A DNA stretch of 63,970 nt, the filler included, from Klebsormidium nitens (Eukaryota > Plantae > Klebsormidiophyceae), in NCBI GenBank assembly GCA_000708835.1. It is 6 parts of 6 records of this genome, joined end to end, with 100 filler letters (N's around TTAATTAATTAA, not from the genome) between each part and the next. Parts side by side here need not be neighbours in the genome. Positions count along the whole stretch, not along the records: positions 31,493 to 48,764 come from DF237968.1; 5 more parts are not named here. The stretch is one strand, 5' to 3'. Made by a program: the position numbers and the translations under genes. The notes beneath the pieces are model-generated. The model was not told the DNA's origin. It saw nothing but the letters and a program-made list of their open reading frames with translations, and did no database searches. Each line of letters begins with the position of its first letter. The stretch's first letter is position 1. Of the stretch, positions 1 through 63,970 are shown one piece after another.

Positions 1-623
1 GGGGCCGCTTGCTTTCGACTTTGCTCATCGTTTGACTTCGTTGGTGCTCGGGTGCAAAGATGAGCAGGATGGCTGAGTCAGATCCAAGTCAGATGTGTGG
101 CCAGGCAAAATTTCCGAACACTAGGAATTTTAATCTCTGGGGGATTCAGAAAGCCTTGCCGCCTGGCCGCCTTACCTACTTACGGGTTTGCGACCGAAAT
201 AGGGGCATTTCTCGACCAAGTGGTACAGCAAGCTGAGAGGCTTGCCGCCTTACCACCTTACGGGTTTGTGCGAACATTGTATAGGCCCTTTATCGGCCGA
301 TTTATCCCGATGAATTAATTTAGGCTTCAATCCGCTGTGTAACATGCGATATTCGACGAGTGAACGGTCTACATATGCAGCCGGTTGGAGCGTAAGTATC
401 GAAAGCATTACAGTATCTATGAATTTTCGAGCATGTAAGTGCAAGAGAGGGGGCCATAATGAGAAAACGGTCCTTAGTTGCCACTGTTTTTTGCTCCAAC
501 CTGGCAAACCTTGGAAAGATCACGGGCAATGTTCTCTGTCCCATGACATGCAGAGCACCGTTTCTCGGTAACTTCCATTTTGGGTCCGACCGTCGGAACT
601 AGAGGGCTGGCTGGAGCTTCTGT

Positions 624-830
624 GCCACGTGGAAGCACGTGGCGGGGCGGACCGGCAAACTGCCCGCCGGTAGCCAAAAACCGGCAGCCGGCGGCACTGT
701 CGCAACCGCATTTGCAATTCGACGGCACAACCGGGTCATTGGCTGCGGACCGCACGTCCCTCGGCCCGGGGGGGACACGTGTCACCAATCGGGCGGTCAG
801 AATTAAGGCCGAAGTTCGTTTGGTTTGCTG
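624..830. promoter_or_regulatory. Promoter-like cluster: paired G-boxes GCCACGTG-GAAG-CACGTGGC (624-643), GACACGTGTC (774-783), CCAAT (785-789) and a 27-nt motif also found upstream of REV3
   Basis: Motifs read directly. G-box/ABRE (CACGTG, ACGTGGC) is an established plant bZIP/bHLH site. The associated gene was not identified. Confidence 0.4.
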
Positions 831-1317
831 CAGAATCATGAATATTTATGCAAAAATAGAGTTTCAGAAAATTTCGATCGTTTGACAAATTGTTTAAGCG
901 CCCACACTGCAGGCTTCAGCATTCTGCCCCAGGCTGGCCAGGCCCCACAATTTACAAGTTCTTGAGCAACGAAGTGCAAATTGCTGCAGATACAGAAACT
1001 GGGAAGGTTAGAACACACGACTTTCTAACTCTTTCGTGAACATTGGGATTCTTAGTGAGATTGGGTGAGTCGGAGCAAGTGGGCGCAGGTAGCCGCAGGT
1101 GTGCGCCAGAAGTTGAGTTTGTCAAGCCGCATTAAAGGTCTGGACTGGTTTCTTGGTTCTACATCTTGCTCTTGGTTCTATATCTGGTTCTTGAAAGTCT
1201 CCGGGGCATAATCTCCGTAGTAGGGGATCATAGAAGGCAGCAGGCAGGAACCTAAGAGCTGAGAGTTGACCAGGCTCCAGGGACATGAGGGAACCTGTGG
1301 AGCTGGTCCTGGTTTCC

Positions 1318-1366
1318 TGGCGGGTTCTTGTCCCAACGTTGGCGGGTTCTTGTCCCAACGTTGGCG
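1318..1366. repeat. 22-bp tandem repeat, two perfect units plus a partial unit
   Basis: TGGCGGGTTCTTGTCCCAACGT at 1318-1339 and 1340-1361, then TGGCG. Confidence 0.9.
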
Positions 1367-3700
1367 TGTAGAGTGAAGCGGGTGGAAAGCAATATTGTAC
1401 CACAAGGGTCTACACTCGGGTGCAGGTGAATTAACTTTCAATCAACGTATCCAAACTGTTGAGCTTGCACCCTGTTCTATGGAACCTTTCTTTGTCTCCT
1501 TTATGCCGAAAGCACAGTAGGTGCCCTTTCAAGTTGCACATTAAAACAATTCTGACTTCAATGACGTTGCTGCTTTCGGCGGCATGTCTCTGGCAAGCCC
1601 GATTCAGGGGGGAAGTATCCCGATGTCAGTCAAAGGAGCGCGGGTCATTTAATCTCTACTCCACTTGGAACAGACAATAGTTGGAGTCCTTTTGCACGTC
1701 TGGTGCCCCAACGGTCTCACAACTAACAGAAACCCTAACACTGGGAAGCCCCAGGCTTGCTGAAACTAAGTTCCAGGTGGAGTTCCTACTATAAGTCACC
1801 AGTCATGTCCACCTTCTATGACATATTGACCTTATTGTACGTAGTGGAAGCTACGTTGACCTTATTAAGCTGTAAGTTGACCTTATTAGCTTTGATTTGA
1901 CTTCAAAATGTTGTGCCGGTCACTAATGCACTTCAACAACTGCGTAAATGATATGAAGCCGACGTATGCTTTGCTGGGGTGGCGCTCACGTAGGGGGGAA
2001 TGCAGTTTGCTCCATTCAGCGTTTGCATCGCAGGGCCCGCAGCCAGCCTGGTCCTCAGTTCCCTTGTCGAGTTTCCAAGTCTTCTCATGCTTCCCTTGGG
2101 ATGATGCGTGACCTGCTCATTGCGCACGCAATTTTCTGGCCTGGTTACAGACAATCCGGATCCTGGAGAGGGCTGTTATCAATTTTCCTTTCTCTTTGTT
2201 CGTCGCGTCCCTCATATGATCAAAAAATTTTCACCACCTTACGCTCTTGCCCTGCACTAGATGACTCTCTGTCCTTCTGCCTAAGAATGCTTCAGCTTTT
2301 TGCTCACGCCCCGCAACCTCTTCTATTTTATGTTTTGTGATTATGTTGCATACCCATCTTTTTTCACCTTTGATCCACAGATTCATTAAAGGCGCTTCAA
2401 TTTTTCTGCTTCTTCCATTTTGCAAAACCTTGAAAAACCTCGACAAATTTTCAAAATATGTCTTCCTCTATTTGGAAGCATGCCAAGTTATCGCCTCATA
2501 TCCTGGGGACCTATGGCCAGCTTCTGGCGGGTGCCAGACTCCGTTTACTTGAAAGAAGCAGGGTTTTTGTCTCTGGGAAAGGGCCGCAGCTTGACGGTCC
2601 CATAAGACAGGATTCCACCTTATTTGGGGATGGCGGCCAGAACCGTCTTACCGGGGGCAAGTGCTGTGTTTGTTTCAAGCTGGGAGCCAGGAACTTGGAA
2701 GGCCATCTACTTTTAGAAGAGCAAAGAGGTCCTGGCGCTCAACGTACTGGCCACCTGTCGTTTTCCGGCCAGCCGCTAACCGGCAGGACAGAAAGGACCA
2801 GCCAACTTGGTTTCGCGGTGAGGCACCACTTTTCCGGTTTCGTGGTATCAGCGGCGCACTGAGGACCAGCTTGTTTTAATCGGACGGCGGGTTGTCTGGC
2901 GGCCTCCAAATTTTATCCGAGCTGACACTCTTTCCCGCTCACCAGTAGTACCATTGGCGCCCGAAGTCATCCCCAGCAAACCAAGGGACTCCCCTTGATC
3001 CCAAAAGAGGCGCCAGGGCGGAGGACAGGACTGTGGAACCGGGGTGTCAGCAACTCTCCCTCTTTGGCCGAGGAGCTGCTTGCGAGACCGGTGGCTCTGA
3101 CCCAGGTACGATCCTTTGGCTTGGGGCCCCAACAATTTGCGGCCAGGTATTTTGGGCGTGGCTGCTGAGGGAAGGGCACCGAGCCGTTTGTCCAAGCAAC
3201 ACGGGGTCCCTTGGCTGTTAAGCAACGGTCATATCTGGGTGGGCGGTCAGACTACCCGTTTTGAGAAGGCCACTGTCCAGTTTACTTTGAGAATTGCAGC
3301 CTGGTTGGGTGGTCGGTGGAATATTAACCAGCCAAGCGGCGAGCTTGTATATATTCTTCTGGGAGCCGGTTGTATCCCCGGCTGTGGCTGCCAGTCGGTT
3401 TGAAAGGTCCCTTCTAAGGGGAGGTGGACGCCTCACGCTCAGCGGCCAGCTGGAAAGTACGGCCTGCTTTCTTGTGGCTTGACTGGCGGAATATTTTTTC
3501 GAGTGGGCATATTATTGGTGCGGGGCACCTTTGCTGGCGGCTGGTGCTGACACATTTGCTGGACCTTCTGGGCGCAATTGTTGGGCGCTTTTGACCACTT
3601 CCTAGTGGCCGTCCGACTTGGCATATTTCTCGACCAGCTTTCTCACCGCCACCTCGGTCAATACACGGAGCGGACAGCTTTCTTCCGGGGTTCCTGTATC

Positions 3701-3888
3701 TAGATGGTCCGTTACCAGTCGTAGATGGTCCGTAGATGGTCCGTTACCAGTCGTTCCGCCCCAATATGTCGGACATGCAAGGAAGCGCCGGAAGACGGAA
3801 TCTGTGATTAACGCGCATTAAATGGTTTGCACGTTAACCCTAAAAATTCGGTCCTGGATCCCGGTCCTGGATCCTGGTCCTGGATTCA
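3701..3888. repeat. Two short tandem arrays: TAGATGGTCCG(TTACCAGTCG) units at 3701-3753 and 13-bp GGTCCTGGAT(C/T)NN x3 at 3850-3888
   Basis: Read directly. Confidence 0.85.
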
Positions 3889-6411
3889 GTATATCCCCCG
3901 GGAACTCACGTGAAGGAGAGACATTCACCATGCAGCGTTGTGTTCTGTGACCTGTCATTGATGCGCAGCGCAGCGGCATATGTAAGGTTATCGGACATTG
4001 AAGTCTGCTGGGGACACATCGCTTTTCTGAGGTTTCCTCCTGGTACGTATTAAGCTCTTCTAGGTATTCTACACAGGCGGTATTGACATCTGCACGATTG
4101 AGGGAGGGATGGCGAGCTCTTTTGGAGTGCTCCAATGCGGAAAGGCGACAGCATTTGGGAGCGTGCTCTCAAAAACCGGCACCCAAGGACGCAGGCCAGT
4201 GGCCGGGTCGACACGCGTCTTTGCTGCACAGTTCAGGTGCTGCAACGGTTCATCAGGGGCATCACCTTGTGTCCAGGAGATCAGGTCCTCCATTTGCCTC
4301 ATGCTGACGGTGGGCAAGGGACGAGCAATGGCAATGATGCTTGGTGGCACGCAGAAAGCTTGAGATGATATCAATGGCACTGGCAATGTTACAGGTTACA
4401 TTTAGACTATGGTGCTTTCCCCCTGCGCGCTCTGCATATTCTGCGGTCCTTGATATAACCACTTCATTTTAAGAAGAAGAGCTCGCCCGATTGCTACAAG
4501 ATGGTGGCTGGGTCTTTTCAGGCACCTTTCCTTAAGAGTGTCTGATTCTGCAGGAGGGCGCCACCTCCAAGGAGCGCCCTGGCATTCACCAAGTTCACGG
4601 GGTTGAGACAAACTGCAGGAGGTGAGCCTTGGCAGGCTGTGGCCCCAACACACTTCTCTCACTGCACCACTCACAGGGTGGGCCATACAGCTTCTCCCGA
4701 GCAGCTTGCCAGTCTTAGTGTCAACCAAATTAGACTAATTCAACTTAGTAAGAGACTCACTAGTCTCAACTGACTTTGCGACTGAAACCCGGCAGGTTGC
4801 TCAGAAGAAGCTGTATGCCCAACCCTAGTAAGGTCATGCAGTGCACGTGTGGTGTAGTGAGCCGAATTCTTGGCGCCACCAGTTTGCAAGTTGCCATCAC
4901 ATCAAGACTACTTGCCAATCTAAGCCTTTACCTGCTGGAACGTTGAGCCTGCGGCTTGTACGTCACAACGACAGCAGACTCCGCTTATTGCTCGGTCCAC
5001 TCAGCTGTCCAGAAGAGTAACGGTTTTTTGGGTGTGGGCCGTTTATGGGGTCCTCTCCTCCGCCGGTCTCGTGAATTCTGGATGGGAATTATCTTCTCAA
5101 TCGCAGGTATCGGGCGCGGCCACCAGGATCTGAATGTGTCACTCCAACAAGCTGTGCATAAGGCGGTGAAGACCTGGTAAGTCAGCGCTGGGCAGAGAGG
5201 CAGGCCCCAAAGATACTCAGCGTACCATATCTCTCCAAATGGGGTAGGCAAGAGAGCTTGGTGGTAGTCGGAGCCCAGTGCACGTTCTGCTCCATTGTGA
5301 AGCCAGGAGAGGAGTCATGTTCGGCTGTTCAGACGTGCTTGTGGAAGCTCCATGTATTTGATGCTGAGTTTGGCTAGGCTGCATCCTGTTGGACGGGTTT
5401 GAAAATCTATGTCGCAATCTAGGCTCTCACTTCTTTCAAGGGAGTTTCCATTCTACTCAATTGAATTGCTAAGCGACTAACGTGTTTCAGCTCAGATTCC
5501 TTTCTGGTGAGCAGGAATTGAGGACCTTGGGTAGTTGCATCCTTGCAGCGCTCCCGCTGCTCTGCGCATTCGTCAGAACTTTTGCACCTTTGTGGGGTTA
5601 TTGAGTTTGCATTCAAGCCCCAGTGCCACCTTCATTGCATGCGCAGTGAATGGTGCGCCTCAATAGTTGAGGCTCTCTCTGGTTCAAAAGCCAATGGTCG
5701 ATGGCATAAAGCAATGGCTAACAAAAAAATATCTTCTGCAGCACCCCAACTGGCGGCCTCGGCACGTACATGGAGATGGGCCCCTCTGATTCAACAACCA
5801 CCTTCCTTTCGCTACCAAGCATGATCCAGGTCTGCACTTTTTCTGGCACAGTCACGAGGACGCGCCTCTCTCGTTGCATTGATGTGAATCAAGTCAACGA
5901 TGTTTTAAAATAGAGGCAGCATCTCACACAAAGATCAGCCATTTGATCCAGGCATTGCAGAGATACATCATTTTTCCTTGAATTGAAGAAGTACAGATAT
6001 ATCGTTTGTTTCTTGAATGTTCTTCAATTTGGAGTGAAATTCAGAGTTCTTGACTTGAGTGCGTGAGGGGATAGGTGATACTAGAAATGAATTGGATGGA
6101 TGAAGGTATAGCTGATACAAGAGGCTTTGAAACGCCTTTGAGTTCAGGTCTATATCTGAGGCGTCTTTGTTCATTTGAGGCCCTTCTATCGTCTTCAAAC
6201 ATCGAAACTGTCCACCAGAAGTGGAACTTTTGTGGTACATTTGGTAGACAGATCTTGTCCTGCGGTGATCATGTAAGAGCTGGCACTTTTAATCCTTCTG
6301 TACAAGTTCATGACAACTGAAGTCTCAAATGGGTTTTTCTGCTCAGGGTTTAAGGGATATCACGCCATTCTGGTCTGGTTGATTTGTTTTGGGTCCCGGA
6401 AACGATGCCTA

Positions 6412-6489
6412 AGGCTAAGAGAAGGCTTCAACCAGGCCTAAGGTTAAAAGAAGGCCGAGGTCCTTAGGCTAAGAGAAGGCCTCAACCAG
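6412..6489. repeat. 24-bp direct repeat
   Basis: AGGCTAAGAGAAGGC(T/C)TCAACCAG at 6412-6435 and 6466-6489 (23/24 identical). Confidence 0.8.
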
Positions 6490-6591
6490 CCGGTGGCCAT
6501 TGATTGCGTGCTTGATATCAGTTTGTTTTGAATCGACCAGAATCACAAGTCGCATGCAAGGTCTTACAACCTTCAGCTACATATTTCGCAG

Positions 6592-7667
6592 GACTTCTTC
6601 AATCAGCAGCCTCTCATCCTCCCTGTTTGGTTCGTGCCTGCCGTTGTGTCCTTCAACCTGGCTTGGAGCATTCCCGGAGGCAGCGTCCTTGCCAAGGTGC
6701 GTTAAGTGTAACCGTCTTCTCTCATGCACCCCTCTTGTTCGGTGTGGGCAAGTCTGCGCATCTTGAAGTGGAACGTTTGAGCAACGTCTGATTCCTCTGT
6801 CCATGGTTGTTTAGGTACATATGCACCCTGCAACCTTTTCTTGCTTGTTGGGATTTCGCTCGCTGAAGTAAGAGACACAGTGTTGGATGTCAACGTTAGA
6901 AATGTGGCCCTTCATAAGACATAGAAAGGGGCCTCAGGTGCTCGATATTTCGACATTTGAAAATGTCTGCATAAGTGGATGTCTGTGGTGAACCTGCTCA
7001 ATAACTCTTTGGTGACCGTTGCAGCTGGCCACGGCTGTTGGGGGGGCCCTTTTGAGCGCCATCCTCAGCGTGTTGGTGAGCAAGAAGTTCAACCCGGATC
7101 CTGTTGAGGTGCTCAAGGAGCGGCTGACTCGGCTGGAGAAGAAGCAGGATCTGGAGAAGGATGTGTACAGTCAGGTACGGGACAGAAGCTAAGGCACGCA
7201 TGTTCCGGTTGTATCTTTTTGACAATCATCAGTTTTCTTCGTGACCTCGCTGAACCTGTATTTACATCAACGACCAGATCTGGAGGTTCTGTTGCCAAAG
7301 TCTGGAGTGAAAGCTGTGTTGCAAGCAAGGTCTGCCCAAAGCTACAACTTAGAGGCATGGAGGATGTGGGGCTAAATTCCTTGCCAAGTCTGAGATTCGT
7401 AGAGTTGAAAGAAGGCCTCTTCAGCAAGCATGCAGTGAGCAACTTCGAAGCTGCTGTTCAAGTGCCAGGTTTGAGTATGGTTTAGGTGAGAACGCATTCG
7501 GTCTTTGAAGGTCCATCATCGTGTTGTCTATTGTGCAGGTGTTCGAACTCATCTACAGTGACGCGAAGGCACGCGAGGAGCTGCTTTTCTTTTCAAAATT
7601 TAGCAAAGACGACGAGGAGTTCCGGTTAGCCTGTAAAGTCTTCGTGAGCAACAGGTCGAGTGACTAA
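6592..7667 (+). CDS. 3' part of a small spliced gene; hypothetical membrane protein (hydrophobic segment followed by a short coiled-coil)
   Basis: Three phase-0 GT-AG exons (6592-6696, 7025-7174, 7539-7667) join in frame: DFFNQQPLILPVWFVPAVVSFNLAWSIPGGSVLAK / LATAVGGALLSAILSVLVSKKFNPDPVEVLKERLTRLEKKQDLEKDVYSQ / VFELIYSDAK...NRSSD*. The start exon was not found. Confidence 0.65.
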
Positions 7668-8758
7668 CAAAGAGTGCACAATCACGGGAAAAAGACAGTG
7701 TCCGCTACATATATCTGTTCAATGATGGGGTGACATCTAAATGTGCTACGTTTTGTGCAAGTTTACCATAAGTTAGTGGAAGTGTACAATGAGCACGTGT
7801 ATAGTAGATCGTGGATTCGAACGGTAAACAAGCTTTCAAAATTTTATAGAAGTAGAATAGCAATTGCCATCTATTGATTGCATCCTAATCAAGAGTGCCA
7901 TCTTGACATGGCAAGTTTGTGCGTTTCTGTGTGAAGACCGTCGAGGACGACAACAAGACAAAATAATCATTAGAAATATCCGATGCCATTCGAGTAATGT
8001 ATACTTTGTCTTCCGCGGGTTTTTGAGATGCATTAACTATGATAGAATTACTATTAGACTGAAGTTGCGGACAGAAGTCGGCAATTGCTTGTCATTAGGA
8101 GATATGAGCTTCACCCACGCAAATTGCTGCACAGGAACAACCACAAGAAGGGAGGCCCGGGAGAGTAGCAATCAAACAGGATTGGCGCGCGAGTTTTGGC
8201 GCCAAAATTGAAGGCATGTTGCTCAAGTAAGCAGCGGCAGATATGGCGACAGATATGGAGCTGATGGCCCGCAAGGCGATATAGTATACTAACTAGGTGC
8301 GTAGGCACGACTTGAGAACCGGGTTCTCAGTCACATAGAAAAATGTGGGAAAAGCAAGGCATGCTTTCTTAATCTCTGCTCAGAGAATCACTAACTTCGA
8401 CCGAGAAGGATCCACGCATATATGCAATTCGTCAATGTCTTTACTACAATAGTCTACACGCCGAAACATTGGCCGACGCCCGATCATGCTTGTGCTGGCC
8501 GGTGCAATATATGTTTAACGTTATATATCATTGCACTTACCGTATTGTGCGGTGTGATACACTGCCGGCGGGCTAGCTTGAGTCAGTTCCGGCGGTCCGC
8601 CGAAACCCAACCGCAATTCACTGAAGAAAATTGTCGGCGCGCGATCGAACGGTCCGAAATCGACGCGTGGTCCGTATCGGACGGTCCCCCTGGGGCAGTC
8701 AGAACTCGCAAGGATTTTGTAAGCATAACAAACCTAATCGGCCGGCTACTGGTCTACT

Positions 8759-9303
8759 GGGCTTAATGGCCGAGCCCCCGTTATTCGACGTGGCAGTTTC
8801 CGACGGTCCCGATACCCAGTTCAATATTTCAACTTGAAACTCGGTACGACCGATACGCTGACGTGGCCCGTCAGGACTCCTAATTGACCCCGGAGTCCGA
8901 CTCAGGCGAGGAGTCTGAAATTTGTTTTGATCTACGGCGTACGGCGGTACAGTACCACAGTACTCGGTACTGTACCGCCGAGTGGATCGAACCCCAACTC
9001 CGAGTCTGCGGCGTTAGATTGAAGGTATCGACCGAGCCTTATGTCCAGGCTGGTCGTGATTGAGGTCATACCTTTAAGGTTCATTTAGAGCCTGGGTCGG
9101 AGGCTCGACTCGGACCGTCTTATTTATTGTCGACGGTCATAGCCTATGGATCGCAACTCACTGACAGTAGGTACCTAGGCTCGGCCTAGGCTTAAACACT
9201 TCAAATAATACCGCGGCACATTTTTTAGGCTCGATGCCGCCTGACCAATGCCGTGCCCGGGAATTGTGCCACGTCGGATAACGGGAGCGCGGCCATTAAG
9301 CCT
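8759..9303. mobile_element. MITE-like non-autonomous element (GG(G)C termini, PIF/Harbinger-like), nested inside a wider imperfect inverted-repeat structure (8695-9370)
   Basis: TIR 8760-8795 vs 9267-9302 is 33/36 identical. ACT flanks both ends (8756-8758, 9304-9306). Outer IR blocks are GCAGTCA, TCGCAAGGATTTT and CATAACAAA(C/T)CTAATC. There is an internal 15-bp perfect IR at 8942-8980. Confidence 0.7.
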
Positions 9304-10031
9304 ACTTCCCAGGATTAGATTTGTTATGTTGAAGTCGACAGACACTAAAATCCTTGCGAAAAATGACTGCAGTGCGGAGGTCCGACCCGCTCTTGCAGTG
9401 GCGGTGAACCAGTAGAGTAGCGCTTTGTTTTCTTAGCAAGTTCGTATATTCGGAATTTCTGATATAAGTGCGTGAAGCGGGGCCAGTTTTTGGGGGCGCC
9501 AGTCTGCGAGGTGGTCTTAATTTCACGCCGCGCGACTCGGGGCCGCGCCCATTGAAACATGAAAGGCCCGGGCGGCTGGCAGGCCCCTTGCAGTGCGTCG
9601 GCGTGACTCCGGCCGGGAGCGGCCGCGCTGGAAGCGGTAATGGTACGGTAATGGCTCAAGACCGGCAGGAGGTGGCGGTTCGGGATTTCGACGGCGATAA
9701 GTCTCGCTTTCGGCGAACCGCCGTGACCTCGGGCATGGGGGGCTGACGTGGCGCCAACTGACCGGTCCCGAGATAAGGCCGAGGTTCAGATGGTTTGCTG
9801 TATCTGTACACCACGCGCAGTGATCATGCAGATGTCGCAGATCGCTGTCCAGACATGGTCATTGCATGGTGGCGCCCAGCCTGCCCCTGTATAGCGCTAT
9901 CAACGTTCGTCATTTGATGGGGACTTGGTGGGGACGGGAGCGTCTGTCGCTCCAACCCGTGCAAGTAGGACTTACCAACCTCAGGCGCACCTCTCTGGTG
10001 CTGCTGAACCCATTTCCTAAGTAACCAGCAG

Positions 10032-13000
10032 ATGCAGGGCCGGGACGGAGCAGCATCTCCAGCTGGCGCCATGGCTGACAATGAAAGCGAGGATCACAGC
10101 ATTAGGGTTCCAGGCGGCAGCAGCCCAAGCGGGGCTGCTCCTGCTGCTGGCACTCTTACTGTGCGGCCCAGCTTCAGCGTCCGCCTGGTGACAATTGACT
10201 ACTACATGGCTCGGCCCCTGCAAGGCATGGACGTCTGCTACTCCCACTTCCAAGGTAAGCTGTGCAGCAATGACTGCGCCGGCAGGGACGCATTTGACGA
10301 ACCTGATGCGTTGACCCAGCTTTGTTTGAGAGGCTCAAGCAACCAGGAAAATTGTCAGGAGCTAGCACCACCATGATCAGTGTTCAGCACAGTAATGCTA
10401 GCCTTTCAATCTGTGGCAATCTGACTTGTTGGCTGCGGAGAGGCCTGGATGTTCATCAGACGGTGCTTGTTTGGACATGCAGGCACCGCAGTTGCCCAGG
10501 TTCCTGTTGTCCGCATTTTTGGCTCCACCCCTGGGGGCCAGAAGACCTGCTTGCACCTGCACCAGGCCTTCCCCTACTTCTACGTGCCCTATGAAGATAC
10601 CATGCCACAGGACCTCACAGAAGGTGGGGCAACTGCCAAACTGGCCCTCAACGCGTATCTTCAGTAGAATTGACCTCTTGGCAGTAGTCATTTATGCCCC
10701 TTCCACTGAACGGCCCTATGCGGATACTCGTTGCGCCCCGGCTTCAGACTGCCTTGATGAGAATTGGCTGAATATGCAGTCTCAGTCTCATCGGCTGTTG
10801 TGGGGCCCTATTAGCAGGTTGCCTTGCATGAACTTCCAAATGCAGCAGCTGCATCAGTGTTCCCTGTACAATTTAATGTGCGATGTATGAGTGGTGTGCC
10901 GTGTAAAGACGTCTCTGGATAAGTTTTTGGCAGTGGTCCATACTCACTGAGCCTCTTTGAAAGCAGCGCTGGCGCACGTGCGGCGCTTTGCAAGCGCGGT
11001 GGAGAGGGCGATGAAGCTGACGAGCAGCGTGAGCGCCAAGCGGCAGCACGTGCATGGGGCGAGCCTGGTGCGCGGCCGCGACATCTACGGCTACCACCCC
11101 GCGGAGCAGCTCTTCATCAAGGTCGTGCTCTACTACCCGCAGGAGGTCAACCGGGTTGCTACTATCCTTCAGGTGAGGGGCAGTCCACAACGATTACTGT
11201 TTGAGAATCTGGGGGTAGAGCCTTGTCAGATTCCTTGCCTATTCTCAGGGAGGTACGACAAATGTTGACCATCTTGGTAAGAGCCACTGATTTGTATCTC
11301 GTATGATTACAATCGATGAAGCACCAAACGTTTGGTGAGATCATGTTTTCGTGGGCAAATTGTTCTCACAGGGTCTCAGAACGATTCTGTACTTCGACGA
11401 AAACGCTTCCGCAAATTTCCTTTTTGACGAAAACGACTCTGCGGAGTCCCAAACACACTCAATCACTCTCTCACTCCTCCACTCTCCCACTCTCCACTCA
11501 TTCCATCGCAGGACCTTCAAAGCCCTTTTGAAAATCTGCTAGGTTGTGACAACATCGATCTCTTGTCTCCCTCATCCCTCTTCGTATGCAGAGTGGCGCG
11601 ATCCTGGGGCGGCGCTTCCAGGCATACGAGGCGCACATCCCATACCTGCTCCAGGTGATGGTGGACTACAACCTGGTGGGCATGGCGCACGTCCACTTCT
11701 CCCGCGCCCTCTTCCGTAGCCCCGTCCCCGCCCGTCGCGCCTCCCTAACTCGCCCCAGGTTCGGTAGGAGCGCCGAAACGCATGGGGGCGCCGAAGCACA
11801 GGGCAGCCCTGAAGCGCAGGGAGGCCCTGTTGAGGCGGACCTCACCGCGAGTGGCAGAAAGGCGGGCAGGAGGCGCCACCGGTACAGCTTAGACGGGGCC
11901 TCCATCAAGATCGAGTATGAGCAAGATGCGTCCGATGCGGACCGGAGTGGTCCAGTCGGGAGCCCGGCCAGTAGCCTCGAGGCGCACGAGAGAGAACGGC
12001 CTGTGTATGTTCAGGGGACGGTGGCTGCGGACTGGATCTGGGGGGCTGCAGGTGGGGTTAGCCAGGCGGGGGGGCAGTCACGTGTGCCCGTGAAGCAGAG
12101 CTGCTGCGAGCTGGAAGCGGATGCGGCAGTCGAAGGTAGGGATTCACAGCCTTGGGGTGTGGTTCTTCTGAAGTTCTGGTGGGCTGCGAAATCGTGACAA
12201 TAATTTGATGTTACTCAAATTAAGTATCCCGTCAAGCAGCATGAAGCTCTTTGCAAGGTTGTCAAATCTTCCTTCTGATTGCCCCCATCAGCAGTTGTCT
12301 GGTGTTACAGCCTCTGTCCTGCTGCGAGGTTGACTTACTCCGCGCCACTGATGCCGAAGCCTTATGCGGTGCAGACATTCTGAACCGCCAGGAGCTGCTC
12401 TCCGTGCCCCTGGAACAGGCACCCCCCGCAATGAAGCTCGTGCAATCCCTCATCCCAATCTGGGAGGACGAAACGCGCCGTTCCCTTGCCGCGGGGCGGC
12501 CTCCCCCCGCCACCCCAACCTCTGCTGACGACAGCCCCCGGGTCCCGCAGCCCCCAACTGATGTCGAGGTCCGGTTGCGGCGGGCGGTGTACAAGCTGGC
12601 AGAAGAAGAGGAGGCCTTGCTGGGGAAAAGGCACGATGCTAGCCCTGCTGAGGAAGAGCGGGGGGGCGCTGAACAGGGCCTCGGTCAGCTGGAAGCCGCA
12701 GGCACTCCTGGGTCAGGCGAGGGACGAGAAGGAGAGTCACAGGAGCCTTCACTGAAAGGGAGTGCGGAAGAGGGCGACCGACCAGGGCCGCAGAAGCTGC
12801 AGGTCGGAAAGGGCACGCAAGAAAGTCAGCCCGGGGAGCAACGGAGCCTTTCAGCCGGCCCCGCTTTGCCAGAATCGCCTGGGCCACCCACCCCAGTACC
12901 ACCGCCCGGGGCGTCCCCACTGCCTGGCCCGTCTCAACAAGCGCAGCGGTCTCCCTTCACGCCGGCAGGCGGGCTGGTGCGCGTGTTTGGGTCGCAGCCG

Positions 13001-16000
13001 GGGGGGTCTCAACGCAGCTCCCAGGGGGGGAGGGGTTTAGAAAGCCTTCTCACTCTGACGCAAGCGGCTAATAGGGCAAAGACGGCAGGGGACAAGTCCC
13101 CGTTAGACGATATGGGGCTCGCCTCGCCGGATGACTGGCGAGGGGGCGGGGGTGCTAGTCAGGAAGTCGGCGAGGGTCGTACCCCGGCTTTCAAGCGGAG
13201 CCGGTTCAGCCAGGAGGAGGGGGATCCCTCCACAAAACCGGGGGGGAGCAAGGCGCTGGACTTCAGCGGTGCGGAAGGGAATGATGAGGAGGGGTTAGTG
13301 GACGAGGCGATCATGACGCAGGTGACGCAAGGTTTCAGCAAGGGAGTCGAGAGCGCGGATCGAGAGTTGTACGAAGCGTTGGCGGGGCTGGGGGGGTCGG
13401 ACGACGAAGAGGGGGGCGAGGGGGGCTGGGCGGTGGGGGTTGAAGAGCGAGGGGTCCCGAGGCCGGCGCAAAAGTGGAAGGGCAAAACAGCGAAAGAGGA
13501 GGGCGGATCGTCGCAGGAGTTGTTGGATATTTTGGAAATGCTGGGGGGGCAGAACGGGCGGAAAGAGAACGGGGAGGGGGCGGACGAGAAGGTGGCTGAC
13601 GTCAGCAGGTTGAGGGGCGGTGGTCCGACGCTGTCCGACGACGCTGGGTGGTCGGAAGAGATGGGCAGGGAAGGAGAAGAAGCGGAGAGGAAGGAAGAGG
13701 CGAGTGTGCGGCGCAACAGTCAGGCAGGGGGTGTGGGAAAGGGCAGAGAAGGTCTCGTCAAAAAGCCAGGGAACGGCTCTGGGCTGCATGTAGAGCGGCC
13801 GAATGCACTCGCCCCGCCACTCAGAAAGCCAAAGACCGAGCCCGAAGAGGGTGAGCCAGTCGGACGGCCCGTTCAAAGCGGTGCCGGGCGCTTTCCTGGC
13901 GTTTTTGCCTGCTGGCAGGGGCCGGCGAACGGACCAAACACAAAGACCGAGGAAAGGAGCGGAAGCGAAGGCGGGTCGATGAAAGATCCGTCCAAAGATG
14001 AGTGCACCGGGCAGCAGCTTTCGCTGCGAGAGCAAATGCGGCGGCAAAGGGACCGCCGGCCGACAGGGGCTGCCAAGCTAGTCGGGAGGGAGCATAAGCG
14101 CGAGAAGAGGGGCGAGCAGAACAAAAGTACAAGCAGCGTCGACATGGGCAGGGAGGCGGCGAGCGTTCGAGACAACACCCAGGTTGCGGAGGCGTCGAGA
14201 CCAGCAAAGGCTGCCAGGTTCGGGGTCCTGTCATTCGGGGGGCGGAAAGGGGGGGACGTGCGGTTGAGGACCCCCAAACCGGAAGCGGACGGAGCCAGTA
14301 TTGGTGGGGAGGGCGTATTCGAAGCAAAGGACAGGGTTCAGTCGGAGCTGCGCTCCGCCGTTCTTGCCTCAGACGCAGGAGGCTTGAGCGGAAAAAGTTT
14401 GGGGGGGTTGGATCTGGGGCGTGGATCACAAGCGCCGGGAAAAATGGAGGCAGCATCAGAGGAGCGTTCGGTGTCGCAAGTCGGTGGCCTAAAACGGCGG
14501 AGCGAAAGCAGCGAGCAGCCAGAAGCAAGCAAGCTTGTCAGGATCAAGCGCGAGCCCCTGAGCCCACAGCCTTATCCTGCTCGCTCACCGAAGCTTCGAG
14601 GACGTTCGCTGGACGTCCACGTGTCCAGTCCCGTTCGTGCAACAAGCCAGCGGCCCTTCGATGCTGTATCGGAAGCTTCAGCATCTGATGGGACTGACAA
14701 GCTCGGTTGGGCTCCCTTGTCATCGCCACTTCAGGCACCGAAGAGTCCCAGCACGTCCGAGGAGGCGAATGAGGCAACGGACTTGGCTGACTTGAGGCTG
14801 GCAGCCGAACTAGGAATCGCGGAACGGGAAGAGTCCCGAGAAGCGGAGCTGGGCACAACAGAGATCGGAGAGGAAACGCCAGAGCAGGTTTCAGCGACGA
14901 GGGCCAACTTTGACATGCGTCGCGATGACCAACCCCGTGTTGATGGGCGTGCAAATGAGGTTACCGGGAGCGTGACGGAAGAGTACATGGGTGCGCAGTA
15001 CGGGAGTGCAGGGCCGAAAACAGCGGACGGAAGCTTGCAGGCAGAAAGGACTGCACAAGCGGAGCATACCGGGCCAGGATTGTCCCCTCAGCAGCATACG
15101 GCGGCTAGGGACGAAAGTGGGGAGCTTGAAGACATGGAGGCGGAGAGTACGTCGGAGAGTGTTTCGGATTGGGGCAGCAGCGGGGGCAGCGAGGGGGAGG
15201 GGGCCAGCCGCGCGTTCGACGACCTGCGGCTGGCGGAAGAGCTGGGCCTCTTCAAAGAAGAGCTCCCGCCAGATGTTGGCGACGTAGGGCGAGTGAAAAC
15301 AGAGCCTGGGCTTGGAGACGAACTCGAAAGGGCGGAGGATGATGGAACGGGAGGTGAGGAGAAAGGCACGGAGCAAGGGTATGCGGGGAGTTTGCTTGGG
15401 GAGGCGAGGCCTGGGCTTAGAGGAGTGAAAGAGGAGCCGACAGAAAACTGGGACCTTAAGCCCGGGCTTGGCCCCTTCGAAGGTCTGCGTGAAAGTGTCA
15501 GTCCGCCGAGCGAAGTGGCCGCAGCCAAACTGGAGGATGAGAACATGTCAGAGGGGGAGGAGTGGCACGACCAGCCGGGACTGCCGGCCGGATCGGATAT
15601 CGTTTCAGGGAGGCGGGAGTCAGTAGGTGCGGGAGCCAGTGACGGGCTGCCAGCTGGCAATGAGTATGTGGAAGATGAGAAGCAAAGCCCAGTGGCCGAA
15701 ACTGCCAAGCGGTTGTCTCCTGTGGGCACCGAGGGGGCTGAGGGACGCTCCTCGGCGGAAAGAGATGTAAATAAGCCACTGAGTAGAAGTCAGTCCCTAG
15801 ATACGGAAAAGGAGGTCGACCGGTCGAAAGAAGTAAGGGCCAGCCCGCCGTCGCCATTTCGGTCCTCAGGCGAATCGCCGCACCTGGCACAGCCTAGCCC
15901 CTTGAGTCCTGCCCAAGCGAGCGCCTCCCCTTCCAAAAACCCTGCCCCCAAAGACGAAAAGGCTTCCGAACTTGCGTTAGCATTGATTGGGAAGGAGGCG

Positions 16001-19000
16001 GATCTGGAAAATGGCGGAGACGGGTCTGGTGGGACCTTTGTTTGGAGGTACGGCACAGCAGCCCCGTCGGCCGCCCAGCTGCGTGACACGTGGCAGCAGC
16101 ACGGGCTCCACGAGCACGCCTACGGCGGCGCGTTCTACGGCAACCCGAAAGACGTGCCGGAGCGGTCGGCCATCTTTGCCGGGTTGGAATTCAATGGTGA
16201 GAGCAGCGGACAGCGCGGTTGGGGTGTTAACATATCACGCTTCTAAGCCAGCAACATTCGCAGAAATGGAGGATTGGTCAGGAGAAAACGACCGCAAGCA
16301 CGTTTTTCCTTGCGTGGTGGACTTTGGACTTTCTGTTCAAATACTGAAAACATGAGATTTTTACTAGGTCCAGCCAGGTTAAAAGGTGTGCGGATGCGAT
16401 GTGGTGGGCATTTGTTGTTTGTGCTCTTGCAATCTGAGCCCGTCGGGACAAGCAGATCTAGCAGAGGCCTCTGTGGTGAAATTTCCTTAACCTTTTCCAC
16501 AGCGCATGGTCAAACTCCTGAAGCTTCTGTCACTATCTCCGCTTGCTTGCAGTCCGCTCTCGTGCGGTTGCGGATCTGCCCCCGGTCCCCTTCGCCCGGG
16601 CATCAGCCCGCCCAACTAGCCGTGCTCTCATCCTACCGGGCAACCAGGTCTTTCCTCCGGGGGGGTACGTGTCCGCCCCCGTACGGCCACCCCCATCTCG
16701 CGCAGCTGTCGAGCGCTGGCTCGCTAGGCGACAGCGCAGAGAGGAGCGCAAAAAACGGCGGGCCGCTCGCGCGGCTGGGGGCCCCGCGGCGTTCCGCATG
16801 AACCCCAACACGGGGGCGCTGATCCCCGAAACCACGCAAAAGGGGGGGGACGCAAGCCAGGCGAGCGGGGGCACGGACGAGGGGCTGGAAGGGCAGCCAG
16901 ATCCTACCCCCCAGAGCGAAAGCAGCGGGTCTTCCGGCGGGAGTGAGGCGGAAGAAGGAGGAGCGGAGCAGGAAGAGGTGGTGCGGCCGGCTTCGCCCAA
17001 GTACGACGAGGCGCAGGGGCTGGGCACCCCCCTGTTTGCGGCGGGCCCTTCTCAGCGAAGGAGGACCTCTATAGCATCCGCGCGGCAGTCTCAGCGCAGG
17101 ACTGCCGCCGGGGCGTCGCAAGCGGAGCCGCTGCGGCCCACGTCGCCCAAATACGACGAGGCGCACGGCCTCTCGCTGCCGTACCTCGCGCTAAGGCGGG
17201 GCACAAAGCGGACCTCCTTCCAATCCAACCCGATCTCGGTCACGCAGCCGGCACAAGCAAAGCGGGTTCCTGCTTCTGGCCTGATGTCACCTCCCCTCCA
17301 GAGCCCCTCGTTCCGTTCGAAGCCCCCGCTGTCGCCCGCTCACAAGGGTGTGGGGGGGTTCGAAAAGCCGGGCTCACATACCCCGCAGAGCAGAACTCCG
17401 CTCCCTTTCCAATGCACCCAACAGCCCGGCGGATTCGTTACCCCGCCTGCAACCAACACACCAGACGCAATGCCCGAGACACCCTTTCCTCAGCACAGCC
17501 AGCGGGTTCAAACTGAGGCACCGGAACCGGACTCCGGAAGCCCTCGACTTCAGGCAGACAGAAAGAGTGTCAATTTTGCTGAACCCAAAGCGCCAGCCGC
17601 AACAGGTCCCGAGACCGCTAGACAAGGCAACAACGCTACAGAGGGCGTTCCGAACGCTGGGGGCCTGGAGTCGCCGTTCAAGATTCCCCCGCCCCCGACC
17701 AGAGCCAGTAACAATGTTCCCAGCCCAAAGGGGCAAGGCCCCAGTCCTTCGTCAACGTCCACGCCTGCCGTCACGGGTCAGGGAACCACGCCGAAACTCA
17801 TACGGCATAGTGACGTCACGAAAGTTGGCCCAGGTGCCACGTCAGCGCGCGGCGCGCCGTCCCCTCCCTCGCCGGGCCCGACCTTGGGCACTTTGGGCCC
17901 CACCATGGTGTCCCCCAAGCGCGACAGGTCGCAGATCACGCCGCCGTCGCCGGTCGGGGGAGGCACCCCGGTTAGCCAAGTGGGCTTCAGGGACCCGGCG
18001 ATCGCTGGCGGGGGACAGCAGCTGACGCTCATGAGCATCGAGGTACGACGGCTGCGGGTGGGGGCTGTGGCGTGCGAGTTGCTGGTCTGATCATAGCATT
18101 CTTAGTTTGACTCCTCTCTGATTCCAGACATACATTGTTCATCGATTGCCTTATCTTAGCATATTCTTCCTCGCTACTTACCTGTTGGCAGCTCGTTGAA
18201 AGGTCGTTGTTTTCTTGCAATTCTCTTGCTCGGACGTTTGTATGGTCTGGCTTCTGGCGAAGCAAGCGACTGTCTGAAAGCCACCCCAATCCATTCAGCG
18301 GCTCTGCTGGCTCGCCCTCCTGATCCTCCGACTCGATTTCAGTTCAAGCTCCCTGCTGAACGTGTTAAACCAATATTTGCTTCTGTCATTCTGATCACTT
18401 GCACTTTTACGCTCCCATAGATGCACGCCGCCAGCCGCGGCGACCTGCGGCCCGACCCGCGCTACGACGCGGTGGGGTGCGTGGTGGTGTCCATCATGGA
18501 GGACGGAACGTCTGCTGCGGAGGACGCCGCGAGCGCGGAGCCGAGCGGGGAGCTGCAGGAGCACGTGCTGGTGCTCATCGTCGACGAAGCGCTCTCGCAA
18601 GACAAGCAGTACAGGTGGGGAGGTCACGGCAAACCGTTTATCGTCCGTTTTCCGGCTTCGCCTTCCAATTGCCCTCTTATATGCCGAATGGGGTGCTCAA
18701 TTTGAACGATACGCCGCTAATGCAGTGCTTTCGGAAGTGCTGAGTGGCCTGCGCGCCTCTGTCATCCCATTCGCATTCGCGGTCCTGGTCTCCCCTTCAG
18801 ATCCCCTTCAACTGCTTTGCGCATCCATCTGTCTCCCAGCCGGTCCCTGTGCCTAGATACCCTTTGTTCCAGGTTGAACTTCTTCGCTCCACGCCGTCCC
18901 TTTCCGTTCCTTACCCCTACCGTATTCCTCCCCCTCCTTCGGTCCAGGAACCTGGACGCCCTCCCCGGCTGCGAGGTGGTGTACCTGCCGAGCGAGCTGT

Positions 19001-22000
19001 CGCTGCTGCACGCGTTCGTGGCGGTGGTGCGTGCGTACGACCCGGACATCCTGGCGGGCTGGGAGGTGCAGAACGCGAGCGTGGGCTACCTCGCGGAGCG
19101 CGCCGCGCACCTCGGCCTGGGCCTGCTCAAGGCGCTCTCGCGCACGCCGCCGGGGGGCGGGCCAGATGGGCTCGACCAGGTGAGGCCGGCAGGGGCGGCG
19201 CAGCTTGCGGTTTTTGGGAGGGGTTTCTGGGGAGTTGGGGTTTTGGGGCAGTTGGTTCCGCGTTGACCTTTGAGTTTTTGTGAGGCTTTCACGGGCTGGC
19301 CGGCGATGACCGGACTAGCAGGTGCGATGAGGGTTTCGTGAAATTCTTAAGTCGTCGTTTTAAAGACTTGAGGCCAAGTCCAGCGTAAGGATTCTCAACA
19401 TCTAAGAGTGTTTAGACCTCGAGTATGCAAACGTCGAGTTGCGGCTGTACTTTTCCCCTTTTGTGCTTCGTTTGGTTCGTAGATCTGCTTCTCTTGCACA
19501 ATGAATTCACACCGGATTCACCAGCGGTAAGACTGCTCACACTTTACTGACGTGAGAGCCAGCCCGGTCACCATTGCCTTACGCTAGTCAACTCACCCTC
19601 ACCCTCTCAGCCTATTAGCCCACACCCTAGACCTCTGCGATCCCAAACCCAGGCCCCTCCGAGCGGCGCAGCGGAGGTGGCGGGCGGCGGCTGGGCGGCG
19701 CTGGGGCGGATGGACCCCGCGACGGCGCTGGAGGCGGAGAAGGGGATCATCGAGGACGAGTGGGGGCGCACGCATGCGAGCGGGATCCACGTGGTGGGGC
19801 GCGTCGTGCTCAACCTGTGGCGGCTCATGCGCGGGGAGATCAAGCTGCACATTTACTCGCTGGAGGCAGTCGCGGATGCGGTGCTGCGGCGAAAGGTGCG
19901 CAAGGGCTCGGGCAGAGGTTAATGTGGGCTGGGGGTCCGCTGTGATAGTTACGGTAGCATCCTTCAACATCCAAAAAACCAGCTTGTTGAGAGGACGTTC
20001 TCAAAATGTGGCTGAGGGCCCGCCTCCATACTGCAGGAGTGAAGAATTCCCCTTGAGGTTGCTTCTCCGGACCACAACAACTTCTCGCTCTTTGTGTTTA
20101 AGGCACCTTTTCGCTATGTTGTGTTTGCAGCATTCTGCACGGCCGTAAGTTTGGGCATGAGTCGCTTGAGATGCGGCTTGAGGCTTTGGGCTCTCACTTC
20201 GGAGGCAAGGAGAATACTCCCCCCCTTTCTTTCCAACTCTTAACTTCGGAAGCGGAGTTGACGATTGGCCTTTGACCCCAGCCTCCGTCCCTTCCGCGCC
20301 AGGTGCCCTCCTTCCCGTGGCGTACCCTCTCCGGCTGGTTCGCCCGGGGCGTGGCCGGCGGCCGGTGGCGGTGCGTGCGCCACGTGGTGGAGCGCGCGCG
20401 CCTCAACTTCGACATCCTGGACCAGCTGGACTTTGTCAACCGGACGTCCGAGCTCGCGCGCGTGTTTGGAATCGACTTCTTCTCCGTCCTCAACCGGGGC
20501 TCCCAGGTAGGGCTTGCCTAAGGGGGCCAACAAATCGAGGAAAGCGCGGTCCCCTGTTTCATTTTCATTGTGGTTTTCCGTTTTTCTGGTACCCGAGGTC
20601 GTGCGCAGTTGGTTTCGGAAATCCCGAGCTTTGCTCTCTTCCTGAGACGAGCTTCCAGCGAGACTGTGCTGCACAGCCTTTGTGCTCGGCCTTGTAGCTG
20701 AAGTTACGCTCTGCTTCGAGTTATATGCTTACCAGCTTTTCCCTCGTTGGCAGGCTTCGTACCGCGAATCGTTCTCACTTCTCCCTCCGCCTTTCTTGGG
20801 TAAATTCCTTTGCTCTTTCTGGAGCCTCGTTTGCGTCCGCCAAGCAGCCCCCTCTCGGCTACTTTTGTATCTCCTGACGCCTCCGCTCCTTTCGTGCCTG
20901 ATTCGTCGTCACGTGTCTGCAGTACCGCGTGGAGTCGATGCTGTTGCGGCTGGCGCGCAGCCAGAACTACCTGGCCATTTCGCCCAGCCGGCGCCACGTG
21001 GCCGAGCAGCCGGCCATGGAGGCGCTCCCTCTCGTCATGGAGCCCGAGAGCAGGTTCTACACCGACCCGGTAAGCCGCACCGCTTGTGAAAATTGTCGAT
21101 TTTCCACTGCTTTTAGCTCAATACACTTCGAAAAGCTGTTTTAATCGTCGCTGTGAGAACCGGGACGTCGCCGTTTGCTTTTGTAAGCAACGCAAGCGCG
21201 GCGACTCTCAGGACCTTGTGCGTGCCTGTTTTTGCAATCTTCTGGGGAAATGTTGCTCCGCTTAGAGACGCTAGCTTGCTCTTTCCGGACGTCAAGGGAG
21301 GAGATTGGAGACGGCAGTAGATTGAAAACCAGAACTGATTCTGCACAGCCGTTGCGGAGGTTTGTCTTACATCTGGCGCTTTGCCGCCGCCACATCTCAT
21401 CGAGTCCGCATCTGCTGGACCGGGCATTTCTGTGCCGTATCTCGCCGCTCTTTTCTCGGATCGCCCCATTGATGCCACAAGCTTGCAAGTTGAAAGGCTT
21501 CACACTTGTTGCCCGACATGCCTTCATGGCGCAGCAACCTTCTCGTGCCCTCTTCTCGTCACTACAGCTTGTTCTCCCCTCCCCCAGGTGCTGGTGCTGG
21601 ACTTCCAGTCTCTGTACCCAAGCATGATCATCGCGTACAACCTGTGCTTCTCCACGTGCCTCGGCCGCATCGCGCGCGGCAACCCCCGGGTGCTCGGCAT
21701 CACGCAGCTGCACCTCGCCCCGGGCACGCTGCCCGCGCTCAAGGATGACCTCATCCTCTCGCCCAACGGCATCATGTACGCGCCGCCGAAGGTGCGCGGC
21801 CGCTAAATCCGAGTCAATGCGCTTGCTGGTGGTGGTTGAGTGGATGGAGACGACGGTTTTGGTAGTTCGATCAACGACTGTCGGGTCACCTGTCGCGACC
21901 CATCGCCGTTTCTCCAGCCCATTCAGCTTTCTTGCGCTCCGGCAAGTCCTTGCTCTCAAATCTTGCAGACGAGTGTCTGACTGCTGCAGACTACGCCCGG

Positions 22001-24999
22001 TGGCCACGTGCCAGTCTGTCTGTCTGTCTGTCTTTTCATTACCACAACTCGGCCCCCTCCTCTTGACTCATAGCTCTCTTCTTGGGAGCTTGAAGCTTCT
22101 AACCTTTTCCTCCTCGTGTGCCCCAGGTCCGCCCCGGCGTGCTCCCCCGGCTGCTGCATGAGATCCTGACGACGCGCATCATGGTCAAGGCCGCCATGAA
22201 GCGCGCGGGCCCCGGCCAGCGCGTGCTGCAGCGCATCCAGAACGCGCGCCAGTTCGCGCTCAAGCTGATCGCCAACGTGACGTACGGCTACACGGCCGCG
22301 GGCTTCAGCGGGCGCATGCCGTGTGCGGAGCTCGCGGACAGCATCGTGCAGTGCGGGAGGTACACGCTGGAGCGCGCGATAAGCATGGTCGAGAGCGAAC
22401 CGCGATGGGGGGCCCGCGTCGTGTATGGGGACACTGACAGGTGGGGCAGGGTCCAAGATTTATGACTGCCGTTGCTTGGGCGTAGTCATTTGGGTGGAAG
22501 TCATTCGTTTGGCTGAAATCGCTGGGCGTCGTTCCTTCAGGCTTGTCCACGTCTGAGCTCAGAATTGCTCCAAAGCTCTTCTTTTCCAGATACAATTAGC
22601 GCTTGTCTTTCTCAAAAAGATGGTGAGAGGCAGTCGGCGCTTGTCTACGGCGATCTCCCAATCGGAAGGGACCCGAAACTTGCAGCTTCCACTAGAATGC
22701 TTGCCGTTAGTACTACGCTTGCAAGCTCCTCGGGCTCAATCGACTTCAACGAGGGTTGCTCCTCAGCATTTGTAGCGCCTCCCCTCCTCTTCCCCGCAGC
22801 ATGTTCGTGCTCCTCAAGGGCCGCTCGCGCGCGGACGCGCACCGCATCGGCGCCGAGATCGCGGCCGCCGTGACGGCCGCCAACCCGCCGCCGGTCCGCC
22901 TGCAGATGGAGAAGGTGTACCACCCGTGCATGCTCATCACTAAGAAGCGCTACGTCGGCTACATGTACGAGTCGCCCGACCAGAAGACGCCCACGTTCGA
23001 CGCGAAAGGCATCGAAACCGTGCGCCGCGACAGCTGCCCCGCGGTGGCCAAGACCATGGAGCGCTGCCTGCGGCTGCTCTTTGAGACGCGCGACCTGTCC
23101 GCGGTCAAGCTCTACCTGCAGCGGCAGCTCGACAAGATCCTCGCCGGCCGCGTCTCCGTGCACGACTTCGTCTTTGCCAAGGTCAGCGCGGCGCGGAGCT
23201 CCGAGTCCCAGACACGTCTGTCGACGTTCCGCTCGCGTCACCTCCTGGGCTTGATGTGCGAGCGGGAAGAGAACAGAACAGACTGTGGTCGGGTTTCTGT
23301 TTACATAAAGGCGCTAGCAAAGGAGGCGCCCTTGACTGAATTTATACTTGTAATGAGCTCTCATTGCACGATACTTTCGGAGGTGAAAAAACGATTGGGG
23401 CGATCGAGCTTGAACCGAACAAACTTCATCGTCGCGTGCTCCCAGGCAGGACGTCAGTGGTCTTTGCTCTCTTCCGACCTCGCTTTGAACCTTGCACACT
23501 GCTCTTCTTTCACAGGAGGTCCGTCTCGGGTCGTACAGCCCCAACGCCGCGGTCCTTCCCCCGGCCGCCATCGTGGCCTCCAAAGCGATGGCCAAGGACC
23601 CCCGGGCGGAGCCCAAGTACGCCGAGCGCATACGTTATGTCGTCGTGCATGGGGAGCCGGGGGCGCGCCTCGTGGACATGGTAAGGAACCTTTTGAGGGC
23701 ACAATTCATGGATAGGATATGAGTCCCTGCCTTTTGCTGGTTTCTGTGACCCTATTCGCTGGCTCCTGCCTTCACAGACGATTTTTTGCGGGAAGTGGGT
23801 ATGAGTGGTCGATTGCACGGTTGAAGGGCGCTTCCCATTAGTACATTTCGTTGATCTGGTAGATTAGATCAAAAGGTTTCTTGCCCGCTTCCTTTACTTG
23901 ATCACTTCCTTTCGTAAACCTTTCAAGAATCTGAATATGAGGCTGATAAATTTTCTTGCGCGCTTTTCATTACTTGCTCACTTCCCGACGCCGCCTGCTG
24001 TCCAGGTGGTAGACCCTAGCGAGCTGCTCACGCGGTGGGGCGCGCTGCGGCTGCACGGCCCGTACTACATCACGAAGCAGATCCTGCCCGCGCTGCAGCG
24101 CCTCTTCGGCCTCGTCGGGGCCGACCTGCGCGCCTGGTACGCCGAGATGCCCAAAGTTCACCGCCCGCCCCCCTCCAAACGCCCCGCCAGGAACCCCCCC
24201 GCTGCGCGGTGGGGCGACTTCGGGCACGTGCCAAACGGAGGGGAGGGAGTTCCCAGCGTCGGACCCCCCGGGAAGGAGGACGAGGACGGAGCGGAGGGGG
24301 CGGAGTGGGCTATGATTGGCGCTGCGAACGCGGTGGATCTCATTTCGGGGGGGGGGCGGGGACGGTCTTCTCGGCGCGGGGGGGGAGGGACCATCGACCA
24401 GTATTATTTGTCGCGGCACTGCGCGGTGTGTTCGCAGCTGACTCGCGCGGCCGAGACGGTGTGCAAGGACTGCGCGGCGCGGCCGCAGATGGTCGGGATG
24501 GTGCTCACGGGGCGGGCCGCGCGGCTGGAGAAGGAGTACGCGCACCTCGTGGCGGTGAGGACCGCTGCGCCTACTGTAGTTGACACAGCTGCTGGTTTCT
24601 GCTCAGTCAGCTGACATACTTTTGCAGAGCAGAGGCTGAAGGAGTTGGTGACGTGATCTCTCTTGGGCAGCGTTAAGGGCAGAAACCCAACTTGCGGGCA
24701 ATCAGAGGGTACCACTCCCTAAAAGTCCTGTTGGAAGGATACAACAGCCCGCTTACTAAGGCATACCAGATAACTTCGTCCTTTACGGTGCCGCCAGCGC
24801 ATACTGACGCTTGTTTTGTGTGCAGATCTGTGACACGTGCGGAGGCGCCGACGGGTCACACTCTGGGCAGATCGCGTGCACGTCGCTGGACTGTGGCGTA
24901 TACTACGAGCGAGCCAAGGTGGAGATGGAACTGCTCGCCAGCGCAGGACTGGCCAGTCAGTTCGGCACCTACTCAGGGATCAACCGCTTTGTTTACTAG
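10032..24999 (+). CDS. REV3: DNA polymerase zeta catalytic subunit (family B), 17 exons, about 3,077 aa
   Basis: The N-terminus ([49 protein letters not shown]) matches plant REV3. PolB motifs are [26 protein letters not shown] (split by an intron), KKRYVG and KGIETVRRD, with C-terminal CysA/CysB clusters. Exons: 10032-10254, 10483-10623, 10967-11172, 11592-12135, 12375-16196, 16553-18042, 18421-18614, 18948-19179, 19653-19895, 20303-20506, 20923-21069, 21588-21791, 22127-22440, 22800-23181, 23516-23680, 24006-24554, 24826-24999. They sum to 9,234 nt in one frame and all introns are GT-AG. Confidence 0.96.
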
Positions 25000-25774
25000 G
25001 ACGGAAATAGGTATTGGGATTGTAAGAGTCGCAAGCTGGAAGGCATTGAGTCGATCCAGCGTTAACTTTAGATTACCTTGTAGGATGTTGTGCCTCAAAA
25101 GTCAGAACTTGAACCTCAATGTATAGGCGCGCGCGCTCAGGGTAGGTTCAAGCCTTGTTAAGCTTGCGTACATACAAAAGCACAAGCGTAGGAAGAAAGT
25201 TAATACGGTGGTAAAGCATTAAACTGTAATGGCCCACAGGTGCCAGCCTTTGTGGCTCTTGCCACGACAGCGGTCTAATGAGAGTATGGTAGGTCCAGCT
25301 TTACGAATTGTCCGACCTTCTTCGCCAGCTCTAAATAGATACTCGAAGCACGCCATGGCCAGAAGAATATGGGTCTGGTAAAGAACGTTGTGAAGGTTGT
25401 TTGGTTGCACACGGTCATTCCATATCCTTTGCCAATCGATTGTTTCCATCAGTGCATGCCATGCAGACTCCCTGACCAGGAAGGATTGTATCGAATTCCT
25501 CATGCATTGTGACCAGGCCGCCGCCATCATATCATTGGCACAGACGCCGACGTTGCAGACTAAATCTTGTCACTGTGACACGTAACTCTTCTTACGCTGT
25601 GGCTCTTGTAAGCATGATGATGGGTCCAGCGCGTGCACAAGCATGTTTATGCTTGCATGTCGGTTGCCGCAAGACTATGAGATCTATACACGTGTCTAGC
25701 TCCTATCATGTCTTTTAACTCTGGGAGTCAGACATGAATGTTATAGGTATATTTACAAGTTTGAAGTTCTTGTA

Positions 25775-28700
25775 TCATTGGATGTGGTCCACCGAAAGAA
25801 GCTCTTCCGCGAAGACTTTTGCGCTCCCTTTCCTGACCGTCAGCTCTGAACGAATCTGACGGATGTAGTCCGAGAGATGGTCCTGATACACGTCTTCCAG
25901 CCACGGTTCCAGATACTCTTTCCCCGTGACTCGCTTGCGGCAGGCCGCCGTCCCGCAACAGCAGTCGAACGCCTCACAGTCGACACAGAACGTGGCGTAA
26001 TCGATGGTCAGCTCATCGCCCTTGCTGATGTCTCGCCTGGCCACCGTATCCAAACCCTGAAGTGCGGCAAAAGTTGAAGTGCATGAGAGGTTTATCAAGG
26101 GGGCCCTTTGGATTCCAAGAATCTGGAACTGGGAGGAACGTAATAGAGAATTAGGTGTGACCGAACTTCAGTGCCAGGGGAACTTTTGACAGGCGATAAC
26201 AGTGTGCTGAGAGGCCGGGTGCCATAAGCCGTGAGTGTTGAGGCCTTCAACGAGGTTGAAGCGCAGGCTCAGTTGAACGGCAGAACAGCCTGAGAGGATG
26301 TTACGCACAACTTGAGTACTTAGGGCGGACCATGGAGGAATCGACCACTCGTGTCAAACACAGAAGGAGACCAAAACGACTGCAGAACCCGATCGCAGAA
26401 GCTCAGAATAACACACGTTCGACGGTCAGAGTCAAGTAAGTCGCGACCTGCTGCTACCGTGGGATTTTAGAATGTCGAGGACCCAAACGGGACCAACTCA
26501 GCAGCTTCTACAAATTTTCGTGAGTTCTCTCAGCCGCCAGGGTGCAGAAAGGTGGTTTCTTGATCAGACTTGTATTCACAGCTACCTGGAATACGACGTG
26601 CTCGCTGCTAACTTCGCCCTTCAGCCGTCTCGAAATGGATCTATTTTGGAAGTCTTGAACCCTTTTTGGAACACTTCCTAGAATACGAGGCAAGGTAAAG
26701 CCGCTTGACCGCTTGATAAGTTGCGATTCAGACACGTCGGGAGACCTGGTTTCGACATACCTGGAGCCACGTGTTAGGATCGCACGAGTGGTTGATTGGC
26801 TTCCAGTCCTCCGGATTACTACTCCACATTGCTGAAACGTTCCTGGATACCGGGTAGCAGTACTGCGCAAACCACCTGTAGATAGCAGATCGACCACGAT
26901 TTAGAGCAAAGATTAGAGTGGCAAGCCATAGGCAGAGTCAGTTCTAGTCCCAACGAAGGGAACTGTGGCACTCTTCACTGTCTTTCCGTCCTCGACTGCT
27001 GAAAGGCCATTTTACAACGCGTTCTGCAAGGCATTACCAAAATCTGCTAAGATTTGCAACAAAGAAACTAATTTTTGGCTCCGAATGAGTTTTTGGAATT
27101 CCAGCCGCAAATTGCGGGCCCAAAGACGCAGAACAAGGACGATATCCTACTAGCCCTCGCCAGCGGGTCCACCTACACGGCTTCGCTTCCTTGCACGCTG
27201 AACGGGGAACGCCAAAAGCCGGCTACTCACCGTTTTTGATGCTCCGTCCACTGCTTCTCGACGTGCGACATTGAGACGAGATACGTCGCCTTCTCCTCTC
27301 CCCGGTCCACGATCTCGCCTGCTCGGATATTCCGGGCGGCGAAGAGGCCGAACCCCTTAGTGCGGTTGCTGTACACCACTTTGAACGGCTTCTGCTTCCG
27401 CTCGTGCCTCAGCTTTGCGCACCTGGGAGAACAATGGTTAACCACATTGAGCGTGTATACCGAAAAAGCACATTGACGCATTGAACTCCTGACTCGTGCT
27501 TTCAAATCATACTTGGACAATTACTTTGATTGCTGATGTGATTCAAGAGCTTGGCACACGAGCAACTCCCGATGCCATTTCGTCTGCTGTCCTCCTTGAA
27601 TACGACTGAAAGGCGTCATAAGGCCTCGGACAAAAGACCATGCCCCAATCACCGTAACTGGCGGGAAAATAGTACGGGCCGGCTTAGGAATCTGGAACTG
27701 CAAAGACTAGCAGAGAAGTTGCAACCTCTGGGTCCTGCGTCCTACGACGGCGCTCACCTCAGGATGTGGTTCACGAAGCGCTTGTGATCGATCGTGGGAT
27801 CCAACGTGAGGATGAAGTCAGCGCTTCCCATGGCCTCTGGCGGGTAAAAGATGCCGCAGTTGGGATTGATCTCTAGGAAGTAGACGTTTCCCTCGCTGTC
27901 CCCCCGGGCATCGATCCGGCCGTAGCCTGTCCCGCCCAGCCCCACAAACACCTTCTGAGCCATGTCCCTCAGCTTGGAAGCGACGATTTCGTCTTCGACA
28001 GGAACCCACTGAATGCCTTCGTAGTTGACCCATTTCAAGTCGAAGTGCTTAAAGGTCTCGCCGTCCGGAAAGCGGCACTCGACAGGTGTGAAGACGATCG
28101 GTTTAGCCGCACAGTCAGGATTCTCGGCCACTAAGATTGTGAACTCGCGACCGTCAATGAACTCTTCAACCATGCAGCCCCCATACGCTTCAATCATATC
28201 TTCCGCCTGGGTTCGAAGCTGGGATTCGTCCGTGCACCTTGACTTTTTGGTCAGACCTATGCTGCAAAAAGGGTGCGAGGTGGTGATCGTCAGATAGCTG
28301 TCGGCTGGCTTGATGGACGTTCTCGTTTCTATGGATAGGAGGGGCAATGGACTCTGACAAATTGCTTGTCTCGGGTTGGGTGACTGAACCCCTTCTGCTG
28401 CTCCTCAGAGAAAAACATTGCAGTGGTGCACTAATGAGCTCTTCGGCCATCGTAAGGGGTACTTCTTGGACAATCAAGAGGCGCCAAATCAAAGAGTCCG
28501 CCTATGAAAAGTTTATTCCGGCTATTGGTCTTGGACTTGATCCAGTCCGTTGAATCAGCCTTGTGGTAAAAGGAACTTGCAACAACAGTATCTGTGCAAT
28601 GTGCACATTGGTTTCTCATCAGCACCCACATCAGCCACCTTATGAGCTGGAAGACAATAACCTTAACACCGACTTAACCATTCCTGCAGTCACTTCTCTG

Positions 28701-29880
28701 TTTGACAGTACATTCTCTAGAAGCAGACTACTCATGAAGTCACCTTGGCAAGACGCTCTCTCTTTGTGCCACTCGATCCAGAGATCTACAGCACCTCAAT
28801 CATATAGCGCGCTGTGCATCAAGTTGGTAACAGCTAGCACCATAAACCTACCTGTTGTATCCTGCAAACACAAAAAAACAGACAGTGTGCGTTAGAAGCA
28901 ACATTTTCTGATGTGAGTTATACGGATAACAATGCTTCCAACCAACACATTGTGTAAGAGGCACTTAACACGCGTGCAGGGCAGGCCTTGCGTGCCAGCA
29001 TCATAATGACTCACACAGACGAACTTTTGCTTCCTCCTAGAACTTGGTTTGCAGTACCTACCATTGTGGTGTTTTACAATGAGAGGATACTGGAGTTCTT
29101 GACCAGCTTCAGCAGCCTCCTCCAGGTGCCAGCAGGTTCTGAAGCCAGGGGTAGGGACCCCGTAGTACAGAGCGGTCGTTTTCATGAGCTCTTCAAGCAA
29201 CAGAAAGATTGTGTCAGCTCGGTGCAACTGCAAGCACTGCTTCTTATGCAGAACAGGTTGGATTTGATAAGGCCGCTGTACAACACTGGTAAATGCGGTG
29301 GTGCTACCAGCAATTGCCTTCCATTCAAGACTTTCACACAGCCAGAAACCTTGCTAGCAGTCTGCAGATAGATCCTAATGTCTCTGCTGCGTACATATCA
29401 TACTTCCCTGGTCTACTTACCTTTGGAAGGATCGTAGAAAGAGGGGATCGCCCCAGTGTACGGCAGGTTGAGCTTTTCCAGTGCCTCCACCACCTCTACG
29501 CCTGCTCGATCCTCATCCCTGCAAGAACAGTCTCTCTGTTCACAGCTGAAGCTTACAATGAGGACTGCAACACGCCAGCAAAGCTGCACACACTAGGACC
29601 TGCCCTCCAGAGCGTTCAACACACTACATATCCTTGAAAGTTGGCTGACAACATGCCACCAACTTTTTGCTTACCATGCTCCGTCGCAGAGGTTCAAGAA
29701 GCAATCGAAGCCCCTTTTGCTGAGCTCAATGAGCTGTTTCACTGCTGTGCTCTTTCGCAATTTGACTGCTTCCACCTCATGCTCTGGTTCGAGCCAGAGT
29801 TCTGGAGCTGCGTCAGGATCAAGGCCGTTGCATGGTGATGAAGAGCCCTCGTATGATGGGTGCAACACGCAGACCTTCAT
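25775..29880 (-). CDS. Spliced ATP-grasp (D-Ala-D-Ala ligase-like) plus SET/post-SET domain fusion protein
   Basis: Exons read MKVCVLHPSY...FLNLCDGAW / DEDRAGVEVVEALEKLNLPYTGA / LMKTTALYYGVPTP...YPLIVKHHNG / ...MVEEFIDGREFT...GYGRIDAR...YFLEINPNCG (ATP-grasp) / KGFGLFAARNIRAGE / WKPINHSCDPN (26761-26875) / VARRDISKGDELTIDY...FDCCCGTAACRK (SET plus post-SET). One junction near 28260-29060 is unresolved. Confidence 0.88.
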
Positions 29881-31144
29881 CCTGTTTTAGACTTCTGGCA
29901 GGTGCTTCAAGTTGCTCATCAATTGACCTTCTGCCTTTTGCATGATATGACCTTCCTTCCAATGGCGCGAGAGCTCCTGCATCTGCTTCACCTGGCTTCA
30001 AGTTCACCCTTGCGACATCATCATGTATGCAACACGAGAGCTCAAGCAAGTGGTGAGCTGTTCGTGCAGGTGAAGCTGGGCGATCAGAGGGCAATCACTG
30101 AGCTAATTTGTCAATGTCAGCCTGGACCTTGGTAACCGGCCGGGCAACTTCTACTTGAAGTGTCCAGATTCTCCGTCGATGGGCCCCATGAAGTACCCAT
30201 TGGACGGTCGAGATTTATCAAAAAACGTCGACGTGAATGCTGAGTACCGTGTACGGTGGTCACATCAACCGGAAATGAAACCACGTAGACTCTTAGGAGG
30301 CATTCTCGATTTTGATGGTCTAACAGGATGGTCTAACCTGAATACGATCGAGCTGCTTTGGGGCTTTGACGCTTGGGCGGACTTTGGTCTACTGGACCCT
30401 TGGACCGCTTGTTCCTTCGTGATGAGTTATCATGGCCGGGTGGGGTCTGCACCGGGGACTAGGATTTACGGGGCGAGAAAGTGAACAGACGGCTCCGCAG
30501 ACGTCGGCATGGTTGATATCCCCCCCATATCCCCGGTTGCGTTCAAGTGAGTTCTGTTCATTTTGCTGATCCGCATCGAATTGCATGGACATGCCGAGTC
30601 CAAGGGTGAATACCAGTAGTAACCTTAGGTGAAACTTTAGTGAAAAGTTTAGGTAAAAGTCTCGTTCAAGTTTTACTCCACAACTTACATATCTGATCGA
30701 AGAAGCTCCGGCAGCAATGTGCAAGCGTGATTCCATGCACATGCGACGGTCACTCACGTTGTCCGGCCGACCATCTTGACGAATGTATGTTCAAAGTATT
30801 TCGCACATTATTGATCATCATTTCAAACCTTAATAGTTGCGATCGAGGGATAGCAGCGAACTAATACCGATCATGGCGTAAGTTCGGAACTCATTGATTA
30901 CTGCGTGGTACCACGTATGCCATGGAAGCCTATATATGGCCCGTGGCGGCTACGGCGTTTTGGAAAGAGAACGACGATTAAGAAAAAGTTAAGACCCGGT
31001 TAGTTAACTTCTTCTTCAAACACAACTTAATGCATGCAATTGATCATTGAGTTCTGATGCAAGCTCTGTACTCCCAAATAAACTTCATGCAATCGAAGGG
31101 CGAAAAGTATGGCCGAATGGTGAACCGATCAAAGGGTGTTATCA

Positions 31145-31392
31145 CACGGGACCCCTACGGCGCGACGCGCCGGATCGGTATATTCCGAGGTAATACTTCG
31201 GTCCGACCGTGCCCCGACCAAGGTTTCACCGAATTTTCGACCTCCGTGAAGTCGGTAATTCCTCGGTACCCGGTCGGTTTTGTAATGTGCGGGAAAACCA
31301 AATTGCGACTGTGAAATGTACGGCGCCCGCGTACCGGTAGTACGTACTGTACCACGGTTTGTACGTTTCTTCAATCTAACAGTACAGTAGTA
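31145..31392 (+). mobile_element. Left end of a CAC-terminal TIR element, same family as 49981-50883, truncated by a gap
   Basis: Starts CACGGGACCCCTACGGCGCGACGCGC, nearly identical to the 49981 TIR, and is followed by CCGA/TCGG-rich subterminal sequence. Confidence 0.7.
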
Positions 31393-31492
31393 NNNNNNNN
31401 NNNNNNNNNNNNNNNNNNNNNNNNNNNNNNNNNNNNTTAATTAATTAANNNNNNNNNNNNNNNNNNNNNNNNNNNNNNNNNNNNNNNNNNNN
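31393..31492. other. Scaffold gap (44 N + TTAATTAATTAA + 44 N); the same construct occurs at 48765-48864, 53492-53591, 56751-56850 and 61915-62014
   Basis: Identical 100-nt construct five times. The 12-mer gives stops in all six frames, so it is an assembly linker. Confidence 0.97.
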
Positions 31493-31687
31493 TGTTCAGC
31501 GCCGCTTCACTTTGCGATATTTAGCAACAGCCCTTTCATAAAGTCGGGTATCTGCTATGTTCTCACGATTCAGAGTGAACTGGTGGCTTAGATACAGGCC
31601 AAGAACCGTCACTAAGCTGGTGAGCACGGCAAATAGTCCAGCTACAATTGCCGTTATGACGGGGACCCAAGGTGTTAGTTGAGCCAT
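31493..31687 (-). CDS. Short ORF with an N-terminal transmembrane helix, running into the gap
   Basis: MAQLTPWVPVITAIVAGLFAVLTSLVTVLGLYL...; no homology recognised. Confidence 0.3.
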
Positions 31688-31999
31688 CTGCCTTGTGACA
31701 TTAGAATCTTGCCAAGATCTTGGAGGGTGGTCGCAGGTTAAAAATGCATGTGACCGCTGTATTGCATGGAACCACACAGATGCCTTCCTGGAGCCGTCTT
31801 CAAGCCATCCCTTATCTAACCAGCACTTCCATCTGCATTTAACTCACCGTCGATAGAGATAACAATCCTTGCAGTGTATCTTGACTTGGTCGGTTTGTGC
31901 CCGTGGCTAGCTGCAGACCTAAGCCGTCGTTAACTGTAGATCCCAATCCTCATCTTCGACCGACCAGTCTTTAACGTAACCCTGCAATCGAGCCAAATA

Positions 32000-32304
32000 C
32001 CGTAGTGGCACGGGAATCCGCGGTCTGGCGCTGCGAATAGTTATTTTCGATCTTTCTACATTTTCGCGGGCAACTTGAGCAAATTTTCACATTTTCGCGG
32101 GCAACTTGAGCAAATTTTCACATTTTCGCGGTCAGCCTATAAGCACCCAAACTAGGGCTTATTTCCTTAACTTCGGGCCTTTTCTGCTTGCTGCTGTCAG
32201 TCTCTAATTTGTCGACATTTTCGCGGACTGGGTCCGCATTTTACCGTTTTTTTCGCGTCGCTCCTTTTCGGATTATTTTCCCGCGAATTCCCATGCCACT
32301 ACGG
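32000..32304. mobile_element. Tc1/mariner-type MITE (305 bp, TA target duplication) with internal 31-bp tandem repeats
   Basis: TA|CCGTAGTGGCACGGGAATCCGCGG ... CCGCGAATTCCCATGCCACTACGG|TA (22/24 TIR identity). ACATTTTCGCGGGCAACTTGAGCAAATTTTC occurs twice plus a partial copy at 32058-32131. Confidence 0.85.
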
Positions 32305-32796
32305 TAGTCTTCCAGACCGGAACATGATGTCCCGTTTAACTGTGACTGGTTCTACAAAGCCTATCGCTGCGGAAAAACAGGAAACCCCGTCAGCTCAGGG
32401 GCCGTAATAAAATTGAAATGTCGACCCTCCCCCGCCCACCCAAACGGAAAATCTCGGAAAAACGCGAGTAACCAACATACTTTACGATTGAAAATGGACC
32501 ATACAAACCCTCTTCGACTCCCCCGAGATCGGAAGTGGGCTAGTTGAAGTCCGTCTTCACTAGCCTGCACGGGGGCATGCTAGTGCTTCACAGACCCATT
32601 ACAATCCCAAGAACGACCCTGAGCGTCCTCCAACGCCTTTTCTGTGAATTGCGCCTCTGTTTTGCTGCGCTTCTGCTTGAGCTGTGCAATGAAAGAGAAG
32701 CTGCCCTCTCCTTTTTCAAATAGTTACATGAATGATAGAACAAGTTCCAGTTGAAATGCCACAGTGGAATGAACCTCATGTGCAAAGAAAGATCTG

Positions 32797-33303
32797 TCAA
32801 AACCCCTTCTTTTGTTCACCCAAGGCCTCTCCTGCTGCCAGCTCTGAGTGCGTCTTGTTTGATGTAGTGACGAAAGGGTCGTCCCTGGCCCGCGAATATG
32901 CTGGGAGGTCTATCGGCACGAACGGCGAGATCCTGCGGTCTCGTGACCTCTTCCGTAAGTACATCACACACAGTGCAACGATGACACTCGTGAAGGCAAA
33001 GAGTGGGAGGAGCTGTTCAAAGGACAAACCCCACTGAAAGAAGGGGACAATGGCCTTGACGAAGCCCACCCCCTTTTGGAAGAGATTGCCCTGGCCCTCT
33101 GCTTGCACTCTTGTGACAGTCCCCACCGTTTCTACTGTGCGCAGAGGGGGGATCACTGGACGGGGCGTGGCGCTGGGGGGCGGGTCCGGCTCTGCAGCGA
33201 CTATCTTGCTGAATCGGTTGATCAGTTGCCGTCCCGGTTCCATCCTCGGCGAGGGCCCAGCGTTCAAGGCCCTCCTGCTGGCTGCTCGGATGTGCTCCAT
33301 CAT
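32797..33303 (-). CDS. Viral hypothetical membrane protein, 168 aa
   Basis: ATG-initiated, one TM helix (LLPLFAFTSVIVALCVMYL) followed by a basic stretch, 22 bp from the neighbouring viral ORF. Confidence 0.7.
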   Translation of the reverse strand: MMEHIRAASRRALNAGPSPRMEPGRQLINRFSKIVAAEPDPPPSATPRPVIPPLRTVETVGTVTRVQAEGQGNLFQKGVGFVKAIVPFFQWGLSFEQLLPLFAFTSVIVALCVMYLRKRSRDRRISPFVPIDLPAYSRARDDPFVTTSNKTHSELAAGEALGEQKKGF

Positions 33304-33325
33304 CTACTGTATTGTGGCTCTAATT

Positions 33326-35167
33326 TTATCCATTGGTTGGCTTGCGGCCACTGTACACGTCTGTGATGCTGAGGGCGTACGGGTTGTTTGCTAGCTGTCT
33401 CTTTGCCATTTCCAGGTCCGAAAACCTCGAGTGGGGCGTCTCAGCTGGCTGCTTGTAAGAGGTGAGCTCCCCCAACTCTCGAGAGTATGCGACTCTCTGA
33501 TCGGTAGGGAGCCCCTCTCGCGTGACGAGCCCTGGTGGCTTGTGCCTCGTGTCTCCTCCGATTGTTGCGGCGCTCATCATGCCAGTCAGCCGTGCTTGGG
33601 GCCCGGGGCCTTGAGAGCGGTCTGCTCTTGGTGGTGGCAGCTCAACTCTGCCAAAGTTTGGGCCCCGTGGGTTAGGCCCCAGCTTGTTTCCCGCGTAGCT
33701 GGTGTCTCCCAGCGTGGCCCGTTCCGTCTGGCGCACCTTCCTGCCGTCTTCTCCCATCCAGTCCCTCTTGACCTGCCTCGTGTGGGCCCCCACAGGATTG
33801 CCCGCATACCCCTCGCCTACTGCCTTTGAGCGCAGCGTGCTCCTGAGCACGGCACCATCACGGACTTCCCCCTTTGCTGCAGCAGTGGTGTGACGGCTAG
33901 CATTGATGCTCAGTGCGTTCTTGGTGTAACTGTCAGAGACTTGACGAAGGGTCCTCGGTCGAACCATCTCTCCAATCGACCCAATGTGCTCCTCACCCAC
34001 CGCTGATGCCATGTTTGCAAAGCCATGATCGCCCAGCAGGACCTCCCTCTTGCCTGCCCGGTGCGTGTTTGTGCCATCGGCATAACCCCCAGGGCCGACC
34101 ACACCTGCATAGTTGACACCTGCAGAAGAGGCAAAGAACGCGTTTGGATCCACGTTCCTGGGGCGCCCGTCCCTCTGCCATGTGTCAAACCTCTGTATGG
34201 TGGCGCTCGCGTCCGACCTGCCCGGCGGCCCTGGTAAGTTTGTGATTGGGACAGACCTGCTCTGCTCCTGCATCGTGGAGAGAACGTCAGGGCGCAGCAT
34301 CTTGCCGACATAAGGGGCGGAAGTTGCAACACCGGGCCTCTTCCTCCCCACATCCATCGACGTCTTTGGAGCCTTGTGCGATGGCACTGCATCGTACCGC
34401 GTTGGGCCTTCGGTGATTGGTTGCCCCCCAACAATCAGCCCCCCTGGCAAGTTGTTCCGATACTGCCCCACGTTGTCGGGCATTATGCGGAGGAAGGGGT
34501 GGAACCCGCCGGAAGGAGGTGCGTCGGGTGGAAGGCCGATGCCGGGGCCAACAATTTGACTCTGTAAGGGGGCTTCGTTGTTCCTGAATGCGCTCACCGT
34601 AATGTGCTCGAGCTGTGCATCTCTTGCGTCTACCATGTTTGCCCCCGTGTTGACGTTCGGGGTGGGCTTAAAGAGGGCGCCGGGCGGCTCATGCGCGTCC
34701 CTGTGGCCGAGAGGGTCCGATCCGGTGAAGCTTTCAATCCGACTCCTGCTGTTTGCATCGCTGTGGAACTGCGACTTGCTGCTCCGGAAGAAGGGAGCCG
34801 TGGGGGCGCCGTCACCAAAACGGACCATCTTAACCGGCCCTCTCACAACGTCTACCCCTGCGGCACGCCGTTCCTCACGGAGCGGCACTGCATGGGCGCT
34901 CATTGCGTCCACACATGCCCTCTCAACACCTTGGATGCTGTCAAAATTCGATACGTTTGGTTGACAAAAGGCATTTGGTTGCAGGTACATGGAGACCCTG
35001 GGGTTCTCCATCGAATTCATGCCGTGTGCGTGCCGTGGGTCGTATATATACCTCGCGTCCTCCGGCAGCCTGTACTCTTCGGGGACAGGTTCCTCGAGGG
35101 TGCGCTGCTTCCGTTCAAAGTTGAGGAGTCCCAAGGTGGCCAGCCCTCCGATGATGGCCAACTCCAT
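33326..35167 (-). CDS. Conserved NCLDV virion-type protein, 613 aa (family seen in prasino-, chloro- and mimivirid genomes; DUF5899-like from memory)
   Basis: N-terminal hydrophobic MELAIIGGLATLGLL; motifs PFFRSSKSQ...ESFTG, ALFKPTPN and FRNNEAPLQSQIVGPGIG...GGFHPFLRIMP. Intact and intronless. Confidence 0.75.
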   Translation of the reverse strand: MELAIIGGLATLGLLNFERKQRTLEEPVPEEYRLPEDARYIYDPRHAHGMNSMENPRVSMYLQPNAFCQPNVSNFDSIQGVERACVDAMSAHAVPLREERRAAGVDVVRGPVKMVRFGDGAPTAPFFRSSKSQFHSDANSRSRIESFTGSDPLGHRDAHEPPGALFKPTPNVNTGANMVDARDAQLEHITVSAFRNNEAPLQSQIVGPGIGLPPDAPPSGGFHPFLRIMPDNVGQYRNNLPGGLIVGGQPITEGPTRYDAVPSHKAPKTSMDVGRKRPGVATSAPYVGKMLRPDVLSTMQEQSRSVPITNLPGPPGRSDASATIQRFDTWQRDGRPRNVDPNAFFASSAGVNYAGVVGPGGYADGTNTHRAGKREVLLGDHGFANMASAVGEEHIGSIGEMVRPRTLRQVSDSYTKNALSINASRHTTAAAKGEVRDGAVLRSTLRSKAVGEGYAGNPVGAHTRQVKRDWMGEDGRKVRQTERATLGDTSYAGNKLGPNPRGPNFGRVELPPPRADRSQGPGPQARLTGMMSAATIGGDTRHKPPGLVTREGLPTDQRVAYSRELGELTSYKQPAETPHSRFSDLEMAKRQLANNPYALSITDVYSGRKPTNG

Positions 35168-35191
35168 GTGCTTACTCTATCTATAATACAA

Positions 35192-35677
35192 TTATTGCGT
35201 GGCTGCGTCCTTTAGGAGGAGGCGCGTGTCGAGGGCTCGATCAGGCTCCCGGTTGGGCATGAGCTGGGGGTTGCAAGGGCCGAGCCATTGAGGCCCGATT
35301 CGTTCCACCTCGATGCCCACAGTGTCACCTCTCTGAGATTGGCGGAAGCGGTGGATGGGTGGGATCATGCCTCGGACTGGCATGCGACGCCGGGGCTCTG
35401 CTGTCGACGTTGGTGGCAGCTGTGCCAATCCTGGCTTGACTGTCTCCCTGAAGAGGCCCCGGAGGCGGGAGTCGACGTCGATCCCCGGGCGGTCAGGATA
35501 GACGCTGGTACAGGTGAGCCCAGAGTCGACATCATCATATGGGCAGGGGCTGTTTGCGGGAGTGGGGAGGGGGCTCAAAAAGTACTCTCCGGGCTTGGTT
35601 GACTGGATGACTGCTTGTTCGAGTGCGTATTTGATCCGGACCTGCCCACTGTTCATGTCCCTTATGTACTGTTGCAT
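35192..35677 (-). CDS. Small conserved NCLDV protein, 161 aa (minor-capsid-like)
   Basis: IDVDSRLRGL and C-terminal DTRLLLKD motifs resemble small conserved giant-virus proteins; intact. Confidence 0.6.
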   Translation of the reverse strand: MQQYIRDMNSGQVRIKYALEQAVIQSTKPGEYFLSPLPTPANSPCPYDDVDSGLTCTSVYPDRPGIDVDSRLRGLFRETVKPGLAQLPPTSTAEPRRRMPVRGMIPPIHRFRQSQRGDTVGIEVERIGPQWLGPCNPQLMPNREPDRALDTRLLLKDAATQ

Positions 35678-35704
35678 TTATTATTTGAGCAAGCTGCGCA
35701 CTCC

Positions 35705-37351
35705 TCAGTCAGATTGAGGCTCCTCTTCCTCGCCGCCATCTTCAAGTCCTTGCACGGCTACTTGCCGCCACTTGTAGCCTTTAAGAATTGAGCCTTCGGC
35801 TAGTGCACGCTTCAATGAAGCTCGTGCAATCCTCATTGTCTTCTGAACGCTCTGGATTGATGCAAAGCGCTTCAAGACATCGTTTGTTAGTGCATGAATC
35901 TGCTCGATCATCATCCCATTCGAGCGCACTCGCTCGGCATGCAAGGTGCAGCGAGACAAATACTCGTTCCTCAGATGCTCATCACACTCGTACCAAGGGC
36001 AGAAGTAGTGGCCTCCAGACTTGGTCCCTTTCTTGATTGCTGTACTAATTGCAGCCATTCCACTAAACTGCCTGTCCTCTGCAGCCTCCTTCATGTCTTT
36101 AAAAACTTTGACAATATGGCTTCTGTCAAGGGCAATCATGGCCAAAAGACCCTTCTTACTGGTTCTGCTTATCACTGTGTCACCAATGTCCTGCACGGTG
36201 TCATCAGGTAGAGTCCTGTCCAGCTTCGCCCAGCGGAAACCCTGGTAAATTGTCCGCTTGTCGATGGCGATCCTGATCAAGTTGGCTGCAGGAGCAGCCC
36301 CCTCAGCCTGCCTTGCTGCTTCAGCGCACCCTGGATAGGTTGCAAGAAGCTACTTACCATCACTCGAGTATCTCTGGATCTTGTCCCCACGTCTCTGTGT
36401 ATAACGACGGTCGTCTGGCGGAGTGTAATATGGGATGGGTTCCTTGACTTCTGTGCCAGTGAGGTTGCTTTGCAGCAGGCTGTTCTTGTAGCGTAAAAGC
36501 TCAAGCTCTACGAGCTGCTCCGTTGTTGCACGATCATTATAAGTTGTCTGATGTCGCTTTGCAATCTGGACAGCAAGTTCCACTTGCTCAGAATTCATCT
36601 TGAACACCTCCCGGTTCGAGTAGTGCCCGTTATGGATAGGTTGCTTGTACACGTGCTCAGCAATGCGTGGATGCCCTTGCAGGAACTCCTCGAACTGGCG
36701 GTACAAGCTGACCTGGAAGACCTCAAAGATCTGCATTGCTCCAAACTCTCTCTCCAAGCCTACTGCACGGTCCTTGAGGTCCTTCGTACTCCCAATCTTG
36801 ATCAAAGACTTGGAATTTGGCTCGTCCCGTATCTTGCCAAAGTACACCAGACAGTCCCCCTTCTTGAAAGCATTGATGAGGGTGGTATGTCGAGCAGCAT
36901 CCGTTGCTGCCTTTGAAACCTTTGCCTGCTCAACAAGAAGCTCTTCAATCTTCTGTGCTGCCGCTGCTTCTGCAAGGCGTGTAGCTTCCTTGGCCTCGTA
37001 CACTGCAGCCTCTAGATCGTAGTGGCCCTTCTGACGGATCGTCTCGATCACCTGTACCACCCACTTCTGGAACGGTCTTGCTGCTGGCTTGCGGGACTGC
37101 ATGAGCAGGCGGTACAACCCACGCTCCGTCAGGTAGGTCGTCTCTTGCATACCACCGAGGGAGTCAACGGTCTTTACGACCTTCTCGTCCTCATCATAGC
37201 TTTGGAGTGTTGCCCGGATGTTGGTCATGCCCAGCACCGTGCCAATGTCATTTGCCTTGAACATAGGTCGCATGCCATCCCACACGATGTCCACTTTGTA
37301 GCTGGTGCCATCCATCACAAAGGCCTTGAGAACGTCGAGCTCGTGTACCAT
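35705..37351 (-). pseudogene. Bro-N + GIY-YIG/T5orf172-like + NUMOD1-repeat gene interrupted by one in-frame TAG (36350-36352)
   Basis: Bro-N: PMFKANDIGTVLG...YLTERGLYRLLMQSRKPAARPFQKWV. Nuclease-like: VYFGKI...IKIGSTKDL. NUMOD1-like: KIQRYSSDGK*LLATYPGCAEAAR and MIEQIHALTNDVLKRFASIQ. ORFs 36350-37351 and 35705-36280 are in the same frame. Confidence 0.85.
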
Positions 37352-37437
37352 GTTTGCTTGTTACCTCAGTCCGTGGTTAAAAACAACGGTATTTAAACGC
37401 GCCTCCTTAGCCACCCGGTCTCTGCTGCTGGCCGGTT

Positions 37438-39060
37438 TCACGCGCGCCTCCACCCAATCCTTCTTGCAGCTTTCCCAGCTCGTGTGGTGTAATCGTAGTG
37501 GCCATACCTGTACCGCTTGCCACCGCTCCTATCCAGGACGAAACCTGACTTCACGCCCTTGGGAAATGGGTATGGCTTTCTCCTCGGGGCGTAACCATCA
37601 GGGCCCTTAACCAGCCTCCACAGCCCCTTGGTGTCCTTTGTATAAGCCCGACCTCGAGGGCTGTGACCGGATGCTGTCAGCAGGCTGTTAAGCTTCAGCT
37701 GCCTCGTGGAGCGGCCTCCCTTGCGAGGTACGCCTGGCGAAAGGCGCCAGACACCGGTCTTTGGGTTCTGGACATAGTGCCTGCCCCCCGTGCTGGTCGC
37801 GAACCCCGGGCGGGACATGGTGAGCCGCCTCAGAAGCTCCTGCTGCCTCTTGGATGGCTCTCTCTGGCGCTTTTGCCGCGTGCCTTTGCCTGCAACGGGC
37901 GGTGAGCGTTTTGGGACCGGTGTCCGCGGGGGCAGTGAGACACGCTTCCTGCCCGGTATCATCACCGGGACGGAGCTATTTGTTTTGTACCGGATGACTT
38001 GTGGGGGTGTCTCTCTGAAACGCACGCGCTTCCCCCCTTTGCGCAGCACCGGGACCCCACTCGAGTGCGCGCTATGGTAAGAGGATGCTGACTTCTGCTG
38101 GCCCCATGCCTTTGCCCTGTTGGCACTCAGAGTTGGTTTGTCCTCGGCGGCAACAAGTGTCCGAAAGTAGCGCGCAGCCTTTGCCTCTGGGTTGTACCAA
38201 TCATACCTGCGGCCAGCCTGGATGGCATTCACGTTCATGCGGAGCCCCGTCTTCTTGTCGTTCCAGAGCGTGTTCATGTTAGCCCCCTGATCAAGGGCGG
38301 TCCTGACTTGCGTTGCCCTTGCTTTGGGCAGTATCAGGGCGTACCCGAAATCGATGATTGTCACCTTCTCCGACTTCTCGTCGATGAAGATGTTGGCTTC
38401 GTGCAGGTCCGCATGGACGACCCCTAGGAGCCAGAGCGTGAGGATAGCCCTCTCGATGAGTGCGTACTCGAAGCCCGTCAACCTGTTTGAACGCCGAGTC
38501 AGGAACTCTCGGAGCACAACGCCTGGGGCCTCACCCATGACTGTGATGAAAACCATCCCCTTCTCGCCTCCGTCCAGGAGGCCCGCATAGAAGATGGGCG
38601 GCACGACCTCGCTGCCCCGGACCTTTGCACCTTGGAAGGTCGTCTCTTGGCTGTGGATCCATGCCTGCATCTTGCACTCCATCCGAGCAGCAGCAATGTC
38701 GTCAAACTTGTCCAAGCGGTGGACCTTGATGATCACCTTTTGTGGAGCGCTTTGTGGATTGCCAATAACGTCAGATGACAGGGATGCAAAGAACTGTATG
38801 TGGGACGCCTCTGAGACATTGGTGGCGCGATACGCAAGGCCGTGAGCTCCAGCCGACAGGAAGCTGAGCTTTCCGCCTAGCCTCAGCCCTCCAAGCACCT
38901 TTTTCCCCTCCTCTTCCGTGGGCCTGAAAGCAGACGGTTTCAAGTGGCCGGTAGATGGCATGGTGGCATTCAGAAAGGGGAGGGTGACCGTGTTGCGCTG
39001 CCCTCTCTCACGTGCCCAGTGGCTGTACGGCCCTCCTCCTGCTGCTGCGCTTAGGCTCAT
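37438..39060 (-). CDS. Viral-type Ser/Thr protein kinase with a very basic Arg/Lys/Pro-rich C-terminal tail, 540 aa
   Basis: GAHGLAY, VIIKV, VVHADLHEANIFI and IIDFG kinase motifs; tail contains GRHYVQNPKTG and GRAYTKDTKG; intronless and intact. Confidence 0.88.
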   Translation of the reverse strand: MSLSAAAGGGPYSHWARERGQRNTVTLPFLNATMPSTGHLKPSAFRPTEEEGKKVLGGLRLGGKLSFLSAGAHGLAYRATNVSEASHIQFFASLSSDVIGNPQSAPQKVIIKVHRLDKFDDIAAARMECKMQAWIHSQETTFQGAKVRGSEVVPPIFYAGLLDGGEKGMVFITVMGEAPGVVLREFLTRRSNRLTGFEYALIERAILTLWLLGVVHADLHEANIFIDEKSEKVTIIDFGYALILPKARATQVRTALDQGANMNTLWNDKKTGLRMNVNAIQAGRRYDWYNPEAKAARYFRTLVAAEDKPTLSANRAKAWGQQKSASSYHSAHSSGVPVLRKGGKRVRFRETPPQVIRYKTNSSVPVMIPGRKRVSLPPRTPVPKRSPPVAGKGTRQKRQREPSKRQQELLRRLTMSRPGFATSTGGRHYVQNPKTGVWRLSPGVPRKGGRSTRQLKLNSLLTASGHSPRGRAYTKDTKGLWRLVKGPDGYAPRRKPYPFPKGVKSGFVLDRSGGKRYRYGHYDYTTRAGKAARRIGWRRA

Positions 39061-39144
39061 TGTGATATATCTGCGAGAGATAATGATCCACGTTCGTGCC
39101 AGGCACTTTCGATTTTATTTTCTCGCTGTAGTGTATTGGCGAGC
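39061..39144. promoter_or_regulatory. 84-bp intergenic region between the divergent kinase and MCP genes (putative bidirectional viral promoter)
   Basis: Head-to-head arrangement and AT-enriched relative to the flanking ORFs; function inferred. Confidence 0.5.
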
Positions 39145-40395
39145 ATGTCAGGAGGTCTTCTCTCTTTGGTGGCTCAGGGCGCTCAGGATGCTTATCTCAC
39201 GGGGAGCCCCCAGATCACCTTCTTTAGGATCGTCTATCGCAGGTACACCAACTTTGCGCTTGAGGCCATCGAGCAGACTTTCAATGGCGCCGCAGATTTC
39301 GGACGCCGTGTTACAGCCACGATCAGCAGGAACGGAGACCTGGTCACGAACATGTACCTGCAGGTGACTCTCCCGGCGCTGACTTCCAACACAACGCATA
39401 CGGAGCTGGGGTACATCAATGCGGTGGGGCATGCCCTGATGCGGAATGTGGAGGTTGAAATTGGTGGGCAGAAGATTGACAAGATCCCGTCCGAGTACAT
39501 GGAGATCTACCACCAGCTGTCGATGCCCGAGGAGAAGAGGAGGGGTTACGGTGAGATGATTGGGGCCCCAAGCCTCAGTGACACTGTTCCCTCGTCCAAC
39601 CGCACGGTAGCGGACACTGCTCTCTTAAACCAAAACACCCAGAGGACGCTTTATATCCCACTCATCTTCTGGTTCAACAGGGTTCCCGGCAACGCGCTAC
39701 CGTTGATTGCCCTTCAATATCACGAAATCAAGGTCAATATTGAGTTCCGCCCTCTGAACGAGCTCTACAAGTCGAACGTGGCGGTCACTTTCAACCCTAT
39801 TCCGTCCATTGTGAGCGCGTCTCTGTACGTTGACTATGTTTATCTAGATACGGACGAAAGAAGAAAATACGCATCCAGTTCGCACGAATTTCTGATAGAG
39901 CAGCTCCAATTTACCGGTTCGGACACTTGGAGTGGCGGTTCGGGCACCAGCAAGATCCGAATGTCCTTCAACCACCCCGTTAAGGAGCTCATCTGGACCG
40001 TCACGCCCAGCGACAGTGCGACCGCTGACCCCGTCAACGGCAATCTGTGGTTTGACTGCGGCGAGCAGAACGGTGGCACGGACCTCATGACCACCGCCAA
40101 GATCCTGCTCAACGGCCACGACCGCTTCCAGGAGCGGGCCGCGCCCTACTTCCGGCTGGTGCAGCCCTACCAGCACCACACCAGGATCCCCAACCGCTTC
40201 ATCTACGTCTACAGCTTCGCCCTCAAACCAGAAGAGCACCAACCTTCGGGTACTTGCAATTTCAGCAGGATCGACAACGCTGCGCTCCATCTGGGGCTCA
40301 ATACGGAGGACCCCGCCAAGATCTCTGTATATGCAGTGAACTACAACATTTCACGTATCACGTCCGGTATGGCAGGGCTTGCGTACTCGAATTAG
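39145..40395 (+). CDS. MCP: NCLDV major capsid protein (double jelly-roll), 416 aa, intact
   Basis: MSGGLLSLVAQGAQDAYLTGSPQITFF...YRRYTNFA...EQTFNGAADFGRRVTATISRNGDL; LPLIALQYHEIK; FNHPVKEL; HQPSGTCNFSRIDNA; ends GMAGLAYSN. ATG at 39145. Confidence 0.98.
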   Translation: MSGGLLSLVAQGAQDAYLTGSPQITFFRIVYRRYTNFALEAIEQTFNGAADFGRRVTATISRNGDLVTNMYLQVTLPALTSNTTHTELGYINAVGHALMRNVEVEIGGQKIDKIPSEYMEIYHQLSMPEEKRRGYGEMIGAPSLSDTVPSSNRTVADTALLNQNTQRTLYIPLIFWFNRVPGNALPLIALQYHEIKVNIEFRPLNELYKSNVAVTFNPIPSIVSASLYVDYVYLDTDERRKYASSSHEFLIEQLQFTGSDTWSGGSGTSKIRMSFNHPVKELIWTVTPSDSATADPVNGNLWFDCGEQNGGTDLMTTAKILLNGHDRFQERAAPYFRLVQPYQHHTRIPNRFIYVYSFALKPEEHQPSGTCNFSRIDNAALHLGLNTEDPAKISVYAVNYNISRITSGMAGLAYSN

Positions 40396-40454
40396 GTATG
40401 GCCGGTCTGGCTTACGGCTCTCACAACGCTCAGGATATGGCCGGTCTCGCACAC
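40366..40454 (+). repeat. Three stacked copies of the MCP C-terminal coding motif (G/D)MAGLA(Y/H)
   Basis: GGT ATG GCA GGG CTT GCG TAC (40366-40386, inside MCP); GGT ATG GCC GGT CTG GCT TAC (40395-40415); GAT ATG GCC GGT CTC GCA CAC (40434-40454). Confidence 0.9.
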
Positions 40455-41618
40455 ACACTCACGTTTGTTCCTTTCCTTATATGTTATGGTCGGCACGGGT
40501 TTTTGTTTGTGGAGTCACAGCTCGTGCAGCATAAAAGATAATACCGGTTGTGATATGTTGCGTCCCAAACTTTGCCCACCCGCATCTGATCTGCAGATTG
40601 AATACTCAATGGCAATGCAACTTGCTCCTGAGGATTCTTCAATTCGTGATCGCCCGTTCTTTCTCTGTCCGTCTCTGATGAACCCGTGGATCGGCAGTGT
40701 CCTTTTCGTGATTAAGTGAGAATGATTCCGGAAAGGAGTGCAGCACGTATTGTGTTGCTTGCAAATCACACTGCCACTCTCATCACGCCCATGGAAGAGA
40801 GGGCGAACTACCACTTATTGATTACAAACCCATAGATACATGATAGCGACATACTTGTGACCAGATATACATAATCATAAAATGATATTGTGAACCTTGT
40901 CTGTCAAAGCTGTTGTAGTGCCGGTGCGCGTCGAGCGGCGGCACTGAGAGTCTTTCCGAGAGCCAGATTGGAGATGAGGCGTCAATGACTGCTGCGGTAA
41001 TATAGGCAGCGTCTGTCGGTTAGCTTGCAGAGCAGTCAGGCTCGAGCTATCCATCATGGAGCTGGCCGATCGGTTCAGAGCACTCTAGGTGCCAGCCTGC
41101 TAGCTCTTTCTGCTTGTATTGGCCGTGGAGATCTTCTCACAGCCGCGGCTTTCGGTCGCTTCGTTGACTTCTGAGGTGCTGAGGCACTCACTACTTGACG
41201 TCGAGTTAGCTTGGCCGACGCACGATTATGCGAATGGATGTCGTACTTTTTCGCTTTGGAGTCCAATACACGAGATGCATGCAGCGAAAGTGCAGATTGG
41301 TGTAACTGCAGGGCAAGCAGAAAGGCATATACATGGCATAGCATTTTCTACCAGTTCATTGCCTTATGAGGGAGTTCTCGTGATCTACATGGTTATCTAC
41401 ATATCTTAATTTACCAGCTCCTGAGCAAGGGTCCACGTGTACACCATAATCCTACTTTCAAGGTCCAGAAGGCGTGAGCCTGAGCTTGCTCAGCTTTGGC
41501 GCCACAGCCGTCACACCTGCATCAATGGTCTTGTTGAGCACCAAGGCTAAGGCGATGAGGAAAGGTCCTAGAACTAGCCAGGCTGAAAAATACAAGGGGC
41601 CCCATCTCAAGATCTTGA

Positions 41619-43005
41619 TTACCCCAGATTGACGAATCTTAGTCTCCTCAGTTTGCTCAGCTCCAGCGCCAGGGCCACCTGGCCCGCATCACTAAACTTG
41701 TTGGATCCCAGATTGATAGAGCTGAGCCCCGTCAGCTTGTCCATCTCCAGGGTCAGGGCGTCAATACAGGCATCTCCAAGTTGATTGTTCTGCAGGTTCA
41801 GGGAGAGGATCCAGGATAGCTTGCCCAGCATTGGTGCCAAAGCTATCAAGCCAGCATCTCCAACATTGTTGCTGTGCAGGGATAAGGAGGTGAGCTCCTT
41901 CAACTTGCCCAGCACTGGAGCCAGCGCCACGGCACCTGCCTCACCAATTTGGGTGGCTGTTAGGTCCAGGTCAGTGAGCCCAACGATCTCATCCAGATTT
42001 GCCAGGCCTGTTGCCGGAACATCGTTGACTGCTAGGTACAAATTTTCAAGCTTTGTCAACTTAACCAGCTCCGGCGCCAGCGCTGTCCACCCCGCCTCCC
42101 AAAGGTAGGTGCCCGACATATCTAAGGAGGCAAGCCCTATTAGTTGGCCGAGAGCGGGAGCTAGGGCTTCTATGCTTGCAGCCTTCACAGCGCCACTCCT
42201 GAAAGCTGGGAAAGCATGATCCGCTGTCACATCAAGAGCTAGTGACGGCGCCACCACGTTCAGAGGATGGACAAGGTTACTCAACAGTATGGCAGGGATG
42301 GCGACATCATTGTTCTGAAGGGCAAGCGACATGAGACCAGTCAATTTGCCCAATTCCAGCATCAAAGCCGCCGCCCCTACATCCCCAACCTCATTGCTAC
42401 TTAGGTCCAGGCAGGTGAGCTGTGTTAGCTGGCCCAGCACTGGCACCAGCGCCTCCACACCTACATCCCCAATTTGGTTGCTATGAAGGCAACCAGGATA
42501 GCGCGGTCAGCTTGGCTATTGCAGGCACCAATGCCAACATGGCCGTCTCCCCGGTCACACTCTTTCCTAACTCGGGGATGGTGAACTGCCCCGTCAAGTT
42601 GCCGGGAATCAAATCAAGCGACCCCTTCAAGACCTCGCTGCCCCTGACGGCCAAAGAAGAGAGCATGGAGAGAGAACTCAGAAACATGAGATGTTGCTCA
42701 ATCTGATGTGGGCCTGTTTCGCAACTGGTCCCATAGAACGTGAGGTCGAGCTTTTCGATCCAAACCCCTGTTTTGTGGGGCTGTTCAAGTGAGTTTCTGA
42801 CCAACAACTTCAGGTATGTGAAAAGATGCTCCCATGGTGTTCCTATATCCACCCGAAACCGAAAACACCCACAGCTTCTGAAGAGTTGCTTGAACCTCTT
42901 GCAGGACAATTCCAGATTCATGCTCTGGTTTGTCGATCCATCGCCCCAAGCTGATTGTTTGAGAATCCTTGTCAGCAGCTCGTCCGGTAGAGCCTCCACG
43001 TACAC
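41619..43005 (-). pseudogene. F-box-like + ribonuclease-inhibitor-type LRR gene with a frameshift near 42490
   Basis: N-terminal VEALPDELLTRIL...LSCKRFKQL, followed by repeats of LTxLDLSxNxVGDxGxxALAPxL. Shifting frame at TTG|CCTTCATAGC restores the repeat L-x-LHSNQIGDVGVEALVPVL. A possible acceptor CCCAACAG lies just before 43004. Confidence 0.85.
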
Positions 43006-44373
43006 TGTTGGGAAGAGACGCCACTACTAGCACTTGTAGCAATACCTCTTAGCGACCGCCTCTCATTGCCAGCAATGAGGCTCTCTTTCAACACATGTTG
43101 GCGCAAAAATAAGGTTAAGGCGGGTACTTGCCCCAAAAGTGGAGTTGTCGGAGGGCCGCTTGAAATATCAGGATAGGATGCGCGGATTTTATCCGTCCGA
43201 TCTTTTTGTTGCACATGAGCTAGTTTGACAGACGTCGATGCATTGGATATTTCTACTGGTTGTAAGGTCGTTGGGAGGTTATTACTCCACGGCCATAGCA
43301 CTTTTTGGCAACGGGCTTGTCGAAAAGGGGTCCTCAAGGAGCAACATCCACTGCCAGATTAAACTGGAGGCCTAACCGCTTCATGATTACAAACTTGGTT
43401 ACAGTGCTTATTGCGAAAGGTCGTAGGAATGCAATATCATCTAGTTGTCAGGAATACGACCGAAGTCACAAGGTTGCACGTGCCCGATCCCCGCGAGTGA
43501 GAGCATCCGCCAGAGAATTGTCGGCGGAAGAGATGTATGTGCTAGTAAGCCGAAATTTGTAACAATCGGAGAGCCAAACAGAATCAGTAAGCAGGATGGT
43601 GCGTTGGACAAGCCAACTCAATGCAAGCTATATGGGTAACAACGAGGCTACCACCATAATGAGGTTGACCGTCAAGCCGGGAGGGCATCCCACCGGAGTT
43701 AGTTGCACGACAGAGAGCGAAGTAACAACGATTCACTTCACTTGATATTTCTGGGAAACAACACTGACACCCATGGTCTAGTGCTGCACAAGCACAAATG
43801 GGATCGCCAGGTAATAGCAGAATCATAGCCAGGAAAACCCTCAAACATGTTCTGGGCTTTTAAGACTGGGCAAGTGGTGTACTGCCATTACATGCGCAGC
43901 AGTCCATGGGGCATTTGCTTTGAGGAGCCAATTCACCCTATGAAAGTAGCCCGTGCAAAGCTGCATGGCTCAGAGCATCCACGCACATTTGCATTCCTTT
44001 CGAGCATTGGAGATGGGCCATACAATGCAGCAACTTGAGGTGCCCGGAATTGCACATTGCTTGTTGGTCTCAACAAAAGTTTTGAGAATACAAAAGAGCA
44101 ACGAAGTAGGTACATCCAGCTTCTACAATGTCGGCGCTGACAAAAAGTAAGTCTCGTATGCAAGGGCCCGTGTTCAAGATCAACCTAACACTCTCTGAAT
44201 CTGGGTACACAAAGCTGCTACACTGAGGAGTATTTACATCTGGTTTGGCGAGTGACTTATACAGAAACCCGGCCTACTCTAACCACCTACAACTTGCCGA
44301 CACCCTCAAATTTGAAATCCTCAAAAATCAAGAGCTTTATGTACAAGCCCTCTCTGATTGTCTGCTTGGTGAT

Positions 44374-47063
44374 TCAGCCGCAAACAAAGGTGCTCCGAAC
44401 TGTGTTCTCCGGGATATATGCGAGCGTAATTTGCGCCCTGCTCGCTATCTTGCTGACTTGTTTGTAGAACACCTCGAGCTGCAGGTGAGATTTCATGTAG
44501 TTGCAGTCTCCGCAAGCTGCCCTGGTGTTGAGAGGAGAGTAACCCTGCTTGTTGTCGACCCTGTCAACCCCATTGGTATGCACACCCTCAATGTTCTTCT
44601 TCCCGCAGATGTAGCACGGCTGTCGGACGATGTCTTTGAATTGGTCAGCAGAGAGCTCGAAGGGACGTCCGGGCTCTTTTGCAACCAGTTTGTACACTGC
44701 AAACTGTCCTGCCCGGTGGTGGTTTCCGAACAGTTCAGACGGGAAGTCAGATCGGACCCCTCCCTCCTTGACCTCCTGGATGTAGACGCATCTCTCAACG
44801 AAAGTCCGCGCGTCCACTTTCTTCTTCATCTCCCAGCAGTTGGTGCAGGTCGGCACGCAGTTGTCTGCCGTCCACCCCAGCGACAGATCCAGCCGGTGCA
44901 CTCCAAGTGGCTTCTGGTCCGAGTGCTCATCCCCGCAGAAGAAGCAGCACGAGTCCATCTCCTTGATCAGCTCCTCTGCGGTCTTGCTCTCCGGCTCTTC
45001 TTCTCCTTCAAAGCTGATGACGCGCACGCGGTTCCTGTGACGCGCCTGATCGGCTGCCCCCTTCGCCAGGTACCCCTCCGGGTCAGCAGCCCGGCGGCGT
45101 GCGCGCGAGTCCTTGCTGTACTGCGCCCACCTCTCCGGGTTCGCCTCCTTGCGGGCCAGCTTGGACGCCTTCCTGGCCGGGGTCTTCTCGTACTCGCGCG
45201 CGCTCCATGTCCGCCTCCGTCCTCGTCCTCTTTCCCCCGGGAAGTTTGGCCACGTAAGTCTGGCGCTTCTTGCGGCACTCGCTGCACCACCCCGCCCGCT
45301 TGCTGGTCTCCTCAAAGGCGAAGTCGGAGGGGTCCTTGATGCCGCAGCACTTTGGGTTCATGCACATCTTCTTGGTAACTCCCAGCTCCCGCAGAGCGGC
45401 GATCTCCGCAGCAGCCTTCTCCCTCTTTGCAGCAATGAGCTTGTCGTCCGACTCCTTTGCCGCGTTCCGGCAGGGCTCGCACGTCCTGAACTTGCAGTCG
45501 GGGGGCAGCTCCTTCTGGCAGCGATCCTTGCCACGGTACACGTTCGCACACACCCGCCCACCGCGTTCGGTGATGGCAGCCAGCTCCCCGTCCAGCTCGT
45601 GCTTCTTGCAGTACTGGGAGTTGTCAGCAGCCTTGTTGAGGCAGGGTTTTCCGGACGACCGCACGATAGCCAGGCACGTGCCGGGCTTTCTTGCGGCCGG
45701 TGCGGCCTCTTCCTCGTCCACGATCTCCCCGTCCTCAGCCTCCTCGGAGTTGTGCACCGTCTCCTCCTCTGCAAATCAACACAGGGTGGTGCCTAAGTCA
45801 CTCGCGCAAAAGCAGAGAATATATATCTCTCTCATAAAGTATCGCTCAAGATGTCCTCAAACTCTGGTTCCAACGTGTCAAGCAGCTCAAACGTGTCAAG
45901 CAGCTCAAATGATTCAAGCAGCTCAAACGTGTCCAGCAGCTCAAACGTTTCCAGCAGCTCCAACGTGTTCAGTTCTAGTGGTTCGAGTTCGCAACAGCCT
46001 GATAGCCTGATTGTATCTCAGCACCCCGAGCTTTTATGGCACACCACAAACTTCCCAAGAATCAGCTAATGAGGGCATGACTCACAGGCTTTCAAATGCT
46101 AGCAACGCTGCTGCGATGGTAGCCCCCAAGATAGCACCAGCCACCGAGCAACGAGCAGAAGTCACAAGGGCATCAGGCCAAGAAGCGTGGGTGATTCTTG
46201 AGTAGCTTTCCTGGTCTTCTTCGATGACCCTTGCTGCAAGTGGCACGCCTCCACCCAGGAGGGATGAGCTCAGTGCCCCTCTGAATATGTAGGTCGCACG
46301 CATTGTCATGCAAAAGGATCACAAAATTGGAAGACTTACCTCCCGCACTCTCATCCTCAGGTTTCTCTGGCTCCCTCTCCCGCTCACGCTGCGCCTGCTT
46401 GTACGCCCTGTACTCCTCGCGCAGCTTGATGCAGGGTTGGCAGGTGGTGCCTTCGTAGCCGTCAGGGAGCACCACCCAGCAACCGCGGGTCACGCTGCCA
46501 TGCCGGCTGCAGGTCCGCTTCCCGGCCGCCTCAGCCTTCTTGGCCTCCTCCCGGCGGCGAGCCTGCTCCTGCTCGCGCTTCTGCGATCCTGCAACCGCAA
46601 CCGCCTTCACCTCCTTGGCCCGCTCCCGGCACGACTTGCACCGGTCGGAGACTGGCTCTCCGCCTCCTTTTGCACGTCGCTCAGCCACAAAGTCAGCATC
46701 AGGCCGCTCCTGGTGGCAAGCGATGCACTCCTTGACGCCCTTCTTGGCCTTGGCCTTGTTCCTCTCTGCGGTGGCTGCGTCCCGCTCTGCCTTGTTGGCC
46801 AGGGAGCGCTCCCTGATCTTCTTGATGCATGCATCGCATGTAGACTTATCAAAGTCCAGGGGGAGCTCCGCCTTGTCAGAGCACTTTTGCTCACCGCCTC
46901 CGATGCAGAGCTTTACGCCACGAGCCGCTCGTTCTGCCTCCTCCTTCCTGCGGGTCTCCTCAAGCTCTGCAGACTTGTGGTGGATGTGGCACAAGCTCTT
47001 GCCTGCAAGCGCTTGGAGCGGGCATGGGAGCCCCTTTTTGGTAAGCTCACTGCAGGGTGCCAT
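44374..47063 (-). pseudogene. Virus-type Cys-rich protein with two HNH-like nuclease repeats; predicted 571-nt intron (45769-46339) and a (CG)n slippage frameshift near 45195-45203
   Basis: CSELTKKGLPC...CHIH and CLAIVRSSGKPC...YCKKH knuckles; CFFCG...GVHRLD...GWTADNCVPTCTNCWEMK and CYICG...NGVDRVDN..GY...N...ACGDCNYMK. G|GTAAGT donor and TTTGCAG| acceptor join in frame. Confidence 0.75.
45851..46069 (+). CDS. Ser-rich small ORF with 18-bp (NVSSSS) repeats, antisense inside the predicted intron
   Basis: ATG start. Differences between repeat units are mostly synonymous in this frame (AAC/AAT, GTG/GTT, TCA/TCC) and mostly non-synonymous on the minus strand. Confidence 0.45.
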   Translation: MSSNSGSNVSSSSNVSSSSNDSSSSNVSSSSNVSSSSNVFSSSGSSSQQPDSLIVSQHPELLWHTTNFPRIS

Positions 47064-47220
47064 CGCTGTCTTATTCTCTCTGGATCACTACTTCTGTCAG
47101 AGCAACGTTTGCTCGATGATCCACAGAGGATTGGAGCTAAGACAGATACGACAACAAGGAAAATGACAGAGGCTAAGACGGCTATGCAGAGGAGGATGCG
47201 AAGTGCCCTCTGCATCAACA

Positions 47221-47397
47221 CTAGGCTGCAACTGCTGCCAGCTGCTGTGGATAGGCCTTATGGGGGCAGAGTGTGTTGGGTGATAGGTGAAAACTGGGAG
47301 AGCGGTTGAACTTGAATCCGAAAAGGCGACCAACGACCAGTGTAAGAATGAAGAAGGCGATGGAGGCTGCTACCAGGATGCTCTCATAGTCGAGCAT
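47221..47397 (-). CDS. Small TM-helix ORF, possibly viral
   Basis: MLDYESILVAASIAFFILTLVVGRLFG...; no homology recognised. Confidence 0.3.
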   Translation of the reverse strand: MLDYESILVAASIAFFILTLVVGRLFGFKFNRSPSFHLSPNTLCPHKAYPQQLAAVAA

Positions 47398-47636
47398 GGC
47401 CAAGAGTAGGGAAGGCTGAAATCGAAGAATGCCAAAAGTAAGGGCTTGTTCTGACATTTATACTCTTTGCATACTTGGCCTCTAATGGCCAGAATGTGAT
47501 AACTTAATGGCCTGAGATGGCGGGAGCAAGCGAGGGCTGGCAGCGGGTGGCGTGACTTCTGCAAATGGACTTTAGTTTTTACCAAAAGTAGAAATTCTCA
47601 CAGTTTCTGACACAATTCTCGACCCTCTCCACAGAG

Positions 47637-48281
47637 ATGGCAGGCATGGCTTGCTCAAGCTTAAATCCACTCAGCAGCCCCATACTTATCTGCAAGCCTC
47701 GGGTTCGTGCGTTGGGTCCAGTGGTCCCATGCAAGACGTTCATGGAGCCTTACAGGGGCTACTCAAGCGTTTTTAAGGACATAGGCAGCACGCTGTCCAG
47801 AGAGTTGAAGCTCACCTCTGCACCAAGCCAGCTCGGTTACGATGCGCTTCATCCAATGACCGAAGCCAGGGCCAAGAAGAGCGTCAACGAGAGTACAGGC
47901 ATTGAGTACCTTTTGGAGCTGGAGGTCCGTGCTCCAGAATCCAATGATGCAGCCTTCAGGACCCTCGTCCACGCCCGTCCAGGCAGCTCCATCCCCGACA
48001 TGACGATCGCCGCCTTCCTCCAGCCCGGGCTGAGCGCAAGGCTCTCTCTGGAGATGACCCCAGAAGTTGGGGACGCTCCGGCAGCACTTGCACGCTTCTT
48101 TGACCAAGCAGATAAGCTAGCCATCCTCAACCCACAGGCCGTCCAGCAGAACATCAGGAAGGGCCGGGTCGGGTTCCAGACAGCCTCTCCCCTGCAGGAC
48201 CTGCCCACCTTCGAGAAGCTAGCCTGGAGCTTTGTCAAGGAGTGGCTGGTAGTGTCAAGAGGTGGTAGAAAAATAAGGTAG
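47637..48281 (+). CDS. Intronless hypothetical protein, 214 aa
   Basis: ATG-initiated ORF with protein-like composition; no family recognised. Confidence 0.5.
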   Translation: MAGMACSSLNPLSSPILICKPRVRALGPVVPCKTFMEPYRGYSSVFKDIGSTLSRELKLTSAPSQLGYDALHPMTEARAKKSVNESTGIEYLLELEVRAPESNDAAFRTLVHARPGSSIPDMTIAAFLQPGLSARLSLEMTPEVGDAPAALARFFDQADKLAILNPQAVQQNIRKGRVGFQTASPLQDLPTFEKLAWSFVKEWLVVSRGGRKIR

Positions 48282-48864
48282 ATGCGTGCAGGCTCTACAA
48301 ACAAACCTTGTGGAACATGTAAAACCGGTTCTATTCCTGCCCGCTTGTTCCCTTTGCAGAGAGTGCATTCCTCCTCGACGATACGCTGATGGTTGCAACT
48401 TTTTGCCATGTTGTTATTTGCCGCATGCACAACTGTTTTGTCAGTCCCTTGGTGCCTGTGATTACTTAACCTTACCACACACCTGCCCATGAGACGAGTA
48501 GTCAACCAGCATGCAATACCCACGCCTCACATGCCTATGTTGATACCCATGCGGCCTGGGCATCGCGGATCAAAGCCAGAAGTTAGCACGTCGCGGCCGG
48601 TCCGCAACAAGGGACCCTATTTGACGGTTAGTGGCAACCGTAGGGTTTCAATTGAAACCGCGCGGCTTGTTGACGTAATTACGCAGTTTTGATCCAAGCG
48701 TACTGCCTTCACTAATTGGATGACTGGCCGTGACCTTAAGGTTGGAAGGGCTTCTGGGTTGCTANNNNNNNNNNNNNNNNNNNNNNNNNNNNNNNNNNNN
48801 NNNNNNNNTTAATTAATTAANNNNNNNNNNNNNNNNNNNNNNNNNNNNNNNNNNNNNNNNNNNN

Positions 48865-51800
48865 GTTCGATATGAAGATTCATAGACTCGAATCGTCACA
48901 TCTGGACGATCCTCTCGGCCAAGCCGTTGGATTGGGCATGGTCTCTATGTGATGCAGTGGTCGATGTACAGCGCAAGAAGGAGCGCGGCAAAGAGGCCCT
49001 CGAACTCGGTTCCCTGGTCTGTCAAGACCTCTGCTGGCGCGCCGTAGCGTGCCGAGACCTCGATGCACGCGGCTTTCACGTTCTCTGCAGTCTTTGCAGG
49101 AATTGCGGCAATTTCGATCCACTTCGAAAAGTGCTCGATCATGACAACCACGTACTGGTTGCCGGCGGCAGAGGGGAAGGGCATCTTGAAAAGATCGATC
49201 CCCCAACGGTAAAACATGCCCATGATTGGCAGAGGTTTTAGCTCAGGGTCCTTCACCTCGAAGGTGGCCTTGACGCGGTCGCAGACCACACAAGTGCTGA
49301 CCTCCTTCTGGACGTCTCTATACATCCCGACCCACCAATATATGGGCTCGAGCAAGGAGTACGTCTTTTTGACGCCGTAGTGTCCCACATCCAGGTGCAC
49401 GCGGCGAATGAGGTTCACGCGCTGCTATGGTTTGGGTACAATCTTGACTTCGCCAGAAGAGAGGCGCTTGCGAAGCACGTCTTCCTGGAAGTGGTAGCCC
49501 TGGGCACGGTGCCAAATGCGGTCCTTTGCAGGAGCCGTGGCATCATCGAGAAAAGTGCTGTGCTTCAAGTAGGTCATTACCGGCTCATCGTGCCGGATAT
49601 CGCGGTCGAGGTTAACCGGAAACTCTGGATCGATCGGCTGGTCACGCGGCGGTGCGGCGGGCAGCGCGGCGGGCATGGCTCGAACAACCGAGTCCTCGTC
49701 AGTTGTGGGGCCGACCAGTCTTGCCAAGCAAGCAGAAATGATACCCAATTCAGGTTCGGAAACGCGACGGTCCATTCGAGCGTCTGTTGAGTCGTGATCT
49801 GATGGGAGAGGGTTCCCCGAGAGCCCGTCCGCATCCAGATTCTTGAGACCGCTTCGGTGCACGATCTCGAAGTCGTATTCCAGGAGGATGTTAGCCCAGC
49901 GGGCGTGCATTCCAGTGAGTCACATATTGGTCATGAGCCACTTCAAAGGCTCGTGATCCGTAATCAGGGTGAAGTGTCTTCACGGGACAGCTACGGCGCG
50001 ACGCGCGGGTTTAGGTAATTTCGAGGTACTACCTCGATCGCCGGTCAGTGCAACCTGTAATTGACCGATTTACCGACCTCCTTCGACCGTCGAAATTTCG
50101 GTTTTTCCTCGGTCGGATCGAGGTTAAAAGTTCACTCGGTCGGACTCGCCGCTACTGTGAAGTACTAGGTCCGACTGCCGTACGCGGTACATCTCGACCA
50201 AGTACTAAGGGTACGGTACCTAACCGACTGCTTAGGGTCCCAACCGGCTGTACTGATACCCTCCGATTCAACACTCATAATGATTGGTAGCTACCATCGA
50301 CGGTGCGCGATGGTGAGTGTCAAAGGTGGTAGGCTAGAAAGGCCCCATTTCTAGGCTGGTTGAAACCACCTCACGAATTTTGGTAGGATGGTCTGGGTGC
50401 ACCTAAAATTAACGGGGCCTTCGGTCTTTGAGGAAGAAGGGAGCTTGCGATTCCTTGCTAATATGGCGTTTTACACCAAGCATGAGGCCACCATGGCCAT
50501 GGTTTTTCATACCTTTCTAGCAGACATATGGGGATTGGAACAATAAAAGTAAATGTTGGAATTTCATTGGGAGGCCTTGCACTACCACTAGACCAAAGGA
50601 CAACCCTGCCTCCTCTTGAATACACATGCTATGGAGTTGTATACTTGGCTCAATTTAAGGGGCAAATTCCTTTCTTTCCAAAGGAAATTCCGAGGTTTTG
50701 CAAATAATACCTCAGTTATTCGCCGGTACGACCGTCGCCGCACCTCCGATGTACTCCAAATTTACCTCGGGAAACCGTCGACCGACGGACGATTAACCTA
50801 CGCAAAATTGGTCCGACCGAGGTAAACCGTAGAAAATTTCCGGTCGGACCGAGGTCCGCGAGTCGCGCCGTAGCGGTCCCGTGTTCCATCGAGGTACACG
50901 CTGAAGATCTGGACTCCCCAGACAGCCGCAAGACACTCTCCCTGGTAGCTCGAGTAATTGCGCTCCGTTCGGTTGTTACTCCGGGAGGCGTATGCAACTA
51001 CGAACTCCTTGTTCTCCTCGTCTCTCTGAGCAAGAACGGCGCCTAGGCCTTCTGCACTCCAGTCAGTGTGGAGCTCGAACGGCAGAGCGAAGTTGGGTCT
51101 CCTCAAGATAGGAGCTTCGGTCAGCTTGACCTTGAGCTGCTCAAAAGCATGCTGAGCTTCGGCCGTCCATCTCCATGGCACGTCCTTCTGCAGCAGCTTG
51201 TTCAAAAAAGCGGCGATGCTGGAGTAGTTCGGAACATAGCGCCGATAGTAACCAGCTGTGCCGAGAAAGGCACGCAGCGAGGGCACGTCATGAGGCGCGG
51301 CCATTTTGAGGATGGCTTCAACTTTCGCCTGCTGCGGTGCGGTACCGTTGGGCACCACGAAGTGGCCCAGGTACTCGACGTCTGACACAACCAGTCTCAT
51401 CTTTTTGGGATGACACTTGATGCGCTTAGCGCGCAATGCGCTGAGGACGGCTCGTTGGTGAACGAGGTGTTCCTCGAACGACTTGCTGAAGATGATCACA
51501 TCATCGATGTAGCAGCGGCAGAACTCGTACTGCGCGCGCAAGGTAGTGTCCATCAACCGTTGGAAGAAAGCCGGAGCGTTCTTGAGTCCCAACGGCATGA
51601 CGACCCACTCGTAAAGTCCCTTAGGACCCCAGAAAGCCGTTTTGCAACAGTCCTTCTCGTCGAGAGCGACTTGGTGGTATCCCCACCTCAGGTCGAGGGT
51701 GGTGAACCAGGTCGCGCCTTCTAGCTGATCAAGGATCTCTTCTGGCGTAGGCAACGGATAATGATCCGTAATGCTGACTTTGTTCAGCTCGCGATAATCT

Positions 51801-52371
51801 TCGCACGGGCGTTTCAGGGTCCAATTCCCGTGCTCGTACTTCTTAGGCGGCATGGTAGTGGGAAAGGCCCATCGAGACGTCGAGGGGCGAACGAAGCCAC
51901 ACTTGAGTCGTTCCTCAATGTGTTCGCTCAGGCTCTCGTTCTCGGACTGTGACAGCCGGTATTTCTGCCGAAATATTGGCGTCTCGTCCGTGAGCGGAAT
52001 CGAAAACGTTTCTCCCTTGACAGTGGGTGCCGCCTAAGAAGTACTCTCTCATGTCGTGAGCGAAAACGTCGCGATACTCGTCGAGTATCTCTCTCAGGTC
52101 TGCATTCTGCTTAGCAGTGAGATGATCTCCCATCTTCCATTCGATGTCCCCCTCCTCATCGCTAACTAGCTCAGGAAGATCGTGGTAAGGATCATCTGGA
52201 TCGGAAGGTTCGGCGTTCGGAACCGAGGGAATTTCGGTCCGTGGTTCCGTGTTGCTCGATGGCTTCTCCGGCGAAGCTTTCTCTCGAGTCGCATCCAGGG
52301 TCTTCTCGTTGGAAGCTTTCTCCTGGGGTTCAACCAGGGGGTCGTCCCTCTCTGGCTTCTTCTCTTTCGGG
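48865..52371 (-). mobile_element. Degenerate Ty3/gypsy LTR retrotransposon pol (RT-RNase H-integrase)
   Basis: RT: LDLRWGYHQV, YIDDVIIFS. RNase H: LHTDWSAEGLGAVL, TDHEPLKWL. Integrase: HHCC (VHLDVGHYG...CVVC) and D-D-E (GIDL, TDQG, AERIV). Domain order is gypsy-type. In-frame stops at 49920-22, 49425-27 and 48945-47, plus a frameshift near 52030. Confidence 0.95.
49981..50883. mobile_element. 903-bp non-autonomous CAC...GTG TIR element (CMC/EnSpm-like) with a 2-bp TSD (TT), inserted in the gypsy RNase H
   Basis: TIRs CACGGGAC(A/C)GCTACGGCGCGAC(G/T)CGCGG are 26/28 identical. TT flanks both ends. Removing the element restores YLDGRHFTLITDHEPLKW. Many CCGAC/GTCGG subterminal motifs. Confidence 0.92.
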
Positions 52372-53225
52372 GTGTAATCACGTATGTTTTTCGCTTTCGC
52401 CGTTCAATCAAGGCACTTCGACTGTGCACCGACATGATATCGCACCGACCCATGACCGCATGACAGTTGTCATGCCGTGTGCTGTCGTTGCCGTGAAGGC
52501 TCGGCTATAGGGCTTTATGCCCATGCTAGTTGCTAGATGCCGCCACTTGGCCGCCCATCCTAGTTAGACCCCACCTGGGGCTCGCCAATCCTAGAGGGAT
52601 TCCCGCATAGATTGCCGCATCTTAGTGCACAACCGCCGTCAGTAACGGCCGGGGCATGCGCCTAGTGCCATCGTCACTTGTGCACAACGCAAGTACCGCG
52701 CTCGGTACAAACAACCAGGCACTCACACGTTTGCCGTTCTTCCGCTACGGCACTTACCTTGGTTGCGTACTGTGCGCTGGGTACTCGAGCCTGTACGGTA
52801 CATCCGCGCCCTATTTTACCACGTTCGCGCGACTCCGCAGCGCATATTCCGCCGACCGAATCATATACGAGGATCGACATCCTATTTTCGTCCAAGGTGC
52901 CATCGACTCCGCCCTATTGTTCGCACCACTAGGGGTAGTTTGTACTTCGATTAGACTTTGAGCAGACTTCTAGATCGACGTAGACCCTTAGAGACGAGAC
53001 TTTTGACTATAGGCTAGCAAATTCCGTCGTAGCCTATAAACCTTGCGAACAGACGCTCATTCTTCAATTTAATGCAAGTTCGGAATTTCGGTCCGTGGTT
53101 CCGTGTTGCTCGATGGCCTCTCCGGCGAAGCTTTCTCTCGAGTCGCATCTAGGGTCTTCTCGTTGGAAGCCTTCTCCTGGGGTTCAACCAGGGGGTCGTC
53201 CCTCTCTGGCTTCTTCTCTTTCGGG
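52228..53225. repeat. 144-bp direct repeat of gypsy coding sequence (52228-52371, 53082-53225) bracketing an approximately 710-bp LTR-like segment
   Basis: The two copies differ by a few substitutions. The insert starts TGTAATCACG (52373), has CTATAAA near 53035 and ends ...AATGCA (53076). Confidence 0.85.
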
Positions 53226-53660
53226 ATGTCAACTTGACTTCTCCCCCCCCCAAGCTTAGGTGGCCGTCCCGGCACTGGTGTGCTAAGGGTCTGGGCTTGA
53301 GAACGGAGTGTGCGGCGGCGCATAAGTCCGCTCTGCACAAACTCGGCGGCCTCTTGTCGAGTTACCGTTCAAGGTATCCGGTCGCAACACTCCGGAGTGG
53401 GTGCGTTGCGCCGGGTTAACTGTTGTTGAAACACAGCGTTGTTGGAAGTGATATTCAATCAATCAAGTTCACACAATGTATATGGAGTGTTNNNNNNNNN
53501 NNNNNNNNNNNNNNNNNNNNNNNNNNNNNNNNNNNTTAATTAATTAANNNNNNNNNNNNNNNNNNNNNNNNNNNNNNNNNNNNNNNNNNNNGGCGCGGAA
53601 ATCAGATTCATTTCGCACATTGCCGACTTCGCTAATCAGCAAGGACCCCGACTAGAAAAG

Positions 53661-56600
53661 ATGCAACCAGGTCCGAGCCCACCCGGTCCTCGACTGGATT
53701 CGGCAGTTTTGACCGCACCACCGGCTGCGGGGCCCTGCCAGACTGCACGCCTTGCAGAAAATCATAACAGCCATCTACCAGCAAGGTCCGCTGGAGCTCA
53801 GTCAGCTCAACATCAAGCACTGCACCCACCGAGTCAGAAACATGTTCGTGCGGGGAGCCTTATTGTAGATGCCTCGAGGTTGCAGCCGATCGATTCACTA
53901 GCCACAAAATGCGCAATCTGTAAGCAAACGCTGATAGCAAAACATGCCGATGGGTACCGGTTGTCGTTTCCAAAGTCGCATCTGCTGAAGGGGTTTGCGG
54001 TTACCGAGCAGAACTCGAGGGTCAGTGGGCAACGGAAGGAAGAACCCCTTTGCTTGCAATGTGTGGGCCGGCATATCGGCCCCGTATCAGAGTCAGCGGA
54101 CGGTCTTGTGATCTCTGTTGCCAGGTTAGACTGGGCAGGGCCAGATGAGGTCTTGTTTCAGCGCTCCTCAAAAGCGCAGCCATGGCGCCAGCTGAAAGCG
54201 CTGCTGGGAGAGAAGCTGAAGCCCCTCATTCTCAAGGATCAGGAAGCGAAGCAAGAGTTTGGGGGGCGGCGTGGTAGTACTGCAGCTGAGGCTGCACTCA
54301 ACAGAGGGCGGAGAGCAGGGGAGGTCCCGAGAGCAAACGCCCCCTCAACGGTGAGAGTTCGAGTGCCCCAGTCCAACGTGCTCAATGTTTGAAATCAGTC
54401 TTGCAGGACTTGTTGCTCGTCGTGGTTTTGCTTTGCGTCTGTGTGGCAATGCACTTTGAGAATGTGAGTTGCTTTTGTCATATACGATACTTGCACGGCA
54501 ACGTTTTAGCAGCGCTCGCACTCTGATCTGTGACTGCACCATGCAAAGCTTGACATAGTTAGCGGTTAAAACGATGTGAAGAGCAAAATGACATGTTCAC
54601 CGCTTGTTGCATGATGAGTTTCTGGAAATGGAACCCCAGAAGGCAGCTGAAAGTCGCACTTGTGTGCACGGCTGGCAGCACTGAAGAGGGTCAACTTATG
54701 GCTGTGATTATTTATGTGCAGGAGAGCCGCAGCCAAGCTTTGCCCACGGACTCCCGCGACGCCGATGGCCGCCTTACCATCGCTTCGCAAGCTGCCAAGT
54801 TCACCGACGGCATCAAAGAAGGGCAGTGCGTCTTGTACAGTGTTGGAGAAGAGGACTCTCCGAGCACAGTGTACCTTGGCACTGCTTGGGATCACAACAA
54901 TGCAAGACCAAAGCCGCTGGGACGGCCGAGCAAGGTGCGGGCGCTGCTCGAAACGGTCCATTGGGACACAAGAGGGGTCCCAAGCTGCACGTGTGATCGG
55001 GGGCGGCTGTACTTCAACGCCCCATGCGTGCACAAGCTCGCGCTGCAGGCGCTGGAAAGACCAAGGCAAGCAAGCCACATCTCTCTGCAGAAGGGGCCCA
55101 GGGTGGTTGAGGCACCTTGCAGACCAGGCGAGAGAGTCTTCGGCGTGCATTGGAACGCAGCGTCCTCCTCGCCGCGAAGGACCATGGTGCACTTTGGCGC
55201 CAGCGAGCAGTTCCCTTGGTACTGCGAAGGAAGACAAAGCGGTTGTTCAAAGACCGCTGACTGCAGCCACATCCTAGAGGTGAAGAGAGCCTTGCAGCGC
55301 CCAGATGGGGTTCACAGAGTGAGCGGGTGTCTCTTTTCGGAGGCGCAGCTTGAGCGGGCCCTAGTTTCCGTTCATCACGGGGGAAATGTCGTGCGAGTTG
55401 GGGCAGGGGGTGCAGCAGAGAACGGCGTGCCTGCGGGATGCGATGACACTCATGCATCAGGTCCGAATGAAGCCCCGGGCTCCCCTTCGGAGGACGCACC
55501 CCAAGAGCTGGAACAGTATCTCCTCGAGCTGGTCACTGGCGGCCACCACGAGGCGACCTGCAAGGGGGAGACCTGCTTCTGCAAGCAGCATCCTAGGTTG
55601 TTTGGCGGGGTTGTTATGGACGTCGGGGCGTGCCACACGCCAGGGTGTTGCAGCTCTGCGTCTGCAAGCGGGAAGCGGGCTCGATCGGAGCAAGTGGATG
55701 GGAGCGCACCTGCTGAGGGAAAGCCAGGGGTGAAGCGGAGGAGCAAAGCGTTTTGGGCCGCCAAGGGGCGCGACGCAGCAGAGCCAATGGCAGCAGACGG
55801 CGCGCGCAGCTGCGAAGAAGAGGCCGAGAGCTGCAGTGGTGTTGGTGTGGGGAAGCATGGCGAGGTCATGGTCCCGGTGTGCACGAGCTGCGCTTGTCCT
55901 TCCAGGGCGTGCACCCATGGCGCATCAGGGCGCGTCGCAGTGGTGCTTCCTATGGAGGCAGAGGGGGTCCAGGTCGAGATCCCCAAGCTGGTGCGCCCGG
56001 TGGACAGCTGGGATGTCCACGACCCTGAGGTCATCCTATTGCGCCAACCTGTGAGGGTCAGCGAGCTGGTGGGGCAGGACTTTGCAGAGCTCAGCGCGAT
56101 GGAGTGTCTGTCCGCCCCTTGCCCCAGGGCGCCTCCCCCCTGCAAGACTGGATGGATGGGGCTTTGGCAATCCGCGCACATCTACTCCCTGCAGTGGGCT
56201 CAAGAGGTGAGACCGTATGGACGTCCAGGCATGTTGCGCGGAAGTTGCGCATAGAAGCGTGTTTCCTTGCATCGAGAAGGCGCTGTAGAAACTGACGCCC
56301 GCTTGACCTGCTGTCAGGGCTCTTGAGCGTATGGTTTTAGTCACAAAGGAGTCCTTTTTCTATAAAGATCTGATAGCGACTATTGACTGCGGCTCTGCTG
56401 TCGTGGCAAGCGGGTCAGAATAGCGGGCTCACTGTCAGTCAAAAAGGAGTCTCTTTTATATGATGATAAGCGGGCTACTTCTGACTCAGCTCTGGTGACG
56501 TGGAAAGCGGGTCGGAGTGCGGCGGACTCAGTCAAAGAGGAGCCTCTTTTCTTTGGAGATCAGAGGGCGACTTTGACTGCGGATAAATGTTGACGTGCTC

Positions 56601-56750
56601 ACTATCAGTCAAAAAGGAGTTGCTTTTCTATAGAGATCAGATGGCGACTATTGACTGCGGCTGGTTGGAAAAAGGGCACGTGCCCCGCGTCCAGCCCTGA
56701 TTGCTTTCCTGATGATGGTTTCCTTATCACAACCTTCCTTCTCTGCAGGT
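53661..56750 (+). CDS. 5' part of a spliced SWIM zinc-finger / Cys-cluster protein (probably KDZ- or MULE-type transposase-derived), continuing into a gap
   Basis: SWIM-like CTCDRGRLYFNAPCVH and CEGRQSGCSKTADCSH, plus more Cys clusters. Introns 54351-54721 and 56207-56748 are GT-AG, the first is frame-consistent, and the next exon starts at 56749. No DDE core is visible. Confidence 0.6.
56339..56662. repeat. Four degenerate 77-98 bp tandem units in an intron
   Basis: Units start AGTCA(C/A)AA(A/G)(A)GGAG at 56339, 56437, 56530 and 56607, each followed about 45 bp later by TGACT(G/C). Confidence 0.8.
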
Positions 56751-57484
56751 NNNNNNNNNNNNNNNNNNNNNNNNNNNNNNNNNNNNNNNNNNNNTTAATT
56801 AATTAANNNNNNNNNNNNNNNNNNNNNNNNNNNNNNNNNNNNNNNNNNNNCTCGGTGATCCGGTGGCTTTTCTAGTTCAATACAGCTGGCTGCCTACCGG
56901 GTATGGTCGGACTATATTTTTAGCATTTTATATCTGCATGTTGCTTTATCCGGTATACTCAAGGTACGTACCGTACCATGCTAGGAACCAGCATACGGTA
57001 CCTACGCACCTCGCTTCCCCCCAGAATATTACCATCCAGTTGTAAGTCAGCTTCATGCGGAAGTCTGGCTCTATTGACGGACTACTCAACCGCTCCGGGG
57101 GGTTTGCAGTCTTCGGAGCAACCGGGCGTATATTCTAGAAAATAAAAGGTATTCTCTGTAATCTATTCCAGTGGGACAAATGTGTCAGAAATCATTAAAA
57201 ACGCCCCGGTCGCGCTTTTTTGCAAAAATGGCAACGGCGGTCCAGCGGCGAATAAGATCAGCGCGCGGCGACCGTAAACTGGTCTGACAAACGCGGAGCC
57301 GTCGAAACAGTGACTAGAAACAACCGCCCAGGCCCAAAAAAAGATCGTTCGCACGAGGGACAAAAAAGTTAAAACTTTTGCCCCGTTCGATAGATCGACT
57401 CCAGGCCCGTCGATCCAACCTACTACCAAATCGAGCATTTTCGTTCGACATTAGAATAGTGTCCCGCAGTGGACGATGCGATAC

Positions 57485-57516
57485 CTCGGTTTTAGGGTTT
57501 TCAACCCTAAACCGAG
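57485..57516. promoter_or_regulatory. Hairpin built from telomere-like/telo-box motifs upstream of the gene at 57771
   Basis: CTCGGTTTTAGGGTT-TTC-AACCCTAAACCGAG. Confidence 0.5.
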
Positions 57517-57770
57517 CTAAAAATAATTATAGAAGTGTCCACGTGGGAGAGCGGTAACCAAATTCCGGTAGGGCTGTAACCCAGTACTTGACCAAGCTGC
57601 ATGTACTGTGAATTTGGACCGTTCGATAGTCCATCTCTTGGGTCGAGGGCCCAAGTTACGGTCAGCGCCCAGGGACGGGTGGGGTTAGTTTAGGGGTTAG
57701 GGGTACGGGTGCGGAGCGCATAGGTTTGTATCTTCAAACTTCAAGTTCCACTTCGTGTCGTCGTGTCGGC

Positions 57771-60700
57771 ATGGCTACCGCTCTGCGAGTTGGGGCTTCC
57801 AACGCGATTGGATCTGCTTTTGCTAATGGTAAAATGCAAACGTCTGAGGTGAGTGCCGGTTCTTTTGTTGCATTCCTCTTCAATGGTATCACAGATTTGC
57901 TTAGTTCTTAGTAAGGGAAATAGGAAGCTTTGGACCTGCTTTCTTCTCAACCTTCTATAGCCTTTTTCCTAATCCCTCCCCATTTCTTTGCAGGGAAGAC
58001 TTTGTCCTCGTGCCAGCCAGAATATCAAAATGATAGAAGAGGTGAGTGTGTTTGATCACAGATTCTGCCTGATTTACAGATCAAGCTATCTTGTTTTCTT
58101 TTCCAGCTTCACTACAAGATTTGGCTTAGAAATCATTGCTAAGATCTGAAAGCTTCCTAGCTTCATGCATACTGCTAGTGGGAGAAAGTCCTGCTGGTGC
58201 TATCCTTTGTACTGAAATGTTCTCTCGCTCAGCAGGTCCTTATAAGAGGCCCACAATCCCCCCAGCATGGTGAGTTCAAGTTTGAAGGGGGGGGTGGCAC
58301 TAGTTGAGTGAAAGACTCTGGTAACATACACAGAACCAACCAGTCACAAGTGTTGATTAAGTTGTCATCTTTCAGCTGTCCTTTCATCAAGGACAGTACG
58401 CTGTACGCACGGGCTGATCGTACTCACTCGTTTTGCAGATGCCAAAGGCTGGACATTCAACCCCGGCTCCTACGAGAAGTCCACCGCAAGTGAGACAAAT
58501 CTTGAAGGCTATTTCTCGTTTTCTGTTTGCAAACTCTTATGTCTACCATCATTTTAAAGGCTACGCAACAGCAGCTGCCCCTGTATGTGCTGGCTCTGCG
58601 AGTGGTCAGCCCTAGGTATGTTACTTGTGGTCACATATCTGCAGAGGAAAGTTCTTTGGCTGCCTTATAGATTTATTCATAGCTTTATCTGAAGTTACTC
58701 GTCTGAGTTGCATCTCTCGACAAACATGGTGCTTCGCAGATAGAGAGCAATCTTGAGAGTAGGTCAAATCAGTGCCCCGAAGATGGTGTCCCATCATCTC
58801 TCCCTGTCAACCCTGAACAAAACTATCTTCAGTGATTCCTCTATTAAGGAATACAATTTAGAATACAGCTCGAGCATATTCAAATGTACGCTGTTGTTCT
58901 GGTTGCAATGACTTTCGTGAAACCCTTCCTAAAAGGCGCTCTAAAAATTCAGACAACCGTTCTTGTTTATTCTGCTTCAGTTGCTGCCCTTGCCGCCGCC
59001 TCTCAGTGTAGGAGAAAGGATTCTCCTCTTTCAAATGACTTTGAAGATACTAGTACCGAGGACCGGAGCACGCGGGGTGAGGAGACGATTTCCTATTTTG
59101 CATAATTGAAAGATAAAAGATCACCTCAGCCAGCAATCGGTGGAATGATCCCTAACTGATCTGCATTTTGTAAGATAGAGGAAGAAGTAACTAAAGTGAA
59201 CACTTGTTAGACGGAATCCGACGTTGGTCTTAACGTGCAATGTGCTCTCAAGGTTGTGTACTATTGCTGAGGTTTATGAATTCTTAGTCGATTGTCGTCC
59301 TTATTTACACAGAAGAACCAAACAATAGAGGCGTTGGCTAGCTTGTCATCTAGCTGTCCCTCATCAAGGACGGTGATTATGCACGGGCTGATTGTACTCA
59401 CTTGTATCACAGAATGCAAAGGCTGGGCCACCAACCTCATCGACGACTCACCAACCAATCAGACACGCGGTGGCTTCTTCACCACGCCTCAAACCAGTGA
59501 GAAGATACAATGAAACTTGAAGGGTGTTGTCTCATTTTCTGTTTGCAAACTTTGATACATATCTAACATCAGTTCAAAGGATATGCAGCAGCTGCCTCTC
59601 TATTTGCTGGCTCTGCAAGTGGTCAGCCCTATCTTAACGGTGGTCAATTCTTTTCTGCATGTGAGTGTTCTTCGGCTTCGCTATATTTAGGCATACCTTG
59701 ATCTGAAAGTTACTTACCGAGTTGCATTTTTCAGCGCACAGGGTGCTTAACAGGAACCAAGACTATCTTCGAACATCTCTCCTTTTGCTACTGAAGATGT
59801 GGAGTACAGCTCCAACATTTGAATTCTTGCATATTGCTGTTTTCATTGCAATGGCCTTGTACGCTTTCAGAGATGTTTCTGAAGTTTCTAACAAATTCAT
59901 TTCATGTCAATGTGCTTAGAACCGACCAGAAGCACCTATGCCGCCCCCACTGGTCCTGAGGGAGAGGATTCTGGAGCTGGAGGCGATCCTGAAGGTCTTG
60001 GTTACGAGGAGGTCATGCGGGGTGAGGAGACAGTTCCGTTTTTCTGCATGGTAAAGACCGCCTCAGTCAAGAGCTCGTGCGATGATCTTCAAGTGATTTG
60101 CTTTTTGAGAGTTAGGAAGAGGTAATGTTGGAGAACCCTCGTTGAACCGAAATCGATGTTGGTGTAATTATGCAATCTTTACTCCAAAGGTGGTGGACCT
60201 ATTGCTGAGGTACTTGGGTTTGTAGATTCTGAATCAAGTTCGTCTTGTAGATGAGGAGCTCGCGGCAAGCCTCAAGCAACGAGTGGACGAAGAACAACAG
60301 CGGGCGGACGGATATGGTTATCTAGTGATGGACGCGGAAGCCCTACTGGTGAGTACTTTATTGATGCATCCGGCAAAGTAAGCTTGTTGATGCATGTGGC
60401 AAGGGAGGCTCAAAGCTTCTGGAAAGCTTGTCAAGCTAAGCCAATTTATCTTTTAAGGACCTCAAGTTCTTGTGCGGCATCTCTCTTGTTACAATTGCTT
60501 TTTGGCATGTAGAACAAGAAGCATGTCATGTCTACTTTCAGAAGCCTTGAACTCGTCTCCTGTCTTTGTCCGTGCAGGACATTGTATTGAGATCCACGGA
60601 CCCGGTTGCAGCTTTGGAAGCTTTGTGCAAGCAGTACTTGATGGTCTTTGTCAGCGCAGCAGCCCTGACCCTGGCTCTGGCTGACATTCCGGACCGGCGT

Positions 60701-60808
60701 GAGGTCGCAGAAGCATTGCAGAAGGTTTTGACGCTGCAATCGTTCGTACTTTACCCCTTTTACTCCTCTTCAATAGTCGCAAGCTTCCTTCCGATGGTCA
60801 AGGCCTGA
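57771..60808 (+). CDS. Hypothetical 9-exon gene, 273 aa, with an internal two-exon duplication and a possible organellar transit peptide
   Basis: Exons 57771-57848, 57994-58041, 58236-58269, 58439-58489, 58981-59076, 59413-59496, 59920-60021, 60251-60348 and 60578-60808 sum to 822 nt with consistent phases and GT-AG introns. The N-terminus is Ala/Ser-rich. Confidence 0.65.
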
Positions 60809-61723
60809 GTCTCATCCAGTATCGCTGCAGATCTCGCAGTTGCTGTACGACTACGCGGCGAGTACGGCCAGCTGGTTAGATTTTGTGTGAAGTCAAAGGC
60901 CTTGAGGCAGGCAATGGTTTCGGTTTATGACATTCCGGAGTACCTGTTTATATGAGGACGTTGTGTTTGGCTCGCAAGCTACAAAGCCCCTGAACCTTTC
61001 ATTTTAAATGCTGCTTCTTATTGCGATCTTTTGTTACTCCATTTGCTGCAAAGCAAGCTTATGACCCTCACTTAATGTTCAGCAGGACCCTCCATGTACA
61101 GTCATCAGTGGATGGTCACTCTTGTGGCTCCGGTCAACTGGCAAGTTGAGCTATGCCGATATCATGAAGCTCCCCTTAAATTTGTTGTTACACATGGTTT
61201 GTCATCCCCAACATGAAATATTCCATTTCGGCATAACTCAATTGAAAAGCTTTCATGAATCTGACCGACCTGCAGTTATATAAATCTACGTGCAATTTTG
61301 TATGTCAAGTTATAAAAGGTACATTCTCAAGCGACTAAATCCATACTATGAGTTTCTCATATGTGTATTAATGGCTCATGTACAGATTCCTTCTCCAAAC
61401 GACTGCAATGAAAGCCATTGCATGCCTGGCCCGCCGGAAATCTGAGCTCGGGCTTGTGCATGAATGAATTTTGTCAAATCACGCTAGAGGCGCAGCTAAT
61501 TGACCGGACTTGGAACAATTCACTTCATGCTGTGTCACATTGATCATGCATGCGGACCGTACGCGCGTCCCCGAGTGCCCGGTGATTGGACTGGTACCCA
61601 TTGGGTCTGTACCGGCTCCGACTTCAGGTTTCGACCCCTGGTACGGCCCTCCCGGACAACATCACACCTTTGAGTTCCGCGGGGTCTGACATGGCGGGCT
61701 GTGATTGGCTTGAATTTTAATCC

Positions 61724-61765
61724 GAACTTCATTTGGCTTGCTGGGGGGCCTACCAAATGAAGTTC
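61724..61765. repeat. 13-bp perfect inverted repeat with a 16-nt loop
   Basis: GAACTTCATTTGG ... CCAAATGAAGTTC. Confidence 0.8.
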
Positions 61766-62014
61766 AGACTTATCTGGACGGCCATGATCGCCCCGGACGG
61801 ATCGTACGGTGGGAATGCGTTAACGCTCGTGCCGGATTTGGCAGTGACGGTAAATTCTGTTGCATGTACCGTAGAGGACGCCACGTCACCACCCCCCACG
61901 ACGATTTCCGGGCANNNNNNNNNNNNNNNNNNNNNNNNNNNNNNNNNNNNNNNNNNNNTTAATTAATTAANNNNNNNNNNNNNNNNNNNNNNNNNNNNNN
62001 NNNNNNNNNNNNNN

Positions 62015-62143
62015 CGGGGTTTAACTCGCGGCCGCACTGCGCGTTAATGACACAAGTCCGCGTGACCCGCGCGCGTATAGCTACCAGGGGATCCCCGCGA
62101 AGGGCTTGGAAAGCTAGCGCCGTTACAATCCTCCCCCCTTTTG
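62015..62143 (-). mobile_element. Polypurine tract and start of a 3' LTR, running into the gap
   Basis: Minus strand reads AAAAGGGGGGAGGAT|TGTAACGG..., with the LTR TG at 62127. Confidence 0.55.
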
Positions 62144-63277
62144 AAGAGCGAAACTCCGAAGAGCTGCAAAAGGTTCAAGCCAATGAGGGACGGGGCCCAG
62201 CGTTGAGTGAGGGCTGTAGCACTTTGCCTAGCCCATCACTCAGCACCGGGCTTGCTCCTGGTCACCCTGTACCATGGAACAAGCCTGTAAAGTTTACCTT
62301 ATAAAATCTGGAACCAGTGGATATCAAATTTGTGGGTCCGATCGTACGGTGGACAGTGACCGCCGGCCTAATTCCGGTTCAGCGCGACGCATCGAGCGAC
62401 GCCGATTTTACCGCGGAACCAAAAAGTTTCATCGACGGCAAAATGTTGATCCTACATAGAATCGAACCTTGCCGCATCGGTAACCGATGAAATCACGCTG
62501 AGTTCAGCAGACTTGTGCAACGTCAGCCAGAGCATTGTTCGACAGCGTAACTTAAATTTTAACTGAATTGGTTACGGACAAACTTAATGGATGTTAGACA
62601 TAACAAACTTATGATGTCTGCAAAAAGAGTCGACGAACCCAGCGTAAGAGTGGTCTACTCAAACGCTGAGCCAGTCGACCCGGATTTGTATCGTTAAAAT
62701 AAACTTATAGCTTAACGTTAGCAAAAGGGGGCTGTGTGGAGTGCGGGTGTCTAGTGCGTTGAGCATACTGCTCAGGCCACCCTTTAGTCCACATTTGCCC
62801 TGCCCCAAACGTTCCGAAATAAACTTATATTTCGTAACGGAACGTTAGTTAGAAGGGGCACTACCTGCTGACCTCGGCAAAAGTGTCTGTGTCCGTGTGG
62901 TCCGATTCGTGGTCATAGACTAGCGTCTTACCACCGTTCACAGACTGTAGATTTGCCCTTTGCAAAACTATCAACCCAATTACTGACCTCAGCAAAAGTT
63001 TGGCGCCATCGATCAGGAAAAGGATGGCTTTAGACCATCCTCTTACTGACCGAAGACGGGCAAGTTTTGTTCGCAATAAACTTATAAACGGGAGTCAACG
63101 TAGTCCCTGTACGACAGCAAAAGTGCAGGGCGTAGTTCACCCTGAACTTCGTCCTACGTCGAGGCTAATCAAGTTTAAACTTATAACTTGGAATCGATGT
63201 TACTTAGCTGCTCACAGACTGTATTACCACAGCCATGCACCCTTTGACGAACGCACATGCGTACGGAACAAAAGATT

Positions 63278-63350
63278 TGGGTGCCCCGAGATTCGAACCC
63301 GGTAATCTGAGCCTGGATCCGAGTATCATCTTACACCCCGGTGGTCCCCC
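63278..63350 (-). ncRNA. tRNA-like relic (pseudo-tRNA or SINE head)
   Basis: T-arm CCGGG-TTCGAAT-CTCGG (B-box), a 3' acceptor-like GGCACCCA and a downstream TTTT. D-arm and anticodon arm are degenerate. Confidence 0.35.
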
Positions 63351-63970
63351 TTACGGCACGAAGCCCGCCGCAATACTATGCGCCCTACTAGGCCAGCCCG
63401 TACAGCTGGAGCCTTTCAGGTCGGCTTATGAGCGTCAGCGCGCGAGTGGGGTACTGACCGGAAATGCAAGCCGGAAGCCTGGTAACCCGCTAGGTCATCC
63501 GTACTGACCAACACCCTGGTCGATACCCTGATCCTTCCCAAATCTGCTATTTAAAGTCCGACATCTTCACCTAGGAAGTTTGTGGGTTCTCTCGAATCTC
63601 CACCGTCGATTCTTTGACGGTTTCGTCTTGGTTCCGCGCACGCTCCGTTCCAGAAGGAATAGAGCTCAGATTGTCCCACTTGGGAGTGCGCGTGGTGGCT
63701 AGCAACGTCAAGTTGCCGGTGCCAATTATCTTCTTTGCCCGTGCTGACTACGATGCACTGGTGCAAATATATAAAGATAACTTTCTGGCTTCTGTGACAC
63801 TGTGGGTCTAAGAACACAGCAGAGGAGCCTACCTGATCATAACACGTGGCAGATCAACGGTGGTAGGCACCTCGTAGAAGGTCGGCGGGACGGCTGACGC
63901 GGCCGCGCGAGCTTCGTAGTCACAGAGCCTGCAAAACTTTAAACAATACTTTTGTCAGAAAACAGTTGAC

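Follow-up and report, generated by a model that had tools for sequence, protein, structure and literature searches.

Giant-virus DNA with a capsid-gene neighborhood on a scaffold of the Klebsormidium nitens genome assembly

We analyzed a window of 63,970 nucleotides (the whole stretch of DNA under study, filler included) that contains, in full, scaffold DF237968.1 of the Klebsormidium nitens NIES-2285 assembly (GCA_000708835.1). The scaffold is 17,272 bp long and occupies positions 31,493-48,764. A first-pass annotation had taken the host for a streptophyte alga, which is right, and the DNA of this scaffold is derived from Nucleocytoviricota. The features are as follows.

31998-32306, no strand: MITE-like element of 309 bp with 26-nt terminal inverted repeats, 92% complementary
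32797-33303, minus strand: p168, a small viral protein with a hydrophobic segment
33326-35167, minus strand: 613-aa homolog of the PBCV-1 minor capsid protein P2, reading through without interruption
35192-35677, minus strand: p161, a conserved clade-specific protein adjoining P2
35705-37351, minus strand: Bro-N + T5orf172 gene, interrupted by a single in-frame stop
37438-39060, minus strand: protein-kinase-like gene, about 300 conserved aa plus a unique 237-aa basic C-terminal tail
39061-39144, no strand: spacer between the kinase-like and capsid genes, a conserved block and candidate shared promoter
39145-40395, plus strand: major capsid protein (MCP), 416 aa from ATG, complete double jelly-roll
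41619-43005, minus strand: F-box-like + LRR gene, two adjacent ORFs in different frames
44374-45757, minus strand: Cys-rich gene, weakly HNH-like (relatives about 460 aa long), one frameshift
45872-45968, no strand: intergenic tandem repeat, 18 bp x 5.4 copies
46173-47063, minus strand: p296, a Cys-rich viral protein, uninterrupted
47221-47457, minus strand: small hydrophobic ORF of 58-78 aa, according to which start codon is used
47637-48281, plus strand: p214 (annotated KFL_010190070), belonging to the viral block rather than to the host

The MCP matches the Pfam profiles Capsid_N (8.6e-56) and Capsid_NCLDV (4.8e-48), both covered end to end. Its matches to PBCV-1 capsid proteins in the PDB reach 8e-98, with 332 bits for MCPv1 and 304 bits for Vp54. 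An AlphaFold model (pLDDT 75, pTM 0.76) retrieved NCLDV capsid proteins in a fold search. In BFVD, these hits came from many orders at 11-32% identity and did not discriminate between lineages. The P2 homolog was recognized by Pfam DUF5899, "minor capsid protein P2" (1.2e-12), and by chain P2 of PDB entries 6ncl/8h2i (5.7e-10), and it aligns from end to end, without a change of frame, with a 619-aa protein of the related contig L005 (65% identity). PBCV-1 supplies the closest solved structures for both proteins (Vp54/MCPv1 and P2); the alignment runs along the whole of the MCP. The two P2 proteins are similar in length and have the DUF5899 core in common, the match itself spanning only about 130 residues. 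A metagenome scan for P2 relatives, run with patterns that were too specific, confirmed no match.

The remaining proteins are less familiar. No Pfam or PDB match was found for p168, p161, p296, or p214, and their viral character is seen in their relatives. The L005 homolog of p168 (37% identity, E 3e-24) likewise adjoins P2, and p161 is 75% identical to a syntenic 159-aa L005 protein, with a dN/dS of 0.08. Homologs of p296 lie at the same position in L004 (64% identity) and L005 (41%). The small ORF at 47221-47457 has a 59-aa counterpart in L006 (61% identity), which lies upstream of the p214 homolog there. The p214 protein itself has an 80% identical homolog in L006 and a more distant one in L005 (33% identity, E 3.5e-29) that follows the p296 homolog in the same order. 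The Bro-N gene (Pfam Bro-N 2.3e-18, T5orf172 2e-6) aligns in one frame, with its one stop, to intact relatives of 542-551 aa. The HNH-like gene aligns in two frames and without a stop to intact relatives in L004 and L005. Its family profile matched the PacI HNH endonuclease at E 1.5e-4, so the earlier HNH-like label holds, weakly, on this one match.

The kinase-like gene calls for similar caution. Its Pkinase score of 27.4 bits falls below the 31.7-bit cut-off, APH lies just at its cut-off, and ABC1 is sub-threshold; all three matches are confined to the catalytic loop, and the best PDB E-value is 0.03. The earlier designation as a kinase stands as catalytic-loop similarity and not as a full domain assignment. 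The tail had been said to recall chloroviruses. It has no detectable relative, no Pfam domain at E-values up to 1, no PDB match, and no PBCV-type adaptor domain detectable with Pfam; the comparison is not supported. Together, the Pfam and PDB matches uphold the NCLDV MCP, the virion-type ORFs, and the Bro-N gene of the first-pass annotation, and the kinase, HNH-like, and F-box assignments come through only weakly.

The kinase-like and MCP genes form a divergent pair in L002, L004, L005, L007, and L092 as well. Within the 84-bp interval at 39061-39144 that separates them, the window, L002, and L004 have an identical block of 21 nt, most of which is also retained in L005 and L007, at a dS between copies of 0.9-1.3. 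This conservation makes the spacer a candidate shared promoter. A word search upstream of the relatives' genes returned nothing convincing as a shared promoter word.

Nine of the eleven scaffold genes have homologs, in conserved order, in contigs L003-L007 and L092. This synteny extends the viral block beyond the roughly 15 kb (32797-47397) first proposed: the viral reading was correct and the interval too short, since the block covers 32797-48281, at least 15.5 kb. The ORF at 47637-48281 had been regarded as right host flank, and its conserved position in related viral contigs identifies it as viral. Intron gain was likewise proposed for this locus. The viral genes are colinear with their relatives and lack inserted stretches, and the annotated introns arise from gene models that fuse neighboring ORFs; judged from these alignments, they are gene-model artifacts. 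Signs of decay, which had also been claimed, are present and slight. The Bro-N gene carries one stop and the HNH-like gene one frameshift, one break each, and seven other genes are uninterrupted.

One part of the block stands apart. The F-box/LRR gene sits in a stretch of about 4 kb (40396-44373) with a GC content of 0.506, versus 0.554 for the block, that is missing from the corresponding place in the relatives. The 1.2 and 1.4 kb on either side of the gene contain no ORF and gave no matches. With the two ORFs searched separately, the LRR repeats were clear (LRR_6 7e-16, LRR_14 2e-11) and the F-box remained sub-threshold (E 0.02-0.05), so only the LRR half of the original F-box/LRR call is secure. 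The two-frame structure reflects either one frameshift or a putative short intron. Only distant relatives (39-49% identity) were found, on the non-viral-looking algal contigs L008 and L091 and adjoining viral genes on K. nitens DF237738. A viral reading of contig L008 was rejected because its ORFs are sparse and it is related to the host-like contig L091.

The scaffold ends were examined for host sequence. No host gene or host-virus junction was found on DF237968.1, and the left 1.3 kb and right 0.5 kb gave no matches. Scans of the scaffold for tRNA genes and Rfam families were negative, as was a Pfam search of its 17 kb for polB, A32 ATPase, VLTF3, D5, and SFII; VLTF3 and the A22 resolvase were found on the clade relatives L092 and L005. 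Where the locus had been described as embedded among host MITEs, we found a single MITE-like element (31998-32306). It shows the traits of a MITE, namely terminal inverted repeats, small size, and no coding capacity. It has TA at both ends, either as a duplication or as part of the repeat, and an internal 31-bp tandem repeat at 32053-32131. No second copy was present in the other loci retrieved, among them about 23 kb from elsewhere in K. nitens, and its terminal repeat had no exact match in JGI metagenomes. The element is no more than a candidate host repeat, and this counts against integration.

Substitution patterns on the branch leading to the window copy bear on the age of the insert. The MCP has 1 non-synonymous and 32 synonymous changes (N1/S32; the neutral site ratio is 3.3), indicating almost no neutral decay. 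The Bro-N gene, at N13/S55, resembles its relatives, and its break would therefore be recent. The kinase-like gene (N18/S20) and the HNH-like gene (N36/S26) depart from this pattern in a way that suggests relaxed constraint on this branch.

A second K. nitens copy of the region lies on DF237758 (L002). Its viral similarity runs from about 8.5 kb to the contig end, its MCP is frameshifted, and its Bro-N gene is truncated. Upstream of the viral part lies an LHC gene split by introns, recognized by a Chloroa_b-bind exon, and the second copy sits about 6.5 kb from this host gene. The two K. nitens copies could in principle be in-genome duplicates of one ancient insert that later drifted, an origin left open by the 2017 study of this assembly (PMC5294986) and compatible with the kinase-MCP pair and conserved spacer that they have in common. 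The MCPs of the two copies differ with a dS of 0.89 and a dN/dS of 0.075, however, and the kinase-like genes with a dN/dS of 0.16, whereas dead copies drifting neutrally should show values close to 1. The window MCP is also nearly as close to that of the metagenomic contig L004 (90% aa identity; dN/dS 0.09) as to its K. nitens paralog (91%). We regard duplication as highly improbable. These values, together with the position of the second copy near the LHC gene, point instead to separate integrations of related viruses, the copies having presumably diverged while still replicating.

An alternative is that the scaffold is not integrated and stems from a virus that was free, persistent, or episomal in the NIES-2285 culture at the time of sequencing. 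A free virus would account for the absence of a host gene or junction, for an MCP essentially without neutral decay, and for most genes being intact; most viral contigs of the assembly likewise show no visible junction (PMC5294986). The two broken genes, moreover, belong to a selfish and dispensable class in which breaks can occur in replicating viruses as well, which weighs against integration. Such a virus is harder to reconcile with single-copy core genes occurring in several divergent copies in one assembly (PMC5294986), or with a closely related and itself broken copy physically linked to a host LHC gene. The scaffold also combines its two broken genes with two stretches of 1.2-1.4 kb that lack ORFs and homologs, unlike its dense relatives, and carries a MITE-like insertion. 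The hypermethylation of K. nitens viral genes fits chromatin-embedded DNA (PMC12344493). On balance, an unintegrated virus seems quite unlikely to us. Signs of residence (two broken genes, one MITE-like element, and a divergent second copy in the assembly) are present, and we infer the integration of DF237968.1 itself from its paralogs and the literature.

The lineage of the donor virus was approached through the MCP and through a marker from a relative. The MCP generally separates Mesomimiviridae from algal phycodnaviruses poorly at the order level. An MCP phylogeny, as the first-pass annotation had proposed, was run as a neighbor-joining tree: it resolved the Klebsormidium clade as its own long branch, with the MCP equidistant (55-63% identical) from Algavirales-type (SC3) and Imitervirales metagenome-assembled giant-virus genomes (GVMAGs). 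The MCP motifs had earlier been read as Imitervirales-like. A Mesomimiviridae-like donor of that order could be argued from the classified GVMAGs with the most similar MCPs in tblastn, most of which are Imitervirales (three IM_01, IM_08, IM_12, Aureococcus- and Tetraselmis-virus-like; 50-54%), and from the more than 150 protein clusters at the 50% identity level that outscore PBCV-1 as MCP matches. The top classified match, however, is SC3/MGVL28, and identity to the IM_01/IM_08/IM_12 genomes (55-58%) is no closer than to SC3. The VLTF3 of relative L092 is 51-53% identical to Yellowstone Lake phycodnavirus (YLPV)/Prasinoviridae versus 44% to one Imitervirales (SC10) example. Published polB, A32, VLTF3, and MCP trees place these genes with "Phycodnaviridae", with extended Mimiviridae labeled separately (PMC5294986). 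An Imitervirales donor therefore appears rather unlikely.

With the Imitervirales-like reading of the motifs set aside, the clade is most probably affiliated with Algavirales, on the prasinovirus/YLPV side, a placement that draws on one extra marker from a relative, few classified references, and distance trees without support values. PBCV-1, compared through the PDB, was the only Algavirales isolate included; the PDB contains no Imitervirales MCP (8rbs is EhV-201). The YLPV/prasinovirus-type group corresponds to superclade SC3 of Schulz et al. 2020 and AG_01 of Aylward et al. 2021. Its genomes hold the nearest classified VLTF3 relatives and, in an SC3 genome, the best classified MCP match, at identities of only 50-60%, and no gene order around the MCP in common with the window was found in 80 IMG/VR loci. 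A chlorovirus affiliation is not supported: the PBCV-1 MCPs rank below the best 150 clusters, and Pfam found no chlorovirus-specific domain on the kinase-like gene.

Members of the clade were seen in a pair of JGI samples (3300060284/5), an ENA assembly (ERZ26165376), and an SRA run (SRR11935584), and close relatives, some of them broken, co-occur with streptophyte-like contigs in environmental samples. A literature search found no mention of these sample codes. Tentatively, the window copy and its relatives may represent an approximately family-level, Algavirales-affiliated lineage that is specific to Klebsormidiophyceae and still circulating, with repeated independent integrations continuing in these terrestrial algae related to land plants. 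The near-absence of non-synonymous change on the window MCP branch would, under this speculative extension, reflect a very recent integration.

Giant-virus inserts in this assembly, including its six capsid genes, are real and were already published in 2017 and 2025, and hence are not new. The earlier study described contigs dominated by viral genes in the NIES-2285 (K. flaccidum/nitens) assembly, with polB, MCP, A32, and VLTF3 each in multiple divergent copies; its tally was six genes each for MCP and A32 and five each for polB and VLTF3, which it assigned to "Phycodnaviridae" (Gallot-Lavallee & Blanc, PMC5294986). The later study found K. nitens viral genes to be clustered and hypermethylated (Romero Charria et al. 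2025, PMC12344493). Both concern the same organism and assembly as here, so the locus, which had been thought possibly uncatalogued, very probably belongs to the catalogued set (PMC5294986, PMC12344493), and the search for polB, A32, and VLTF3 on other scaffolds that had been advised is already answered in the literature (PMC5294986). What is new here is the gene-by-gene map, the break counts, the selection analysis favoring separate recent integrations, and the environmental relatives.

Nucleocytoviricota DNA is likewise integrated in other green-lineage genomes, as the giant endogenous viral elements (GEVEs) of chlorophytes and as the NCLDV inserts of Physcomitrium patens and Selaginella (Maumus et al. 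2014, PMC4083422), where it occurs in multiple copies, is partly decayed, and is silenced by methylation. In contrast to these, the present locus is only a 15-kb fragment of structural genes on a short scaffold, with very low decay, and the moss inserts have been assigned to a different lineage, "Pitho" (PMC5294986). By analogy with the published methylation data, the host may also silence the insert described here.

Overall, we consider it likely that scaffold DF237968.1 is a giant-virus fragment of at least 15.5 kb (32797-48281) integrated in K. nitens NIES-2285, one of several related but distinct inserts that arrived recently and separately from a clade that is probably affiliated with Algavirales. 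The fragment carries a virion-structure neighborhood (MCP, P2, small membrane-type proteins, and the kinase-like gene paired with MCP), with mobile-type genes (Bro-N/T5orf172 and HNH-like) also aboard. Since it lacks replication and transcription genes, it would be inert coding DNA on its own. Its entry into the host genome would be recent, because nearly all changes on the window branch are synonymous and breaks are limited to one in each of two accessory genes. Divergence of the window copy and the other K. nitens copy as replicating viruses would imply that they integrated independently and are not duplicates of a single insert.

Several fused gene models on the scaffold, as well as KFL_010190070, are viral ORFs mis-annotated as algal genes. 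The map can serve in cleaning the gene set of K. nitens and in choosing markers for Klebsormidium population surveys. To our knowledge, neither streptophyte algae nor land plants have yielded a giant-virus isolate, which would leave endogenous copies as the sole trace of infection by such viruses close to the land-plant origin. This point was made for the K. nitens genome in 2017 (PMC5294986) and reinforced in 2025 (PMC12344493). The detail added here is modest: this copy is almost undecayed, and the K. nitens copies appear to have diverged as viruses, not as dead duplicates.

The window's bases 31493-48764 are identical to DF237968.1, a whole N-free scaffold of 17,272 bp from Klebsormidium nitens NIES-2285 (assembly GCA_000708835.1), and the streptophyte-alga source guessed in the first-pass annotation is correct. 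The top protein match of its capsid ORF is a K. nitens entry named "Major capsid protein" in UniProt. Three features of the scaffold are located as follows.

39145-40395, plus strand: major capsid protein (MCP); Pfam Capsid_N 8.6e-56 and Capsid_NCLDV 4.8e-48, both models spanned end to end
33326-35167, minus strand: P2 homologue, 613 aa; DUF5899 "minor capsid protein P2", and a match to chain P2 in structures of the PBCV-1 capsid (5.7e-10)
31998-32306: MITE-like element with 26-nt terminal inverted repeats, TA at either end, and an internal 31-bp tandem repeat

The earlier call of a Nucleocytoviricota (NCLDV) MCP is borne out by both Pfam capsid models, by full-length alignments to PBCV-1 in the PDB (Vp54, 304 bits; MCPv1, 332 bits), and by an AlphaFold model (pLDDT 75, pTM 0.76) whose fold matches are NCLDV capsid proteins only. 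Bro-N (with T5orf172) and the LRR repeats, also called previously, are clear in the Pfam search. The kinase matches kinase models around the catalytic loop, but only there and under the Pfam Pkinase cut-off; the F-box beside the clear LRR part is a sub-threshold match; and the "HNH-like" label comes from a family-profile match to PacI endonuclease (E = 1.5e-4).

Relatives were gathered via the capsid protein from JGI samples 3300060284 and 3300060285 (contigs L003, L004, L005, and L092), an ENA assembly (L007), an SRA run (L006), and a second K. nitens scaffold, DF237758 (L002). Nine of 11 genes have homologues in conserved order across these relatives: p168, P2, p161, Bro-N/T5orf172, the kinase-like gene (a divergent pair with MCP), the HNH-like gene, p296, a small hydrophobic ORF, and p214. 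The last of these, ORF 47637-48281, has a homologue in viral contig L005 (E = 3.5e-29), also placed after p296, and one in L006 that is 80% identical. The viral block proposed at 32797-47397 is therefore real, but its right limit was drawn too short; because p214 homologues are syntenic in viral relatives, the block spans at least 32797-48281. The scaffold ends (left 1.3 kb, right 0.5 kb) have no match among the fetched sequences. At the extreme left end, an ORF of 63 codons (31496-31687) that includes a hydrophobic stretch resembles a viral small membrane protein, and its homologue is absent from every fetched locus.

Several smaller features were observed within the block. A basic tail of 237 aa (37438-38151; K+R 24%, G+P 21%) closes the kinase-like ORF; here the window has about 600 bp extra relative to L004. 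This tail has no counterpart in the relatives and no Pfam family, leaving its earlier description as chlorovirus-like without a detectable relative or domain. The spacer that separates MCP from the kinase-like gene (39061-39144) contains a 21-nt block shared without change by the window, L002, and L004 and mostly retained in L005 and L007. It persists despite near-saturated synonymous sites between these copies and is a candidate shared, perhaps late, promoter element. An 18-bp tandem repeat (45872-45968, 5.4 copies) lies between the HNH-like gene and p296.

The public annotation of DF237968.1 is unreliable. Its gene models fuse adjoining viral ORFs (p161 is joined to P2, the kinase to Bro-N, and p296 to the HNH-like gene), one model lacks the real C-terminal end of MCP as judged from the Pfam and PDB alignments, and p214 (KFL_010190070) and other viral ORFs are entered as algal genes. 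The annotated introns arise because the models join neighboring ORFs; all viral genes are colinear with their relatives, and the suggested intron gain is unsupported.

Decay, as previously reported, is present but slight overall. Alignment with intact relatives shows a single in-frame stop in Bro-N/T5orf172 and a single frameshift in the HNH-like gene, and the seven other genes compared (MCP, P2, kinase-like, p161, p168, p296, and p214) are unbroken. The F-box-like and LRR ORFs adjoin in different frames, reflecting either one frameshift or a short intron, and two stretches beside the LRR gene (1.2 and 1.4 kb) contain neither an ORF nor a homologue.

Substitution patterns bear on how the K. 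nitens copies arose. For MCP, dS is 0.89 and dN/dS 0.075 between the window and DF237758, and 0.95 and 0.09 between the window and L004; dN/dS for the remaining genes is 0.04-0.32. Counting codons altered in one copy only among three close copies, the window branch of MCP carries one non-synonymous and 32 synonymous changes, against a neutral site ratio of 3.3. In the broken Bro-N gene the counts (13 and 55, respectively) resemble those of intact relatives, and the stop is therefore recent. The kinase-like gene (18 and 20) and the HNH-like gene (36 and 26) look to be under relaxed constraint. From these values, it follows that the window copy has spent very little time in neutral evolution and that the K. 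nitens copies diverged under selection typical of replicating viruses, pointing to separate integrations. Duplication of one dead insert, an alternative left open by Gallot-Lavallee & Blanc in 2017 (PMC5294986), is argued against by this low dN/dS at high dS.

The case for integration of DF237968.1 into the K. nitens genome is indirect, resting on a paralogue, copy number, breaks, and the literature. On DF237758, only the part beyond about 8.5 kb, up to the end of the contig, has viral similarity, the MCP is frameshifted and Bro-N truncated, and an intron-split chlorophyll a/b-binding gene lies upstream. In the K. nitens assembly, genes that a virus has only once are also present in several divergent copies (PMC5294986), and the viral genes of this alga are reported to be clustered and hypermethylated (PMC12344493). 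No host gene is present on DF237968.1 itself, and a free or episomal virus is a minority reading of the scaffold. Integration is favored because a related copy adjoins a host gene, core-gene copies are divergent, two genes on the scaffold are broken and stretches of it are empty, it carries a MITE-like element, and methylation is reported. The earlier picture of a block embedded among host MITEs is not borne out: this one element, at most a possible host repeat, has no second copy in the other fetched loci (including about 23 kb from elsewhere in K. nitens) and no exact match in the JGI metagenomes.

The slot beside the MCP gene is variable within the clade. The interval of about 4 kb from MCP to the HNH-like gene is absent from L004, and in L005 (13259-14791) and L007 (6152-7675) an asparagine synthase gene takes its place next to MCP. 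GC content is 0.506 in the LRR region, 0.504 in the host part of L002, and 0.554 in the viral block. The LRR protein has distant relatives only (39-49% identity), some on sparse, non-viral-looking JGI contigs (L008 and L091), of which one has a plant-type PGSIP7_C gene, and one relative adjoins viral genes on K. nitens DF237738 (L010). The region is either a host-derived gene carried by the virus or host DNA inserted after integration. The viral-looking L010 (DF237738.1, 1-11887) carries this LRR paralogue, a YqaJ exonuclease, an HNH_3/NUMOD endonuclease, and a distant paralogue of MCP with 24% identity to that of the window; a GH9 gene at its edge may mark a host junction.

PBCV-1 provides the nearest solved structure, and more than 150 protein clusters at 50% identity outscore it; IMG/VR matches to MCP are 46-58% identical. 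With class labels from Aylward et al. 2021 and Schulz et al. 2020, the top classified match is an SC3/MGVL28 genome (SC3 includes prasinoviruses and Yellowstone Lake phycodnaviruses), closely followed by IM_08, IM_01 (three), IM_12, and Aureococcus-/Tetraselmis-virus-like genomes. A distance tree sets the Klebsormidium copies apart on a long branch, with 55-63% identity to the SC3 and the Imitervirales groups alike, so MCP leaves the order undecided. L092 belongs to the same clade (MCP 71-77% identical, the same kinase-MCP pair, and a P2 homologue), and its VLTF3 is 51-53% identical to two Yellowstone Lake phycodnavirus genomes and one Prasinoviridae genome versus 44% to the single Imitervirales example. 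The 2017 study placed K. flaccidum polB, MCP, A32, and VLTF3 with "Phycodnaviridae", labeling extended Mimiviridae apart (PMC5294986). Because of these VLTF3 identities and this placement, we consider the donor, with moderate confidence, a deep-branching Algavirales affiliate; the first impression of an Imitervirales-like MCP is unsupported.

The two JGI samples contain at least three MCP lineages of the clade, 89, 78, and 71% identical to the window. In L092 (3300060284, Ga0590114_0012968), both MCP and P2 are broken, with two frames and one stop in either gene, indicating that degraded copies occur in the environmental sample too; in addition to VLTF3, the contig carries an A22-type resolvase and a lipase. 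The kinase gene of L005 contains a stop. Streptophyte-like contigs occur in the same samples: L091 (3300060284, 143 kb) and L008/L009 have sparse ORFs, a PGSIP7_C gene, and tandem LRR genes akin to that of the window, but lack viral genes. A Klebsormidium-like alga thus seems to be present in the samples, and the JGI relatives are probably inserts in it rather than free virions, of which there is no sign among the relatives compared.

The viral nature of the block, recognized in the first-pass annotation, is real and already known. NCLDV core genes, including six MCP genes, were described in the K. nitens assembly and their insertion argued (Gallot-Lavallee & Blanc 2017, PMC5294986), with such genes also in transcriptomes of K. 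subtile, Interfilum, and Entransia (PMC5294986), and in 2025 the giant-virus elements of K. nitens were found to be marked by methylation (PMC12344493). The full-length MCP of DF237968 would be one of those six if it was in the searched protein set. Our analysis adds a corrected extent and lineage, host gene models shown to be mis-annotated, low countable decay, and selection evidence for recent separate integrations.
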